From the NCBI RefSeq assembly GCF_003334815.1, contig NZ_QOWO01000002.1: a stretch of 64,000 nucleotides of DNA. One strand, 5' to 3'. This stretch comes from Escherichia coli. GTDB taxonomy: Bacteria; Pseudomonadota; Gammaproteobacteria; Enterobacterales; Enterobacteriaceae. The stretch's first letter is position 1. Every line of letters begins with the position of its first letter. The notes under the pieces are model-generated. The model saw only the letters and a list, made by a program, of their open reading frames with translations, made no database searches and had not been told where the DNA came from. This document shows, in pieces, positions 1 to 64,000 of this stretch. Both the position numbers and the translations under genes were made by a program.

Positions 1-10499: not shown

Positions 10500-11633
10500 G
10501 TGAATGACGCTATCCCTCGCCCGCAGGCGAAAACCCGTAAGGCGCTGACGCCGCTATTAGAAATCCGCAACCTGACCAAATCCTACGATGGTCAACATGC
10601 GGTGGATGATGTCAGCCTGACCATCTACAAAGGTGAAATCTTCGCGCTGCTGGGCGCATCCGGCTGTGGCAAGTCCACGCTGCTGCGTATGCTGGCAGGT
10701 TTCGAACAACCTTCTGCCGGACAGATAATGCTTGATGGCGTCGATTTGTCACAGGTTCCGCCTTACCTGCGCCCCATCAATATGATGTTTCAGTCTTACG
10801 CGCTGTTTCCGCATATGACCGTGGAACAGAACATCGCTTTTGGCCTGAAACAGGACAAACTACCGAAAGCGGAAATTGCCAGCCGGGTCAATGAGATGCT
10901 CGGCCTGGTGCATATGCAGGAGTTCGCCAAACGCAAACCGCATCAGCTTTCCGGTGGTCAGCGACAACGTGTGGCCCTGGCCCGAAGCCTTGCGAAGCGC
11001 CCGAAACTATTACTGCTCGATGAGCCGATGGGCGCGCTGGATAAAAAGCTGCGTGACCGGATGCAGCTTGAAGTGGTGGATATTCTGGAGCGCGTCGGTG
11101 TGACTTGTGTGATGGTCACCCACGATCAGGAAGAGGCGATGACCATGGCGGGGCGCATCGCCATTATGAATCGTGGGAAATTTGTCCAGATTGGCGAACC
11201 GGAAGAGATCTACGAGCATCCGACTACCCGCTATAGCGCCGAATTTATTGGCTCGGTAAACGTCTTTGAAGGCGTACTCAAAGAGCGTCAGGAAGATGGC
11301 CTGGTGCTTGATTCGCCGGGGCTGGTGCATCCACTGAAAGTCGACGCGGATGCCTCGGTGGTCGATAACGTGCCGGTACATGTGGCGCTGCGCCCGGAAA
11401 AAATCATGCTTTGCGAAGAGCCGCCCGCCAATGGTTGTAACTTCGCGGTGGGGGAGGTGATACACATTGCCTATCTCGGCGATCTTTCGGTGTATCACGT
11501 TCGTCTGAAAAGTGGGCAGATGATTAGCGCCCAGCTACAAAACGCCCATCGTCATCGTAAAGGGTTACCGACCTGGGGCGACGAAGTGCGTTTGTGCTGG
11601 GAAGTGGACAGCTGTGTGGTGCTGACGGTTTAA
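10500..11633 (+). CDS. potG: Putrescine ABC transporter ATP-binding protein PotG
   Basis: GTG start giving MNDAIPRP...; Walker A GASGCGKST, ABC signature LSGGQRQR, Walker B LLLLDEP. Confidence 0.9.
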   Translation: MNDAIPRPQAKTRKALTPLLEIRNLTKSYDGQHAVDDVSLTIYKGEIFALLGASGCGKSTLLRMLAGFEQPSAGQIMLDGVDLSQVPPYLRPINMMFQSYALFPHMTVEQNIAFGLKQDKLPKAEIASRVNEMLGLVHMQEFAKRKPHQLSGGQRQRVALARSLAKRPKLLLLDEPMGALDKKLRDRMQLEVVDILERVGVTCVMVTHDQEEAMTMAGRIAIMNRGKFVQIGEPEEIYEHPTTRYSAEFIGSVNVFEGVLKERQEDGLVLDSPGLVHPLKVDADASVVDNVPVHVALRPEKIMLCEEPPANGCNFAVGEVIHIAYLGDLSVYHVRLKSGQMISAQLQNAHRHRKGLPTWGDEVRLCWEVDSCVVLTV

Positions 11634-11642
11634 GGAGCAAAG

Positions 11643-12596
11643 ATGAGTACACTTGAACCTGCTGCCCAGTCGAAACCGCCGGGCGGATTTAAGCTGTGGT
11701 TGTCGCAGCTGCAAATGAAGCATGGGCGCAAACTGGTCATTGCGTTGCCATATATCTGGTTGATCTTGCTGTTTCTGCTGCCATTTCTGATTGTCTTTAA
11801 AATAAGCCTGGCGGAGATGGCGCGCGCTATTCCACCTTATACCGAACTGATGGAGTGGGCTGACGGGCAACTGTCCATCACTCTTAATCTCGGTAATTTT
11901 CTGCAACTGACCGACGATCCGCTCTATTTCGATGCTTATCTCCAGTCGCTACAGGTGGCTGCGATTTCGACATTTTGCTGTTTACTGATCGGCTATCCGC
12001 TGGCGTGGGCGGTGGCGCACAGTAAGCCTTCGACCCGTAATATTTTATTACTACTGGTGATCCTGCCGTCGTGGACCTCGTTTCTGATCCGCGTTTATGC
12101 CTGGATGGGAATATTAAAAAACAACGGTGTGCTGAATAATTTTCTGCTGTGGCTGGGGGTTATCGATCAACCGCTGACCATTCTGCATACCAATCTGGCC
12201 GTTTATATCGGCATTGTTTACGCTTACGTGCCGTTTATGGTACTGCCGATTTATACCGCGTTGATTCGTATTGATTATTCGCTGGTGGAAGCAGCGCTGG
12301 ATCTCGGTGCACGACCGCTGAAAACGTTCTTTACTGTGATCGTGCCGCTGACTAAAGGTGGGATTATTGCCGGATCGATGCTGGTGTTTATCCCGGCTGT
12401 GGGCGAGTTTGTGATCCCGGAACTGCTCGGTGGCCCGGACAGCATCATGATCGGGCGCGTGCTATGGCAAGAGTTTTTCAATAACCGCGACTGGCCGGTG
12501 GCCTCGGCGGTAGCGATCATCATGTTGCTGCTGCTAATTGTGCCGATAATGTGGTTCCACAAACACCAGCAAAAAAGCGTGGGAGAACACGGATGA
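11643..12596 (+). CDS. potH: Putrescine ABC transporter permease PotH
   Basis: 317-aa polytopic membrane ORF; operon position. Confidence 0.95.
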   Translation: MSTLEPAAQSKPPGGFKLWLSQLQMKHGRKLVIALPYIWLILLFLLPFLIVFKISLAEMARAIPPYTELMEWADGQLSITLNLGNFLQLTDDPLYFDAYLQSLQVAAISTFCCLLIGYPLAWAVAHSKPSTRNILLLLVILPSWTSFLIRVYAWMGILKNNGVLNNFLLWLGVIDQPLTILHTNLAVYIGIVYAYVPFMVLPIYTALIRIDYSLVEAALDLGARPLKTFFTVIVPLTKGGIIAGSMLVFIPAVGEFVIPELLGGPDSIMIGRVLWQEFFNNRDWPVASAVAIIMLLLLIVPIMWFHKHQQKSVGEHG

Positions 12597-13438
12597 ATAA
12601 TTTACCGGTAGTTCGTTCGCCCTGGCGGATTGTGATTTTGCTGCTGGGCTTTACCTTTCTCTACGCGCCAATGCTGATGCTGGTTATCTATTCGTTTAAC
12701 AGCTCGAAGCTGGTGACGGTGTGGGCCGGCTGGTCAACGCGCTGGTATGGTGAGTTATTGCGCGATGACGCGATGATGAGTGCGGTTGGTTTAAGTCTGA
12801 CAATTGCGGCCTGTGCGGCGACGGCGGCGGCGATCCTCGGAACTATTGCGGCGGTGGTGCTGGTGCGCTTTGGCAGGTTTCGCGGATCAAATGGCTTTGC
12901 CTTTATGATCACCGCGCCGCTGGTAATGCCAGATGTCATCACGGGCTTGTCGCTGTTGTTATTATTCGTCGCGCTTGCTCATGCCATTGGCTGGCCTGCG
13001 GACCGCGGTATGCTCACCATCTGGCTGGCGCATGTCACTTTTTGTACGGCTTATGTGGCGGTCGTTATTTCTTCAAGATTGCGGGAACTGGATCGCTCGA
13101 TAGAAGAAGCAGCGATGGATCTCGGTGCGACGCCGCTGAAAGTGTTTTTCGTCATTACGCTACCGATGATCATGCCCGCGATCATTTCTGGCTGGTTACT
13201 GGCTTTTACTTTGTCGCTTGATGATCTGGTGATCGCCAGCTTTGTTTCCGGGCCGGGAGCCACCACGTTACCGATGCTGGTCTTTTCCAGCGTGCGGATG
13301 GGGGTGAATCCGGAAATCAACGCCCTGGCAACATTGATCCTCGGCGCGGTCGGAATTGTCGGATTTATCGCCTGGTATCTGATGGCTCGCGCAGAAAAAC
13401 AGCGGATACGCGACATCCAGCGTGCAAGACGTGGCTGA
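12593..13438 (+). CDS. potI: Putrescine ABC transporter permease PotI
   Basis: 281-aa ORF from ATG 12593, overlapping potH stop (ATGA); membrane protein. Confidence 0.9.
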   Translation: MNNLPVVRSPWRIVILLLGFTFLYAPMLMLVIYSFNSSKLVTVWAGWSTRWYGELLRDDAMMSAVGLSLTIAACAATAAAILGTIAAVVLVRFGRFRGSNGFAFMITAPLVMPDVITGLSLLLLFVALAHAIGWPADRGMLTIWLAHVTFCTAYVAVVISSRLRELDRSIEEAAMDLGATPLKVFFVITLPMIMPAIISGWLLAFTLSLDDLVIASFVSGPGATTLPMLVFSSVRMGVNPEINALATLILGAVGIVGFIAWYLMARAEKQRIRDIQRARRG

Positions 13439-13497
13439 AGACACTAAAATTTGCCAACCTGGCTACATAATGCCGCGCATGTCGCGGCATTGTTTTC

Positions 13498-13986
13498 ATG
13501 GAAGACGAAACGTTGGGATTTTTTAAGAAAACATCTTCATCTCATGCTCGCCTGAATGTGCCTGCGCTGGTGCAGGTGGCGGCGCTCGCCATTATTATGA
13601 TCCGTGGCCTCGACGTGCTGATGATTTTCAATACGCTGGGCGTGCGCGGTATTGGCGAGTTCATTCATCGCAGCGTACAAACCTGGAGTTTAACGCTGGT
13701 CTTTTTAAGCAGTCTGGTGCTGGTTTTCATTGAGATCTGGTGTGCGTTTTCACTGGTGAAAGGGCGTCGCTGGGCGCGCTGGCTATATCTGCTGACACAA
13801 ATCACCGCCGCAAGTTACTTGTGGGCGGCTTCGCTGGGGTACGGTTATCCGGAGCTGTTCAGCATTCCCGGTGAATCAAAACGTGAAATCTTCCATAGCC
13901 TGATGCTGCAGAAGCTGCCGGATATGCTCATCCTGATGCTGCTGTTCGTTCCCTCGACCAGTCGGCGGTTCTTCCAGTTGCAATAA
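13498..13986 (+). CDS. ybjO: Inner membrane protein YbjO (DUF2593)
   Basis: 162-aa hydrophobic ORF; synteny. Confidence 0.85.
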   Translation: MEDETLGFFKKTSSSHARLNVPALVQVAALAIIMIRGLDVLMIFNTLGVRGIGEFIHRSVQTWSLTLVFLSSLVLVFIEIWCAFSLVKGRRWARWLYLLTQITAASYLWAASLGYGYPELFSIPGESKREIFHSLMLQKLPDMLILMLLFVPSTSRRFFQLQ

Positions 13987-14026
13987 TGTGTATAATCGTC
14001 GCCCCTGATGATGTGAAGGTCAATGT

Positions 14027-15154
14027 ATGCAGTGCGCACTTTACGACGCGGGTCGCTGTCGTTCCTGTCAGTGGATAATGCAGCCGATTCCAGAGCAACT
14101 CTCCGCTAAAACCGCCGATCTTAAAAATCTGCTCGCCGACTTTCCGGTTGAGGAATGGTGCGCGCCGGTGTCAGGCCCGGAACAAGGGTTTCGTAATAAA
14201 GCCAAAATGGTGGTGAGTGGTAGCGTTGAAAAACCACTGCTCGGTATGCTGCATCGCGATGGCACACCAGAAGACCTTTGTGACTGCCCGCTTTATCCTG
14301 CCTCATTTGCGCCCGTTTTTGCGGCGCTAAAACCGTTTATCGCCCGAGCGGGGTTAACGCCCTACAACGTGGCGCGTAAGCGTGGCGAACTGAAATACAT
14401 TCTGCTGACTGAAAGCCAGAGTGATGGAGGCATGATGCTGCGCTTTGTACTGCGTTCTGATACCAAGCTGGCGCAACTGCGTAAGGCGCTGCCGTGGTTA
14501 CACGAACAACTACCGCAGCTGAAAGTTATTACCGTCAATATTCAGCCGGTACATATGGCGATTATGGAAGGGGAGACGGAGATCTACCTGACCGAACAAC
14601 AGGCACTGGCGGAGCGTTTTAATGACGTACCGCTGTGGATCCGTCCGCAAAGTTTCTTCCAGACTAATCCGGCGGTCGCCAGCCAGTTGTACGCCACCGC
14701 GCGCGACTGGGTACGACAGCTGCCGGTTAAACATATGTGGGATCTGTTCTGCGGTGTGGGGGGCTTTGGTTTACACTGCGCGACGCCTGACATGCAGTTA
14801 ACCGGGATCGAAATTGCATCAGAGGCCATTGCCTGTGCAAAGCAGTCAGCCGCTGAACTGGGCTTAACGCGTTTGCAATTTCAGGCGCTGGACTCCACTC
14901 AGTTTGCCACCGCTCAGGGGGATGTGCCGGAGCTGGTGCTGGTTAACCCGCCGCGCCGCGGCATTGGTAAACCGCTGTGTGATTATCTCTCAACGATGGC
15001 ACCGCGTTTTATCATCTACTCCAGCTGTAACGCCCAAACTATGGCGAAAGATATCCGCGAACTGCCTGGGTTTCGTATTGAACGGGTGCAGCTTTTCGAT
15101 ATGTTCCCGCATACCGCGCACTATGAAGTGCTGACGCTGCTGGTGAAGCAATAA
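14027..15154 (+). CDS. rlmC: 23S rRNA (uracil747-C5)-methyltransferase RlmC (RumB)
   Basis: 375-aa [20 protein letters not shown]... with N-terminal Cys cluster and SAM-MTase motifs. Confidence 0.95.
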
Positions 15155-15180
15155 AAAAGCCGCATGTGCGGCTTCAGATT
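15155..15180. terminator. Hairpin AGCCGCATGTGCGGCT with flanking A/T runs between rlmC and artJ
   Basis: Perfect 6-bp GC-rich stem; T-run follows on minus strand, A-run precedes on plus strand. Confidence 0.5.
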
Positions 15181-15204
15181 GCTGACAAAGTGCGCGTTGT
15201 TTAT

Positions 15205-15302
<98 letters not shown>

Positions 15303-15352
15303 AATTTTACCTTTGTCATCAGTCTCAAGCCGCGGTTGCGGCTTTCTGAATC

Positions 15353-16084
15353 TTACTGTGGGAACCACTGGTCACTGATTTTTTGATAAGTACCGTCAGC
15401 TTTAATTGCTGCCAGCGCGTTATTCAGTTTTTCCAGCAGGGCTTTGTTATCCGGACGTACAGCGATGCCCAGGCCGGTGCCAAAATATTGCGGATCGGTC
15501 ACTTTCTCAGTAGCAACACCAAGTTGTGGATTGGTTTTCAGCCATTCGTTTACCACCGCTGTGTCACCAAATACCCCATCAATACGACCATTTTTCAGAT
15601 CGATAAAGGCATTCTGATAACTGTCATAAGAGACAGTTTTCACTTCCGGGTGCTGATCCTGAATATATTTCTGGTGCGTAGTACCGTTTTCCATCCCAAT
15701 ACGTTTGCCTTTCAGATCGGCAAACGTTTTGTAGGTATCTTTTTTGGCAATCACGACGGCTGAGTTTTCATAGTAGGGCGTGGTAAACGATACCTGTTTG
15801 CTACGCTCCGGGGTGATATCCATACCGGAGATTACGGCGTCATATTTTCTGAATTTCAGGGACGGGATCAGGCTGTCGAACGCGTGATTAGTAAAAGTAC
15901 ATTCTGCCTGCATTTGTTTGCACAAGGCTTTTGCCAGATCGATATCAAAGCCGACAATCTCATTATTAGCACCTATAGATTCAAAGGGTGGATAGGTGGC
16001 TGAAACGCCAAAATTGATTTTCTCTGCGGCAGAAGCACCGAAAGTAAAGGAAGCAAGTAAAGCGGCAAGAACTAACTTTTTCAT
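15353..16084 (-). CDS. artJ: Arginine ABC transporter periplasmic binding protein ArtJ
   Basis: 243-aa ORF from ATG 16084 (MKKLVLAALLASFTFGASA signal peptide); paralogue of artI. Confidence 0.95.
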   Translation of the reverse strand: MKKLVLAALLASFTFGASAAEKINFGVSATYPPFESIGANNEIVGFDIDLAKALCKQMQAECTFTNHAFDSLIPSLKFRKYDAVISGMDITPERSKQVSFTTPYYENSAVVIAKKDTYKTFADLKGKRIGMENGTTHQKYIQDQHPEVKTVSYDSYQNAFIDLKNGRIDGVFGDTAVVNEWLKTNPQLGVATEKVTDPQYFGTGLGIAVRPDNKALLEKLNNALAAIKADGTYQKISDQWFPQ

Positions 16085-16153
16085 GATGGAACTCCCGTCT
16101 GTCAATCTTATGATTTTTGGCCGTGTCTGCGGCATGGGATAACAATGCCATCA

Positions 16154-16171
16154 AGTGAATTTATATGCAAT
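16154..16171. promoter_or_regulatory. ARG-box-like motif (putative ArgR operator) upstream of artJ
   Basis: GTGAATTTATATGCAATA resembles ARG box TGAAT-N4-ATTCA with one mismatch; 70-90 bp upstream of artJ start. Confidence 0.35.
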
Positions 16172-16193
16172 AAACATGATTAAATAATTTAAA

Positions 16194-16232
16194 TGAAATA
16201 AAAAAGACGGACAACTTAGTGGGTTGTCCGTC
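16194..16232 (-). terminator. Intrinsic terminator downstream of artM
   Basis: On minus strand hairpin GACGGACAAC...GTTGTCCGTC followed by TTTTTTATTT. Confidence 0.65.
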
Positions 16233-16255
16233 TTCATTATAAGAATTTATGCACT

Positions 16256-16346
16256 ATGTAGGCCGGATAAGGCGTCCCCGCCGCATCCGGCACAGGCACC
16301 GTGCTGATGTCTGATGCGACGCTGGCGCGTCTTATCAGACCTACAA
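16256..16346. repeat. REP/BIME element pair
   Basis: GTAGGCCGGATAAGGCGTCCCCGCCGCATCCGGCAC ... GATGCGACGCTGGCGCGTCTTATCAGACCTAC. Confidence 0.8.
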
Positions 16347-16374
16347 AACCCCCCGGCGAATGTACGCAGCCACA

Positions 16375-17043
16375 TTAATTTCGCCGTTCGAATGCCAGCG
16401 CTTTGCGCTCGATCAGACGCATCATCAGCGTCAGCAGGCCGTTAACGACCAGGTAAATAATCCCTGCCGCACCGAACACCATTACATCGTAGGTGCGTCC
16501 GTACAACAACTGGCTGTATCCCATCACTTCCATCAGCGTAATGGTGTATGCCAGAGAGGTACTTTTGAATACCAGCACCACTTCGTTGGAATAAGAAGAG
16601 AGCGAGCGTTTAAAGGCATACGGCAGCAGGATCGCCAGCGTATCTTTTTTGCTCATTCCCAGGGCGCTACAGGACTGCCACTGACCTTCCGGGATCGCAC
16701 GAATTGCACCGTAAAACAGCTGCGTGGTATACGCCGCACTATTCAGCGACAACGCAATCAGCGCACATAACCACGGTTCTGACAACAAATGCCACAGTGC
16801 CGGATACTCCTGCAAAGTCGGAAACTGGCCCGGCCCGTAATAAATCAGGAAGATCTGCACCAGCAGCGGCGTACCGGTAAACAGCGTGATATAACCCCGC
16901 ACCAGCCACACCAGCACCGGCGTTTTCAGCGTCAGGATGATGGTAAAAATCAATGCCAGAATCAGTGCCACAATCAGCGAGGCAACGGTTAGCGTCAGGC
17001 TGGTGTGTAGCCCTTTCATCAGTTCGGGTAAATACTCAAACAT
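16375..17043 (-). CDS. artM: Arginine ABC transporter permease ArtM
   Basis: 222-aa membrane ORF; start overlaps artQ stop. Confidence 0.95.
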   Translation of the reverse strand: MFEYLPELMKGLHTSLTLTVASLIVALILALIFTIILTLKTPVLVWLVRGYITLFTGTPLLVQIFLIYYGPGQFPTLQEYPALWHLLSEPWLCALIALSLNSAAYTTQLFYGAIRAIPEGQWQSCSALGMSKKDTLAILLPYAFKRSLSSYSNEVVLVFKSTSLAYTITLMEVMGYSQLLYGRTYDVMVFGAAGIIYLVVNGLLTLMMRLIERKALAFERRN

Positions 17044-17759
17044 TAGCTGGGCCTCCGCTCAAAACGTGTCGCGCGCAGGTCAATGCGTTTGAGAATGTAC
17101 TGACTGAGCAGGGTGATCACCAGGTAAATCGCCGCCGCCACAATGTACCAGGTAAATGGTTCCTGGGTACGAGTAGCGATGCTTTTTGTTTGCAGCATTA
17201 AATCATTCACACTAATCAAACTGACCAGCGCGGTATCTTTCAGCAGCACCAGCCACTGGTTACCGAGGCCAGGCAGCGCATGACGCCACATCTGCGGCAT
17301 CACCAGACGGAAAAAGATAGCCGATTTCGACAGCCCCAGCGCCTGACCAGACTCCCACTGACCCACCGGCACCGCTTTCAACGCGCCCCGAAGCGTTTGC
17401 GAGGCATAGGCGGCATACAGCAGTGACAGAGCGATGACACCACAAAGGAACGGGCTAACGTCGAAGTTCTCAATGTCCATCTGCACTGGGATCTGCACGA
17501 ACCCAAGATTGATAGTGAAGCCATCCGAAAGCGTCAGCAGCAGCTGCGAGGAGCCAAAATAGATAAACAGCACCACCAGAATTTCTGGCAGGCCACGCAG
17601 AATGGTTACCAGCGCTGAACCTGCCCACGCGACAGGACGCCATTTTGCCGACTCCCATACCGCAAAGAACATCGCCAGCGCCAGCCCGACAATCAATGCA
17701 CAAACGGCAAGGCCGACGGTCATCCCGGCGGCGCTTGCTAAAGGAAAAAATTCATTCAT
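17043..17759 (-). CDS. artQ: Arginine ABC transporter permease ArtQ
   Basis: 238-aa membrane ORF. Confidence 0.95.
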
Positions 17760-17765
17760 CAGGAA

Positions 17766-18497
17766 TTACTTCTGGAACCATTTGTTGTAGATGGTTTCGT
17801 AAGTGCCATCTTTCTTCACTTTTTCCAGCGCAGTGTTGAGTTTCTGCTGCAGCTCAGTGTTGCCCTGACGTACCGCGATGCCGAGGCCAGTGCCGAAGTA
17901 ATCTTTATCGGTCACTTTGTCGCCCACCGCCGCCAGTTTCGGGTTATCTTTCAGCCACTCAGTGACCACTGCGGTGTCACCGAAGACGCCGTCGATACGC
18001 CCGTTTTGCAGATCCAGTTTTGCGTTCTGGTAGCTGTCATACGGAACGGTAGTGATTTCCGGGTGCTTATCCATAATGAATTTCTGGTGTGTCGTCCCGT
18101 TCTGTACGCCGACTTTTTTGCCTTTCAGCTGATCAACACTGGTGTATTTGCCTTGCTGACCCACAAACAGGGCAGAGTTGTCATAGTACGGGGTGGTAAA
18201 CAGCACCTGCTTTTCACGCTCCGGAGTGATATCCATGCCCGCCATCACGGCTTCTACGCGACGGAATTTCAGGCTTGGGATCAGGCTGTCAAACGCCTGG
18301 TTAGAGAAAGTGCAGGTTGCATCAATCTCTTTACACAGCGCTTGTGCCAGGTCGACGTCAAAACCAACGATCTGGTTGTTTGCATCAATCGATTCAAACG
18401 GAGGATAGGAGGCTTCGGTAGCAAAACGAATGGTTTCGGCAGCTGTGGCGGAAAGACTAAAACCTGCAATTAACGCGGCAATCAGAACTTTTTTCAT
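17766..18497 (-). CDS. artI: Arginine ABC transporter periplasmic binding protein ArtI
   Basis: 243-aa ORF with signal peptide MKKVLIAALIAGFSLSATA; paralogous to artJ. Confidence 0.95.
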   Translation of the reverse strand: MKKVLIAALIAGFSLSATAAETIRFATEASYPPFESIDANNQIVGFDVDLAQALCKEIDATCTFSNQAFDSLIPSLKFRRVEAVMAGMDITPEREKQVLFTTPYYDNSALFVGQQGKYTSVDQLKGKKVGVQNGTTHQKFIMDKHPEITTVPYDSYQNAKLDLQNGRIDGVFGDTAVVTEWLKDNPKLAAVGDKVTDKDYFGTGLGIAVRQGNTELQQKLNTALEKVKKDGTYETIYNKWFQK

Positions 18498-18514
18498 TGT
18501 TGTTATCCCGAATC

Positions 18515-19243
18515 TTAGTGAGAGAGATAGTTTTTAAATGCTTCGGTTTGCGGCTCGGTAAAGCAGCTCGCGTCGCCTTGTTCTACGATATGACCATTTT
18601 CCATATACACCACTCGGCTGGCGGTTTTACGCGCCACTTCAACTTCGTGGGTGACGATCACCTGGGTAATATTCGTTTCTGCCAGCTCACGAATGATGCT
18701 GACGATTTGTGCCGTAATTTCCGGGTCCAGTGCGGCGGTCGGTTCATCGAACAGCAGTACCTGCGGTTCCATCATCAACGCACGGGCAATAGCAACACGC
18801 TGCTGCTGACCACCAGAAAGATGCAGCGGGTAACGATCGCTATAAGGTTTGAGACGCAGACGTTCCAGCAGTTTTTCTGCACGGGCCAGCGCCTGATCTT
18901 TACTCAACCCCAGTACACGGCAGGGCGCTTCAATCAGGTTTTGCTGCACGGTCAGATGCGGCCACAGGTTGTATTGCTGAAACACCATGCCAACGTTACG
19001 ACGCAAATCGCGAATCGCTTTGTCAGAGGGTGTTTTGGTGAAATCGAAATGGTTGCCTGCAATGTTGAGCGTACCGGAGCGCGGCATCTCAAGCAGATTG
19101 AGTACACGCAGCAGCGAGCTTTTACCCGCGCCGCTGGGGCCAAGTAACACCAGCGTTTCGCCCTGTGGGCAATCCAGCGTGATATCGAACAGCGCCTGAT
19201 GCGCGCCGTAGAAGCAATTAATGCCGTTTAATTGAATACTCAT
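18515..19243 (-). CDS. artP: Arginine ABC transporter ATP-binding protein ArtP
   Basis: 242-aa ORF from ATG 19243 ([13 protein letters not shown]...); Walker [10 protein letters not shown], signature LSGGQQQR. Confidence 0.95.
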
Positions 19244-19460
19244 TGACACTCGTATACTGGCAGTCTGATAGCTATTGAGGTCGAAGATAGTACCTTTGAC
19301 AGAATAATTATGCAATATTTCTGCTTTAAAAGTTAAAAGCAAAGCGCATTATTCAATAAACATAGCACAAAATAACGGGGGCGGTGGTCGGCGAGCATAA
19401 ATGTCGGCATTCCTCACGAAATGCCGGACAATTTACGGGGTTTATTGGTTGATCAAGGCG

Positions 19461-19976
19461 TTAGCGATTCTCGATGGACTGACGGAGCGTACCCGCCGTG
19501 GCATGAACGCTACCGCCTAAGTAACGCACATCGTCGATGACCCAACACTGGCCTTCCTGAATCATTAACACTTCATCCTGCCAACCCTGGTCACCCTGTT
19601 TGAGATCCACGCGCAATGGAATGTTACGGGCATCACGATTAGGGATAGTCGATGCACTGGCAACGTGGGCGCTATCTGGCAAGGTGGTTCGACTGGAGAA
19701 TGGATCGTTGGTCAGTAGTTCCCGATGGTTATTATCCCGGGAGGCATCGCTAAGCAGTGTCGCCAGTTTGTCGCTCAGATAAGGGCGCAAGGCGGTGATG
19801 TCGTTGCTGCGGTGCAAAATGCGGTAGTCATAAAATTGCTGGGCCACGTTATCCGGGCCTCCTTCAACGCAAGGACCACTGCGTGTGCCGTTATCTTTAT
19901 AAGCTGGAGTGACTGTGGTGCAGGCACTGAGGAGCAGTGCGCAGGGGATAAGCATTGTCAATTTGCTGTAGCGCAT
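19461..19976 (-). CDS. ybjP: Lipoprotein YbjP
   Basis: 171-aa ORF with lipobox LLSAC. Confidence 0.85.
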   Translation of the reverse strand: MRYSKLTMLIPCALLLSACTTVTPAYKDNGTRSGPCVEGGPDNVAQQFYDYRILHRSNDITALRPYLSDKLATLLSDASRDNNHRELLTNDPFSSRTTLPDSAHVASASTIPNRDARNIPLRVDLKQGDQGWQDEVLMIQEGQCWVIDDVRYLGGSVHATAGTLRQSIENR

Positions 19977-20101
19977 AATGATTTCCTTATAAGCGATCGC
20001 TCTGAAAGCGTTCTACGATAATAATGATATCCTTTCAATAATAGCGTATCAGTCTGATAATGCTTTTGAGATCGAAGGCTTAGCAAACAAGGAGATCGAT
20101 C

Positions 20102-20425
20102 ATGCAATTTTCTACAACCCCAACTCTGGAAGGCCAGACCATCGTTGAATATTGCGGTGTGGTGACCGGCGAAGCGATTTTAGGTGCCAATATTTTCCGT
20201 GATTTCTTTGCCGGTATCCGCGATATCGTTGGCGGACGTTCCGGTGCGTATGAAAAAGAACTGCGTAAAGCACGGGAGATCGCCTTTGAGGAATTAGGCT
20301 CCCAGGCGCGGGCGCTGGGGGCCGATGCCGTCGTCGGTATTGATATCGACTACGAAACGGTCGGGCAAAACGGCAGTATGCTGATGGTTAGCGTCAGCGG
20401 TACGGCGGTGAAAACGCGTCGATGA
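20102..20425 (+). CDS. ybjQ: UPF0145 family protein YbjQ
   Basis: 107-aa ORF; 4-bp overlap with amiD start. Confidence 0.85.
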
Positions 20426-21252
20426 GAAGATTCTTCTGGCTGGTCGCTGCCGCTCTGTTATTGGCAGGGTGTGCAGGCGAAAAAGGCATTGTCGAGAAAG
20501 AGGGATATCAGCTTGATACCCGACGCCAGGCGCAGGCGGCGTATCCGCGCATTAAAGTGCTGGTGATCCACTACACCGCAGATGATTTTGATAGCTCGCT
20601 GGCGACACTGACCGATAAGCAGGTCAGCTCGCATTATCTGGTCCCTGCGGTACCACCGCGATACAACGGTAAACCGCGCATCTGGCAACTGGTGCCGGAA
20701 CAAGAACTGGCCTGGCATGCGGGGATTAGCGCCTGGCGCGGGGCAACGCGCCTTAACGACACCTCTATTGGCATTGAGCTGGAAAACCGTGGCTGGCAAA
20801 AATCGGCCGGAGTGAAATATTTTGCCCCGTTTGAACCGGCACAGATTCAGGCGCTTATTCCACTGGCGAAAGATATTATTGCCCGTTATCACATCAAGCC
20901 GGAAAACGTAGTGGCACATGCGGATATCGCACCGCAGCGCAAAGACGATCCGGGGCCATTATTTCCCTGGCAGCAACTGGCGCAGCAGGGGATTGGTGCC
21001 TGGCCGGATGCGCAGCGGGTTAACTTTTACCTTGCCGGGCGCGCGCCGCACACACCGGTAGATACCGCGTCATTGCTGGAGCTTTTGGCGCGCTACGGTT
21101 ATGACGTTAAACCTGATATGACACCGCGCGAGCAGCGGCGCGTGATTATGGCATTCCAGATGCATTTCCGCCCGACGTTATATAACGGCGAAGCGGATGC
21201 AGAAACTCAGGCGATTGCCGAAGCATTGCTGGAGAAATACGGGCAGGATTAG
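20422..21252 (+). CDS. amiD: N-acetylmuramoyl-L-alanine amidase AmiD (lipoprotein, amidase_2 family)
   Basis: 276-aa ORF with lipobox LLAGCAG. Confidence 0.9.
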
Positions 21253-22262
21253 CGCGGCAGTTTTCCGTGGTCGCGTAGCCAGGCGGCAGTTTTCTCGATA
21301 CCTTCATCCAGGGTGATGACCGGCTGATAACCTAACTCTTCCTGCGCACGCGTAATATCCAGCGTAAAGTCAAAATTCAACTTGGAGACGCCGTAGTGGG
21401 TCAGCGGCGGCTCTTTTGCTGACTTGCGGCCTAAACGCTCCATGCTGCGGGCGATCATATCCAGCATCGGGTAGGGGACGGAACGAATACGACAGTCAAT
21501 ATTCAACTCGTCGATCAGCTTCTGCACGATGCTGCGCAGTGTGCGATGCTCGCCGTTGGTGATGTTGTACACACGCCCGGAAGGTAGCTTATCGCAGGCT
21601 TCCTGGCTTGCCAGCCACATTGCGTGCACGGCATTTTCATAGTAGGTCATATCGACCAGCGCACTGCCGCCATGCGGTAACAGAATACTGCCGTAGTGGT
21701 GCATCATATGCGCCAGACGGGGAATAAAGACTTTATCGTGCGGTCCGAACAGACTTTGTGGGCGCAGAATAGTAAAGCGCGTTTGTGGATTCGCCTGCGA
21801 AAGCATATTGATCACTTCTTCGCTGGCTGCTTTGCTGCGGGCAAACTCGTTGGCGAAGCGGTGAGGGCGAAAATCTTCTTTAATATCGCGATGGTGGTGA
21901 TAATCGAAGTACAGGGAGGGGGAAGAGATATGAATAAAGTTACGCACACCCCAGGCGACAGCCCATTCACCCAGGCGGCGAGTGGCGCGAACGTTAGCCA
22001 GATCGAAAGCCTGTTGTGTCCCCCAGGGTGAGGTAAAGCTGGAGCAGTGCCACAGCGTATCAATGCCCGCGAGCATCACTTTAGCTTGTGATGAAACCAG
22101 CTCGGTCAGATCCGCCGGAACAAACTCTGCGCCCATTTTTTCCAGCAATTTGCCCATTGCCTCGTTGCGACCGGTCGCTCGCACGCTGATGCCTTTCTGG
22201 CATAAAAACTCTACCGCGTTTCGACCTAAGCCGCTGGTGGCGCCGGTAACCAGTACCTTCAT
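21249..22262 (-). CDS. ybjS: NAD-dependent epimerase/dehydratase family protein YbjS
   Basis: 337-aa ORF from ATG 22262 ([17 protein letters not shown] Rossmann motif); ORF-track start 22325 is an extension. Confidence 0.85.
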
Positions 22263-22360
22263 ATCAATCCACTGTTGTTGAGAAAATAACGTGCGCATTC
22301 TTCCGTGATTTCCCCCATGATGCAATGGGAAACATGAAAGAATAACGCAGGTTTTGTCGA

Positions 22361-23791
22361 TTAATCTGTGCTTTGTTCTGCCAGTCTGGCGATTTGTTTT
22401 GCCATTCCGCGAAAAATAAACAGATGCGCGGGGATCATCAATAACCAGTAAAACAGCCCCGGCATACCGTGCGGATGCCAGAAAGCGCGGACATCGATAG
22501 TACGATAGTCGCCTTTATCTTCCAGGCTAAAACACAGTCGTCCCAGCCCCGGCGCTTTCATGCCAAATAACAACGTAAGTTGTTTTTCCGGTTCAACGAC
22601 AATCACTTTCCAGCTATCCACCGCATCGCCAGTCTGTAAATATTCGCGCTCCGGGCGGCCTTTCGCCAGCTTATGACCGATCGCGCGGTCCATCAACGCC
22701 CGTGTCTGCCACAAAATATTGCCAAAGAAATAACGCTCTTTACCGCCGATTTGGTTCACTACCTGCCATAAAGCAGCAAGGCTGGCGGACGTTTTAACGG
22801 TAAACCCCGCCTGTTTGGCAAAATAACCGTACTCCGGTCGCCAGCGGGCAAAGGCCTGAGCGTCGTAGCCCCAGTCGCTGGAGTTGACCAGTTTTTCCTC
22901 CTCTTTCAACGTGCTACGTACCGCGTCATCGAAAGCGATCAGCCGTTGTGGGATGAGTGCACGTAGCGCGGTATCATCCGCCAGCAGATCGTGTTTCAGC
23001 CCCTGAATCAACGCCCTGGCGGTGGTGGGCGGTACGGAAGTAATCACATTGAGAAACCACACCGAAATCCAGCGGGTGGGGAGGGGGATGGGGATCAACC
23101 AGCGGCGCTTACCGCTCACCGCCATAAAATGTTCAAACTGTTGCTGATAACTGAGCACCTCTGGTCCGGCGGCTTCGAAGATGCGGTGTTCGCTGGCCGG
23201 ATGATCTAACAACGCAACCAGATAGTGCAGCAAGTTTTCCAGCGCAATGGGCGTGGTGCGTGAACGAACCCAGCGCGGAGGCGTTAAGACTGGCAGGTTG
23301 TAGACCATATCGCGCATGACTTCGAACGCCGCGGAACCTGCGCCAACGATAATTCCGGCCCGCAGTTCGGTCACGGGTACATTCGCTTCACGCAGAATGT
23401 CCGCCGTAGCCTGACGAGCACGCAGATGATCCGACTGCTCATGTGGCGGGGCCTGCAACGAACTAAGAAAGATTAATTGCTTAACTGGTACTTCACGTAG
23501 CGCATCGCGGACGTTGAGAGCCACCTGGCGCTCCTGAGCGATAAAATCGCCGCCTTCGCCCATGCTGTGCACCAGAAAATAGACCGTATCGATATCCTGC
23601 AACAGGGCCGGTAGGTTATCCGGCCAGCTGAGATCGACTTTATGGCAACTGACGTTTGCCAGTTGCAGCTTTGCAAGCCTGTCGACATGACGTGCCGCCG
23701 CCAGGATCTGATGCCCTTGCTGGCTGAGTGTGCGCACCAGATGCTGACCAATGTAGCCACTGGCACCGAGAACTAAAATGCGTTGCGGCAC
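22361..23791 (-). CDS. ybjT: NAD(P)-binding protein YbjT
   Basis: GTG start at 23791 giving [19 protein letters not shown]; last gene of poxB-ltaE-ybjT cluster. Confidence 0.85.
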
Positions 23792-23801
23792 GTCTCTCTC
23801 C

Positions 23802-24803
23802 TTAACGCGCCAGGAATGCACGCCAGTGGGCGGCGACTTCCGCCAGTTGTTCGCGCGAGACGTCAAGATGCGTCACCAGGCGGACAATCGGCGAGGCGTT
23901 AATCAGCACGTTTCTCGCTTTCATGTATTCGCCTAACGCGGCAGCATTTTCTTCCCCGACGCGAACAAACAGCATATTGGTGTCCTGACGCATCACATCC
24001 GCGCCTGCTTCACGCAGCTGCTCCGCCATCCAGGCAGCGTTGTCGTGGTCTTCCTGCAAGCGCGCAACGTTATTTTTCAGGGCATATATCCCGGCGGCAG
24101 CCAGAATGCCGGACTGGCGCATCCCGCCACCTGTCATTTTCCGCCAGCGAATGGCACGTTTAATGTAATCACGATTACCGACGAGTAATGAACCGACTGG
24201 CGTCCCAAGACCTTTCGACAGGCAAATGGTGAACGAATCACAATATTGCGTGATCTCTTTCAGTTCGCAGCCGTAAGCCACCACGGCATTAAAGATGCGC
24301 GCACCGTCAACATGCAGCGCCAGATTGCGCTCGCGGGTAAATTCCCATGCTTCTTTCAGGTATTCCCGCGGCAACACTTTGCCGTTGTGGGTGTTTTCCA
24401 GACTGAGTAATTTGGTGCGGGCGAAATGGATATCGTCGGGTTTGATTTTCATCGCCACTTTATCCAGCGGTAGCGTGCCGTCGGCAGCCGCGTCTATGGG
24501 TTGCGGTTGAATACTGCCCAGCACCGCCGCGCCACCGGCTTCAAACAGATAGTTATGCGCGGCCTGACCGACAATATACTCTTCGCCGCGTTCGCAGTGA
24601 CTGAGCAGAGCGACCAGGTTGGCCTGAGTGCCGGTAGGCAGAAAAATGGCGGCTTCTTTACCGGAAAGCTCTGCTGCGTAGTCCTGCAGAGCATTAACGG
24701 TAGGGTCGTCTCCGTAAACGTCGTCCCCAACCGGGGCGGCCATCATCGCTTCGAGCATGGCGCGGCTTGGTCGGGTAACGGTATCACTGCGTAAATCAAT
24801 CAT
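23802..24803 (-). CDS. ltaE: Low-specificity L-threonine aldolase LtaE
   Basis: 333-aa [42 protein letters not shown]... Confidence 0.95.
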
Positions 24804-24839
24804 GGCATGTCCTTATTATGACGGGAAATGCCACCCTTT

Positions 24840-26558
24840 TTACCTTAGCCAGTTTGTTTTCGCCAGTTCGATCACTTCATCACCGCGTCCGCTGATGATT
24901 GCGCGCAGCATATACAGGCTGAAACCTTTGGCCTGTTCGAGTTTGATCTGCGGTGGAATGGCTAACTCTTCTTTGGCGACCACCACATCCACCAACACCG
25001 GACCGTCGATGGAGAAGGCGCGTTGCAGGGCTTCATCAACTTCAGACGCTTTTTCTACACGGATACCCGTAATGCCGCACGCTTCGGCAATGCGGGCAAA
25101 GTTTGTGTCGTGTAGTTCGGTGCCGTCAGTCAAATAGCCACCAGCTTTCATCTCCATCGCCACAAAGCCCAGCACGCTGTTGTTAAAGACGACAATTTTC
25201 ACTGGCAGTTTCATCTGCACTACTGAGAGGAAATCGCCCATCAACATGCTAAAACCGCCATCGCCGCACATGGCGACCACCTGACGTTCTGGCTCTGTCG
25301 CCTGCGCACCCAGCGCCTGCGGCATGGCGTTAGCCATCGAACCGTGGTTAAACGAACCTAACAGGCGACGCTTGCCGTTCATTTTTAGATAACGTGCCGC
25401 CCACACCGTTGGCGTACCAACGTCACAGGTGAAAATAGCGTCATCGGCGGCAAAATGACTAATTTGCTGCGCCAGATATTGCGGGTGAATGGCTTTCTCG
25501 CTCGGTTTAGCTAAATCGTCCAGCCCTTTGCGGGCGTCGCGGTAATCTTCCAGCGCTTTATCCAGAAACTTGCGATCGGCTTTTTCTTCCACCAATGGAA
25601 GCAATGCACGCAGAGTCGACTTGATATCGCCGACCAGTGCCATATCCACCTTGCTGTGAGCGCCGATGCTGGCTGGGTTGATATCAATCTGAATGATTTT
25701 GGCATCGGTCGGGTAGAAGGCGCGGTAGGGAAATTGCGTGCCGAGTAGCACTAACGTGTCGGCGTTCATCATGGTATGGAAACCTGACGAGAAGCCGATT
25801 AACCCGGTCATTCCAACATCATACGGATTATCGTATTCGACATGTTCTTTACCGCGCAGGGCATGAACAATAGGCGCTTTAATTTTCCCGGCAAACTCAA
25901 CTAACTCTTTATGCGCCCCCGCGCAGCCGCTGCCACACATCAGGGCGATATTGCTGGAATAACGCAGCAGTTGCGCCAGTTTGCGTAACTCTTCTTCTTC
26001 CGGCGTCACGACTGGTTGTGGCGCATGATACCAGTGCATGGTTGCCCCTTCTGGCGCAGGTTTTAACGCCACGTCGCCTGGTAACACGACAACCGAAACG
26101 CCACGGTTAAGCACCGCTTTGCGCATGGCAATCGCCAGTACTTGTGGGATCTGCTCCGGGCTGGAAACCAGCTCGCAATAGTGACTACATTCGCGGAATA
26201 GCTCTTGTGGGTGGGTTTCCTGGAAATAGCCGCTGCCAATTTCGCTGGAGGGAATATGAGCGGCAATCGCCAGTACCGGAACGTGATTGCGGTGGCAATC
26301 GAACAGGCCGTTGATTAAGTGCAGGTTGCCGGGGCCGCACGATCCGGCGCAGACCGCCAGTTCTCCGCTAAGTTGTGCTTCAGCGCCAGCGGCAAAGGCC
26401 GCCACTTCTTCGTGGCGGGTGGACATCCACTCGATGGTGCCCATGCGATTAAGACTGTCACTAAGACCGTTCAGAGAGTCGCCTGTGACTCCCCAGATGC
26501 GTTTCACCCCTGCCGATTCGAGTGTTTTGGCGATATAAGCTGCAACCGTTTGTTTCAT
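24840..26558 (-). CDS. poxB: Pyruvate oxidase (ubiquinone) PoxB
   Basis: 572-aa [35 protein letters not shown]...; TPP enzyme family. Confidence 0.95.
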
Positions 26559-26690
26559 GGTTCTCCATCTCCTGAATGTGATAACGGTAACAAGTTTAGT
26601 TCATCTGACGGAGGGGGAAGGGATGGGAGAGAAAGGAGGCACTAACGGTTAAATAGCCCGATGAAAGGAATATCATCGGGCATAAGGCGA

Positions 26691-27659
26691 TTATGCGAGA
26701 ACCAAATCCCCCTGCGGATGGCAGGAGCAGGCCAGTACGTAACCTTCAGCGATTTCGGCGTCGGTCAGCGTCATTGTGCTGCTCACCGTATATTCACCGG
26801 AAACCACTTTTGTCTTACAGCAGCCGCAAACACCCGCACGGCAGGCAGCGACAACCGGAACGTTATTGCTTTCCAGCGCCTCCAGTAGCGTGGTGCCAAC
26901 CGGGGCGTAAAATTCTCGTGCCGGTTGCAGTTTGGTGAATTTCAGACCGCTGGTCGCCGCTTCTGCTACTGGGGTGAAGAATTTCTCTTTAAAGAAACGC
27001 GTCACGCCGAGCGCTTTCACTTCCTGCTCTACCCAATCCATATACGGAGCCGGGCCGCAGGTCATCACGGTACGTGAAGCTAAGTCAGGTACACCTGCCA
27101 GCAGTTCGCGAGTGAGACGACCAGCGATAAAGCCTTCGGTAACGTTATTTTCTGCCACCAGCGTTACCGGATAGTTACGCCACTCATCGGCGAAAATAAC
27201 ATCCTGCGGCGTACGCACGTTGTAGATCACCCGCACATCGGCCTGTGGACGGTTCTTCGCAAGCCAGCGACGCATCGACATAATCGGCGTGACGCCGCAG
27301 CCTGCCGCCAGCAACAGGAATTTATCTTCTGCTTTATCGTCGCAGGTAAATTCCCCCATCGCGTCCGAAAGCCAGAGATAATCACCGCGTTTTACATCGC
27401 GCGTCAGCCACTGGGAGCCGACACCGTCATCAATCCGCCGCACGGTCAGGGTGATATATTCACTCACGCCTGGCGTGGAGGAAATGGTGTAAGCACGCAG
27501 CGTTTCCGCTGAGTTTCGCACGCTGACCAGTGCATATTGCCCGGCGCGATATGGGTAGTAATCGTGGCAAATCAGGGAAATCGTCCACACATCCGGCGTT
27601 TCTTGCGTAATGTGATGAACCTGCATCCGCCACGGGCATTGATTCGTTGGCATCGTCAT
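26691..27659 (-). CDS. hcr: NADH oxidoreductase Hcr (hybrid-cluster protein reductase)
   Basis: ORF from ATG 27659 (MTMPTNQCPW...); C-terminal 2Fe-2S Cys cluster. Confidence 0.9.
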   Translation of the reverse strand: MTMPTNQCPWRMQVHHITQETPDVWTISLICHDYYPYRAGQYALVSVRNSAETLRAYTISSTPGVSEYITLTVRRIDDGVGSQWLTRDVKRGDYLWLSDAMGEFTCDDKAEDKFLLLAAGCGVTPIMSMRRWLAKNRPQADVRVIYNVRTPQDVIFADEWRNYPVTLVAENNVTEGFIAGRLTRELLAGVPDLASRTVMTCGPAPYMDWVEQEVKALGVTRFFKEKFFTPVAEAATSGLKFTKLQPAREFYAPVGTTLLEALESNNVPVVAACRAGVCGCCKTKVVSGEYTVSSTMTLTDAEIAEGYVLACSCHPQGDLVLA

Positions 27660-27670
27660 CGACAAACTCC

Positions 27671-29323
27671 TTACGCGCTCAACAGTTGCTTCATGTCTTC
27701 TTCAACAGTGGTGATAGAACGCAGGCCGAATTTCTCGTTCAGCACCGCCAGCAGGTCTGGTGTCAGGAAACCAGGTGCAGTCGGGCCGGTGACGATATTT
27801 TTCACGCCCAGAGAAAGCAGCGTCAGCAGAATGACGATCGCTTTCTGTTCAAACCAGGAGAGCACCAGCGACAGCGGCAGATCGTTGACACCGCAGCCCA
27901 GTTTCTCTGCCAGAGTGACAGCCAGAATAATCGCTGAGTAAGCATCGTTACATTGACCTGCATCTACCAGACGCGGCAGACCTTCGATATCGCCAAACTC
28001 AAGTTTGTTAAAGCGATATTTACCACAGGCGAGGGTCAGGATCAGGCAGTCATCCGGCACGCTGGTGGCGAAATCGGTGAAGTAGTGGCGCTCGCCGCGT
28101 GCGCCGTCACAGCCACCAAGCAGGAAGATATGACGCAGTTTTTCACGGCTCACCAGATCAATCAGCGTATCAGCAGCGCCAAGCAGCGTCTGGCGACCAA
28201 AACCCACGGTGATAAGGTGCGGAATTTCGCTGTACGGGAAGCCTGCCATCTGTTGCGCCTGGGTGATAACCGCAGAGAAATCATCACCGTCCAGATGACG
28301 CACGCCAGGCCAGCCAACAATGCTGCGGGTCCAGATACGATCGTCATAAGCGCCTACGGTTGGGTCGATGATGCAGTTCGAGGTCATCACGATGGGGCCA
28401 GGGAAACGAGCGAACTCCACTTGCTGATTCTGCCAGCCGCTGCCGTAGTTACCGACCAGATGCTTGAATTTACGCAGCTCCGGGTAGCCATGCGCAGGCA
28501 GCATTTCGCCGTGGGTGTAGACATTAACGCCCGTGCCTTCGGTCTGTTCCAGCAGGTTGTAGAGATCTTTGAGATCGTGACCGGAAATCAGAATGCATTT
28601 ACCCGCCGTCGCTTTGACGTTGACCTGGGTTGGCGTCGGGTGACCGTATTTACCGGTTTCGCCTGCATCCAGAATGCTCATCACTTTGAAGTTCATCTGG
28701 CCGATTTCCATTGAACACTCAAGAAGCGCGTTCATATCGGCAGGCCAGGTCCCCAGCCACGCCATGATTTTATGGTACTGGGCATAAATATCGTTGTCGT
28801 ATTGACCGAGAACATGCGCGTGTTCCATATAGGCCGCCGCACCTTTCAGGCCATACAGGCACAGCAGACGCAGGCCGAGAATGTTTTCGCCAATCGCCGC
28901 TTTATCTTTGTTAGGGGTAAATTCTGCTGCCTGACGTTGCAGCTCGCCGAGATCGTCGCTCACCAGTTGCAGGTCAGCCATCGGGTTATCGACGCGCGCG
29001 TTGGCATCTACAGCCAGGCATTGCGCTTTCAGCGCCTCGCGCAGGGCAATCGCTTCACGAGCGTAGCCGACAATACGCGGAGAATCGAAGTTAACGTTGG
29101 TCAGGGTTGAGAAAAAGGCACGTGGCGCGAAGCTGTCAACATCGTGGTTGATGATGCCGTATTCACGCGCTTTTACCGCCCAGGCAGAAAGCCCTTGCAG
29201 CGCCGCGATGAGTAAATCCTGAAGGTCAGAAGTTTCCGCCGTTTTACCACACATCCCCTGCGCGTATGAGCAGCCGTTTCCTGCCGGAGTACGGATAGTT
29301 TGTTCACATTGCACACAAAACAT
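27671..29323 (-). CDS. hcp: Hybrid-cluster protein Hcp (hydroxylamine reductase/NO detox)
   Basis: ORF from ATG 29323 ([29 protein letters not shown]-terminal Cys motif). Confidence 0.95.
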
Positions 29324-29466
29324 GATCACACCTTTTAAAGTTATATTTAATATACATGTTTAAGGTTAAGACGCTTAACGCGGGGATAAAAGGGATTTTT
29401 CATGCAACTTTAAGGGAGATTGATTTAGCGCAATTTTGGCGGCAGGGATCTACCGCCAGAGAGGTA

Positions 29467-30366
29467 TTACGCAGAGAAAAAGGCGATGAGGATCGGCACT
29501 AACAGGCTAAGAATAAAACCGTGAACAATTGCCGCCGGGACCATATCCAGCCCGCCAGTACGTTGAAGAACGGGCAGGGTGAAATCCATTGATGTGGCAC
29601 CGCATAAGCCCAGTGCAGTAGAGCGGCTGCGGCGAATCAGCCCAGGGATCAACATAATAGCAATCAGTTCACGGGCCAGATCATTAAAAAACGCCGCGCT
29701 CCCGATTACCGGACCAAAAGATTCGGTCAATAAAATACCGGAAAGAGAATACCAGCCGAAACCGGAGGCCATTGCCAGCGCGGTATTGATGGGGAGATCA
29801 AGAATAAAGGCGTTAATTAAACCACCAATTAATGAACTGACAACCACCACCACGGCGACAATCATTCCCCGGCGATTAAGGACAATCTGCTTTAAGGTCA
29901 TGCCATTATTGCGCAACTGAATACCAACGAGGAAAAGTAGCAAAATTAACGTGTATTCACTGGCTTCGGTCGCGTGTTGTAAGAAAGCCAGTCCACTTAG
30001 ACCAATGGCAAAACCAATCACTACTACGCCGCACAGTTTTAGCGACTCCAGCGCCATCGCAATACGCGACGGGAGTTTTTCTTGCTGATGGTGGTTGCGC
30101 CACGGCAGGCCTCGCTCCAGCCACATCAGGGCGGCAATATTACACAGTAAAATAACGGTAATACTGACGGCAGAATAATGCAGAATCGCCAACAGGTTAC
30201 TGGCGAGGTTATCGAGAAACGCCAGACTGATACCCATAAAAAAGAGAATAAGGTAAACCATCCAGCTTAATAGCTGATTAATAACTTTTAACGCAGCTTG
30301 TTGGCGAAGCGGAATGAGGTAACCCACAATCAGGGGAACCAGAATGATTAACAGCCCAGAAAACAT
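29467..30366 (-). CDS. lysO: Lysine exporter LysO (YbjE)
   Basis: 299-aa membrane ORF from ATG 30366 (MFSGLLIILVPLIVGYL...); ORF-track start 30414 is an extension. Confidence 0.9.
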   Translation of the reverse strand: MFSGLLIILVPLIVGYLIPLRQQAALKVINQLLSWMVYLILFFMGISLAFLDNLASNLLAILHYSAVSITVILLCNIAALMWLERGLPWRNHHQQEKLPSRIAMALESLKLCGVVVIGFAIGLSGLAFLQHATEASEYTLILLLFLVGIQLRNNGMTLKQIVLNRRGMIVAVVVVVSSLIGGLINAFILDLPINTALAMASGFGWYSLSGILLTESFGPVIGSAAFFNDLARELIAIMLIPGLIRRSRSTALGLCGATSMDFTLPVLQRTGGLDMVPAAIVHGFILSLLVPILIAFFSA

Positions 30367-30539
30367 GAAAACCCAGTCCTTGCAAAGATGAAGTCGAAAT
30401 GCGCGATGACACACTACTGAAAGCGGAAGGACGAGTAAAGTTGCAATTAAAAGGAAATGTTATGCATAAGGAGCAGTAGAGTATTCGTTTTCATTTAAAG
30501 ATATTCTTGCGCTTTAATTACAAACTGCACCGATGTTGG

Positions 30540-30760
30540 TGGCGTCAAAATCGCCGAGGCGTTCCCTGAAGGCCGGGGCAGCCCACATGGATGTGGGCTG
30601 AGGGCGCGTTTTACAGGGATGTTACCTCGCGCCCGACCCGGTAGCCGTAAGGGATAAGTCGAGGGCACCGCGCAGCGGCGATTTTGTTCGCCAGAGCCCG
30701 GGGGTGCAGGGGGCGGCGGCGATTGGCCGCCCCCTGCGCGCTCCTTGCGCCAGTGGCAAT
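30540..30760. other. GC-rich hairpin-dense element in lysO-aqpZ intergenic region (possible structured leader or boxC-like repeat)
   Basis: Perfect 12-bp inverted repeat GCAGGGGGCGGC/GCCGCCCCCTGC (30706-30737), palindrome CAGCCCACAT/ATGTGGGCTG (30579-30600), stem GGGCGCG/CGCGCCC (30602-30634); sharply higher GC than flanks. Confidence 0.4.
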
Positions 30761-30820
30761 ATGTTGCTTAGCTCATGAAAGGAGCGCAACAAGATGATGA
30801 ATCAACATATAACAACATCT

Positions 30821-30850
30821 TAAAAAAAGGCCTGACATTACGCCAGGCCT
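30821..30850 (-). terminator. Intrinsic terminator of aqpZ
   Basis: On minus strand hairpin AGGCCTGGCG...CAGGCCT followed by TTTTTTTA. Confidence 0.65.
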
Positions 30851-30860
30851 TCTGCGTTAA

Positions 30861-31556
30861 TTAATCACGCTTTTCCAGCAGGGTCCGGTAAATCAGACCA
30901 CCGATAATGCCGCCGACAATTGGCACCACCCAGAAGAACCACAGTTGTTCTAATGCCCAGCCGCCCTGGAAGATAGCAACCGCGGTGCTGCGCGCCGGGT
31001 TAACAGAAGTGTTAGTCACCGGAATACTAATTAAGTGAATCAGGGTTAAGGCCAGACCAATAGCGATCGGCGCAAAACCTGCCGGCGCGAATTTGTCGGT
31101 TGCGCCGTGGATCACCAACAGGAAACCTGCACTCAATACCAGTTCAACTACCAGCGCGGAAAGCATGGAATAACCGCCTGGTGAATGCTCGCCATAACCG
31201 TTAGAAGCAAAACCGCTGGCTGCCGCGTCAAAACCCGTTTTACCACTGGCAATTAAATACAGCAGCGCCGCTGCAACAATACCGCCGACAACCTGGGCAA
31301 TTACGTAGCCAACGACTTCTTTTGCCGGAAAACGTCCGCCAGCCCATAAACCAATAGTGACCGCCGGGTTAAAATGACCACCAGAAATATGACCAACAGC
31401 AAAGGCCATCGTCAGAACGGTCAGACCGAACGCCAACGCCACGCCGGCAAAACCAATGCCTAATTCCGGGAAGCCTGCGGCCAGTACAGCACTACCACAG
31501 CCACCAAAAACAAGCCAGAAAGTACCAAAACATTCAGCTGCTAATTTTCTGAACAT
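30861..31556 (-). CDS. aqpZ: Aquaporin Z
   Basis: 231-aa ORF from ATG 31556 ([19 protein letters not shown]...); two NPA motifs ([14 protein letters not shown]). Confidence 0.95.
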
Positions 31557-31981
31557 ATCCACCTCAATTAAAAATTGACCCTGTGAAAAATATGGTCGTT
31601 TTATAGGGTCGTCGTAAAAAAGTGACGACGGAAATAATGCGCGGCTATTTTAAAAACGAAGGCGAGTCATTCACCAGATAAATAAATCCAGTAAATTTGA
31701 TTTAGGGCAACAGCGGGTTGCCCCATATAGTCATTTGTCTGATTGACAGTGTAGTGCACGCAAAAGATTTAATCCTTTAGGCGTAATAAAAAATAATTTA
31801 TCATGCTAATTATTTGATTTTGTTGTTTTTGCAGACTTATCAGCAAGAGGGAGTATAACGCGATTATTCGCTCATTTTTCAGACATTTGCCATGCTTAAA
31901 TGTGATGTCATCACGTATTAGCAAGGCCTTTCCCGTTATACTGCCAGCGTAAAGGATAAGTCACATATTTCTGGAGGGGAT

Positions 31982-33640
31982 ATGATTCTTGAGCGCGTTG
32001 AAATTGTGGGTTTTCGCGGTATCAACCGTTTGTCGTTGATGCTGGAACAAAACAACGTCCTGATTGGGGAAAACGCGTGGGGTAAATCCAGCTTGCTGGA
32101 CGCCTTAACTCTGCTGCTATCGCCAGAATCAGATCTCTACCATTTTGAGCGCGACGATTTCTGGTTCCCGCCGGGAGATATCAACGGGCGAGAACATCAT
32201 CTGCATATTATTTTGACCTTCCGCGAATCGCTGCCAGGCCGACATCGGGTTCGCCGTTATCGGCCGCTGGAAGCGTGCTGGACGCCATGCACCGATGGCT
32301 ATCACCGTATTTTTTATCGTCTGGAAGGGGAGAGTGCGGAAGACGGCAGCGTGATGACACTGCGCAGTTTTCTCGATAAAGACGGACATCCGATTGATGT
32401 CGAGGATATTAACGATCAGGCACGCCATCTGGTGCGTTTAATGCCGGTGCTGCGCTTGCGTGATGCCCGTTTTATGCGCCGTATTCGTAACGGCACGGTG
32501 CCAAATGTCCCTAATGTGGAAGTCACCGCGCGCCAGCTCGATTTCCTCGCCCGTGAGTTATCCTCACATCCGCAAAATCTCTCTGATGGGCAGATTCGTC
32601 AGGGACTTTCCGCAATGGTACAGCTGCTTGAGCATTATTTCTCTGAGCAGGGGGCCGGACAGGCGCGATATCGTTTAATGCGGCGGCGAGCCAGCAATGA
32701 GCAACGAAGCTGGCGCTATCTGGATATCATCAACCGGATGATTGACCGACCTGGTGGGCGCTCGTATCGGGTTATTTTGCTCGGCCTATTTGCTACTTTG
32801 TTGCAGGCAAAAGGCACATTGCGACTGGATAAAGACGCCCGTCCATTGTTGCTGATCGAAGATCCAGAAACCCGTTTACACCCCATTATGCTTTCAGTTG
32901 CCTGGCATCTGTTGAATCTTCTGCCATTGCAGCGCATTGCCACCACCAACTCGGGTGAGTTGCTTTCGTTAACGCCGGTAGAGCATGTTTGCCGACTGGT
33001 ACGTGAGTCCTCGCGCGTTGCCGCCTGGCGTCTGGGGCCGAGTGGCTTGAGTACCGAAGATAGCCGACGCATATCCTTTCACATTCGTTTTAACCGTCCG
33101 TCATCGCTGTTTGCACGCTGCTGGTTGCTGGTGGAAGGGGAAACGGAAACCTGGGTTATCAATGAACTGGCGCGTCAGTGCGGACATCATTTTGATGCCG
33201 AAGGGATCAAGGTCATTGAGTTTGCCCAGTCCGGGCTAAAGCCACTGGTTAAATTTGCCCGCCGAATGGGGATTGAATGGCATGTACTGGTCGATGGCGA
33301 TGAAGCAGGGAAGAAATATGCCGCTACGGTACGCAGCCTGTTGAATAACGATCGGGAAGCCGAACGAGAACATTTAACGGCGTTACCGGCGCTGGATATG
33401 GAACATTTTATGTATCGCCAGGGATTTTCCGATGTGTTCCACCGCATGGCGCAAATCCCGGAAAATGTACCGATGAATCTACGCAAAATTATCTCGAAAG
33501 CGATCCATCGCTCTTCCAAACCCGATCTTGCCATTGAAGTGGCAATGGAGGCAGGACGTCGTGGTGTGGACTCCGTACCGACGCTGCTGAAAAAAATGTT
33601 CTCACGCGTGCTGTGGCTGGCGCGCGGTCGCGCGGATTAA
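31982..33640 (+). CDS. ybjD: OLD-family ATP-dependent endonuclease YbjD (N-terminal ABC-like ATPase + C-terminal TOPRIM)
   Basis: 552-aa ORF; Walker A GENAWGKSS, Walker B LLLIEDPE, TOPRIM-like LVEGETE and HVLVDGDEAG motifs. Confidence 0.9.
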   Translation: MILERVEIVGFRGINRLSLMLEQNNVLIGENAWGKSSLLDALTLLLSPESDLYHFERDDFWFPPGDINGREHHLHIILTFRESLPGRHRVRRYRPLEACWTPCTDGYHRIFYRLEGESAEDGSVMTLRSFLDKDGHPIDVEDINDQARHLVRLMPVLRLRDARFMRRIRNGTVPNVPNVEVTARQLDFLARELSSHPQNLSDGQIRQGLSAMVQLLEHYFSEQGAGQARYRLMRRRASNEQRSWRYLDIINRMIDRPGGRSYRVILLGLFATLLQAKGTLRLDKDARPLLLIEDPETRLHPIMLSVAWHLLNLLPLQRIATTNSGELLSLTPVEHVCRLVRESSRVAAWRLGPSGLSTEDSRRISFHIRFNRPSSLFARCWLLVEGETETWVINELARQCGHHFDAEGIKVIEFAQSGLKPLVKFARRMGIEWHVLVDGDEAGKKYAATVRSLLNNDREAEREHLTALPALDMEHFMYRQGFSDVFHRMAQIPENVPMNLRKIISKAIHRSSKPDLAIEVAMEAGRRGVDSVPTLLKKMFSRVLWLARGRAD

Positions 33641-34629
33641 CCGCGAAACATCGTGGCCATTTGTGGCTGAATAGCGTCGAGCATCTCATAGCGCCGACGG
33701 TATTCAGCCCGTTTTTTACTGGCGATTTCGGCAATCTCTTTTCGTGCTATCTGTGCTGGAAGGCGGTAATGGCGTTCAGCATCACATACGCCGCCAACCG
33801 ATTCCCAGAAAGCGTTGTAATCAGCGTGGATCTTGCCTTCTTTATCGCGATAACGCAGGCTGCGGTAAATATGCGTTTCATTGCTGACGGCAATAATCTG
33901 CTCTACCTGCAAACGTTGGGCAAACAGACAGGCCGCTTCCATCACGAGGCGTTTGGGAAATAGCCCGTGGCAGGCTTTCGTCGCATTCTGGATTTCCTGA
34001 TGTGGAATTTCCCATTTTGCGCCTTGCAGTCCGCCAATAAACATCGTTCTTTTCCCCTGATATTCACACAGGGTAAACGTGATCTCTGCCAGAGGAATAC
34101 CTTCGCTGTTGCGGAACAGGATTGTGCTGTCACCTTCTTTATCCATTGAGATCATCATGGTCAGCTCAAGCGTGAACTGCTCGCCGTTTTTGCCTTCCAG
34201 CTTCGCCAGTTGCAGCCCGGGGGTATTCAAATATAAGCTGAATTCTTCCGCCGACATACATTCGCGGAGTAACGCATAATGGTAACGTAACGCCTCCAGC
34301 AATTGCTTACGGCTAAGATTCGCCGCAAGGTAAGGGCGATGCAGACGCACAGGCAGTCGCGGCTGGCGCGTTAACAATACATTGAGATTAGGCCAGTGGG
34401 AAAGTTCGTTCATCCACTCAACGCTTAAACGCGGCATAATCAACGAGCGCAGCAAAAATTTCTGGCGAAAACTACGGCGATGCCAGAATTTACCCGGCCG
34501 ACACTGTCCACGTGCCAGACTAAGAAAAAGTGACAGGCTGCTGAGAGATTCAGATGGCGTAAAGGTCCGTTCAGTTAGCTGCGACATATTCATGAAATCA
34601 ATGGTTATACATGGCGTCGATTTCACCAT
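33637..34629 (-). CDS. ybjX: DUF535/VirK-family protein YbjX
   Basis: 330-aa ORF from ATG 34629; convergent with ybjD, stop codons overlap by 4 nt. Confidence 0.85.
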   Translation of the reverse strand: MVKSTPCITIDFMNMSQLTERTFTPSESLSSLSLFLSLARGQCRPGKFWHRRSFRQKFLLRSLIMPRLSVEWMNELSHWPNLNVLLTRQPRLPVRLHRPYLAANLSRKQLLEALRYHYALLRECMSAEEFSLYLNTPGLQLAKLEGKNGEQFTLELTMMISMDKEGDSTILFRNSEGIPLAEITFTLCEYQGKRTMFIGGLQGAKWEIPHQEIQNATKACHGLFPKRLVMEAACLFAQRLQVEQIIAVSNETHIYRSLRYRDKEGKIHADYNAFWESVGGVCDAERHYRLPAQIARKEIAEIASKKRAEYRRRYEMLDAIQPQMATMFRG

Positions 34630-34743
34630 TGCGTATCTTAACCAAACATCAATAGTGTGATTACTAACGTAAATTTTAGGGTTTTGTTGATATTTCGTTG
34701 AAGTTAATGACCCGGATTGGCATATGGAGTATTCAGAAAATTT

Positions 34744-35859
34744 ATGAAAAAGCGGAAAACCGTGAAGAAGCGTTACGTTATTGCGCTGGTGATAGTCATC
34801 GCCGGACTGATTACGTTATGGAGAATTCTTAACGCACCCGTGCCGACTTATCAGACGCTGATTGTGCGCCCCGGTGATTTACAGCAAAGCGTGCTGGCGA
34901 CCGGAAAGCTGGACGCGCTGCGTAAGGTTGATGTGGGCGCGCAGGTCAGCGGTCAGTTGAAAACTCTGTCGGTGGCGATTGGCGATAAAGTAAAAAAAGA
35001 CCAGCTTTTAGGGGTTATTGATCCTGAACAGGCTGAAAACCAGATTAAGGAGGTCGAAGCAACGCTGATGGAGCTACGTGCGCAGCGGCAGCAGGCGGAA
35101 GCGGAGCTGAAACTGGCGCGGGTGACGTATTCCCGTCAGCAACGTCTGGCACAAACGAAGGCTGTTTCACAGCAGGATCTCGACACCGCCGCGACGGAGA
35201 TGGCTGTGAAACAGGCGCAAATTGGCACCATTGACGCGCAAATCAAGCGCAATCAGGCTTCTCTCGATACGGCTAAAACCAATCTCGATTACACTCGCAT
35301 CGTTGCCCCGATGGCCGGGGAAGTCACGCAAATCACCACTCTGCAAGGCCAGACGGTGATTGCCGCACAACAAGCACCGAACATTCTGACGCTGGCAGAT
35401 ATGAGCACCATGCTGGTAAAAGCGCAGGTTTCTGAAGCGGATGTAATCCACCTGAAGCCGGGGCAAAAAGCCTGGTTTACGGTGCTTGGCGATCCACTGA
35501 CGCGCTACGAGGGGCAAATCAAGGATGTACTACCGACGCCGGAAAAGGTTAACGACGCTATTTTCTATTACGCCCGTTTTGAAGTCCCCAACCCCAATGG
35601 TTTGCTGCGGCTGGATATGACTGCGCAAGTGCATATTCAGCTCACCGATGTGAAAAATGTGCTGACGATCCCTCTGTCGGCGTTAGGCGATCCGGTTGGC
35701 GATAATCGTTATAAAGTCAAATTGTTGCGTAATGGTGAAACACGCGAGCGTGAAGTGACGATTGGCGCACGTAACGATACCGATGTTGAGATTGTCAAAG
35801 GGCTTGAAGCGGGCGATGAAGTGGTGATTGGTGAGGCCAAACCAGGAGCTGCACAATGA
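34744..35859 (+). CDS. macA: Macrolide efflux periplasmic adaptor (MFP) MacA
   Basis: 371-aa ORF from ATG 34744 ([21 protein letters not shown]...); coiled-coil and lipoyl-like MFP domains. Confidence 0.95.
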
Positions 35860-37802
35860 CGCCTTTGCTCGAATTAAAGGATATTCGTCGCAGCTATCCT
35901 GCCGGTGATGAGCAGGTTGAGGTGCTGAAGGGCATCAGCCTCGATATTTATGCGGGTGAGATGATCGCGATTGTTGGCGCTTCGGGTTCCGGTAAATCGA
36001 CCCTGATGAATATTCTCGGCTGTCTGGATAAGGCCACCAGCGGCACCTATCGCGTCGCCGGTCAGGATGTTGCCACGCTGGACGCCGATGCGCTGGCGCA
36101 ACTGCGCCGCGAGCATTTCGGCTTTATTTTCCAGCGTTACCATTTGCTTTCGCATTTAACCGCCGAGCAGAACGTTGAAGTACCCGCCGTCTATGCTGGT
36201 CTTGAGCGGAAACAGCGACTGCTTCGTGCCCAGGAGTTGCTGCAACGGCTGGGGCTGGAAGACCGTACAGAGTATTATCCGGCACAGCTTTCGGGTGGTC
36301 AGCAACAGCGCGTCAGCATCGCGCGGGCATTGATGAACGGTGGTCAGGTAATTCTTGCCGATGAACCAACCGGCGCACTGGACAGCCATTCTGGCGAAGA
36401 GGTGATGGCGATCCTGCATCAGCTGCGCGATCGTGGGCATACGGTGATTATCGTCACCCACGATCCGCAGGTCGCTGCTCAGGCCGAGCGGGTGATCGAA
36501 ATTCGCGACGGCGAAATTGTGCGCAATCCTCCCGCCATTGAAAAAGTGAATGTTACTGGCGGGACGGAACCTGTTGTCAACACGGTGTCTGGCTGGCGGC
36601 AGTTTGTCAGCGGTTTTAACGAGGCGCTGACGATGGCATGGCGGGCGCTGGCAGCGAATAAAATGCGTACTTTACTGACCATGCTGGGGATTATTATCGG
36701 TATTGCGTCGGTGGTTTCCATTGTCGTGGTGGGTGACGCCGCCAAACAAATGGTGCTGGCGGATATTCGTTCTATTGGTACGAATACTATTGATGTCTAT
36801 CCCGGGAAAGATTTTGGCGATGACGATCCGCAATATCAGCAGGCGCTGAAGTACGACGACTTAATCGCCATCCAAAAACAACCGTGGGTCGCCTCAGCCA
36901 CACCTGCCGTCTCGCAAAACCTGCGCCTGCGTTATAACAATGTTGATGTTGCTGCCAGTGCCAATGGCGTGAGCGGCGATTATTTTAATGTCTATGGCAT
37001 GACCTTCAGTGAAGGAAACACCTTTAATCAGGAGCAGCTGAACGGTCGTGCGCAGGTCGTGGTTCTCGACAGTAATACTCGCCGCCAGCTTTTCCCCCAT
37101 AAAGCAGATGTGGTTGGCGAGGTGATTCTGGTCGGCAATATGCCCGCCAGAGTCATTGGTGTGGCGGAAGAAAAACAGTCGATGTTTGGTAGCAGTAAAG
37201 TGCTGCGTGTCTGGCTACCTTACAGCACGATGTCCGGGCGAGTTATGGGCCAGTCGTGGCTTAACTCCATTACTGTCAGGGTGAAAGAAGGATTTGACAG
37301 CGCCGAGGCGGAACAGCAACTCACGCGTTTACTTTCACTGCGCCACGGAAAGAAGGATTTCTTTACCTGGAACATGGACGGCGTCTTGAAAACTGTTGAA
37401 AAGACCACACGTACTTTACAACTGTTTCTGACGCTGGTGGCGGTGATTTCGCTGGTGGTGGGCGGTATTGGTGTAATGAATATTATGCTGGTGTCAGTGA
37501 CCGAGCGGACGCGGGAAATTGGCATTCGCATGGCTGTAGGTGCGCGAGCAAGCGATGTTTTGCAACAGTTCCTGATCGAAGCCGTACTGGTTTGCCTGGT
37601 CGGTGGCGCGTTGGGAATAACACTGTCACTGTTAATTGCTTTCACCTTGCAGCTTTTCTTACCCGGCTGGGAGATTGGTTTTTCACCGTTGGCGCTGCTG
37701 CTGGCGTTTCTCTGCTCGACGGTCACCGGGATTTTATTTGGCTGGTTACCCGCACGAAATGCGGCACGACTGGATCCAGTAGATGCTCTGGCACGAGAGT
37801 AA
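35856..37802 (+). CDS. macB: Macrolide ABC exporter MacB (fused ATPase-permease)
   Basis: 648-aa ORF; Walker [10 protein letters not shown], signature LSGGQQQR, C-terminal FtsX-like permease; 4-bp overlap with macA. Confidence 0.95.
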
Positions 37803-37810
37803 TTTTTGAG

Positions 37811-37845
37811 ATAAAAATGCCAGCCGATCGGGCTGGCATTTTGCC
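37811..37845. terminator. Bidirectional intrinsic terminator between macB and cspD
   Basis: Hairpin ATGCCAGCC-GATC-GGGCTGGCAT flanked by A-run upstream and T-run downstream. Confidence 0.65.
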
Positions 37846-37874
37846 TTTAGGATGTACACAATGAGACAGAAGAG

Positions 37875-38099
37875 CTATGCGACTGCCGCTTCTACTTCGA
37901 CGGGCACAATAACACTGGCGTGATTGCCTTTTGGCCCCTGGTGGACATCAAACTGAACGGATTGTCCAGCTTTTAGCGTTCTGTAACCATCCATCTGAAT
38001 GGTGGAATAATGAGCGAAAATATCTTCGCCGCCGCCTTCAGGGCAGATGAAACCAAACCCTTTGGCATTGTTGAACCACTTAACAGTACCCTTTTCCAT
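37875..38099 (-). CDS. cspD: Cold-shock-domain protein CspD (stationary-phase replication inhibitor)
   Basis: 74-aa ORF from ATG 38099 MEKGTVKWFNNAKGFGFI... Confidence 0.9.
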   Translation of the reverse strand: MEKGTVKWFNNAKGFGFICPEGGGEDIFAHYSTIQMDGYRTLKAGQSVQFDVHQGPKGNHASVIVPVEVEAAVA

Positions 38100-38421
38100 G
38101 CTTCGACATCCTTCGCAAATCTTATACAAGTAAGATGGAATAAACCGGGGTCAGAGAGGGGGCTGTTCAAAACCTCGCCAACTCTAGAAATACAATTTAG
38201 AGAATTAGGGCGAGCCGTCAAGCATTTGACAGGGGACAAGGGGCAGGTATGAATCAAAAATTTGAAGCAGTTAACGCTATTGACAGGAATGTGACAGATG
38301 TCGCTGATGCCAACGATAGATGATAGTTATCTATCATGTGGAGTAGATTGGTCAGGCAAATAAGCTCTTGTCAGCGGCAGGGCGTTCTGCCGATAACCGT
38401 AACCGAAGATGATAACTGACA

Positions 38422-38742
38422 ATGGGTAAAACGAACGACTGGCTGGACTTTGATCAACTGGCGGAAGAAAAAGTTCGCGACGCGCTAAAACCGCCATCTA
38501 TGTATAAAGTGATATTAGTCAATGATGATTACACTCCGATGGAGTTTGTTATTGACGTGTTACAAAAATTCTTTTCTTATGATGTAGAACGTGCAACGCA
38601 ATTGATGCTCGCTGTTCACTACCAGGGGAAGGCCATTTGCGGAGTCTTTACCGCCGAGGTTGCAGAAACCAAAGTGGCGATGGTGAACAAGTACGCGAGG
38701 GAGAATGAGCATCCATTGCTGTGTACGCTAGAAAAAGCCTGA
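38422..38742 (+). CDS. clpS: ClpA adaptor ClpS
   Basis: 106-aa [20 protein letters not shown]... Confidence 0.95.
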
Positions 38743-38772
38743 ATGCAGGCATAAAAATTGGGGGAGGTGCCT

Positions 38773-41049
38773 ATGCTCAATCAAGAACTGGAACTCAGTT
38801 TAAATATGGCTTTCGCCAGAGCGCGCGAGCACCGTCATGAGTTTATGACCGTCGAGCACTTGTTACTGGCGCTGCTCAGTAACCCATCTGCCCGGGAGGC
38901 GCTGGAAGCGTGTTCTGTGGATTTGGTTGCGCTCCGTCAGGAACTGGAAGCCTTTATTGAACAAACCACACCCGTTCTGCCTGCCAGTGAAGAGGAGCGC
39001 GACACACAGCCGACGCTGAGTTTTCAGCGTGTACTGCAACGTGCGGTCTTCCATGTCCAGTCCTCCGGTCGCAATGAGGTTACCGGTGCAAACGTTCTGG
39101 TCGCTATCTTTAGCGAACAGGAGTCGCAGGCGGCATATCTGTTGCGTAAACATGAAGTCAGCCGTCTCGATGTGGTGAACTTTATCTCTCATGGCACGCG
39201 TAAAGACGAGCCGACACAGTCTTCTGATCCTGGCAGCCAGCCAAACAGCGAAGAACAAGCTGGTGGGGAGGAACGTATGGAGAATTTCACGACGAACCTG
39301 AATCAGCTTGCGCGCGTGGGCGGAATCGACCCACTGATTGGTCGTGAGAAGGAGCTGGAGCGTGCTATTCAGGTTCTCTGCCGTCGCCGTAAAAACAACC
39401 CGCTGCTGGTGGGGGAATCTGGTGTCGGTAAAACCGCGATTGCGGAAGGTCTTGCCTGGCGAATTGTTCAGGGCGATGTGCCGGAAGTGATGGCTGACTG
39501 TACGATTTACTCTCTCGATATCGGTTCTCTGTTAGCGGGCACAAAATATCGCGGCGACTTTGAAAAACGTTTTAAAGCGTTGCTCAAGCAGCTGGAGCAG
39601 GACACTAACAGCATCCTGTTTATTGATGAGATCCACACCATTATCGGTGCGGGTGCAGCGTCTGGTGGTCAGGTCGATGCGGCTAACCTAATCAAACCGT
39701 TGCTCTCCAGCGGTAAAATTCGTGTAATTGGTTCGACAACCTATCAGGAGTTCAGCAACATTTTCGAGAAAGACCGTGCTCTGGCGCGTCGCTTCCAGAA
39801 AATTGATATTACTGAACCGTCGATCGAAGAAACTGTTCAAATCATCAATGGCCTGAAACCGAAGTATGAAGCGCACCACGACGTGCGTTATACCGCAAAA
39901 GCGGTGCGTGCGGCGGTAGAGCTGGCGGTGAAATACATTAACGATCGTCATCTGCCGGATAAAGCCATTGATGTTATCGACGAAGCGGGCGCTCGCGCAC
40001 GCCTGATGCCGGTAAGCAAACGCAAGAAAACCGTTAATGTGGCGGATATTGAGTCCGTGGTGGCCCGTATTGCACGCATTCCAGAGAAGAGTGTTTCTCA
40101 GAGTGATCGTGATACCCTGAAAAACCTCGGCGATCGCTTGAAAATGCTGGTCTTCGGTCAGGATAAAGCCATTGAGGCGCTGACTGAAGCCATTAAGATG
40201 GCGCGTGCAGGTTTAGGTCACGAACATAAACCGGTTGGTTCGTTCCTGTTTGCCGGCCCTACCGGGGTCGGGAAAACAGAGGTGACGGTACAGCTTTCGA
40301 AAGCTTTGGGCATTGAGCTTCTGCGCTTTGATATGTCCGAGTATATGGAACGCCATACCGTCAGCCGTCTTATTGGTGCGCCTCCGGGATACGTTGGTTT
40401 TGATCAGGGCGGTTTGCTGACTGATGCGGTCATCAAGCATCCACATGCGGTGCTGCTGCTGGACGAAATCGAGAAAGCGCACCCGGACGTGTTCAATATT
40501 CTGTTGCAGGTGATGGATAACGGTACGCTGACCGATAACAACGGACGCAAAGCAGACTTCCGTAACGTGGTGCTGGTGATGACCACCAACGCCGGGGTAC
40601 GGGAAACTGAGCGCAAATCCATTGGTCTTATCCACCAGGATAACAGCACCGATGCGATGGAAGAGATCAAGAAGATCTTTACACCGGAATTCCGTAACCG
40701 TCTCGACAACATTATCTGGTTTGATCATCTGTCAACCGACGTGATCCATCAGGTGGTGGATAAATTCATCGTCGAGTTGCAGGTTCAGCTGGATCAGAAA
40801 GGTGTTTCTCTGGAAGTGAGCCAGGAAGCGCGTAACTGGCTGGCCGAGAAAGGTTACGACCGGGCAATGGGCGCTCGTCCGATGGCGCGTGTCATCCAGG
40901 ACAACCTGAAAAAACCGCTCGCCAACGAACTGCTGTTTGGTTCGCTGGTGGACGGCGGTCAGGTCACCGTCGCGCTGGATAAAGAGAAAAATGAGCTGAC
41001 TTACGGATTCCAGAGTGCACAAAAGCACAAGGCGGAAGCAGCGCATTAA
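38773..41049 (+). CDS. clpA: ATP-dependent Clp protease ATPase subunit ClpA
   Basis: 758-aa ORF from ATG 38773 ([14 protein letters not shown]...); two AAA+ modules ([16 protein letters not shown]). Confidence 0.95.
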
Positions 41050-41073
41050 TCTGATTGTTAGGTAGGTTGGTCA

Positions 41074-41111
41074 AGTCCGTAATCTCGAAAGAGGTTACGG
41101 ACTTTTTGTTT
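41074..41111 (+). terminator. Intrinsic terminator of clpA
   Basis: Hairpin GTCCGTAA...TTACGGAC followed by TTTTTGTTT. Confidence 0.7.
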
Positions 41112-41261
41112 ATGGGGTGGAGGAGGTTCAGACCCTTTTTTTAATGATGATGGTAAGTTGTTGATAATTAGTGCTGCGGGAAGGTAAGGATAAAAAAGGG
41201 TGCTGCAGGAGAATGGGATGGTTTTGCTTTATTAACAACGGGCTAAACGTGTAGTATTTGA

Positions 41262-41349
41262 GTTCACTGCCGTACAGGCAGCTTAGAAATTCACAGGTAA
41301 CATACTCCACCCGCCCACCATGTTCACTGCCGTACAGACAGATAAAATG
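41262..41349 (+). CRISPR. Orphan type I-F CRISPR remnant: 2 repeats, 1 spacer, no cas genes
   Basis: 28-nt repeat GTTCACTGCCGTACAGGCAGCTTAGAAA (41262-41289), 32-nt spacer TTCACAGGTAACATACTCCACCCGCCCACCAT (41290-41321), degenerate terminal repeat GTTCACTGCCGTACAGACAGATAAAATG (41322-41349). Confidence 0.8.
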
Positions 41350-41350
41350 C

Positions 41351-41380
41351 GAAAAAAAAGCTCGCACTTTCGTACGAGCT
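41351..41380 (-). terminator. Intrinsic terminator downstream of serW
   Basis: On minus strand hairpin AGCTCG...CGAGCT followed by TTTTTTTTC. Confidence 0.65.
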
Positions 41381-41392
41381 CTTCTTTAAATA

Positions 41393-41480
41393 TGGCGGTG
41401 AGGGGGGGATTCGAACCCCCGATACGTTGCCGTATACACACTTTCCAGGCGTGCTCCTTCAGCCACTCGGACACCTCACC
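41393..41480 (-). tRNA. serW: tRNA-Ser (anticodon GGA)
   Basis: Reverse complement GGTGAGGTGTCCGAGTGGCTGAAGGAGCACGCCTGGAAAGTGTGTATACGGCAACGTATCGGGGGTTCGAATCCCCCCCTCACCGCCA; long variable arm, encoded CCA. Confidence 0.95.
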
Positions 41481-41666
41481 AAATTGTTTTGCTACCAAAC
41501 CTCATGGGTGGCAACGGGGCGCTACTATAGGGAGTTGGAGTAAAACGGTCAAGAAGAATTTTAATGATAATTATTGTTTGCTCATACTGTAAACAAGTTG
41601 TGCAGTATATCTACATCGAGACAAGTTACGGACTTATACTTCCAAAGTACTTCATACATATCACAA

Positions 41667-41692
41667 AATAAAAAGGCCGGTTAAACCGACCT
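41667..41692 (-). terminator. Intrinsic terminator of infA
   Basis: On minus strand hairpin GGTCGGTT-TAA-ACCGGCC followed by TTTTTATTTT. Confidence 0.55.
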
Positions 41693-41733
41693 TTTACTCG
41701 TTCTTTCTCTTCGCCCATCAGGCGGTAAAACAA

Positions 41734-41955
<222 letters not shown>

Positions 41956-42236
41956 ATCCTCTGGGGTATCACTACCGTAATTTGAACCGGCAAGATAATG
42001 CCGAAGTTCTGTAAATAAGTAAAGATTTGCGCGCTAAATCGCAACAAACAGGTTCGGCACATTACTCCGAAAACACACGGCTAAGCCGCACCAAAAGCGC
42101 AACGTATAAGGGAGCGGTGAGATAAACGATGGGCGTTACCTGACGCGAAAAATTCCTTATCGGCAGCGGGGTAATGAGCGTAACCAACTCTGCGACCGCA
42201 ATTATAACACTCTGGGGAGAAATGTGCCGAAAACAT

Positions 42237-42941
42237 TCATTCTTGTGGTGAAAACAAGCATCGTGGTACCCAGAAATTATTCGGCAATCGTCCGAGGCGC
42301 ATTTGATTGAGATAATTAAGGTAATCCCGGCGGGGAATTTCGCAGGCACCAAGCGATGCTGTGTGATCGTTAAGGACCTGGCAGTCGATAAGCTTACCGC
42401 CATGACCGATAAATTCCTCACAGAATACCAGAAGCGCCGTTTTAGACGCATTTTCCATCCGGCTGAACATGGACTCGCCACAAAATAGCGTTCCCTGGGC
42501 CACGCCGTACATACCGCCGACAAGCTCATCTTCACGCCAGACTTCAATGGCGTGGGCATGGCCGAGTTCGTGAAGGCGATGGTAGGCTTCGACCACGCCA
42601 CGCGTGATCCAGGTTCCTTCTTCGCGATCGCTGGCACAGCCTTCAATGACCTGACCAAAAGCGTAATTCATCGTGACACGATAGGGCGAGCGTTTATGAA
42701 ATCGCTTCATACTACGGCTGATATGCAGTGATTCTGGCCATAGCACCGCGCGGGGATCGGGCGACCACCAGAGGATGGGGTCGCCTGGAGAAAACTACGG
42801 AAAAATACCACGCTGGTAAGCCATTAACAGGCGCGCAGGGCTAAGATCGCCCCCAAGTGCCAGCAGGCCGTTAGGCTCACGTAATGCGCCTTCCGGGGAA
42901 GGGAAGGCTATTGAATGGCGAGAAAGCTGAACCAGGCGCAT
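42237..42941 (-). pseudogene. aat: Leucyl/phenylalanyl-tRNA-protein transferase (aat) interrupted by in-frame TAG at codon 49
   Basis: From ATG 42941 the frame reads [74 protein letters not shown]...; stop at 42795-42797 where a Trp codon is expected; rest of the 234-codon frame is intact. Confidence 0.8.
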
Positions 42942-42982
42942 GACCGCAAAACTCCACGCAAGTCGGATCGTTCAATAATAGC

Positions 42983-44704
42983 TTACAAACCCTGCTTGAA
43001 CTGGTAATAACGCCCCTGTCTGGCAAGCAGTTCTGCGTGAGTACCTTGCTCAATAATTTGCCCGTTGTCCATCACTATTATTTGTTGGAAACGAGAGAGT
43101 CCGCGAAGTCGATGGGTGACCATTAACACCGTTTTCTCACGCATCATTTCTGCAAGCAATTCAAGGATCTGGCTTTCGGTTGTGGCATCTAAGCCTTCGG
43201 TAGGTTCATCCAGCAACACCAGTGGCGCATCATGTAACAGCGCACGGGCGATAGCCAGACGGCGCAGTTCACCACCGGAGAGCTGGCGTCCGCCTTCACC
43301 TAACCAACTGTTGAGACCTGCATCCTCGAGCAGCTTTTCCAGGCCAACGCGACGCAAGATCTCCGACAGAGCCTCATCACTACTGCCAGGCGAGGCGAGT
43401 AAAAGATTATCACGCAGCGTGGCGCTAAACAGATGCACTCGCTGAGGAACAACGCTGATGGTCTGTCGTAGAGCCGCTTCATTCAGGCTGGCTATGGGGC
43501 TATCGTTAAGCAAAATCTCGCCCTGTTGCGGGTCCCATGCGCGGGTCAGCAGTTGTAACAGTGTTGATTTGCCGCATCCGGTTCGCCCGAGAATCGCTAT
43601 ATGTTCCCCGGCGTTTACCTGAAGAGAAATCCCTTTAAGTGCCTGTTGAGATTGCTCCGGATAAGTGAACTGAACATCCCGTAACGTCAGCGAAACGCGA
43701 TCGGCAACACGAGTTTGGGTATCAGGAAAGGTGACCTCCGGTTTTTGATCCGTTAAGTCAGAGATACGTACGGCAGAGGCAATGACTTGCCCCAGATGCT
43801 GAAATGCACCCGTTACTGGTGCCAGTGCTTCAAACGCGGCTAACGCGCAGAAGACAAACAGGGCAATTAACGCGCCGGGTTGAGCATTGCCGCCAACGCC
43901 GCCAGACGCCATCCACAGCATCAGGATCACCGCTAACGCGCCAATGAGCAGCATTATCGCTTGCGACAATGCGGTCAGTTCAGATTGACGGCGTTGCGCT
44001 TCCAGCCATTGAATTTCTGTATTCTCTAGTTGCGTGCGATAACGATCGCTGGCACCAAAAATGGTCAGCTCAGCTTGCCCTTGCAGCCAGGCCGTCAGTT
44101 GTTGGCGATACTGTCCGCGAAGATGAGTCAGATTTTGCCCGGTGCTTTTTCCCGCACGATAAAACAGCGGTGGCATCAAGAAAAGCGTCAGTAACATAAT
44201 GCCGCCCAGCGTAAAGGCGAGGGTGAAATCAAGGAAACTTAACCCGATTGTCACCACCATAATCACCACAAAAGCGCCCACCAGCGGCGAGATAACGCGC
44301 AGGTAAAGATGATCGAGCGTATCAACATCCGCCACCACGCGATTGAGCAATTCGCCCTGACGATAGCGCGCCAGTCCGGCAGGGGAGAGGGGCAGCAATT
44401 TGCTGAAGGTGTAAATGCGCAGATGCTGCAACACGCGGAAAGTCGCGTCGTGACTTACCAGACGTTCAAAATAGCGCCCGGCAGTACGGGTGATTGCTGC
44501 GCCACGCACGCCCGCAGCGGGTAGCATATAGTTGAAGCTGTACAGTCCGGCAACCCCCGCAACCGCTGAGGCCGAGAGGAACCAGCCGGAAAGTGTCAAC
44601 AGACCGATACTGGCGAGCAGCGTCACAATTGCCAGCACAATACCAAGACTTAACATCCATTTATGACGTTTATACAGTGCCAGATAGGGTAGCAAAGCGC
44701 GCAT
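42983..44704 (-). CDS. cydC: Cysteine/glutathione ABC exporter subunit CydC
   Basis: 573-aa ORF, N-terminal TMD + C-terminal ABC ATPase (GRTGCGKST); abuts cydD stop. Confidence 0.95.
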   Translation of the reverse strand: MRALLPYLALYKRHKWMLSLGIVLAIVTLLASIGLLTLSGWFLSASAVAGVAGLYSFNYMLPAAGVRGAAITRTAGRYFERLVSHDATFRVLQHLRIYTFSKLLPLSPAGLARYRQGELLNRVVADVDTLDHLYLRVISPLVGAFVVIMVVTIGLSFLDFTLAFTLGGIMLLTLFLMPPLFYRAGKSTGQNLTHLRGQYRQQLTAWLQGQAELTIFGASDRYRTQLENTEIQWLEAQRRQSELTALSQAIMLLIGALAVILMLWMASGGVGGNAQPGALIALFVFCALAAFEALAPVTGAFQHLGQVIASAVRISDLTDQKPEVTFPDTQTRVADRVSLTLRDVQFTYPEQSQQALKGISLQVNAGEHIAILGRTGCGKSTLLQLLTRAWDPQQGEILLNDSPIASLNEAALRQTISVVPQRVHLFSATLRDNLLLASPGSSDEALSEILRRVGLEKLLEDAGLNSWLGEGGRQLSGGELRRLAIARALLHDAPLVLLDEPTEGLDATTESQILELLAEMMREKTVLMVTHRLRGLSRFQQIIVMDNGQIIEQGTHAELLARQGRYYQFKQGL

Positions 44705-46471
44705 TTAAATCTCCTCCTGACGATGGGCCAGTAATGTGGCGAATGGGCCACCAGCCACACTTAATTCCGCGTAACGTCCTTGCTCAATAATCCGGCCATC
44801 CTGCATAACCCAAATGACATCCCAGTCAGCAAGATCTTCTAACTGGTGGGTGACCATTAACGTTGTCTGGCGCAGAGAGGCGGCATTCAGCGCCTCCATT
44901 ACGCGCTGTTCACTGTGAGCATCAAGGCTGGCAGCGGGTTCATCCAACAGTAATAGCGAACAGGGATTTAGTAACGCACGGGCCACCGCCACGCGCTGCG
45001 CCTGCCCCACGGAAAGGCGGGCAGCCTGGTCGCCAACAGGCGTATCAACGCCTTGTGGGAGGAGCGGTAGAAACTCGCTGACCCAGGCGTTATCCAGCGC
45101 TGCTTGTAATTCTTGTTCGCTGGCATCAGGTCGCGCCAGTAGTACGTTATCCCGCAATGTTGCTGCCGGTAATTGTGGGTTTTGCCCAACCCAGGAGAGA
45201 TGTTTACGCCATGATTCTGGTGATAAATCGCGTAATTCTATCCCGTTGATTCGTAGCGATCCCTGATATGAGAGAAAACCAGAAAGCGCGTTCAGCAGTG
45301 AGCTTTTACCTGAACCGCTGCGACCAACCAACACCGCACGTTGGCCTGCTGGCAAAGTAAAGTTCAGCGGTCCGGCCAGCGTTTTACCTTCCGGCGACGT
45401 GATAAACAGCTCCTCGGCCTCAATGGTCACCGGATCGGTCGATGCTAATTCCGCCTCACCACGTTGCGGATGGGCGAGCGGGGTTTCCATAAACGTTTTC
45501 AGACTGTCAGCTGCGCCAACAGCCTGGGCTTTAGCATGATAAAACGTACCGAGATCGCGTAATGGCTGGAAAAACTCTGGCGCAAGGATCAGGGCCAGAA
45601 AACCCGCAGCCAGCGTCACACCGGTATCGTAGTGACCAAAATCCAGCTCGCCGAGATAGGAAAAACCAAAGTAGACCGCCACCAGAGCAATTGACAGCGA
45701 GGTAAAAAATTCGAGAATGCCGGAGGATAAAAACGCCAGCCGTAGCACTTCCATTGTCCGTTGGCGGAAATCTTCCGAAGCAGAACGAATACTTTCAATT
45801 TCAGCTTCACCACGACCAAAAATACGCAATGTTTCCATGCCGCGCAGGCGATCGAGGAAATGCCCACTTAAGCGAGCAAGAGCGAGAAAGTTACGTCGGT
45901 TAGCATCGGCAGCCCCCATTCCAACCAGCGCCATAAACAACGGAATTAACGGTGCAGTGCCCAGCAGAATGAGCGCCGCAGCCCAGTTAGAGGGGAAGAT
46001 TGCCACCACAATCAGCAACGGCACCGACACTGCCAGCGCCATTTGCGGCAGATAGCGTGCATAGTAATCATGCATATCGTCAATTTGCTCGAGTACCAGC
46101 GTCGCCCAGCTCCCCGCAGGTTTACCCTGAATCCACGCTGGCCCTGCTTGTTGCAGACGGTCGAGAACCTGACGGCGGATGGCAAAGCGGATATGCTGCC
46201 CGGCGTGATAACCCACCCGTTCGCGTAACCAGACCACCCATGCGCGCAGTACAAAGGTCAGAACCAGTAACGTAAAGGGAAGCAGCAGGGCTTCACGGGG
46301 AATATTCTCCATAATCATATGTTGCAGAATTCGCGCCATGAACCAGGCCTGGGCAATGATCAATATGCCGCTCACAAAGCCCAGCAGACGAGAAATATTC
46401 AGCCAACGTTGGGAGATGACGCTTTGCTGTTTTAACCAGCGGGTTAACTCTTTTTGACGAGATTTATTCAT
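44705..46471 (-). CDS. cydD: Cysteine/glutathione ABC exporter subunit CydD
   Basis: 588-aa ORF, TMD + ABC ATPase (GRSGSGKSS). Confidence 0.95.
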   Translation of the reverse strand: MNKSRQKELTRWLKQQSVISQRWLNISRLLGFVSGILIIAQAWFMARILQHMIMENIPREALLLPFTLLVLTFVLRAWVVWLRERVGYHAGQHIRFAIRRQVLDRLQQAGPAWIQGKPAGSWATLVLEQIDDMHDYYARYLPQMALAVSVPLLIVVAIFPSNWAAALILLGTAPLIPLFMALVGMGAADANRRNFLALARLSGHFLDRLRGMETLRIFGRGEAEIESIRSASEDFRQRTMEVLRLAFLSSGILEFFTSLSIALVAVYFGFSYLGELDFGHYDTGVTLAAGFLALILAPEFFQPLRDLGTFYHAKAQAVGAADSLKTFMETPLAHPQRGEAELASTDPVTIEAEELFITSPEGKTLAGPLNFTLPAGQRAVLVGRSGSGKSSLLNALSGFLSYQGSLRINGIELRDLSPESWRKHLSWVGQNPQLPAATLRDNVLLARPDASEQELQAALDNAWVSEFLPLLPQGVDTPVGDQAARLSVGQAQRVAVARALLNPCSLLLLDEPAASLDAHSEQRVMEALNAASLRQTTLMVTHQLEDLADWDVIWVMQDGRIIEQGRYAELSVAGGPFATLLAHRQEEI

Positions 46472-46527
46472 TGCACGCTTAGCAGGTGAGTTATCAGAAT
46501 TATTTGCAGAGCAATGTTACAACGGGG

Positions 46528-46566
46528 AAAAAATAAAGGCGACCCATAGTCGCATGGTGTCGCCTT
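46528..46566 (-). terminator. Intrinsic terminator of trxB
   Basis: On minus strand hairpin GGCGACACCATGCGACTATGGGTCGCC followed by TTTATTTTTT. Confidence 0.65.
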
Positions 46567-46593
46567 CTTTACTTTTGTTACTGATTTGTAAAA

Positions 46594-47676
<1,083 letters not shown>

Positions 47677-48103
47677 TCAAATTCTCCCGTCATTATCACC
47701 TCTGCTACTTAAATTTCCCGCTTTATAAGCCGATTAAATGATGAATAAACGCCCCTGTTAATGAATATCTGGCATGTTGTACTAAAAATCGATGTTTTGC
47801 TTTGACAATCCCCTGGTGTTTTGCGAAAACATTCGAGGAAGAAAAAAAACAGTATTCTTATATGCGCATAACCATGCATGTAAATACCATGTTTACCGTG
47901 CTAGTGAAATCTACGTATGGCGTGGACAGACGCCATTCGTGATGTCGATAGCTGCCACAAGGCAACGGTCTTCTCACCGTAGACCCAGGCATTGCGCGCC
48001 GTGAATCTTCATGATTTCGGTCTATCGTGACGGGTAGCGACTCTGAACAGTGATGTTTCAGGGTCAGACAGGAGTAGGGAAGGAATACAGAGAGACAATA
48101 ATA

Positions 48104-48598
48104 ATGGTAGATAGCAAGAAGCGCCCTGGCAAAGATCTCGACCGTATCGATCGTAACATTCTTAATGAGTTGCAAAAGGATGGGCGTATTTCTAACGTCG
48201 AGCTTTCTAAACGTGTGGGACTTTCCCCAACGCCGTGCCTTGAGCGTGTGCGTCGGCTGGAAAGACAAGGGTTTATTCAGGGCTATACGGCGCTGCTTAA
48301 CCCCCATTATCTGGATGCATCACTTCTGGTATTCGTTGAGATTACTCTGAATCGTGGCGCACCGGATGTGTTTGAACAATTCAATACCGCTGTACAAAAA
48401 CTTGAAGAAATTCAGGAGTGTCATTTAGTATCCGGTGATTTCGACTACCTGTTGAAAACACGCGTGCCGGATATGTCAGCCTACCGTAAGTTGCTGGGGG
48501 AAACCCTGCTGCGTCTGCCTGGCGTCAATGACACACGGACATACGTTGTTATGGAAGAAGTCAAGCAGAGTAATCGTCTGGTTATTAAGACGCGCTAA
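48104..48598 (+). CDS. lrp: Leucine-responsive regulatory protein Lrp
   Basis: 164-aa ORF from ATG 48104 (MVDSKKRPGKDLDRIDRNILNELQKDGRISNVELSKRVGLSPTPCLERVRRLE...). Confidence 0.95.
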   Translation: MVDSKKRPGKDLDRIDRNILNELQKDGRISNVELSKRVGLSPTPCLERVRRLERQGFIQGYTALLNPHYLDASLLVFVEITLNRGAPDVFEQFNTAVQKLEEIQECHLVSGDFDYLLKTRVPDMSAYRKLLGETLLRLPGVNDTRTYVVMEEVKQSNRLVIKTR

Positions 48599-48636
48599 CA
48601 CGGAACAGGTGCAAAATCGGCGTATTTTGATTACAC

Positions 48637-48656
48637 TCCTGTTAATCCATACAGCA
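48637..48656 (+). promoter_or_regulatory. LexA (SOS) box upstream of ftsK (dinH promoter)
   Basis: CTGT-N8-ACAG with exact spacing: TCCTGTTAATCCATACAGCA, ~80 bp upstream of ftsK start. Confidence 0.6.
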
Positions 48657-48732
48657 ACAGTACTGGGGTAACCTGGTACTGTTGTCCGTTTTAGCATCGG
48701 GCAGGAAAAGCCTGTAACCTGGAGAGCCTTTC

Positions 48733-51700
48733 TTGAGCCAGGAATACACTGAAGACAAAGAAGTCACATTGACAAAGTTAAGTAGCGGCCGCCGCCTTCT
48801 GGAGGCGTTGCTGATCCTTATTGTCCTGTTTGCCGTCTGGTTGATGGCTGCCTTACTAAGCTTTAACCCTTCGGACCCCAGCTGGTCGCAAACGGCCTGG
48901 CATGAACCTATCCATAATTTAGGTGGGATGCCCGGTGCGTGGTTGGCAGATACGCTGTTCTTTATTTTTGGCGTGATGGCTTACACCATTCCCGTCATTA
49001 TTGTCGGCGGTTGTTGGTTTGCCTGGCGTCATCAGTCCAGCGACGAATACATTGATTATTTTGCCGTTTCGCTACGCATCATTGGCGTTTTGGCGCTCAT
49101 CCTTACCTCCTGTGGTCTGGCGGCAATCAACGCTGACGATATCTGGTATTTTGCCTCCGGTGGCGTCATTGGCAGCTTACTAAGCACTACGCTACAACCA
49201 CTGCTACACAGTAGCGGGGGAACTATTGCGCTGCTCTGCGTTTGGGCAGCGGGCCTGACGTTGTTCACCGGTTGGTCATGGGTGACCATTGCTGAAAAAC
49301 TCGGCGGCTGGATTTTAAACATTCTCACCTTCGCCAGTAATCGTACCCGTCGCGATGATACCTGGGTCGATGAAGATGAGTATGAAGACGACGAAGAGTA
49401 TGAAGATGAAAATCACGGCAAACAGCATGAATCACGCCGTGCCCGTATTCTTCGCGGCGCGCTAGCGCGTCGTAAACGGTTGGCGGAAAAATTCATTAAT
49501 CCGATGGGGCGGCAAACAGACGCTGCGTTGTTCTCCGGTAAGCGGATGGATGATGACGAAGAGATTACCTACACTGCACGCGGTGTGGCTGCCGACCCGG
49601 ACGACGTCCTATTTTCGGGCAATCGTGCAACGCAGCCAGAATATGACGAATACGATCCATTATTAAACGGTGCGCCAATTACCGAACCTGTCGCTGTAGC
49701 AGCTGCTGCTACCACGGCGACACAAAGCTGGGCTGCGCCGGTTGAACCTGTGACTCAGACGCCGCCTGTTGCCTCTGTTGATGTTCCACCTGCGCAACCT
49801 ACAGTAGCCTGGCAGCCTGTACCGGGTCCACAAACGGGAGAGCCGGTTATTGCTCCTGCACCGGAAGGTTACCCACAGCAGTCACAATATGCGCAGCCTG
49901 CAGTGCAATATAATGAGCCGCTGCAACAACCAGTACAGCCGCAGCAGCCGTATTATGCACCTGCAGCTGAACAACCTGCGCAACAGCCGTATTATGCCCC
50001 TGCGCCAGAACAACCGGTGGCAGGTAACGCCTGGCAAGCCGAAGAGCAGCAATCCACTTTTGCTCCACAGTCTACATACCAGACTGAGCAAACTTATCAG
50101 CAGCCAGCCGCTCAGGAGCCGTTGTACCAACAGCCGCAACCCGTTGAACAGCAGCCTGTTGTGGAGCCTGAACCCGTTGTAGAAGAGACAAAACCCGCGC
50201 GTCCGCCGCTTTACTACTTTGAAGAAGTTGAAGAGAAGCGAGCCCGTGAACGTGAACAACTTGCGGCCTGGTATCAACCGATTCCAGAACCGGTTAAAGA
50301 ACCAGAACCGATCAAATCTTCGCTGAAAGCACCTTCTGTTGCAGCAGTACCTCCAGTAGAAGCCGCTGCCGCTGTTTCCCCGCTGGCATCTGGCGTGAAA
50401 AAAGCGACACTGGCGACGGGGGCTGCCGCAACCGTTGCCGCGCCAGTCTTCAGTCTGGCAAATAGCGGTGGACCGCGTCCTCAGGTCAAAGAGGGGATTG
50501 GTCCGCAGTTGCCACGACCGAAACGTATCCGCGTGCCAACTCGTCGTGAACTGGCGTCTTACGGTATTAAGCTGCCCTCACAGCGTGCGGCGGAAGAAAA
50601 AGCCCGTGAAGCCCAGCGCAATCAGTACGATTCTGGCGATCAGTACAACGATGATGAAATCGATGCGATGCAGCAGGATGAACTGGCACGTCAGTTCGCC
50701 CAGACACAGCAGCAACGCTATGGCGAACAGTATCAACATGATGTGCCCGTAAACGCAGAAGATGCAGATGCTGCGGCAGAGGCTGAACTGGCTCGTCAGT
50801 TTGCGCAAACTCAACAACAACGTTATTCCGGCGAACAACCGGCTGGGGCGAATCCGTTCTCGCTGGATGATTTTGAATTTTCGCCAATGAAAGCGTTGCT
50901 GGATGATGGTCCACACGAACCGTTGTTTACGCCAATTGTTGAACCTGTACAGCAGCCGCAACAACCGGTTGCACCGCAGCAGCAATATCAGCAGCCGCAA
51001 CAACCAGTTCCGCCGCAGCCGCAGTATCAGCAGCCACAACAGCCGGTTGCGCCGCAGCCACAATATCAGCAGCCGCAACAACCGGTTGCGCCACAGCAGC
51101 AATATCAGCAGCCGCAACAACCGGTTGCGCCGCAGCAGCAGTATCAGCAGCCACAACAGCCAGTTGCGCCACAACCGCAGGATACCCTGCTTCATCCGCT
51201 GTTGATGCGTAATGGCGACAGCCGTCCGTTGCATAAACCGACGACGCCGCTGCCTTCTCTGGATTTGCTGACACCGCCGCCGAGCGAAGTGGAGCCGGTA
51301 GATACCTTTGCGCTTGAACAAATGGCTCGCCTGGTGGAAGCGCGTCTGGCTGATTTCCGTATTAAAGCCGATGTCGTCAATTACTCTCCGGGGCCGGTTA
51401 TCACTCGCTTTGAATTGAACCTGGCACCGGGCGTAAAAGCGGCGCGCATTTCTAACTTGTCACGGGACCTTGCCCGTTCACTTTCGACGGTGGCGGTGCG
51501 TGTCGTTGAAGTTATTCCTGGCAAACCCTATGTAGGTCTGGAGTTACCGAATAAAAAACGACAAACCGTTTATCTGCGCGAAGTTTTGGATAACGCCAAA
51601 TTCCGCGATAATCCGTCGCCATTAACCGTGGTGCTGGGTAAAGATATCGCCGGTGAGCCGGTGGTTGCCGATCTGGCGAAAATGCCGCACTTGTTGGTTG

Positions 51701-52722
51701 CGGGGACTACCGGTTCCGGTAAATCTGTCGGTGTGAACGCGATGATCCTGAGCATGCTTTATAAAGCACAGCCAGAAGATGTGCGTTTCATCATGATCGA
51801 CCCGAAAATGCTGGAGCTTTCGGTTTATGAAGGCATTCCGCATCTGTTAACGGAAGTCGTTACTGATATGAAAGATGCCGCCAACGCGCTGCGCTGGTGT
51901 GTTAACGAGATGGAGCGTCGGTATAAACTGATGTCTGCGCTGGGTGTGCGTAATCTGGCGGGTTATAACGAAAAAATTGCTGAAGCCGATCGCATGATGC
52001 GTCCGATTCCAGACCCGTACTGGAAGCCGGGTGACAGTATGGATGCCCAGCATCCGGTGCTGAAAAAAGAACCATACATTGTGGTGTTGGTTGACGAATT
52101 TGCCGACCTGATGATGACGGTAGGTAAAAAAGTGGAAGAGCTGATAGCACGTCTGGCGCAAAAAGCCCGTGCCGCGGGTATCCACCTCGTACTGGCAACT
52201 CAGCGTCCATCGGTTGATGTTATTACTGGTCTGATTAAAGCGAATATTCCGACCCGTATCGCCTTTACCGTATCCAGTAAGATTGACTCACGTACCATTC
52301 TTGATCAGGCTGGCGCGGAATCACTGCTGGGTATGGGGGATATGCTCTACTCTGGGCCGAACTCCACGTTGCCGGTACGTGTCCATGGTGCTTTTGTTCG
52401 CGATCAGGAAGTTCATGCCGTGGTGCAGGACTGGAAAGCGCGTGGTCGCCCACAGTATGTTGATGGCATCACCTCCGACAGCGAAAGCGAAGGTGGTGCG
52501 GGTGGTTTCGATGGCGCTGAAGAACTGGATCCGTTGTTCGATCAGGCGGTGCAGTTTGTCACTGAAAAACGCAAAGCGTCAATTTCTGGCGTACAGCGTC
52601 AGTTCCGCATTGGTTATAACCGTGCAGCGCGTATTATCGAACAGATGGAAGCGCAGGGGATTGTCAGCGAACAGGGGCACAACGGTAATCGTGAAGTGCT
52701 GGCCCCACCGCCGTTTGACTAA
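48733..52722 (+). CDS. ftsK: DNA translocase FtsK
   Basis: 1329-aa ORF (TTG start); N-terminal membrane domain, Pro/Gln-rich linker, C-terminal motor with Walker A GTTGSGKS and gamma domain. Confidence 0.95.
50951..51181 (+). repeat. In-frame 39-bp tandem repeats (~6 copies) in the ftsK linker
   Basis: Repeated CAGCAGCCGCAACAACCGGTTGCGCCGCAGC(A/C)GCA(A/G)TAT units with point variants, encoding [10 protein letters not shown](Q/P)QY. Confidence 0.85.
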
Positions 52723-52734
52723 CTAATGCATCGT

Positions 52735-52770
52735 ATGCCGGATAAGGCGCGGTAGCGTCGCATCCGGCAC
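52735..52770. repeat. REP element downstream of ftsK
   Basis: ATGCCGGATAAGGCGCGGTAGCGTCGCATCCGGCAC. Confidence 0.7.
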
Positions 52771-52880
52771 TCTATCAACTGAAAATTCAGTATTTTCTTC
52801 TTTCCTCAAGCTGATTATTAGCCTGGAATAGAGAGTAGAGGGAACTCCCGATCGGGAGTGACGTAATTTGAGGAATAATG

Positions 52881-53492
52881 ATGAAAAAAATTGCCATCAC
52901 CTGTGCATTACTCTCAAGCTTAGTAGCAAGCAGCGTTTGGGCTGATGCCGCAAGCGATCTGAAAAGCCGCCTGGATAAAGTCAGCAGCTTCCACGCCAGC
53001 TTCACACAAAAAGTGACTGACGGTAGCGGCGCGGCGGTGCAGGAAGGTCAGGGCGATCTGTGGGTGAAACGTCCAAACTTATTCAACTGGCATATGACAC
53101 AACCTGATGAAAGCATTCTGGTTTCTGACGGTAAAACACTGTGGTTCTATAACCCGTTCGTTGAGCAAGCTACGGCAACCTGGCTGAAAGATGCCACCGG
53201 TAATACGCCGTTTATGCTGATTGCCCGCAACCAGTCCAGCGACTGGCAGCAGTACAATATCAAACAGAATGGCGATGACTTTGTCCTGACGCCGAAAGCC
53301 AGCAATGGCAATCTGAAGCAGTTCACCATTAACGTGGGACGTGATGGCACAATCCATCAGTTTAGCGCGGTGGAGCAGGACGATCAGCGCAGCAGTTATC
53401 AACTGAAATCCCAGCAAAATGGGGCTGTGGATGCAGCGAAATTTACCTTCACCCCGCCGCAAGGCGTCACGGTAGATGATCAACGTAAGTAG
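52881..53492 (+). CDS. lolA: Outer-membrane lipoprotein carrier protein LolA
   Basis: 203-aa ORF with signal peptide [21 protein letters not shown]. Confidence 0.95.
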
Positions 53493-53502
53493 AGGCACCT
53501 GA

Positions 53503-54846
53503 GTGAGCAATCTGTCGCTCGATTTTTCGGATAATACTTTTCAACCTCTGGCCGCGCGTATGCGGCCAGAAAATTTAGCACAGTATATCGGCCAGCAACA
53601 TTTGCTGGCTGCGGGGAAGCCGTTGCCGCGCGCTATCGAAGCCGGGCATTTACATTCTATGATCCTCTGGGGGCCGCCGGGTACCGGCAAAACAACTCTC
53701 GCTGAAGTGATTGCCCGCTATGCGAACGCTGATGTGGAACGTATTTCTGCCGTCACCTCTGGCGTGAAAGAGATTCGCGAGGCGATCGAGCGCGCCCGGC
53801 AAAACCGCAATGAAGGTCGCCGCACTATTCTTTTTGTTGACGAAGTTCACCGTTTCAACAAAAGCCAGCAGGATGCATTTCTGCCACATATTGAAGACGG
53901 CACCATCACTTTTATTGGCGCAACCACTGAAAACCCGTCGTTTGAGCTTAATTCGGCACTGCTTTCCCGTGCCCGTGTCTATCTGTTGAAATCCCTGAGT
54001 ACAGAGGATATTGAGCAAGTACTAACTCAGGCGATGGAAGACAAAACCCGTGGCTATGGTGGTCAGGATATTGTTCTGCCAGATGAAACACGACGCGCCA
54101 TTGCTGAACTGGTGAATGGCGACGCGCGCCGGGCGTTAAATACGCTGGAAATGATGGCGGATATGGCCGAAGTCGATGATAGCGGTAAGCGGGTCCTGAA
54201 GCCTGAATTACTGACCGAAATCGCCGGTGAACGTAGCGCCCGCTTTGATAACAAAGGCGATCGCTTTTACGATCTGATTTCCGCACTGCATAAGTCGGTA
54301 CGTGGTAGCGCACCCGATGCGGCGCTGTACTGGTATGCGCGAATTATTACCGCTGGTGGCGATCCGTTATATGTCGCGCGTCGCTGTCTGGCGATTGCGT
54401 CTGAAGACGTCGGTAATGCCGATCCACGGGCGATGCAGGTGGCAATTGCGGCCTGGGATTGCTTTACTCGCGTTGGCCCGGCGGAAGGTGAACGCGCCAT
54501 TGCTCAGGCGATTGTTTACCTGGCCTGCGCGCCAAAAAGCAACGCTGTCTACACTGCGTTTAAAGCCGCGCTGGCCGATGCTCGCGAACGCCCGGATTAT
54601 GACGTGCCGGTTCATTTGCGTAATGCGCCGACGAAATTAATGAAGGAAATGGGCTACGGGCAGGAATATCGTTACGCTCATGATGAAGCAAACGCTTATG
54701 CTGCCGGTGAGGTTTACTTCCCGCCGGAAATAGCACAAACACGCTATTATTTCCCGACAAACAGGGGCCTTGAAGGCAAGATTGGCGAAAAGCTCGCCTG
54801 GCTGGCTGAACAGGATCAAAATAGCCCCATAAAACGCTACCGTTAA
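53503..54846 (+). CDS. rarA: Replication-associated recombination protein RarA (MgsA/YcaJ), AAA+ ATPase
   Basis: 447-aa ORF, GTG start; Walker [10 protein letters not shown], Walker B ILFVDEVH. Confidence 0.95.
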
Positions 54847-54915
54847 TGTTATCGTTGCGGTAATGTTGTTACTGTATCCCTGTGGTCGCAGGCTGTGGCC
54901 ACATCTCCCATTTAA

Positions 54916-56229
<1,314 letters not shown>

Positions 56230-56249
56230 TACCCAATTTTTCTGAATCT

Positions 56250-56277
56250 AAAAAGCGCCTGCGGGCGCTTTTTTTGT
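56250..56277 (+). terminator. Intrinsic terminator of serS
   Basis: Hairpin AGCGCCTGCGGGCGCT followed by TTTTTTTG. Confidence 0.75.
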
Positions 56278-56283
56278 CTCCCT

Positions 56284-56297
56284 TTGATACCGAACAA
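56284..56297 (+). promoter_or_regulatory. FNR binding site of the dmsABC promoter
   Basis: TTGATACCGAACAA matches TTGAT-N4-ATCAA at 9/10 positions upstream of anaerobically expressed dmsA. Confidence 0.55.
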
Positions 56298-56467
56298 TAA
56301 TTACTCCTCACTTACACGTAATACTACTTTCGAGTGAAAATCTACCTATCTCTTTGATTTTCAAATTATTCGATGTATACAAGCCTATATAGCGAACTGC
56401 TATAGAAATAATTACACAATACGGTTTGTTACTGGAATCAATCGTGAGCAAGCTTGAGTGAGCCATT

Positions 56468-58912
56468 ATGAAAACGAAAATCCCTGATGCGGTATTGGCT
56501 GCTGAGGTGAGTCGCCGTGGTTTGGTAAAAACGACAGCGATCGGCGGCCTGGCAATGGCCAGCAGCGCATTAACATTACCTTTTAGTCGGATTGCGCACG
56601 CTGTCGATAGCGCCATTCCAACAAAATCAGACGAAAAGGTTATCTGGAGCGCCTGTACAGTTAACTGTGGTAGTCGCTGCCCGCTACGTATGCACGTCGT
56701 GGACGGTGAAATCAAATATGTCGAAACGGACAATACCGGCGATGACAATTACGACGGCCTGCACCAGGTTCGCGCCTGCCTGCGTGGGCGTTCCATGCGT
56801 CGCCGTGTCTACAATCCGGACCGCCTGAAATATCCGATGAAACGAGTCGGGGCGCGCGGTGAAGGCAAATTCGAGCGCATTAGCTGGGAAGAAGCCTACG
56901 ACATCATCGCGACCAATATGCAGCGCCTGATCAAAGAGTACGGCAACGAGTCTATCTATCTGAACTATGGCACCGGTACGCTGGGCGGCACCATGACCCG
57001 CTCCTGGCCGCCGGGAAATACCCTGGTCGCGCGGCTGATGAACTGCTGCGGCGGCTATCTGAACCATTACGGCGACTACTCCTCCGCGCAAATTGCGGAA
57101 GGTTTGAACTATACCTACGGCGGCTGGGCAGATGGCAACAGCCCGTCGGATATCGAAAACAGTAAGCTGGTAGTGCTGTTTGGTAATAACCCTGGCGAAA
57201 CGCGAATGAGTGGCGGTGGGGTGACTTACTATCTTGAACAGGCACGCCAGAAATCTAATGCCCGCATGATCATCATCGATCCGCGCTATACCGACACCGG
57301 TGCCGGGCGCGAAGATGAGTGGATCCCTATTCGTCCGGGAACAGATGCCGCACTGGTTAACGGTCTGGCGTACGTCATGATCACTGAAAACCTGGTGGAT
57401 CAGGCATTCCTCGATAAATATTGCGTTGGCTACGATGAGAAAACCCTGCCAGCCAGTGCGCCGAAAAATGGCCACTATAAAGCTTATATTCTGGGTGAAG
57501 GGCCAGATGGCGTGGCTAAAACGCCGGAATGGGCCTCGCAAATCACTGGTGTTCCGGCAGACAAAATCATCAAATTGGCTCGTGAAATCGGTAGTACCAA
57601 ACCGGCGTTTATCAGCCAGGGATGGGGCCCGCAGCGTCACGCTAACGGTGAAATCGCAACCCGTGCTATCTCGATGCTGGCGATTCTGACCGGTAACGTT
57701 GGTATTAACGGAGGCAACAGCGGCGCGCGTGAAGGTTCATACAGCTTACCGTTTGTCCGTATGCCGACCTTGGAAAACCCGATCCAGACCAGCATTTCGA
57801 TGTTTATGTGGACCGATGCCATTGAACGTGGCCCGGAAATGACGGCGCTGCGTGATGGTGTACGCGGGAAAGATAAGCTGGATGTGCCGATCAAAATGAT
57901 CTGGAACTATGCCGGTAACTGCCTGATTAACCAGCATTCTGAAATCAACCGTACCCATGAAATCCTTCAGGATGATAAGAAGTGCGAGCTGATTGTGGTT
58001 ATCGACTGCCACATGACCTCATCGGCGAAATATGCTGACATCCTGCTGCCTGACTGCACCGCTTCCGAACAGATGGACTTTGCGCTGGATGCATCCTGCG
58101 GGAATATGTCTTACGTGATTTTCAACGATCAGGTGATTAAACCGCGCTTTGAATGTAAGACCATCTATGAAATGACCAGCGAACTGGCAAAACGTCTTGG
58201 CGTTGAGCAACAGTTTACTGAAGGCCGTACCCAGGAAGAGTGGATGCGGCATCTGTATGCCCAGTCGCGGGAAGCGATTCCTGAACTGCCAACGTTTGAA
58301 GAGTTCCGCAAGCAGGGGATCTTTAAAAAGCGCGACCCACAAGGGCATCACGTTGCTTATAAAGCCTTCCGTGAAGATCCGCAGGCAAACCCACTGACTA
58401 CGCCATCGGGCAAAATTGAGATTTATTCGCAGGCGCTGGCTGACATTGCCGCTACCTGGGAATTGCCTGAAGGCGATGTGATCGATCCACTGCCGATCTA
58501 CACGCCGGGCTTTGAAAGTTATCAGGATCCGCTGAACAAACAGTATCCGCTGCAGCTTACAGGTTTCCACTATAAATCTCGCGTTCACTCAACTTACGGC
58601 AACGTTGATGTGCTGAAAGCGGCTTGCCGTCAGGAAATGTGGATCAACCCGCTTGATGCCCAAAAACGCGGTATCCACAACGGCGATAAAGTCAGGATCT
58701 TTAACGATCGTGGTGAGGTTCATATTGAGGCGAAAGTGACGCCACGAATGATGCCGGGTGTGGTCGCACTGGGTGAAGGTGCCTGGTATGACCCGGATGC
58801 AAAACGTGTCGATAAGGGTGGTTGTATTAACGTACTGACCACTCAACGTCCGTCTCCTCTCGCTAAGGGGAATCCGTCACATACAAACCTTGTTCAGGTT
58901 GAAAAGGTGTAA
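56468..58912 (+). CDS. dmsA: Anaerobic DMSO reductase catalytic subunit DmsA (molybdopterin, Tat signal)
   Basis: 814-aa ORF; twin-arginine motif SRRGLVK in signal peptide; N-terminal Cys cluster CTVNCGSRC. Confidence 0.95.
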   Translation: MKTKIPDAVLAAEVSRRGLVKTTAIGGLAMASSALTLPFSRIAHAVDSAIPTKSDEKVIWSACTVNCGSRCPLRMHVVDGEIKYVETDNTGDDNYDGLHQVRACLRGRSMRRRVYNPDRLKYPMKRVGARGEGKFERISWEEAYDIIATNMQRLIKEYGNESIYLNYGTGTLGGTMTRSWPPGNTLVARLMNCCGGYLNHYGDYSSAQIAEGLNYTYGGWADGNSPSDIENSKLVVLFGNNPGETRMSGGGVTYYLEQARQKSNARMIIIDPRYTDTGAGREDEWIPIRPGTDAALVNGLAYVMITENLVDQAFLDKYCVGYDEKTLPASAPKNGHYKAYILGEGPDGVAKTPEWASQITGVPADKIIKLAREIGSTKPAFISQGWGPQRHANGEIATRAISMLAILTGNVGINGGNSGAREGSYSLPFVRMPTLENPIQTSISMFMWTDAIERGPEMTALRDGVRGKDKLDVPIKMIWNYAGNCLINQHSEINRTHEILQDDKKCELIVVIDCHMTSSAKYADILLPDCTASEQMDFALDASCGNMSYVIFNDQVIKPRFECKTIYEMTSELAKRLGVEQQFTEGRTQEEWMRHLYAQSREAIPELPTFEEFRKQGIFKKRDPQGHHVAYKAFREDPQANPLTTPSGKIEIYSQALADIAATWELPEGDVIDPLPIYTPGFESYQDPLNKQYPLQLTGFHYKSRVHSTYGNVDVLKAACRQEMWINPLDAQKRGIHNGDKVRIFNDRGEVHIEAKVTPRMMPGVVALGEGAWYDPDAKRVDKGGCINVLTTQRPSPLAKGNPSHTNLVQVEKV

Positions 58913-58922
58913 GGAGTAACCG

Positions 58923-59540
58923 ATGACAACCCAGTATGGATTTTTTATTGATTCCAGCCGTTGCACCGGTTGCAAAACCTGCGAGCTGGCCTGTAAAGAC
59001 TACAAAGATTTGACGCCAGAAGTCAGCTTCCGCCGCATTTATGAATATGCTGGCGGCGACTGGCAGGAAGATAACGGTGTCTGGCACCAGAACGTGTTTG
59101 CCTACTATCTGTCGATTTCATGTAACCACTGCGAAGATCCGGCTTGTACTAAAGTCTGCCCGAGCGGTGCGATGCATAAACGTGAAGATGGTTTTGTTGT
59201 GGTCGATGAAGATGTGTGCATTGGCTGCCGCTACTGCCATATGGCTTGCCCGTATGGCGCACCGCAATATAACGAAACGAAAGGCCATATGACCAAATGC
59301 GATGGTTGTTATGACCGTGTTGCGGAGGGTAAAAAGCCGATCTGTGTTGAATCTTGTCCGCTGCGGGCGCTGGATTTCGGCCCTATCGACGAGCTGCGTA
59401 AAAAACATGGCGATCTGGCGGCCGTTGCGCCGTTGCCGCGAGCTCACTTTACCAAACCGAATATTGTGATCAAACCCAATGCCAATAGCCGCCCGACCGG
59501 GGATACCACTGGCTATCTGGCAAACCCGAAGGAGGTGTGA
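58923..59540 (+). CDS. dmsB: DMSO reductase iron-sulfur subunit DmsB
   Basis: 205-aa ORF with four CxxCxxCxxxCP ferredoxin motifs. Confidence 0.95.
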   Translation: MTTQYGFFIDSSRCTGCKTCELACKDYKDLTPEVSFRRIYEYAGGDWQEDNGVWHQNVFAYYLSISCNHCEDPACTKVCPSGAMHKREDGFVVVDEDVCIGCRYCHMACPYGAPQYNETKGHMTKCDGCYDRVAEGKKPICVESCPLRALDFGPIDELRKKHGDLAAVAPLPRAHFTKPNIVIKPNANSRPTGDTTGYLANPKEV

Positions 59541-59541
59541 G

Positions 59542-60405
59542 ATGGGAAGTGGATGGCATGAATGGCCGCTGATGATCTTCACGGTCTTCGGGCAATGTGT
59601 AGCAGGTGGTTTTATCGTTCTGGCTTTGGCGCTGCTCAAAGGCGACCTGCGAGCAGAAGCCCAGCAGCGTGTTATCGCCTGCATGTTTGGTTTATGGGTG
59701 CTGATGGGCATTGGCTTTATCGCCTCTATGCTCCATCTTGGTTCACCAATGCGCGCTTTTAACTCGCTCAACCGGGTAGGGGCTTCAGCACTCAGTAACG
59801 AAATCGCCAGCGGTTCGATCTTTTTTGCCGTAGGCGGCATCGGCTGGTTGCTGGCAATGCTGAAAAAGCTGTCACCGGCATTGCGTACGCTGTGGCTGAT
59901 AGTGACGATGGTTCTTGGCGTCATCTTTGTCTGGATGATGGTGCGTGTGTATAACAGCATTGATACCGTTCCGACCTGGTACAGCATCTGGACGCCGATG
60001 GGCTTCTTCCTGACGATGTTTATGGGCGGCCCGTTACTGGGTTACCTGTTGTTGAGTCTGGCTGGCGTCGATGGCTGGGCGATGCGTCTGCTGCCAGCAA
60101 TTTCTGTACTGGCACTGGTAGTGAGTGGCGTGGTGTCAGTGATGCAGGGCGCAGAGCTGGCGACTATTCATAGTTCTGTGCAGCAGGCCGCAGCGCTGGT
60201 GCCGGACTATGGTGCGCTGATGTCCTGGCGGATCGTGCTTTTGGCCGTTGCCCTGTGCTTGTGGATTGCACCACAGCTAAAAGGTTATCAGCCTGCGGTT
60301 CCGCTACTTTCTGTATCATTCATTCTGCTTCTGGCAGGGGAATTAATCGGTCGCGGCGTATTCTATGGTTTGCATATGACCGTGGGGATGGCCGTCGCAA
60401 GCTAA
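59542..60405 (+). CDS. dmsC: DMSO reductase membrane anchor subunit DmsC
   Basis: 287-aa polytopic ORF from ATG 59542 (MGSGWHEWPLMIFTVFGQ...) just after dmsB stop. Confidence 0.9.
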   Translation: MGSGWHEWPLMIFTVFGQCVAGGFIVLALALLKGDLRAEAQQRVIACMFGLWVLMGIGFIASMLHLGSPMRAFNSLNRVGASALSNEIASGSIFFAVGGIGWLLAMLKKLSPALRTLWLIVTMVLGVIFVWMMVRVYNSIDTVPTWYSIWTPMGFFLTMFMGGPLLGYLLLSLAGVDGWAMRLLPAISVLALVVSGVVSVMQGAELATIHSSVQQAAALVPDYGALMSWRIVLLAVALCLWIAPQLKGYQPAVPLLSVSFILLLAGELIGRGVFYGLHMTVGMAVAS

Positions 60406-60411
60406 TCATAA

Positions 60412-60445
60412 CAACCGGGGTTTCGGCCCCGGTTCTCTTTTATTT
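60412..60445. terminator. Bidirectional terminator between dmsC and ycaC
   Basis: Hairpin AACCGGGGTTTCGGCCCCGGTT followed by CTCTTTTATTTC. Confidence 0.65.
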
Positions 60446-61066
60446 CTGCTTCGTTAACGTGTCATAACTGGTCATCAAATTACGATAATCAGGAATGTGG
60501 TTAGAGAACAACGTCGCCAGTCCTTCAATATCATTACGCCAGTCGCGATGCAGCTCGCACGCCACGCCGAACCATGTCATCAATTGCGCACCAGCTTGCG
60601 ACAAGCGATCCCATGCCGAATGCCGGGTAATTTCATTAAAGGTCCCTGACGCGTCAGTCACGACAAAGACGTCAAACCCTTCTTCAATGGCTGAAAGCGC
60701 CGGGAATGCCACGCAAACTTCGGTTACCACACCGGCAATAATTAACTGTTTTTTACCTGTCGCTTTGACAGCTTTTACAAAATCTTCGTTATCCCAGGCG
60801 TTAATATTTCCCGGGCGAGCAATGTAAGGTGTATCGGGGAATTGTGCTTTCAGTTCTGGAACTAATGGGCCGTTAGGACCGGTTTCAAAACTGGTGGTAA
60901 GAATAGTTGGTAAGTTGAAATACTTAGCCAGGTCACCCAGCGCCAGCACGTTATTTTTAAACTTATCGGGTTCGATATCCCGTACAAGGGAAAGTAAACC
61001 AGCCTGGTGATCAACAAGCAAAACGGCAGCATCATTTTTATCAAGACGAACATACGGTTTGGTCAT
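60440..61066 (-). CDS. ycaC: Isochorismatase-family hydrolase YcaC
   Basis: 208-aa ORF MTKPYVRLDKNDAAVLLVDHQAGL... Confidence 0.9.
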   Translation of the reverse strand: MTKPYVRLDKNDAAVLLVDHQAGLLSLVRDIEPDKFKNNVLALGDLAKYFNLPTILTTSFETGPNGPLVPELKAQFPDTPYIARPGNINAWDNEDFVKAVKATGKKQLIIAGVVTEVCVAFPALSAIEEGFDVFVVTDASGTFNEITRHSAWDRLSQAGAQLMTWFGVACELHRDWRNDIEGLATLFSNHIPDYRNLMTSYDTLTKQK

Positions 61067-61379
61067 CCTCTTCTCCTTTCGAGAGTCAGTGGTACGTCTG
61101 AAATCGATCAGACGCGATGCATTGCTCTGAAAGCATAGACGGGAAATATGAGTTTGCTGTGACCATGAAATTTTTCGACTGAACGAAGCGTATGAAATTT
61201 GTGTTAGTTCAATAAAAACAATCAGATGAGACTAATCATCTCTTCAGCATTAGCGTTATGAATGAGTAATATAAATCGATAATACCGCCGCTGGGATATC
61301 GCGTATTTTCACCCATTGACAATGTTTTTGGCGGTGGCATGATGCGCATGAAATTTGAACTTCCTCACGGTTTTAATTC

Positions 61380-62528
61380 ATGTCCACGTATACCCAGCCT
61401 GTCATGCTTTTGCTGTCTGGCCTGCTTTTGTTGACTCTGGCGATTGCGGTGTTAAATACACTCGTGCCGCTTTGGCTCGCCCAGGAACACATGTCCACAT
61501 GGCAGGTAGGCGTTGTCAGCTCATCCTATTTTACCGGCAACCTTGTCGGTACATTGCTGACAGGGTATGTCATTAAGCGCATTGGCTTTAACCGCAGCTA
61601 TTATCTGGCCTCCTTCATTTTTGCCGCTGGCTGTGCCGGCCTTGGCCTGATGATTGGATTCTGGAGCTGGTTGGCTTGGCGTTTTGTCGCGGGCGTCGGC
61701 TGTGCCATGATTTGGGTGGTTGTTGAGAGCGCGCTGATGTGCAGTGGGACGTCACGTAACCGTGGGCGTTTGCTTGCTGCGTATATGATGGTTTATTACG
61801 TGGGAACGTTTTTAGGCCAGTTACTGGTCAGCAAAGTTTCAACCGAGCTGATGTCCGTATTGCCGTGGGTTACAGGTTTGACGTTGGCAGGGATCTTACC
61901 GCTGTTGTTTACGCGTGTGCTGAATCAGCAGGCTGAAAACCATGATTCGACGTCAATTACGTCAATGCTAAAACTCCGTCAGGCGCGGCTTGGCGTGAAT
62001 GGCTGCATTATCTCAGGAATCGTTCTGGGATCTCTATATGGCCTGATGCCGCTGTACCTCAATCACAAAGGGGTGAGCAATGCCAGCATTGGTTTCTGGA
62101 TGGCGGTACTGGTCAGTGCGGGTATCCTTGGACAATGGCCGATTGGACGTCTGGCGGATAAGTTTGGTCGACTGCTGGTGTTGCGTGTTCAGGTCTTTGT
62201 CGTCATTCTCGGCAGTATCGCGATGCTTAGCCAGGCGGCGATGGCCCCAGCGTTATTCATCCTCGGTGCCGCTGGCTTTACGCTATATCCGGTGGCGATG
62301 GCATGGGCTTGCGAGAAAGTTGAACATCATCAACTGGTGGCGATGAACCAGGCCTTACTGTTGAGCTATACTGTGGGAAGTCTGCTTGGCCCGTCATTTA
62401 CCGCTATGCTAATGCAGAATTTCTCCGATAATTTATTGTTTATCATGATCGCCAGCGTATCGTTTATCTATTTGCTGATGCTGCTGCGCAACGCCGGTCA
62501 TACGCCGAAACCCGTTGCTCACGTGTAA
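61380..62528 (+). CDS. ycaD: MFS transporter YcaD
   Basis: 382-aa 12-TM-like ORF. Confidence 0.9.
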
Positions 62529-62538
62529 ATGAATTCAA

Positions 62539-62580
62539 GCAGAGTGTGAACTTACTGTTTCACACTCTGCTTTTTTGTTT
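62539..62580 (+). terminator. Intrinsic terminator of ycaD
   Basis: Hairpin GCAGAGTGTGAA...TTCACACTCTGC followed by TTTTTTG. Confidence 0.75.
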
Positions 62581-62737
62581 CTTCTATCTGACTTGCTTTA
62601 TTCCAAATTTTATTCGTTTAAAAATAAAATGTGCAGCAGGTTATAATTTTGCATTTCGCTATTTCCGCACTTCTTATTTGCCGCGCATAATCCCTCGTTT
62701 TACAGATGCCCCTTTAATTTTGGCGAAGGATTTGTCT

Positions 62738-64000
62738 ATGGCTGGGAATGTTCAGGAAAAACAGTTGCGATGGTACAACATTGCGCTGATGTCTTTTATC
62801 ACTGTCTGGGGTTTTGGCAACGTTGTTAATAACTATGCCAACCAGGGGCTGGTGGTTGTTTTTTCATGGGTGTTTATCTTTGCACTCTATTTCACACCTT
62901 ATGCGCTAATTGTTGGTCAGTTAGGCTCGACCTTCAAAGATGGGAAGGGCGGGGTCAGTACCTGGATTAAACACACGATGGGACCCGGACTGGCTTATCT
63001 CGCCGCGTGGACCTACTGGGTGGTGCATATTCCCTATCTGGCACAAAAACCCCAGGCAATTCTGATTGCGCTCGGTTGGGCGATGAAAGGCGACGGTTCG
63101 CTAATCAAAGAATATTCAGTCGTAGCGTTACAGGGGTTAACGCTGGTGCTGTTTATCTTCTTTATGTGGGTTGCTTCACGCGGTATGAAATCGCTGAAAA
63201 TCGTCGGTTCTGTGGCAGGGATTGCTATGTTTGTTATGTCGCTCCTGTATGTGGCGATGGCGGTAACCGCGCCTGCAATTACTGAAGTGCATATTGCGAC
63301 CACAAACATTACCTGGGAAACGTTCATTCCTCATATCGACTTTACCTACATTACCACTATTTCAATGCTGGTTTTCGCGGTTGGCGGAGCAGAGAAGATT
63401 TCTCCTTACGTTAATCAAACGCGCAACCCAGGAAAAGAATTTCCAAAAGGGATGTTATGCCTGGCGGTGATGGTTGCGGTTTGTGCCATTCTGGGCTCGC
63501 TGGCGATGGGGATGATGTTTGATTCGCGTAATATCCCGGATGACTTAATGACCAACGGTCAGTATTACGCCTTTCAGAAGCTGGGCGAGTATTACAACAT
63601 GGGTAATACTTTAATGGTGATTTACGCCATTGCGAATACCCTGGGACAAGTAGCGGCGCTGGTATTCTCGATTGATGCCCCGCTTAAAGTGCTATTAGGT
63701 GATGCTGACAGCAAATATATTCCAGCCAGTTTATGTCGTACCAACGCTTCTGGTACGCCCGTTAATGGCTATTTTCTGACCCTGGTACTGGTGGCGATTC
63801 TGATTATGCTGCCGACTCTCGGCATTGGTGATATGAACAATCTCTATAAATGGCTGTTGAACCTTAATTCGGTAGTGATGCCGCTGCGTTATTTATGGGT
63901 ATTTGTTGCATTTATTGCAGTCGTTCGCTTGGCGCAGAAATATAAACCAGAATATGTCTTTATTCGTAATAAGCCTCTGGCAATGACCGTCGGGATTTGG
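62738..64000 (+). CDS. ycaM: Putative APC-family amino acid transporter YcaM, N-terminal part (3' end outside window)
   Basis: Open frame from ATG 62738 (MAGNVQEKQLRWYNIALMSFITVWGFGNVVNNYANQGLVVVFSWVF...) to window end with no stop; absent from ORF track only because it lacks a stop inside the window. Confidence 0.85.
   Translation, partial: MAGNVQEKQLRWYNIALMSFITVWGFGNVVNNYANQGLVVVFSWVFIFALYFTPYALIVGQLGSTFKDGKGGVSTWIKHTMGPGLAYLAAWTYWVVHIPYLAQKPQAILIALGWAMKGDGSLIKEYSVVALQGLTLVLFIFFMWVASRGMKSLKIVGSVAGIAMFVMSLLYVAMAVTAPAITEVHIATTNITWETFIPHIDFTYITTISMLVFAVGGAEKISPYVNQTRNPGKEFPKGMLCLAVMVAVCAILGSLAMGMMFDSRNIPDDLMTNGQYYAFQKLGEYYNMGNTLMVIYAIANTLGQVAALVFSIDAPLKVLLGDADSKYIPASLCRTNASGTPVNGYFLTLVLVAILIMLPTLGIGDMNNLYKWLLNLNSVVMPLRYLWVFVAFIAVVRLAQKYKPEYVFIRNKPLAMTVGIW

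Follow-up and report, generated by a model that had tools for sequence, protein, structure and literature searches.

How is one to read an aat gene of Escherichia coli whose otherwise open frame is broken by a single in-frame amber codon? The stretch of DNA analyzed here, a window of 64 kb, carries aat, the gene for leucyl/phenylalanyl-tRNA--protein transferase (L/F-transferase), on the minus strand at 42237..42941, with TAG in the place of Trp49. The original prediction left three possibilities side by side: a strain defective in the N-degron pathway, an amber suppressor that decodes the TAG, or an error in the sequence. We put the probability at roughly 0.85 that this is a genuine, heritable and recent loss-of-function allele, which would make the clone a natural aat null under mutation-selection balance.

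The structure of the frame is simple. Read on the minus strand from the ATG at 42941, translation gives 48 sense codons, the TAG at 42795..42797 (CTA on the plus strand), another 185 sense codons and, at 42237-42239, the usual TGA. Upstream of the TAG lies a 48-residue N-terminal stub ending in GIFP (42798..42941), the only part of aat expected to be translated; downstream of it, codons 50-234 and the normal stop form an open frame (42237..42794) that holds the GNAT-like catalytic part, Q188 and D186 included. The mutated base is 42796, which on the plus strand is T in the window and C in MG1655, 52F4, LR-21-1 and all relatives with Ala131. On the sense strand this is a single G to A change, TGG to TAG, and alignment with MG1655 places TGG at codon 49 there and TAG, in frame, in the window. 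Three RefSeq genomes, which align with the window base for base, have an annotated aat CDS with these same boundaries. When Trp49 is restored, the translation reaches 312.8 bits with the NCBIfam equivalog model TIGR00667 ("aat"), well above the curated cut-off of 143.55, matches Pfam PF03588 over residues 35-203 (E = 5e-71), and differs from the crystallized E. coli L/F-transferase (PDB 2DPS, 2CXA, 2Z3K) only by S131A. The gene also lies where it is expected in Enterobacteriaceae, in the order cydD-cydC-aat-infA next to clpA-clpS. Sequence, translation, RefSeq annotation, TIGR00667 and PDB identity agree in defining a pseudogene by nonsense mutation: a member of the family by its repaired translation, whose domain is interrupted by the TAG. 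The gene name, the codon number, the single G to A change (all intact relatives examined have C at 42796) and the intact run of about 185 downstream codons without decay were all as first proposed.

The lost residue is a conserved one. In an alignment of 51 diverse Aat family members (38-50% identity), Trp occupies position 49 in 49, within a motif G-[IVL]-F-P-W in which G45 (51/51), F47 (49/51) and P48 (51/51) are equally or more constant, upholding the earlier description of a conserved GIFPW motif. The conceptual frame of the window retains G45, P48, W58, W111, E156, D186 and Q188; W49 alone is missing, replaced by the stop. In the enzyme, W49 presumably contacts the aminoacyl-adenosine, and structural work by Suto (2006) reportedly describes the role of this residue. 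The window has a second change at a nearly invariant site: codon 131 (42549..42551, minus strand) is GCC, encoding Ala, where K-12 has Ser and where 50 diverse homologues have Ser (48) or Cys (2). An intact Aat protein with Ala131 is on record from 22 contigs. Because such intact genes exist, S131A predates the TAG, and it serves as a haplotype marker older than the stop.

The same allele is found in other public records. SRR3823859, GCA_965212685.1 and ERR14335422 are indistinguishable from the window, the TAG included, along 4.2-6.4 kb, and all carry both Ala131 and a private cydC SNP at 44179, so that the null allele is seen to be inherited. Since they share this second private SNP, the three records represent one real lineage. 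As the window may itself come from one of them, they count as at least two independent confirmations, not three: one is an SRR run, the other an ERR/GCA record of a different archive. Identical allele and flanks in at least two datasets therefore make a read or assembly error very unlikely. The SRR3823859 contig with the TAG allele was seen in five samples, and a public protein collection contains both the exact 48-residue stub and a C-terminal fragment of 144 residues that has Ala131, the fragment having been annotated by gene callers (e.g. CAM9169114.1). The sequence around the stop is clean as well: over 46 kb (window 18001-64000), comparison with LR-21-1 shows 44 substitutions and no indels, and among 35 window genes compared with that genome aat is the only one with an internal stop. 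A poor-quality assembly is ruled out by this freedom from indels and from a second broken gene. Broken genes in public records are not always real, as the assembly of a relative illustrates: in GCA_900450225.1, single-base insertions (homologous to window 38943, 40929 and 46221) split clpA and shorten cydD, and these probably reflect homopolymer errors in the assembly, not biology.

Comparison with relatives also revealed differences outside aat, which we record as separate observations. Of the 44 substitutions against LR-21-1, 34 fall in 1.4 kb of ybjT/ltaE (23216-24588) and almost all are synonymous, a cluster that looks like a recombination tract within a near-identical backbone. At the left end of the window (1-3600) lie K-12-like ybjI, ybjJ and rcdA-like ORFs and the RybB sRNA (3486-3564) next to ybjL, while LR-21-1 (NZ_AP027487.1) has P2-like prophage genes (ogr, D, tail tape measure) at the ybjL junction; the two arrangements correspond, by their gene content, to an empty and an occupied prophage integration site. 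The ftsK linker (~50950-51183) contains internal repeats in a 39-nt register, with self-matches at 87%. Two close relatives have an ftsK 13 codons shorter (1316 versus 1329 aa), and from this we conclude that repeat number varies among near-identical strains.

How old is the stop? The nearest relative with an intact aat, GCA_037967625.1, differs from the window at 2 of 20,705 bases, 42796 and 44179, both of them G:C to A:T transitions. The second is the synonymous cydC SNP (44179..44179; A on the plus strand, G in relatives), the only other difference over these 20.7 kb. Because the nearest intact relative differs by two bases only, the TAG must be young. The disabling change is missing from a close relative with an intact orthologue, as expected of a recent pseudogene, and no further stop or indel was seen in the window's aat; this lack of further decay fits a very young event. 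The allele is also rare. We searched the 5,426 complete RefSeq E. coli genomes with a 35-nt query that had the SNP at its center, which forces each 28-mer seed to include the mutant base. The TAG form matched none of them, while the same 35-mer with TGG matched 4,108, 3,887 at 100%. No aat identical to that of the window occurs in these 5,426 genomes, all of which possess the gene; the best match, 52F4, differs by TGG only. Taken together, the comparisons place the TAG as a recent tip mutation in a small clone. The background of that clone, judged by its haplotype, is K-12-like (phylogroup-A-type) yet not K-12: three further differences from MG1655 in 6.7 kb are common to wild isolates. The same three differences rule out that the window comes from a K-12 laboratory strain with supE.

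The position of the stop leaves little of the enzyme. Only 14 of the 171 positions of PF03588 remain upstream of the TAG, and the 48-residue stub gave no NCBIfam match. Family-invariant Q188 and near-invariant D186 both lie 3' of it. The stub would therefore lack almost the entire Leu_Phe_trans/GNAT-like domain, and we expect it to have no transferase activity.

We then ask whether codon 49 is in any way special. Stops at W49 occur in at least five backgrounds in total: as TAG in two records of K-12-like E. coli with Ser131, as TGA in two divergent E. coli backgrounds, and as TAG in three separate Klebsiella assemblies. Two control codons behave in the same way, W68 and W111 each having real TAG or TGA stops, checked in the DNA, on nine haplotypes among the ten places listed. 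Counts of N-terminal products give a similar picture, with 161 contigs for products ending before W49 and 53-426 for those ending before Y42, Q43, W58, W59, S60, W68, E70, S71 or W111, although many truncated Aat entries are contig ends. Product lengths that no single-base nonsense change could produce are equally common. One TGA lineage (ERR10765568) has two stops, W49 TGA and Q148 TAG, and its decay is further advanced than elsewhere; all other stop alleles sit on an otherwise undecayed aat. In another sample (ERR13326543) the contig stops right after the TG of codon 49, a pattern that a mixture of TGG and TGA in the sample, branching the assembly graph there, would produce. A mutational or selective hotspot at codon 49 can be rejected, since W68 and W111 show no less diversity of stops and products of many lengths exist. 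Because the collection is very large, a G:C to A:T change at any Trp codon of aat will have been sampled many times. The gene itself is under strong purifying selection, with dN/dS of 0.01-0.08 when E. coli backgrounds are compared with each other and 0.06-0.07 when E. coli is compared with Klebsiella. The stop alleles are thus probably rare, young and mildly deleterious nulls of a dispensable gene.

Four other explanations of the TAG have to be weighed against this reading. Were the base call an artefact, with G as the true base and aat intact, one would expect the allele to be absent from complete RefSeq genomes, as it is; one would not expect it with identical flanks in records of different archives and years (SRR, ERR, GCA), all sharing the private SNP at 44179, or in a window otherwise free of indels and disrupted genes over 46 kb. 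We consider an artefact highly improbable, and of the three options first proposed, sequence error is accordingly disfavored. It is still harder to credit that ribosomes reinitiate 3' of the TAG and that the resulting C-terminal GNAT-like fragment keeps transferase activity. A 169-residue fragment does score 260 bits against TIGR00667, and gene callers do annotate the 144-residue fragment in TAG records. However, Shine-Dalgarno pairing is absent at all three in-frame restart candidates, GTG 42746 (codon 66), ATG 42710 (codon 78) and ATG 42671 (codon 91), with values of -2.2, +0.6 and +0.6 kcal/mol, respectively, as compared with -5.9 at the aat start, -5.8 at infA, -10.3 at cydC and a background of -2.7 +/- 2.3 kcal/mol. 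Moreover, the alignments of 150 diverse representatives begin, in essentially all cases, near residue 10-13, the few family members that start at residue 40 still cover W49, and the part that a restart would omit holds the invariant or near-invariant P14, Y42, G45, P48, W49 and W58. We reject a functional restart fragment on the missing pairing and on the architecture of the family. Decoding of the amber codon, by a suppressor tRNA encoded elsewhere or by high read-through, would yield full-length Aat and is in keeping with the fully open frame 3' of the TAG; such a frame is expected for any young mutation, which weakens this support. An amber suppressor would also read several hundred natural TAG stops, and suppressors are rare in wild isolates. 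The sole tRNA within the 64-kb window is a tRNA-Ser with a normal GGA anticodon (glnV and tyrT lie outside it), and the haplotype is not K-12, so the classic laboratory supE and supF backgrounds are not at issue. In other lineages codon 49 is TGA, or TGA and TAG occur together in one gene, and no single suppressor fits them all. Finally, W49 is 96% conserved, and insertion of another residue, such as Gln or Tyr, may not restore activity. Suppression therefore seems very unlikely, and it need not be invoked, since many isolates have comparable TGA and TAG stops at various places in aat. Natural read-through of UAG at a low level might nevertheless leave a trace of enzyme. Recoding of the pyrrolysine type was set aside, codon 49 being TGA in other lineages; to our knowledge, the Pyl machinery is absent from E. 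coli.

The alternative that accepts the allele as a true null, and differs only in its cause, is that inactivation of aat was positively selected in some condition, such as the host, storage or laboratory passage. Stops at W49 have arisen independently on several backgrounds and in Klebsiella; the Klebsiella TAG is present in three assemblies and the window allele in several samples, so that carriers are not removed at once; and what the pathway does physiologically in E. coli has been described as unclear (bioRxiv 10.1101/2021.07.26.453911). Against this, codon 49 is no more affected than W68 and W111, shortened products, many of them contig ends, are about equally numerous at nearly every length, and in so enormous a collection each possible transition is expected several times. 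The dN/dS of 0.01-0.08 shows that aat is maintained, and of the 4,108 complete genomes that share the local sequence none has the allele. A literature search on selected loss of aat, and on the sample accessions, found no relevant report. We consider adaptive loss unlikely, though less so than the other three explanations. The broader form of the idea is equally doubtful, namely that the Aat branch of the N-degron pathway is subject to recurrent conditional selection in Enterobacteriaceae, of which the W49, W68 and W111 nulls would be a weak signal. If it were true, loss of aat could be advantageous through, for example, stabilized PATase or other Aat-dependent substrates.

The genes around aat bear on how far the defect should reach. 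As first noted, clpS and clpA lie in the same window, a placement borne out by annotation and gene comparison. Both are intact: clpS (38422..38742, plus strand), the N-degron adaptor, and clpA (38773..41049, plus strand), the unfoldase of ClpAP, show no nucleotide difference from LR-21-1. Because of this, only the Aat branch is predicted to be lost. The proposal of an N-degron-defective strain is thus favored for the Aat-dependent branch, which handles secondary destabilizing N-termini, and should not extend to the pathway as a whole, since ClpS and ClpA are identical in protein sequence to the reference. Immediately downstream of aat, the essential infA (IF1; 41734..41952, minus strand) is intact and identical to the reference. 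A promoter-like site, TCGGCA-18-TATAAT with a TG extension, lies between the aat stop and infA (42201..42230, minus strand) and matches the consensus, although one such site against 1.8 expected in shuffled sequences is weak by itself. If the site is real, infA may be transcribed independently of aat. Given this site and the evident viability of carriers, we judge a polar effect on infA to be unlikely.

The interval between clpA and tRNA-Ser contains one further element, an orphan type I-F CRISPR remnant (41262-41349, plus strand). A single canonical repeat of 28 nt, GTTCACTGCCGTACAGGCAGCTTAGAAA (50 bits against Rfam CRISPR-DR4), is accompanied by a spacer of 32 nt and by a second, degenerate repeat, and no cas genes were found near it. 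We take it to be the known clpA-infA vestige of E. coli strains that have no I-F system.

Returning to the preferred reading, a natural aat null, the events can be pictured as follows. A spontaneous G:C to A:T transition would have turned Trp49 TGG into TAG recently in a K-12-like clone, and translation would now end after 48 residues, so that no L/F-transferase is made. Proteins with N-terminal Arg or Lys (in the case of PATase, Met), which need Leu or Phe to be added, would no longer be passed to ClpS-ClpAP; substrates with the primary destabilizing residues Leu, Phe, Trp and Tyr should still be degraded, clpS and clpA being intact. The cell would stay viable, aat being dispensable. At the level of the population, the allele would be one of many rare and short-lived nonsense variants under mutation-selection balance.

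The gene, the locus and the type of lesion are already known, and the allele is in public databases. The clone, as a predicted natural aat null, offers a possible comparison in a wild background for N-degron studies, and annotators should flag its aat as a pseudogene. Rare aat nulls scattered through E. coli and Klebsiella, together with purifying selection, are consistent with a gene that is dispensable but useful. The allele neither opens nor answers a long-standing question about the N-degron pathway in bacteria, and it has little import beyond strain bookkeeping.

It is instructive to compare the window allele with three known systems. The closest is the aat of K-12 (PDB 2DPS, 2DPT, 2CXA, 2Z3K; TIGR00667; PF03588), which has the same length and the same locus, cydC-aat-infA-serW-clpA-clpS; the MG1655 gene is identical at 702 of 705 bases, the stop base and S131A being noted apart. 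Relative to it, the window has TAG for TGG at codon 49 and, at 131, Ala where the family conserves Ser. The other natural aat nulls (stops at W49, W68 and W111 in E. coli, and the W49 TAG of Klebsiella) belong to the same mutational class, G:C to A:T at a Trp codon, and have the same consequence. However, they are independent events on different haplotypes, the window allele being defined by TAG49 together with Ala131 and cydC 44179A. The third comparison is with engineered strains. A delta-aat strain is viable and in routine use, and in it PATase and several other proteins are not delivered to ClpS (bioRxiv 10.1101/2021.07.26.453911). Such laboratory strains are viable and no longer leucylate PATase or the other ClpS ligands that depend on Aat, and by analogy the same phenotype is predicted for the clone. 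The difference lies in origin: the laboratory strains carry an engineered deletion, whereas the clone carries a spontaneous point mutation in the background of a wild-type-like isolate.

Follow-up and report, generated by a model that had tools for sequence, protein, structure and literature searches.

An SOS box over the mapped start of the second ftsK promoter of Escherichia coli and its conservation in Enterobacterales

The window analyzed here, a 64-kb stretch of Escherichia coli DNA, carries lrp followed by ftsK on the same strand (Table 1). FtsK is the DNA translocase of the septum; it clears chromosomes away as the septum closes, and it activates the resolution of dimers by XerCD-dif. 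Read directly from the stretch, the spacer between the two genes contains the 20-mer TCCTGTTAATCCATACAGCA, in which the half-sites CTGT (48639 to 48642) and ACAG (48651 to 48654) enclose the 8-nt spacer TAATCCAT (48643 to 48650). The 20-bp site has the palindromic core of an SOS box, CTGT-N8-ACAG (CTG-N10-CAG), at 48639 to 48654, as the original prediction had claimed for the region between lrp and ftsK. The box begins 38 nt beyond the lrp stop codon (TAA, 48596 to 48598) and ends 76 nt upstream of the TTG start codon of ftsK at 48733, in good agreement with the distance of about 80 bp that had been proposed. It deviates from the consensus in its flanks, TCC and GCA, and in having T-A-A in place of A-T-A.

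Table 1. Positions of genes, promoter elements, transcript ends and the LexA operator in the lrp-ftsK region (window coordinates)
Feature	Position	Strand	Source or remark
lrp coding sequence, 164 aa	48104..48598	+	RefSeq annotation
Upstream start inside the lrp coding sequence	48439..48439	+	Cappable-seq U00096.2 932153, score 11.8
Candidate -35 hexamer GTGCAA, 3/6 matches, 17-bp spacer	48609..48614	+	Inside conserved block GGTGCAAAA
Putative -10 hexamer TACACT of dinH (ftsK P2)	48632..48637	+	At -12 to -7 from 48644; TATAAT match at positions 1, 2, 4, 6
LexA operator (SOS box) TCCTGTTAATCCATACAGCA	48637..48656	.	-7 to +13 of the dinH/ftsK P2 transcript
ftsK P2 (dinH) transcription start, A inside the box	48644..48644	+	Cappable-seq U00096.2 932358, score 14.5 (PMC4782308 supplementary file 1)
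Conserved RNA hairpin, 13 bp (14 with G48654-U48685), GUAA loop 48668-71	48655..48684	+	MFE fold
Mapped RNA 3' end, hairpin foot	48685..48685	+	Term-seq NC_000913.3 933176 (PMC7815308 supplements)
ftsK coding sequence, TTG start, 1329 aa	48733..52722	+	RefSeq annotation; Shine-Dalgarno GGAG 48721-24

The 20-mer at 48637 to 48656 is the already known LexA operator of ftsK and belongs to the established LexA regulon of this species. The operator at dinH, the second ftsK promoter (P2), was reportedly described by Lewis, Jenkins and Mount in 1992 and by Dorazi and Dewar in 2000, and it is said to be listed by Fernandez de Henestrosa and coworkers in 2000. Table 4 of PMC3009722 gives the exact sequence ACTCCTGTTAATCCATACAGCAACA as the SOS-box motif in front of ftsK, a UV-induced gene, and MEME picks the motif there together with other SOS boxes. 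A 2019 review of the SOS response places ftsK under a "known SOS box" (PMC6590174), and PMC4080785 cites Wang and Lutkenhaus (1998) for the SOS induction of ftsK and Dorazi and Dewar (2000) for an essential second ftsK promoter, dinH, that is needed for normal division. In the Reg-Seq study the ftsK LexA site counts as a high-evidence, experimentally validated gold standard and was recovered as a repressor site (PMC7567609); the repressor footprint was found in glucose minimal medium and was gone with H2O2 (PMC12133099). Direct binding of LexA at the box is taken from this literature, that is, from secondary citations and Reg-Seq, and so are the LexA-dependent repression and the damage-inducible expression of ftsK (PMC3009722, PMC12133099, PMC4080785), whereas the sequence, its score, the internal start and the conservation come from our own analysis.

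The bare core, on which the original prediction was based, does not stand out from chance: CTGT-N8-ACAG matches twice in the 64-kb window versus 0.63 matches expected, and 2 or more matches occurred in 17 of 100 shuffles. The second copy, at 15621 to 15636, lies inside the artJ coding sequence (open reading frame 15353 to 16135, minus strand), reaches 9.4 bits when scored as a 20-mer and most likely arose by chance. These scores are from a symmetrized PWM made from the 17 other SOS boxes in Table 4 of PMC3009722, with ftsK excluded. The ftsK 20-mer scores 16.0 to 16.4 bits and ranks first among about 64,000 window positions, with the runner-up at 11.7 to 11.9 bits. The next-best LexA-like sites in the window (62356, 57917, 41572 and 15619) reach 9.4 to 11.9 bits and stay below every verified box. 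The training sites span 13.8 to 28.8 bits (polB, 13.8; dinB, 16.8; dinG, 18.4; sulA, 22.4). An analogue of the heterology index, computed here, is 10.3 for the ftsK box versus 1.9 to 12.0 for the training sites. By PWM score and by this analogue, the similarity of the box to verified operators is inside the range of functional sites, and the box is a weak operator that falls among the verified weak ones. When the full 64 kb were shuffled 500 times with dinucleotides preserved, only 21 shuffles contained a site with this score. The per-position probability of such a score is 1.1e-6, with about 0.07 sites expected per 64 kb, and about 5 sites as good as the ftsK box are expected by chance per 4.6-Mb genome; hence, the context of the box must carry the remaining argument.

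This context is a mapped promoter. In the Cappable-seq list for MG1655 (PMC4782308), the only plus-strand start recorded between the one inside lrp and another some 940 nt downstream of the beginning of ftsK is A48644, which lies inside the box (CTGTT-A-ATCC) and leaves a 5' UTR of 89 nt, so that the box overlaps the core promoter and the start site. The start was seen in cells that had received no DNA-damaging treatment, which suggests that repression is incomplete. We derived coordinate offsets from gene starts and then tested them by how often start sites fell on purines. With the U00096.2-to-window offset of 883714, a purine is present at 18 of 19 strong start sites of this region, versus 6 to 14 with neighboring offsets, and the NC_000913.3 gene coordinates agree with this offset. 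A 300-nt MG1655 segment had no exact match in the window; the strain differs from MG1655 there and not at the operator.

The sequence TACACT shares its last base with the beginning of the box, and A48644 follows it at a distance of 7 nt. Its position and its conservation point to TACACT as the -10 hexamer: in 46 Enterobacterales sequences the bases TA.ACT do not vary, and at least 90% of the sequences have the C as well. GTGCAA, a weak match, may serve as the -35 hexamer; within the 46-sequence alignment TGCA.A (48610 to 48615) is invariant, and its spacing to TACACT is fixed save for a 1-nt deletion in one locus (L023). A generic scan for consensus promoters and terminators returned no promoter and, as its only hit, a minus-strand terminator-like site inside ftsK; such a scan is uninformative for so weak a promoter. 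We also considered an alternative promoter consisting of TTGATT (48627 to 48632), a 17-nt spacer and TACAGC (48650 to 48655), in which the box would cover the spacer and the -10 hexamer. It was rejected for the lack of a Cappable-seq start about 7 nt downstream, for the good fit of the mapped start to TACACT, and because TTGATT is not conserved beyond the Escherichia/Citrobacter/Enterobacter group.

Two further observations concern the sequence upstream of the box. The block CAGGTGCAAAA (48606 to 48616), located after the lrp stop codon, is almost invariant in Enterobacterales, beyond what a -35 hexamer with 3 of 6 matches would need, and it could be the binding site of an extra factor or an extended promoter element. 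A small hairpin, CAGGT/ACCTG, around GGTGCAAAA was discarded; only 77% of its cells are paired, and in 3 of its 5 pairs just one side varies. The start at 48439 sits 7 to 8 nt after TAGTAT, and it fits the dispensable ftsK promoter P1 that has been reported within lrp (PMC4080785).

To follow the box across genomes, we took one genome for each species and searched it for the C terminus of Lrp with a degenerate pattern; this gave 120 loci, 111 of which have ftsK downstream on the same strand. TCCTG[T/G]nnATnnATACAG is the best site of the spacer in 48 of these 111 lrp-ftsK loci and lies 36 to 57 nt past the lrp stop codon; across the 48 box-bearing loci the same-site motif TCCTG[T/G]nnATnnATACAGnn scores 12.8 to 21.1 bits. 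All 48 belong to Enterobacterales. They represent about 30 named genera, among them Escherichia, Citrobacter, Enterobacter, Yersinia, Serratia, Hafnia, Edwardsiella, Proteus, Morganella, Photorhabdus, Xenorhabdus, Rahnella, Pectobacterium, Budvicia, Erwinia, Pantoea and Arsenophonus, and they also keep the -10 hexamer and the spacing. The lrp-ftsK spacers of Vibrionaceae, Shewanella, Aeromonas and Alteromonadales lack the box, with best scores of 10 bits or less. The 48 loci carry the site at the orthologous position and at the same offset, and in the alignment of 46 Enterobacterales sequences the half-sites are invariant; besides TGCA.A, the invariant bases are TA.ACTCCTG (48632 to 48641), AT (48645 and 48646) and ATACAG (48649 to 48654). 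Within E. coli, 5418 of 5427 records carry the 60-nt core promoter without any change, and a 501-nt query across the site has a match of at least 95% identity in all 5426 complete genomes (5426/5426), which identifies the window as part of the E. coli chromosome.

A functionless chance match to CTGT-N8-ACAG would agree with the near-chance frequency of the core in the window and with the artJ copy, which looks like such a match. It would not be expected to have the top PWM score in the window, to be placed exactly over a mapped start and to stay invariant across about 30 named genera. Conservation and the published regulation data already refute this explanation, and we give it practically no weight.

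A different question is what the conservation reflects. Part of it could be due to the promoter instead of LexA, because the conserved TACACTCC overlaps the -10 hexamer. Taken to its end, this argument holds that the block is conserved as a core promoter, an initial transcribed sequence and the beginning of a leader hairpin, and that LexA binds too weakly to affect ftsK. The box is indeed weak (16 bits, with flanks off the consensus), its last two bases are the first two of the hairpin, the start at 48644 is active without induced damage, and the dinH promoter has been reported to be necessary for ordinary division (PMC4080785). However, the invariant bases obey the dyad, with CTG and CAG 10 bp apart, and the right half-site (+8 to +11, with invariance at +6 to +11) falls where no promoter element is expected. 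Constraint by the promoter alone would also not yield the 19 to 21 bits of the orthologous sites in Yersinia, Serratia, Hafnia, Proteus and Photorhabdus, which are nearer to the consensus than the E. coli site. In addition, Reg-Seq found a repressor-type footprint at the site that was lost under H2O2 (PMC12133099, PMC7567609), and ftsK is UV induced and has a motif that MEME groups with other SOS boxes (PMC3009722). We therefore consider a purely promoter-based conservation very improbable.

The higher scores in other genera suggest that LexA may control ftsK more tightly outside the Escherichia/Citrobacter/Enterobacter group. The strongest boxes, TCCTGTTTATTCATACAGTT and similar sequences with 20.7 to 21.1 bits, occur in six loci from Yersinia, Serratia, Hafnia and a MAG. 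Two members of the order deviate. Moellerella wisconsensis has lost TACACT and the box spacing and has kept the hairpin; its lrp-ftsK spacer has expanded to 919 nt and, 316 nt upstream of ftsK, contains another LexA-like site, of 13 bits. Pantoea sp. Nvir, a stink-bug symbiont with a reduced genome, has a decayed box (CTAA...ACAA).

The 20-mer is almost certainly the LexA operator of the second, DNA-damage-inducible ftsK promoter, dinH. This was the assignment made in the original prediction, and it is matched by the published listing of the SOS box, by Reg-Seq, by the start inside the box and by the conservation in Enterobacterales. As the mechanism, we infer that LexA occludes the -10/+1 region. 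RNA polymerase would use the -10 hexamer TACACT (48632 to 48637) and initiate at A48644, and a LexA dimer bound to CTGT-N8-ACAG would cover positions -7 to +13 and compete with the polymerase for the -10/+1 region. Upon DNA damage, RecA filaments on single-stranded DNA would stimulate the self-cleavage of LexA, the operator would be vacated, and ftsK transcription would go up. Since the operator departs from the consensus, repression is probably partial, which fits the need for a basal ftsK transcript in normal division.

The box runs into a conserved RNA hairpin, with which it shares its last two bases and which begins 11 nt downstream of the start at 48644. In the P2 transcript the hairpin covers +12 to +41; it also belongs to the 3' region of lrp transcripts, and it is followed by UCCGUUUUAG. 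In the 46-sequence alignment, compensatory changes are present in 10 of 10 consensus pairs, and 98% of the cells are paired versus 29 to 58% in slid controls. An Rfam search of 48300 to 49000 found no family for the hairpin and returned only a chance match to a Dictyostelium snoRNA (E = 0.92). The RNA 3' end at its foot, placed with an NC_000913.3-to-window offset of 884491, has a Rho score of 1.03, an intrinsic-terminator score of 1.70 and a coverage of 475 upstream versus 419 downstream (PMC7815308); this end is not Rho dependent. Judged as an intrinsic terminator, the hairpin has a stable, covarying stem and the tail UCCGUUUU, but its score is below 3.0, the coverage hardly falls, and it was not among the calls of the terminator scan. 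It is most simply read as a leaky terminator of lrp or as a stem that protects the 3' end, which is also part of the SOS-inducible ftsK leader.

Poor termination at the hairpin implies that read-through into ftsK exists, and LexA might act mainly as a roadblock to transcripts coming from the lrp promoter and P1 and not by occluding P2; the two modes could coexist. The position of the site, 38 nt past the lrp stop codon and downstream of the start at 48439, is compatible with such a roadblock, as are the low terminator score and the small change in coverage. Yet a start site inside the operator is the classical geometry of occlusion, Reg-Seq reporters that contain only the promoter region still give the repressor footprint, and we found no data for LexA blocking an elongating polymerase at this site. 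A main role as a roadblock is even less probable than a conservation caused by the promoter alone, and occlusion of P2 remains our preferred explanation.

With an SOS-controlled start 11 nt upstream of a covarying hairpin and a 3' end at the hairpin foot, the hairpin may have more than a role at the end of lrp. It is a candidate leader element of ftsK, either a partial attenuator, with a 42-nt SOS-inducible RNA as its product, or a 5' stabilizer, an idea that we put forward as a rather unlikely one. If true, the hairpin would add a post-initiation layer to the control of ftsK; we found no earlier description of such a layer.

Throughout the order, the translation start region of ftsK (48718 to 48742, ACCTGGAGAGCCTTTCTTGAGCCAGGAA) is conserved. 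This holds for GGAG and also for the weak start codon TTG, which is replaced by ATG in Morganella only. An inverted repeat, CCTGG/CCAGG, encloses the Shine-Dalgarno sequence together with the start codon, and this bracketing suggests that the translation of ftsK is kept deliberately low or structured.

The site couples DNA damage to raised FtsK expression, and its confirmation adds no new biology. Our work contributes a map at base resolution that places the operator at -7 to +13 relative to the mapped start, support from phylogenetic footprinting for the -10 hexamer TACACT, and the observation that the arrangement is common to the sampled Enterobacterales and not to neighboring gammaproteobacterial orders, with a stronger box in several genera.

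Among the known systems, the E. coli dinH/ftsK P2 operator is the same locus with the same 20-mer, and NC_000913.3 has the same lrp/ftsK arrangement. The weak operators of polB (dinA), dinG and dinB have CTG-N10-CAG with degenerate flanks in common with ftsK and fall into a similar band of PWM scores. All three are dispensable damage-response genes. Unlike their operators, the one at ftsK lies on a promoter that has been reported to be needed for the basal expression of an essential gene (PMC4080785). The boxes of sulA and ftsK both tie the SOS response to cell division, and their central parts are similar, with ATCCATACAG common to the sulA box, TACTGTACATCCATACAGTA, and the ftsK box, TCCTGTTAATCCATACAGCA. 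The sulA box has consensus TACTGT/ACAGTA arms and scores 22.4 bits, whereas the ftsK box is without such arms. The sulA gene is under tight repression and codes for an inhibitor of division; ftsK, which is probably repressed only in part, codes for a motor of division and segregation.

Follow-up and report, generated by a model that had tools for sequence, protein, structure and literature searches.

The 39-bp tandem repeat in the FtsK linker of Escherichia coli is the strain-typing locus CVN001

Described repeats and the identity of the ftsK array

The repeat considered here has its closest described counterpart in CVN001 (Lindstedt et al. 2007), which belongs to the generic E. coli MLVA scheme (GECM-7 and GECM-10), lies in ftsK and has a 39-bp unit. 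The original Lindstedt primers, together with a sizing rule that gives the allele number as (product - 250)/39, are found in PMC8143711, and MLVA primers for 'CNV001 (ftsK)' are given in PMC11773471. PCR sizing has yielded CVN001 alleles 4, 5, 6, 7 and 8 at 1, 40, 40, 13 and 5% (PMC5217547), and published MLVA data describe ST131 as nearly monomorphic at the locus, with rare variants. Salmonella carries a 39-bp ftsK VNTR known as STTR7/SENTR2 (PMC2430564, PMC8627665). The same E. coli scheme includes CVN004, a repeat in tolA whose contraction (6.9e-5) is RecA-dependent and whose repeat number modulates stress tolerance (PMC3477136). Phase-variable simple-sequence contingency loci form a further class, in which tract length changes by misalignment.

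We analyzed a 64,000-nucleotide stretch of an E. coli contig (NZ_QOWO01000002.1; hereafter the window), in which a sequence-only reading had pointed to about six in-frame 39-bp repeats at 50951-51181 of ftsK and had proposed their number as a simple strain marker. We find six units at 50950..51183 on the plus strand, within one or two bases of those coordinates, and we identify this array (array B) as CVN001, a marker in use since 2007; the proposed use is thus already routine. The CVN001 forward primer ECMLV4-F has a single exact match in the window at 50835..50855 on the plus strand, and the reverse primer ECMLV4-R a single exact match at 51251..51272 on the minus strand. The Lindstedt primers map to positions from 50837 (forward) and 51262-51281 (reverse), giving a 445-bp amplicon and, by the published rule, (445 - 250)/39 = allele 5.0. 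Since six physical units give allele 5.0, the MLVA allele number equals the number of units minus one, and after this one-unit offset the PCR allele frequencies agree with those in the 59 complete genomes that we sampled (see below). CVN001 and array B therefore share primers, unit length, gene and allele spectrum, and differ only in numbering, with the six units of K-12 corresponding to allele 5. As CVN001 is among the more informative markers of the generic E. coli scheme, and its orthologue serves the same purpose in Salmonella, the practical value of the repeat has already been realized.

The Salmonella enterica repeat resembles array B in its orthologous position, its identical 13-residue consensus and its 39-bp unit: Salmonella FtsK fragments (P0016 and P0074) carry their units at the same position, between the same conserved flanks (the '...EPLFTP...' side). 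It differs in belonging to another genus and in the roughly nine units reported for S. Enteritidis; we compared the units themselves as peptides. Among the FtsK sequences that we compared, regular units occur only in Escherichia, Salmonella and one relative (P0012); at the array position, the segment in sequences labeled Klebsiella, Raoultella, Cronobacter and Pantoea is rich in Pro, Gln and Tyr but irregular. The tolA repeat is similar to array B in being in frame, in lying within the extended connector of an envelope or division protein, in being polymorphic between strains and in belonging to the same MLVA scheme; unlike array B, it has a 15-bp unit and encodes part of an alpha-helical periplasmic domain. 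Contingency loci share with array B the change of tract length by misalignment, but array B alters the length of a protein and does not switch expression on and off. Since its unit is 13 codons, gain or loss of a unit never shifts the reading frame. We rejected a phase-variation switch, judged by frameshifting or a promoter effect, on these grounds: with a 13-codon unit, all intact alleles remain in frame.

Position of the array in ftsK and the reading frames that overlap it

The ftsK coding sequence occupies 48733..52722 on the plus strand, stop codon included, as a 1329-residue ORF listed with a TTG start. In K-12 and other complete genomes, regions annotated 'ftsK: DNA translocase FtsK' are 100% identical to the tested stretches of this ORF, and lolA is the next gene after ftsK in related records. 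The TTG at 48733 is equivalent in position to the first codon of a RefSeq ftsK CDS (L012), a single CDS translated from its own first codon. A Pfam scan of the N-terminal 816 residues places the FtsK_4TM membrane domain (PF13491, E = 3.4e-42) at residues 20-191 (48790..49305, plus strand). The C-terminal motor, with its alpha, beta and gamma subdomains, spans residues 818-1329 (51184..52719, plus strand), which correspond to chain residues 1-512 of PDB 2IUS, and homologous fragments carry precomputed PF17854 and PF01580 matches. Array B encodes residues 740-817, so that the crystallized motor construct begins one residue past its end. The array thus lies, as the sequence-only reading had placed it, in the Pro/Gln-rich linker between the membrane and motor domains. 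We found no solved structure covering FtsK residues 192-797. Prior work describes the linker as long, unstructured and Pro/Gln-rich, with a length that depends on the species and parts that contact divisome proteins (PMC5357621, PMC2673442); portions of it are reviewed as interacting with FtsQ, FtsL, FtsI and FtsZ (PMC5357621).

The units of array B lie in phase 0 of the ftsK ORF, the first starting at residue 740. Five of the six encode QQPQQPV(A/P)PQ(Q/P)QY and the sixth another 13-residue sequence, and in every translated unit 10 or 11 of the 13 residues are proline or glutamine. Tandem Repeats Finder reports 50950-51170 as 5.7 copies of a 39-bp period (88% matches, score 344), and in-frame cutting extends this to six full units. 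Identity at a lag of 39 bases is 0.872, far above what the composition of the segment produces: in 10,000 shuffles of the same 78 codons, the best in-frame lag averaged 0.578 (sd 0.020) and reached 0.712 at most. The Pro/Gln-rich composition of the segment therefore does not account for the periodicity, which is real. Tandem Repeats Finder also describes 50950-51170 as 1.9 copies of a 117-bp period (94% matches, score 400), and the unit pairs 1/4, 2/5 and 3/6 share 37, 36 and 33 of 39 bases. We rejected a 117-bp higher-order unit, which is weakly supported here and is not seen as such in other alleles.

The sequence-only reading had also held that the repeats generate long spurious antisense ORFs, naming 50578..51321 on the minus strand. 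This 247-residue ORF is indeed in the ORF list and is spurious, but the array supplies only 31% of it. The ORF is codon-aligned with ftsK, and its frame is free of stops for 293 codons, between a sense TCA at 50578 and another at 51460, with the array contributing 78. The frame is open mainly because ftsK has no sense TTA, CTA or TCA codons in this interval, and less because of the repeat; absence of the same codons leaves the codon-aligned antisense frame stop-free from 49885 to 50577 as well as from 50581 to 51459. The repeat does play a part, as five of the six frames through array B are free of stop codons. A unit of this kind adds to long antisense frames, and lets indel errors in assemblies pass without meeting a stop inside the array.

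We give almost no credence to the idea that 50578..51321 encodes a real overlapping protein. Its length of 247 codons, which stays open at any repeat number since this frame of the unit is free of stops, is what speaks for such a protein, and it is offset by the absence of sense TTA, CTA and TCA codons between 50578 and 51460, from which an open codon-aligned frame follows. The predicted product is moreover a low-complexity, Leu/Arg-rich sequence, and its exact sequence is absent from roughly 15 billion predicted proteins. The polymorphism pattern led us to reject a real antisense gene: of 13 natural substitutions that fall in the ORF but not in the array, 12 leave the FtsK sequence unchanged and only 2 leave the antisense product unchanged. 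Exact look-ups of two other ORFs overlapping ftsK, one antisense and one on the plus strand, likewise returned nothing from the roughly 15 billion predicted proteins. Further ORFs of 100-131 residues lie over the linker, at 49882..50277, 50567..50914 and 50927..51274 on the minus strand and at 50903..51205 and 49850..50182 on the plus strand; all of them are probably artefacts of the codon composition of the linker.

Copy number among genomes and the behavior of assemblies at the array

With a query that included the array, BLAST alignments were interrupted within the repeat in roughly one third of genomes, which made array lengths unreadable, and we therefore built queries from joined unique flanks only. 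Two 300-bp unique flanks were joined, and the span of each hit gave the array length. This query matched all 5,426 complete genomes, from which we sampled 60 rows at even ranking steps; one was partial, leaving 59 genomes that form a systematic rather than random sample of RefSeq complete genomes, themselves a biased sample of E. coli. The commonest arrays have seven units (273 bp; 28 of 59, 47%) and six units (234 bp; 21 of 59, 36%), followed by eight units (312 bp; 3 of 59) and nine units (351 bp; 2 of 59). The other lengths were 249 bp in three genomes, 264 bp in one and 171 bp in one, so that the array ranges from 171 to 351 bp across the sample, with a Simpson's D of 0.65. Repeat number does vary between strains, as had been predicted from the window: among complete E. 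coli genomes it spans two to nine units. The shortest array in a complete genome is a two-unit (78-bp) allele in strain MS1657 (NZ_CP135957.1; L007/L011), whose FtsK has 1303 residues. This allele may be real, given that short CVN001 alleles are reported by PCR, including an allele 2 from an ST131 isolate in the MLVA literature.

When one example of each length class was parsed unit by unit, the alleles differed by whole 13-residue units and by occasional partial units (QQPQY, QQPVVPQPQY). One partial unit is accounted for exactly by a 24-bp deletion between 9-bp direct repeats, GCAGCCGCA, within a unit. A nine-unit allele contains an exact duplication of two units (units I-O-I-O), and its longest exact internal repeat is 92 bp. 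In all seven alleles taken from ftsK genes that are intact (non-pseudogene), the length is a multiple of three and the frame is kept.

These comparisons qualify the description of the repeats as slippage-prone. Unit number does differ between strains, yet the 48 full units of eight alleles comprise 30 distinct DNA sequences, and array length tracks the flanking haplotype, since all 14 of the sampled genomes with flanks identical to those of the window have six units (234 bp). The array is prone to slippage in a relative sense only; it appears to behave as a lineage marker and not as a hypermutable tract.

A second VNTR, array A, lies further upstream in the linker at 49942..50019 on the plus strand, where the window has two 39-bp units (Tandem Repeats Finder, period 39, 1.9 copies). 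It too is in frame, and encodes QQPYYAPA(A/P)EQP(A/V). K-12 has two units, and other aligned E. coli FtsK proteins have three or four. A flank-only search of 60 systematically sampled genomes gave one unit in 1, two in 18, three in 21 and four in 19, with a Simpson's D of 0.69, which makes array A at least as diverse as CVN001. The MLVA literature examined gives it no locus name. In an alignment of five full-length FtsK proteins (1303-1381 residues), all indels fall in array A or array B, and differences in ftsK length among the records examined thus come entirely from the two arrays.

The sequence-only reading had further warned of assembly collapse, and public assemblies do break, apparently collapse or shift frame at array B. 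A protein search with the array region returned mainly partial FtsK fragments from very short contigs. One of these (P0022, with 99 member sequences) takes up an entire 468-bp contig and begins within unit 2. Another (P0076, 90 members) takes up a 981-bp contig equivalent to window positions 50004-50984, which has the final 16 bp of array A at one end and the first 35 bp of array B at the other; five independent assemblies contain this contig, identical in length and in the position of the gene. Three further fragments (P0057, P0017 and P0019) have one-unit arrays on draft contigs of 582-1030 bp; in the P0057 contig, unit 1 runs straight into the last unit. These one-unit arrays look like collapse, though a real one-unit allele is possible. 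The array is broken by short k-mers and is resolved by long k-mers or long reads.

Genomes labeled complete are also affected. In CRE10 (NZ_CP034404.1; L008), ftsK is annotated as a frameshifted pseudogene, with an array region of 455 bp, not a multiple of three, in which part of the left flank appears a second time, out of frame (locus positions ~1500-2130). The probable cause is an error of long-read assembly, ftsK being an essential gene. Two frameshifted fragments (P0041 and P0021) likewise come from 'complete' genomes, and P0041 goes out of frame and back into it inside the array. When ftsK is called at this position as fragmented, as frameshifted or with a single unit, the call usually reflects a problem of assembly and not biology.

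Flawed records such as CRE10, P0041, P0021 and the one-unit draft contigs could suggest that copy-number variation is mostly an artefact of repeat collapse or expansion, a reading that we consider highly improbable. Independent PCR fragment sizing and the genome sample agree in their allele spectrum, and on this evidence we rejected the stronger proposition that all of the variation is artefactual. The alleles also differ in the sequence of their internal units as well as in number while staying in frame, and their length follows the flanking haplotype as described above.

A separate observation from the protein search concerns a 126-residue fragment (P0087) labeled 'hypothetical protein, partial [Xanthomonas citri pv. 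citri]'. It is 96% identical to E. coli FtsK, and its 31 member sequences lie on contigs of 381 bp; these Xanthomonas assemblies seem to be contaminated with E. coli DNA.

Constraint on the repeat peptide and the role of the linker segment

The 48 full units that comprise 30 DNA sequences encode no more than 12 peptides. At codon positions 1, 2 and 3, site diversity is 0.042, 0.063 and 0.237, four to six times higher at the third position, and codon differences from the consensus number 62 synonymous against 27 nonsynonymous. The synonymous bias and the third-position variation indicate that the peptide motif has been kept under purifying selection as the DNA drifted, and the many DNA unit types imply that point mutations have accumulated between rearrangements. 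Such constraint would also fit a specific function, as opposed to a passive spacer.

Our preferred explanation, which we hold with high confidence, is that the array is the ftsK minisatellite CVN001, encoding the last 78 linker residues before the alpha subdomain of the motor. The encoded segment is probably disordered and tolerant of length change, as part of the tether that links the septum-anchored N-terminal domain to the hexameric motor. Between the 4TM domain and the motor construct lie ~626 residues, of which one unit makes up about 2%, and from this we infer that copy number is probably near-neutral. Unit number would change through misaligned pairing of units, by RecA-dependent unequal recombination or by replication slippage; we propose this for ftsK by analogy, since it has been demonstrated experimentally for the tolA repeat. 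In the K-12 array, units are ~77-95% identical in pairwise comparison and no exact internal repeat is longer than 32 bp, and slippage or recombination may accordingly be infrequent. Biologically the array adds little to current understanding, in which the FtsK linker is already seen as a flexible tether tolerant of length change.

An alternative is that copy number is adaptive, with the number of units in array B, together with array A, tuning the length of the FtsK tether or its divisome contacts under lineage-specific selection, as has been shown for the tolA repeat. We think this unlikely. The conservation of the peptide motif despite DNA divergence is consistent with such selection, as is the presence of the same consensus motif in Salmonella, but related genera have an irregular Pro/Gln-rich segment at this position, with no regular units. 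The allele distribution is narrow and centered on six to seven units, a pattern that shared ancestry also yields, and alleles of two to nine units occur in otherwise normal isolates. The effect of tolA repeat number on stress tolerance (PMC3477136) and the interactions of linker parts with FtsQ, FtsL, FtsI and FtsZ (PMC5357621) offer precedents for a phenotype; against them stands the sole published allele swap at the ftsK repeat, in which an 84-bp repeat indel was exchanged between two S. Enteritidis strains and egg-white survival, the one assay used, was unchanged (PMC6137255). Somewhat less probable again is a version in which the Tyr-punctuated 13-residue module is itself the selected functional unit, for example as a multivalent 'sticker-spacer' or divisome-binding element, with its copy number and array A tuning the clustering or reach of the motor at the septum.

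Elsewhere in the linker, a 14-residue motif occurs twice on the plus strand, at 50680-50721 (residues 650-663) and 50785-50826 (residues 685-698), 35 residues apart. In contrast to most of the linker, both copies can be recognized in fragments from Salmonella and Klebsiella michiganensis (for example, 'ELARQFAASQQQRY'), and this conservation suggests that the motif may be a conserved functional element.
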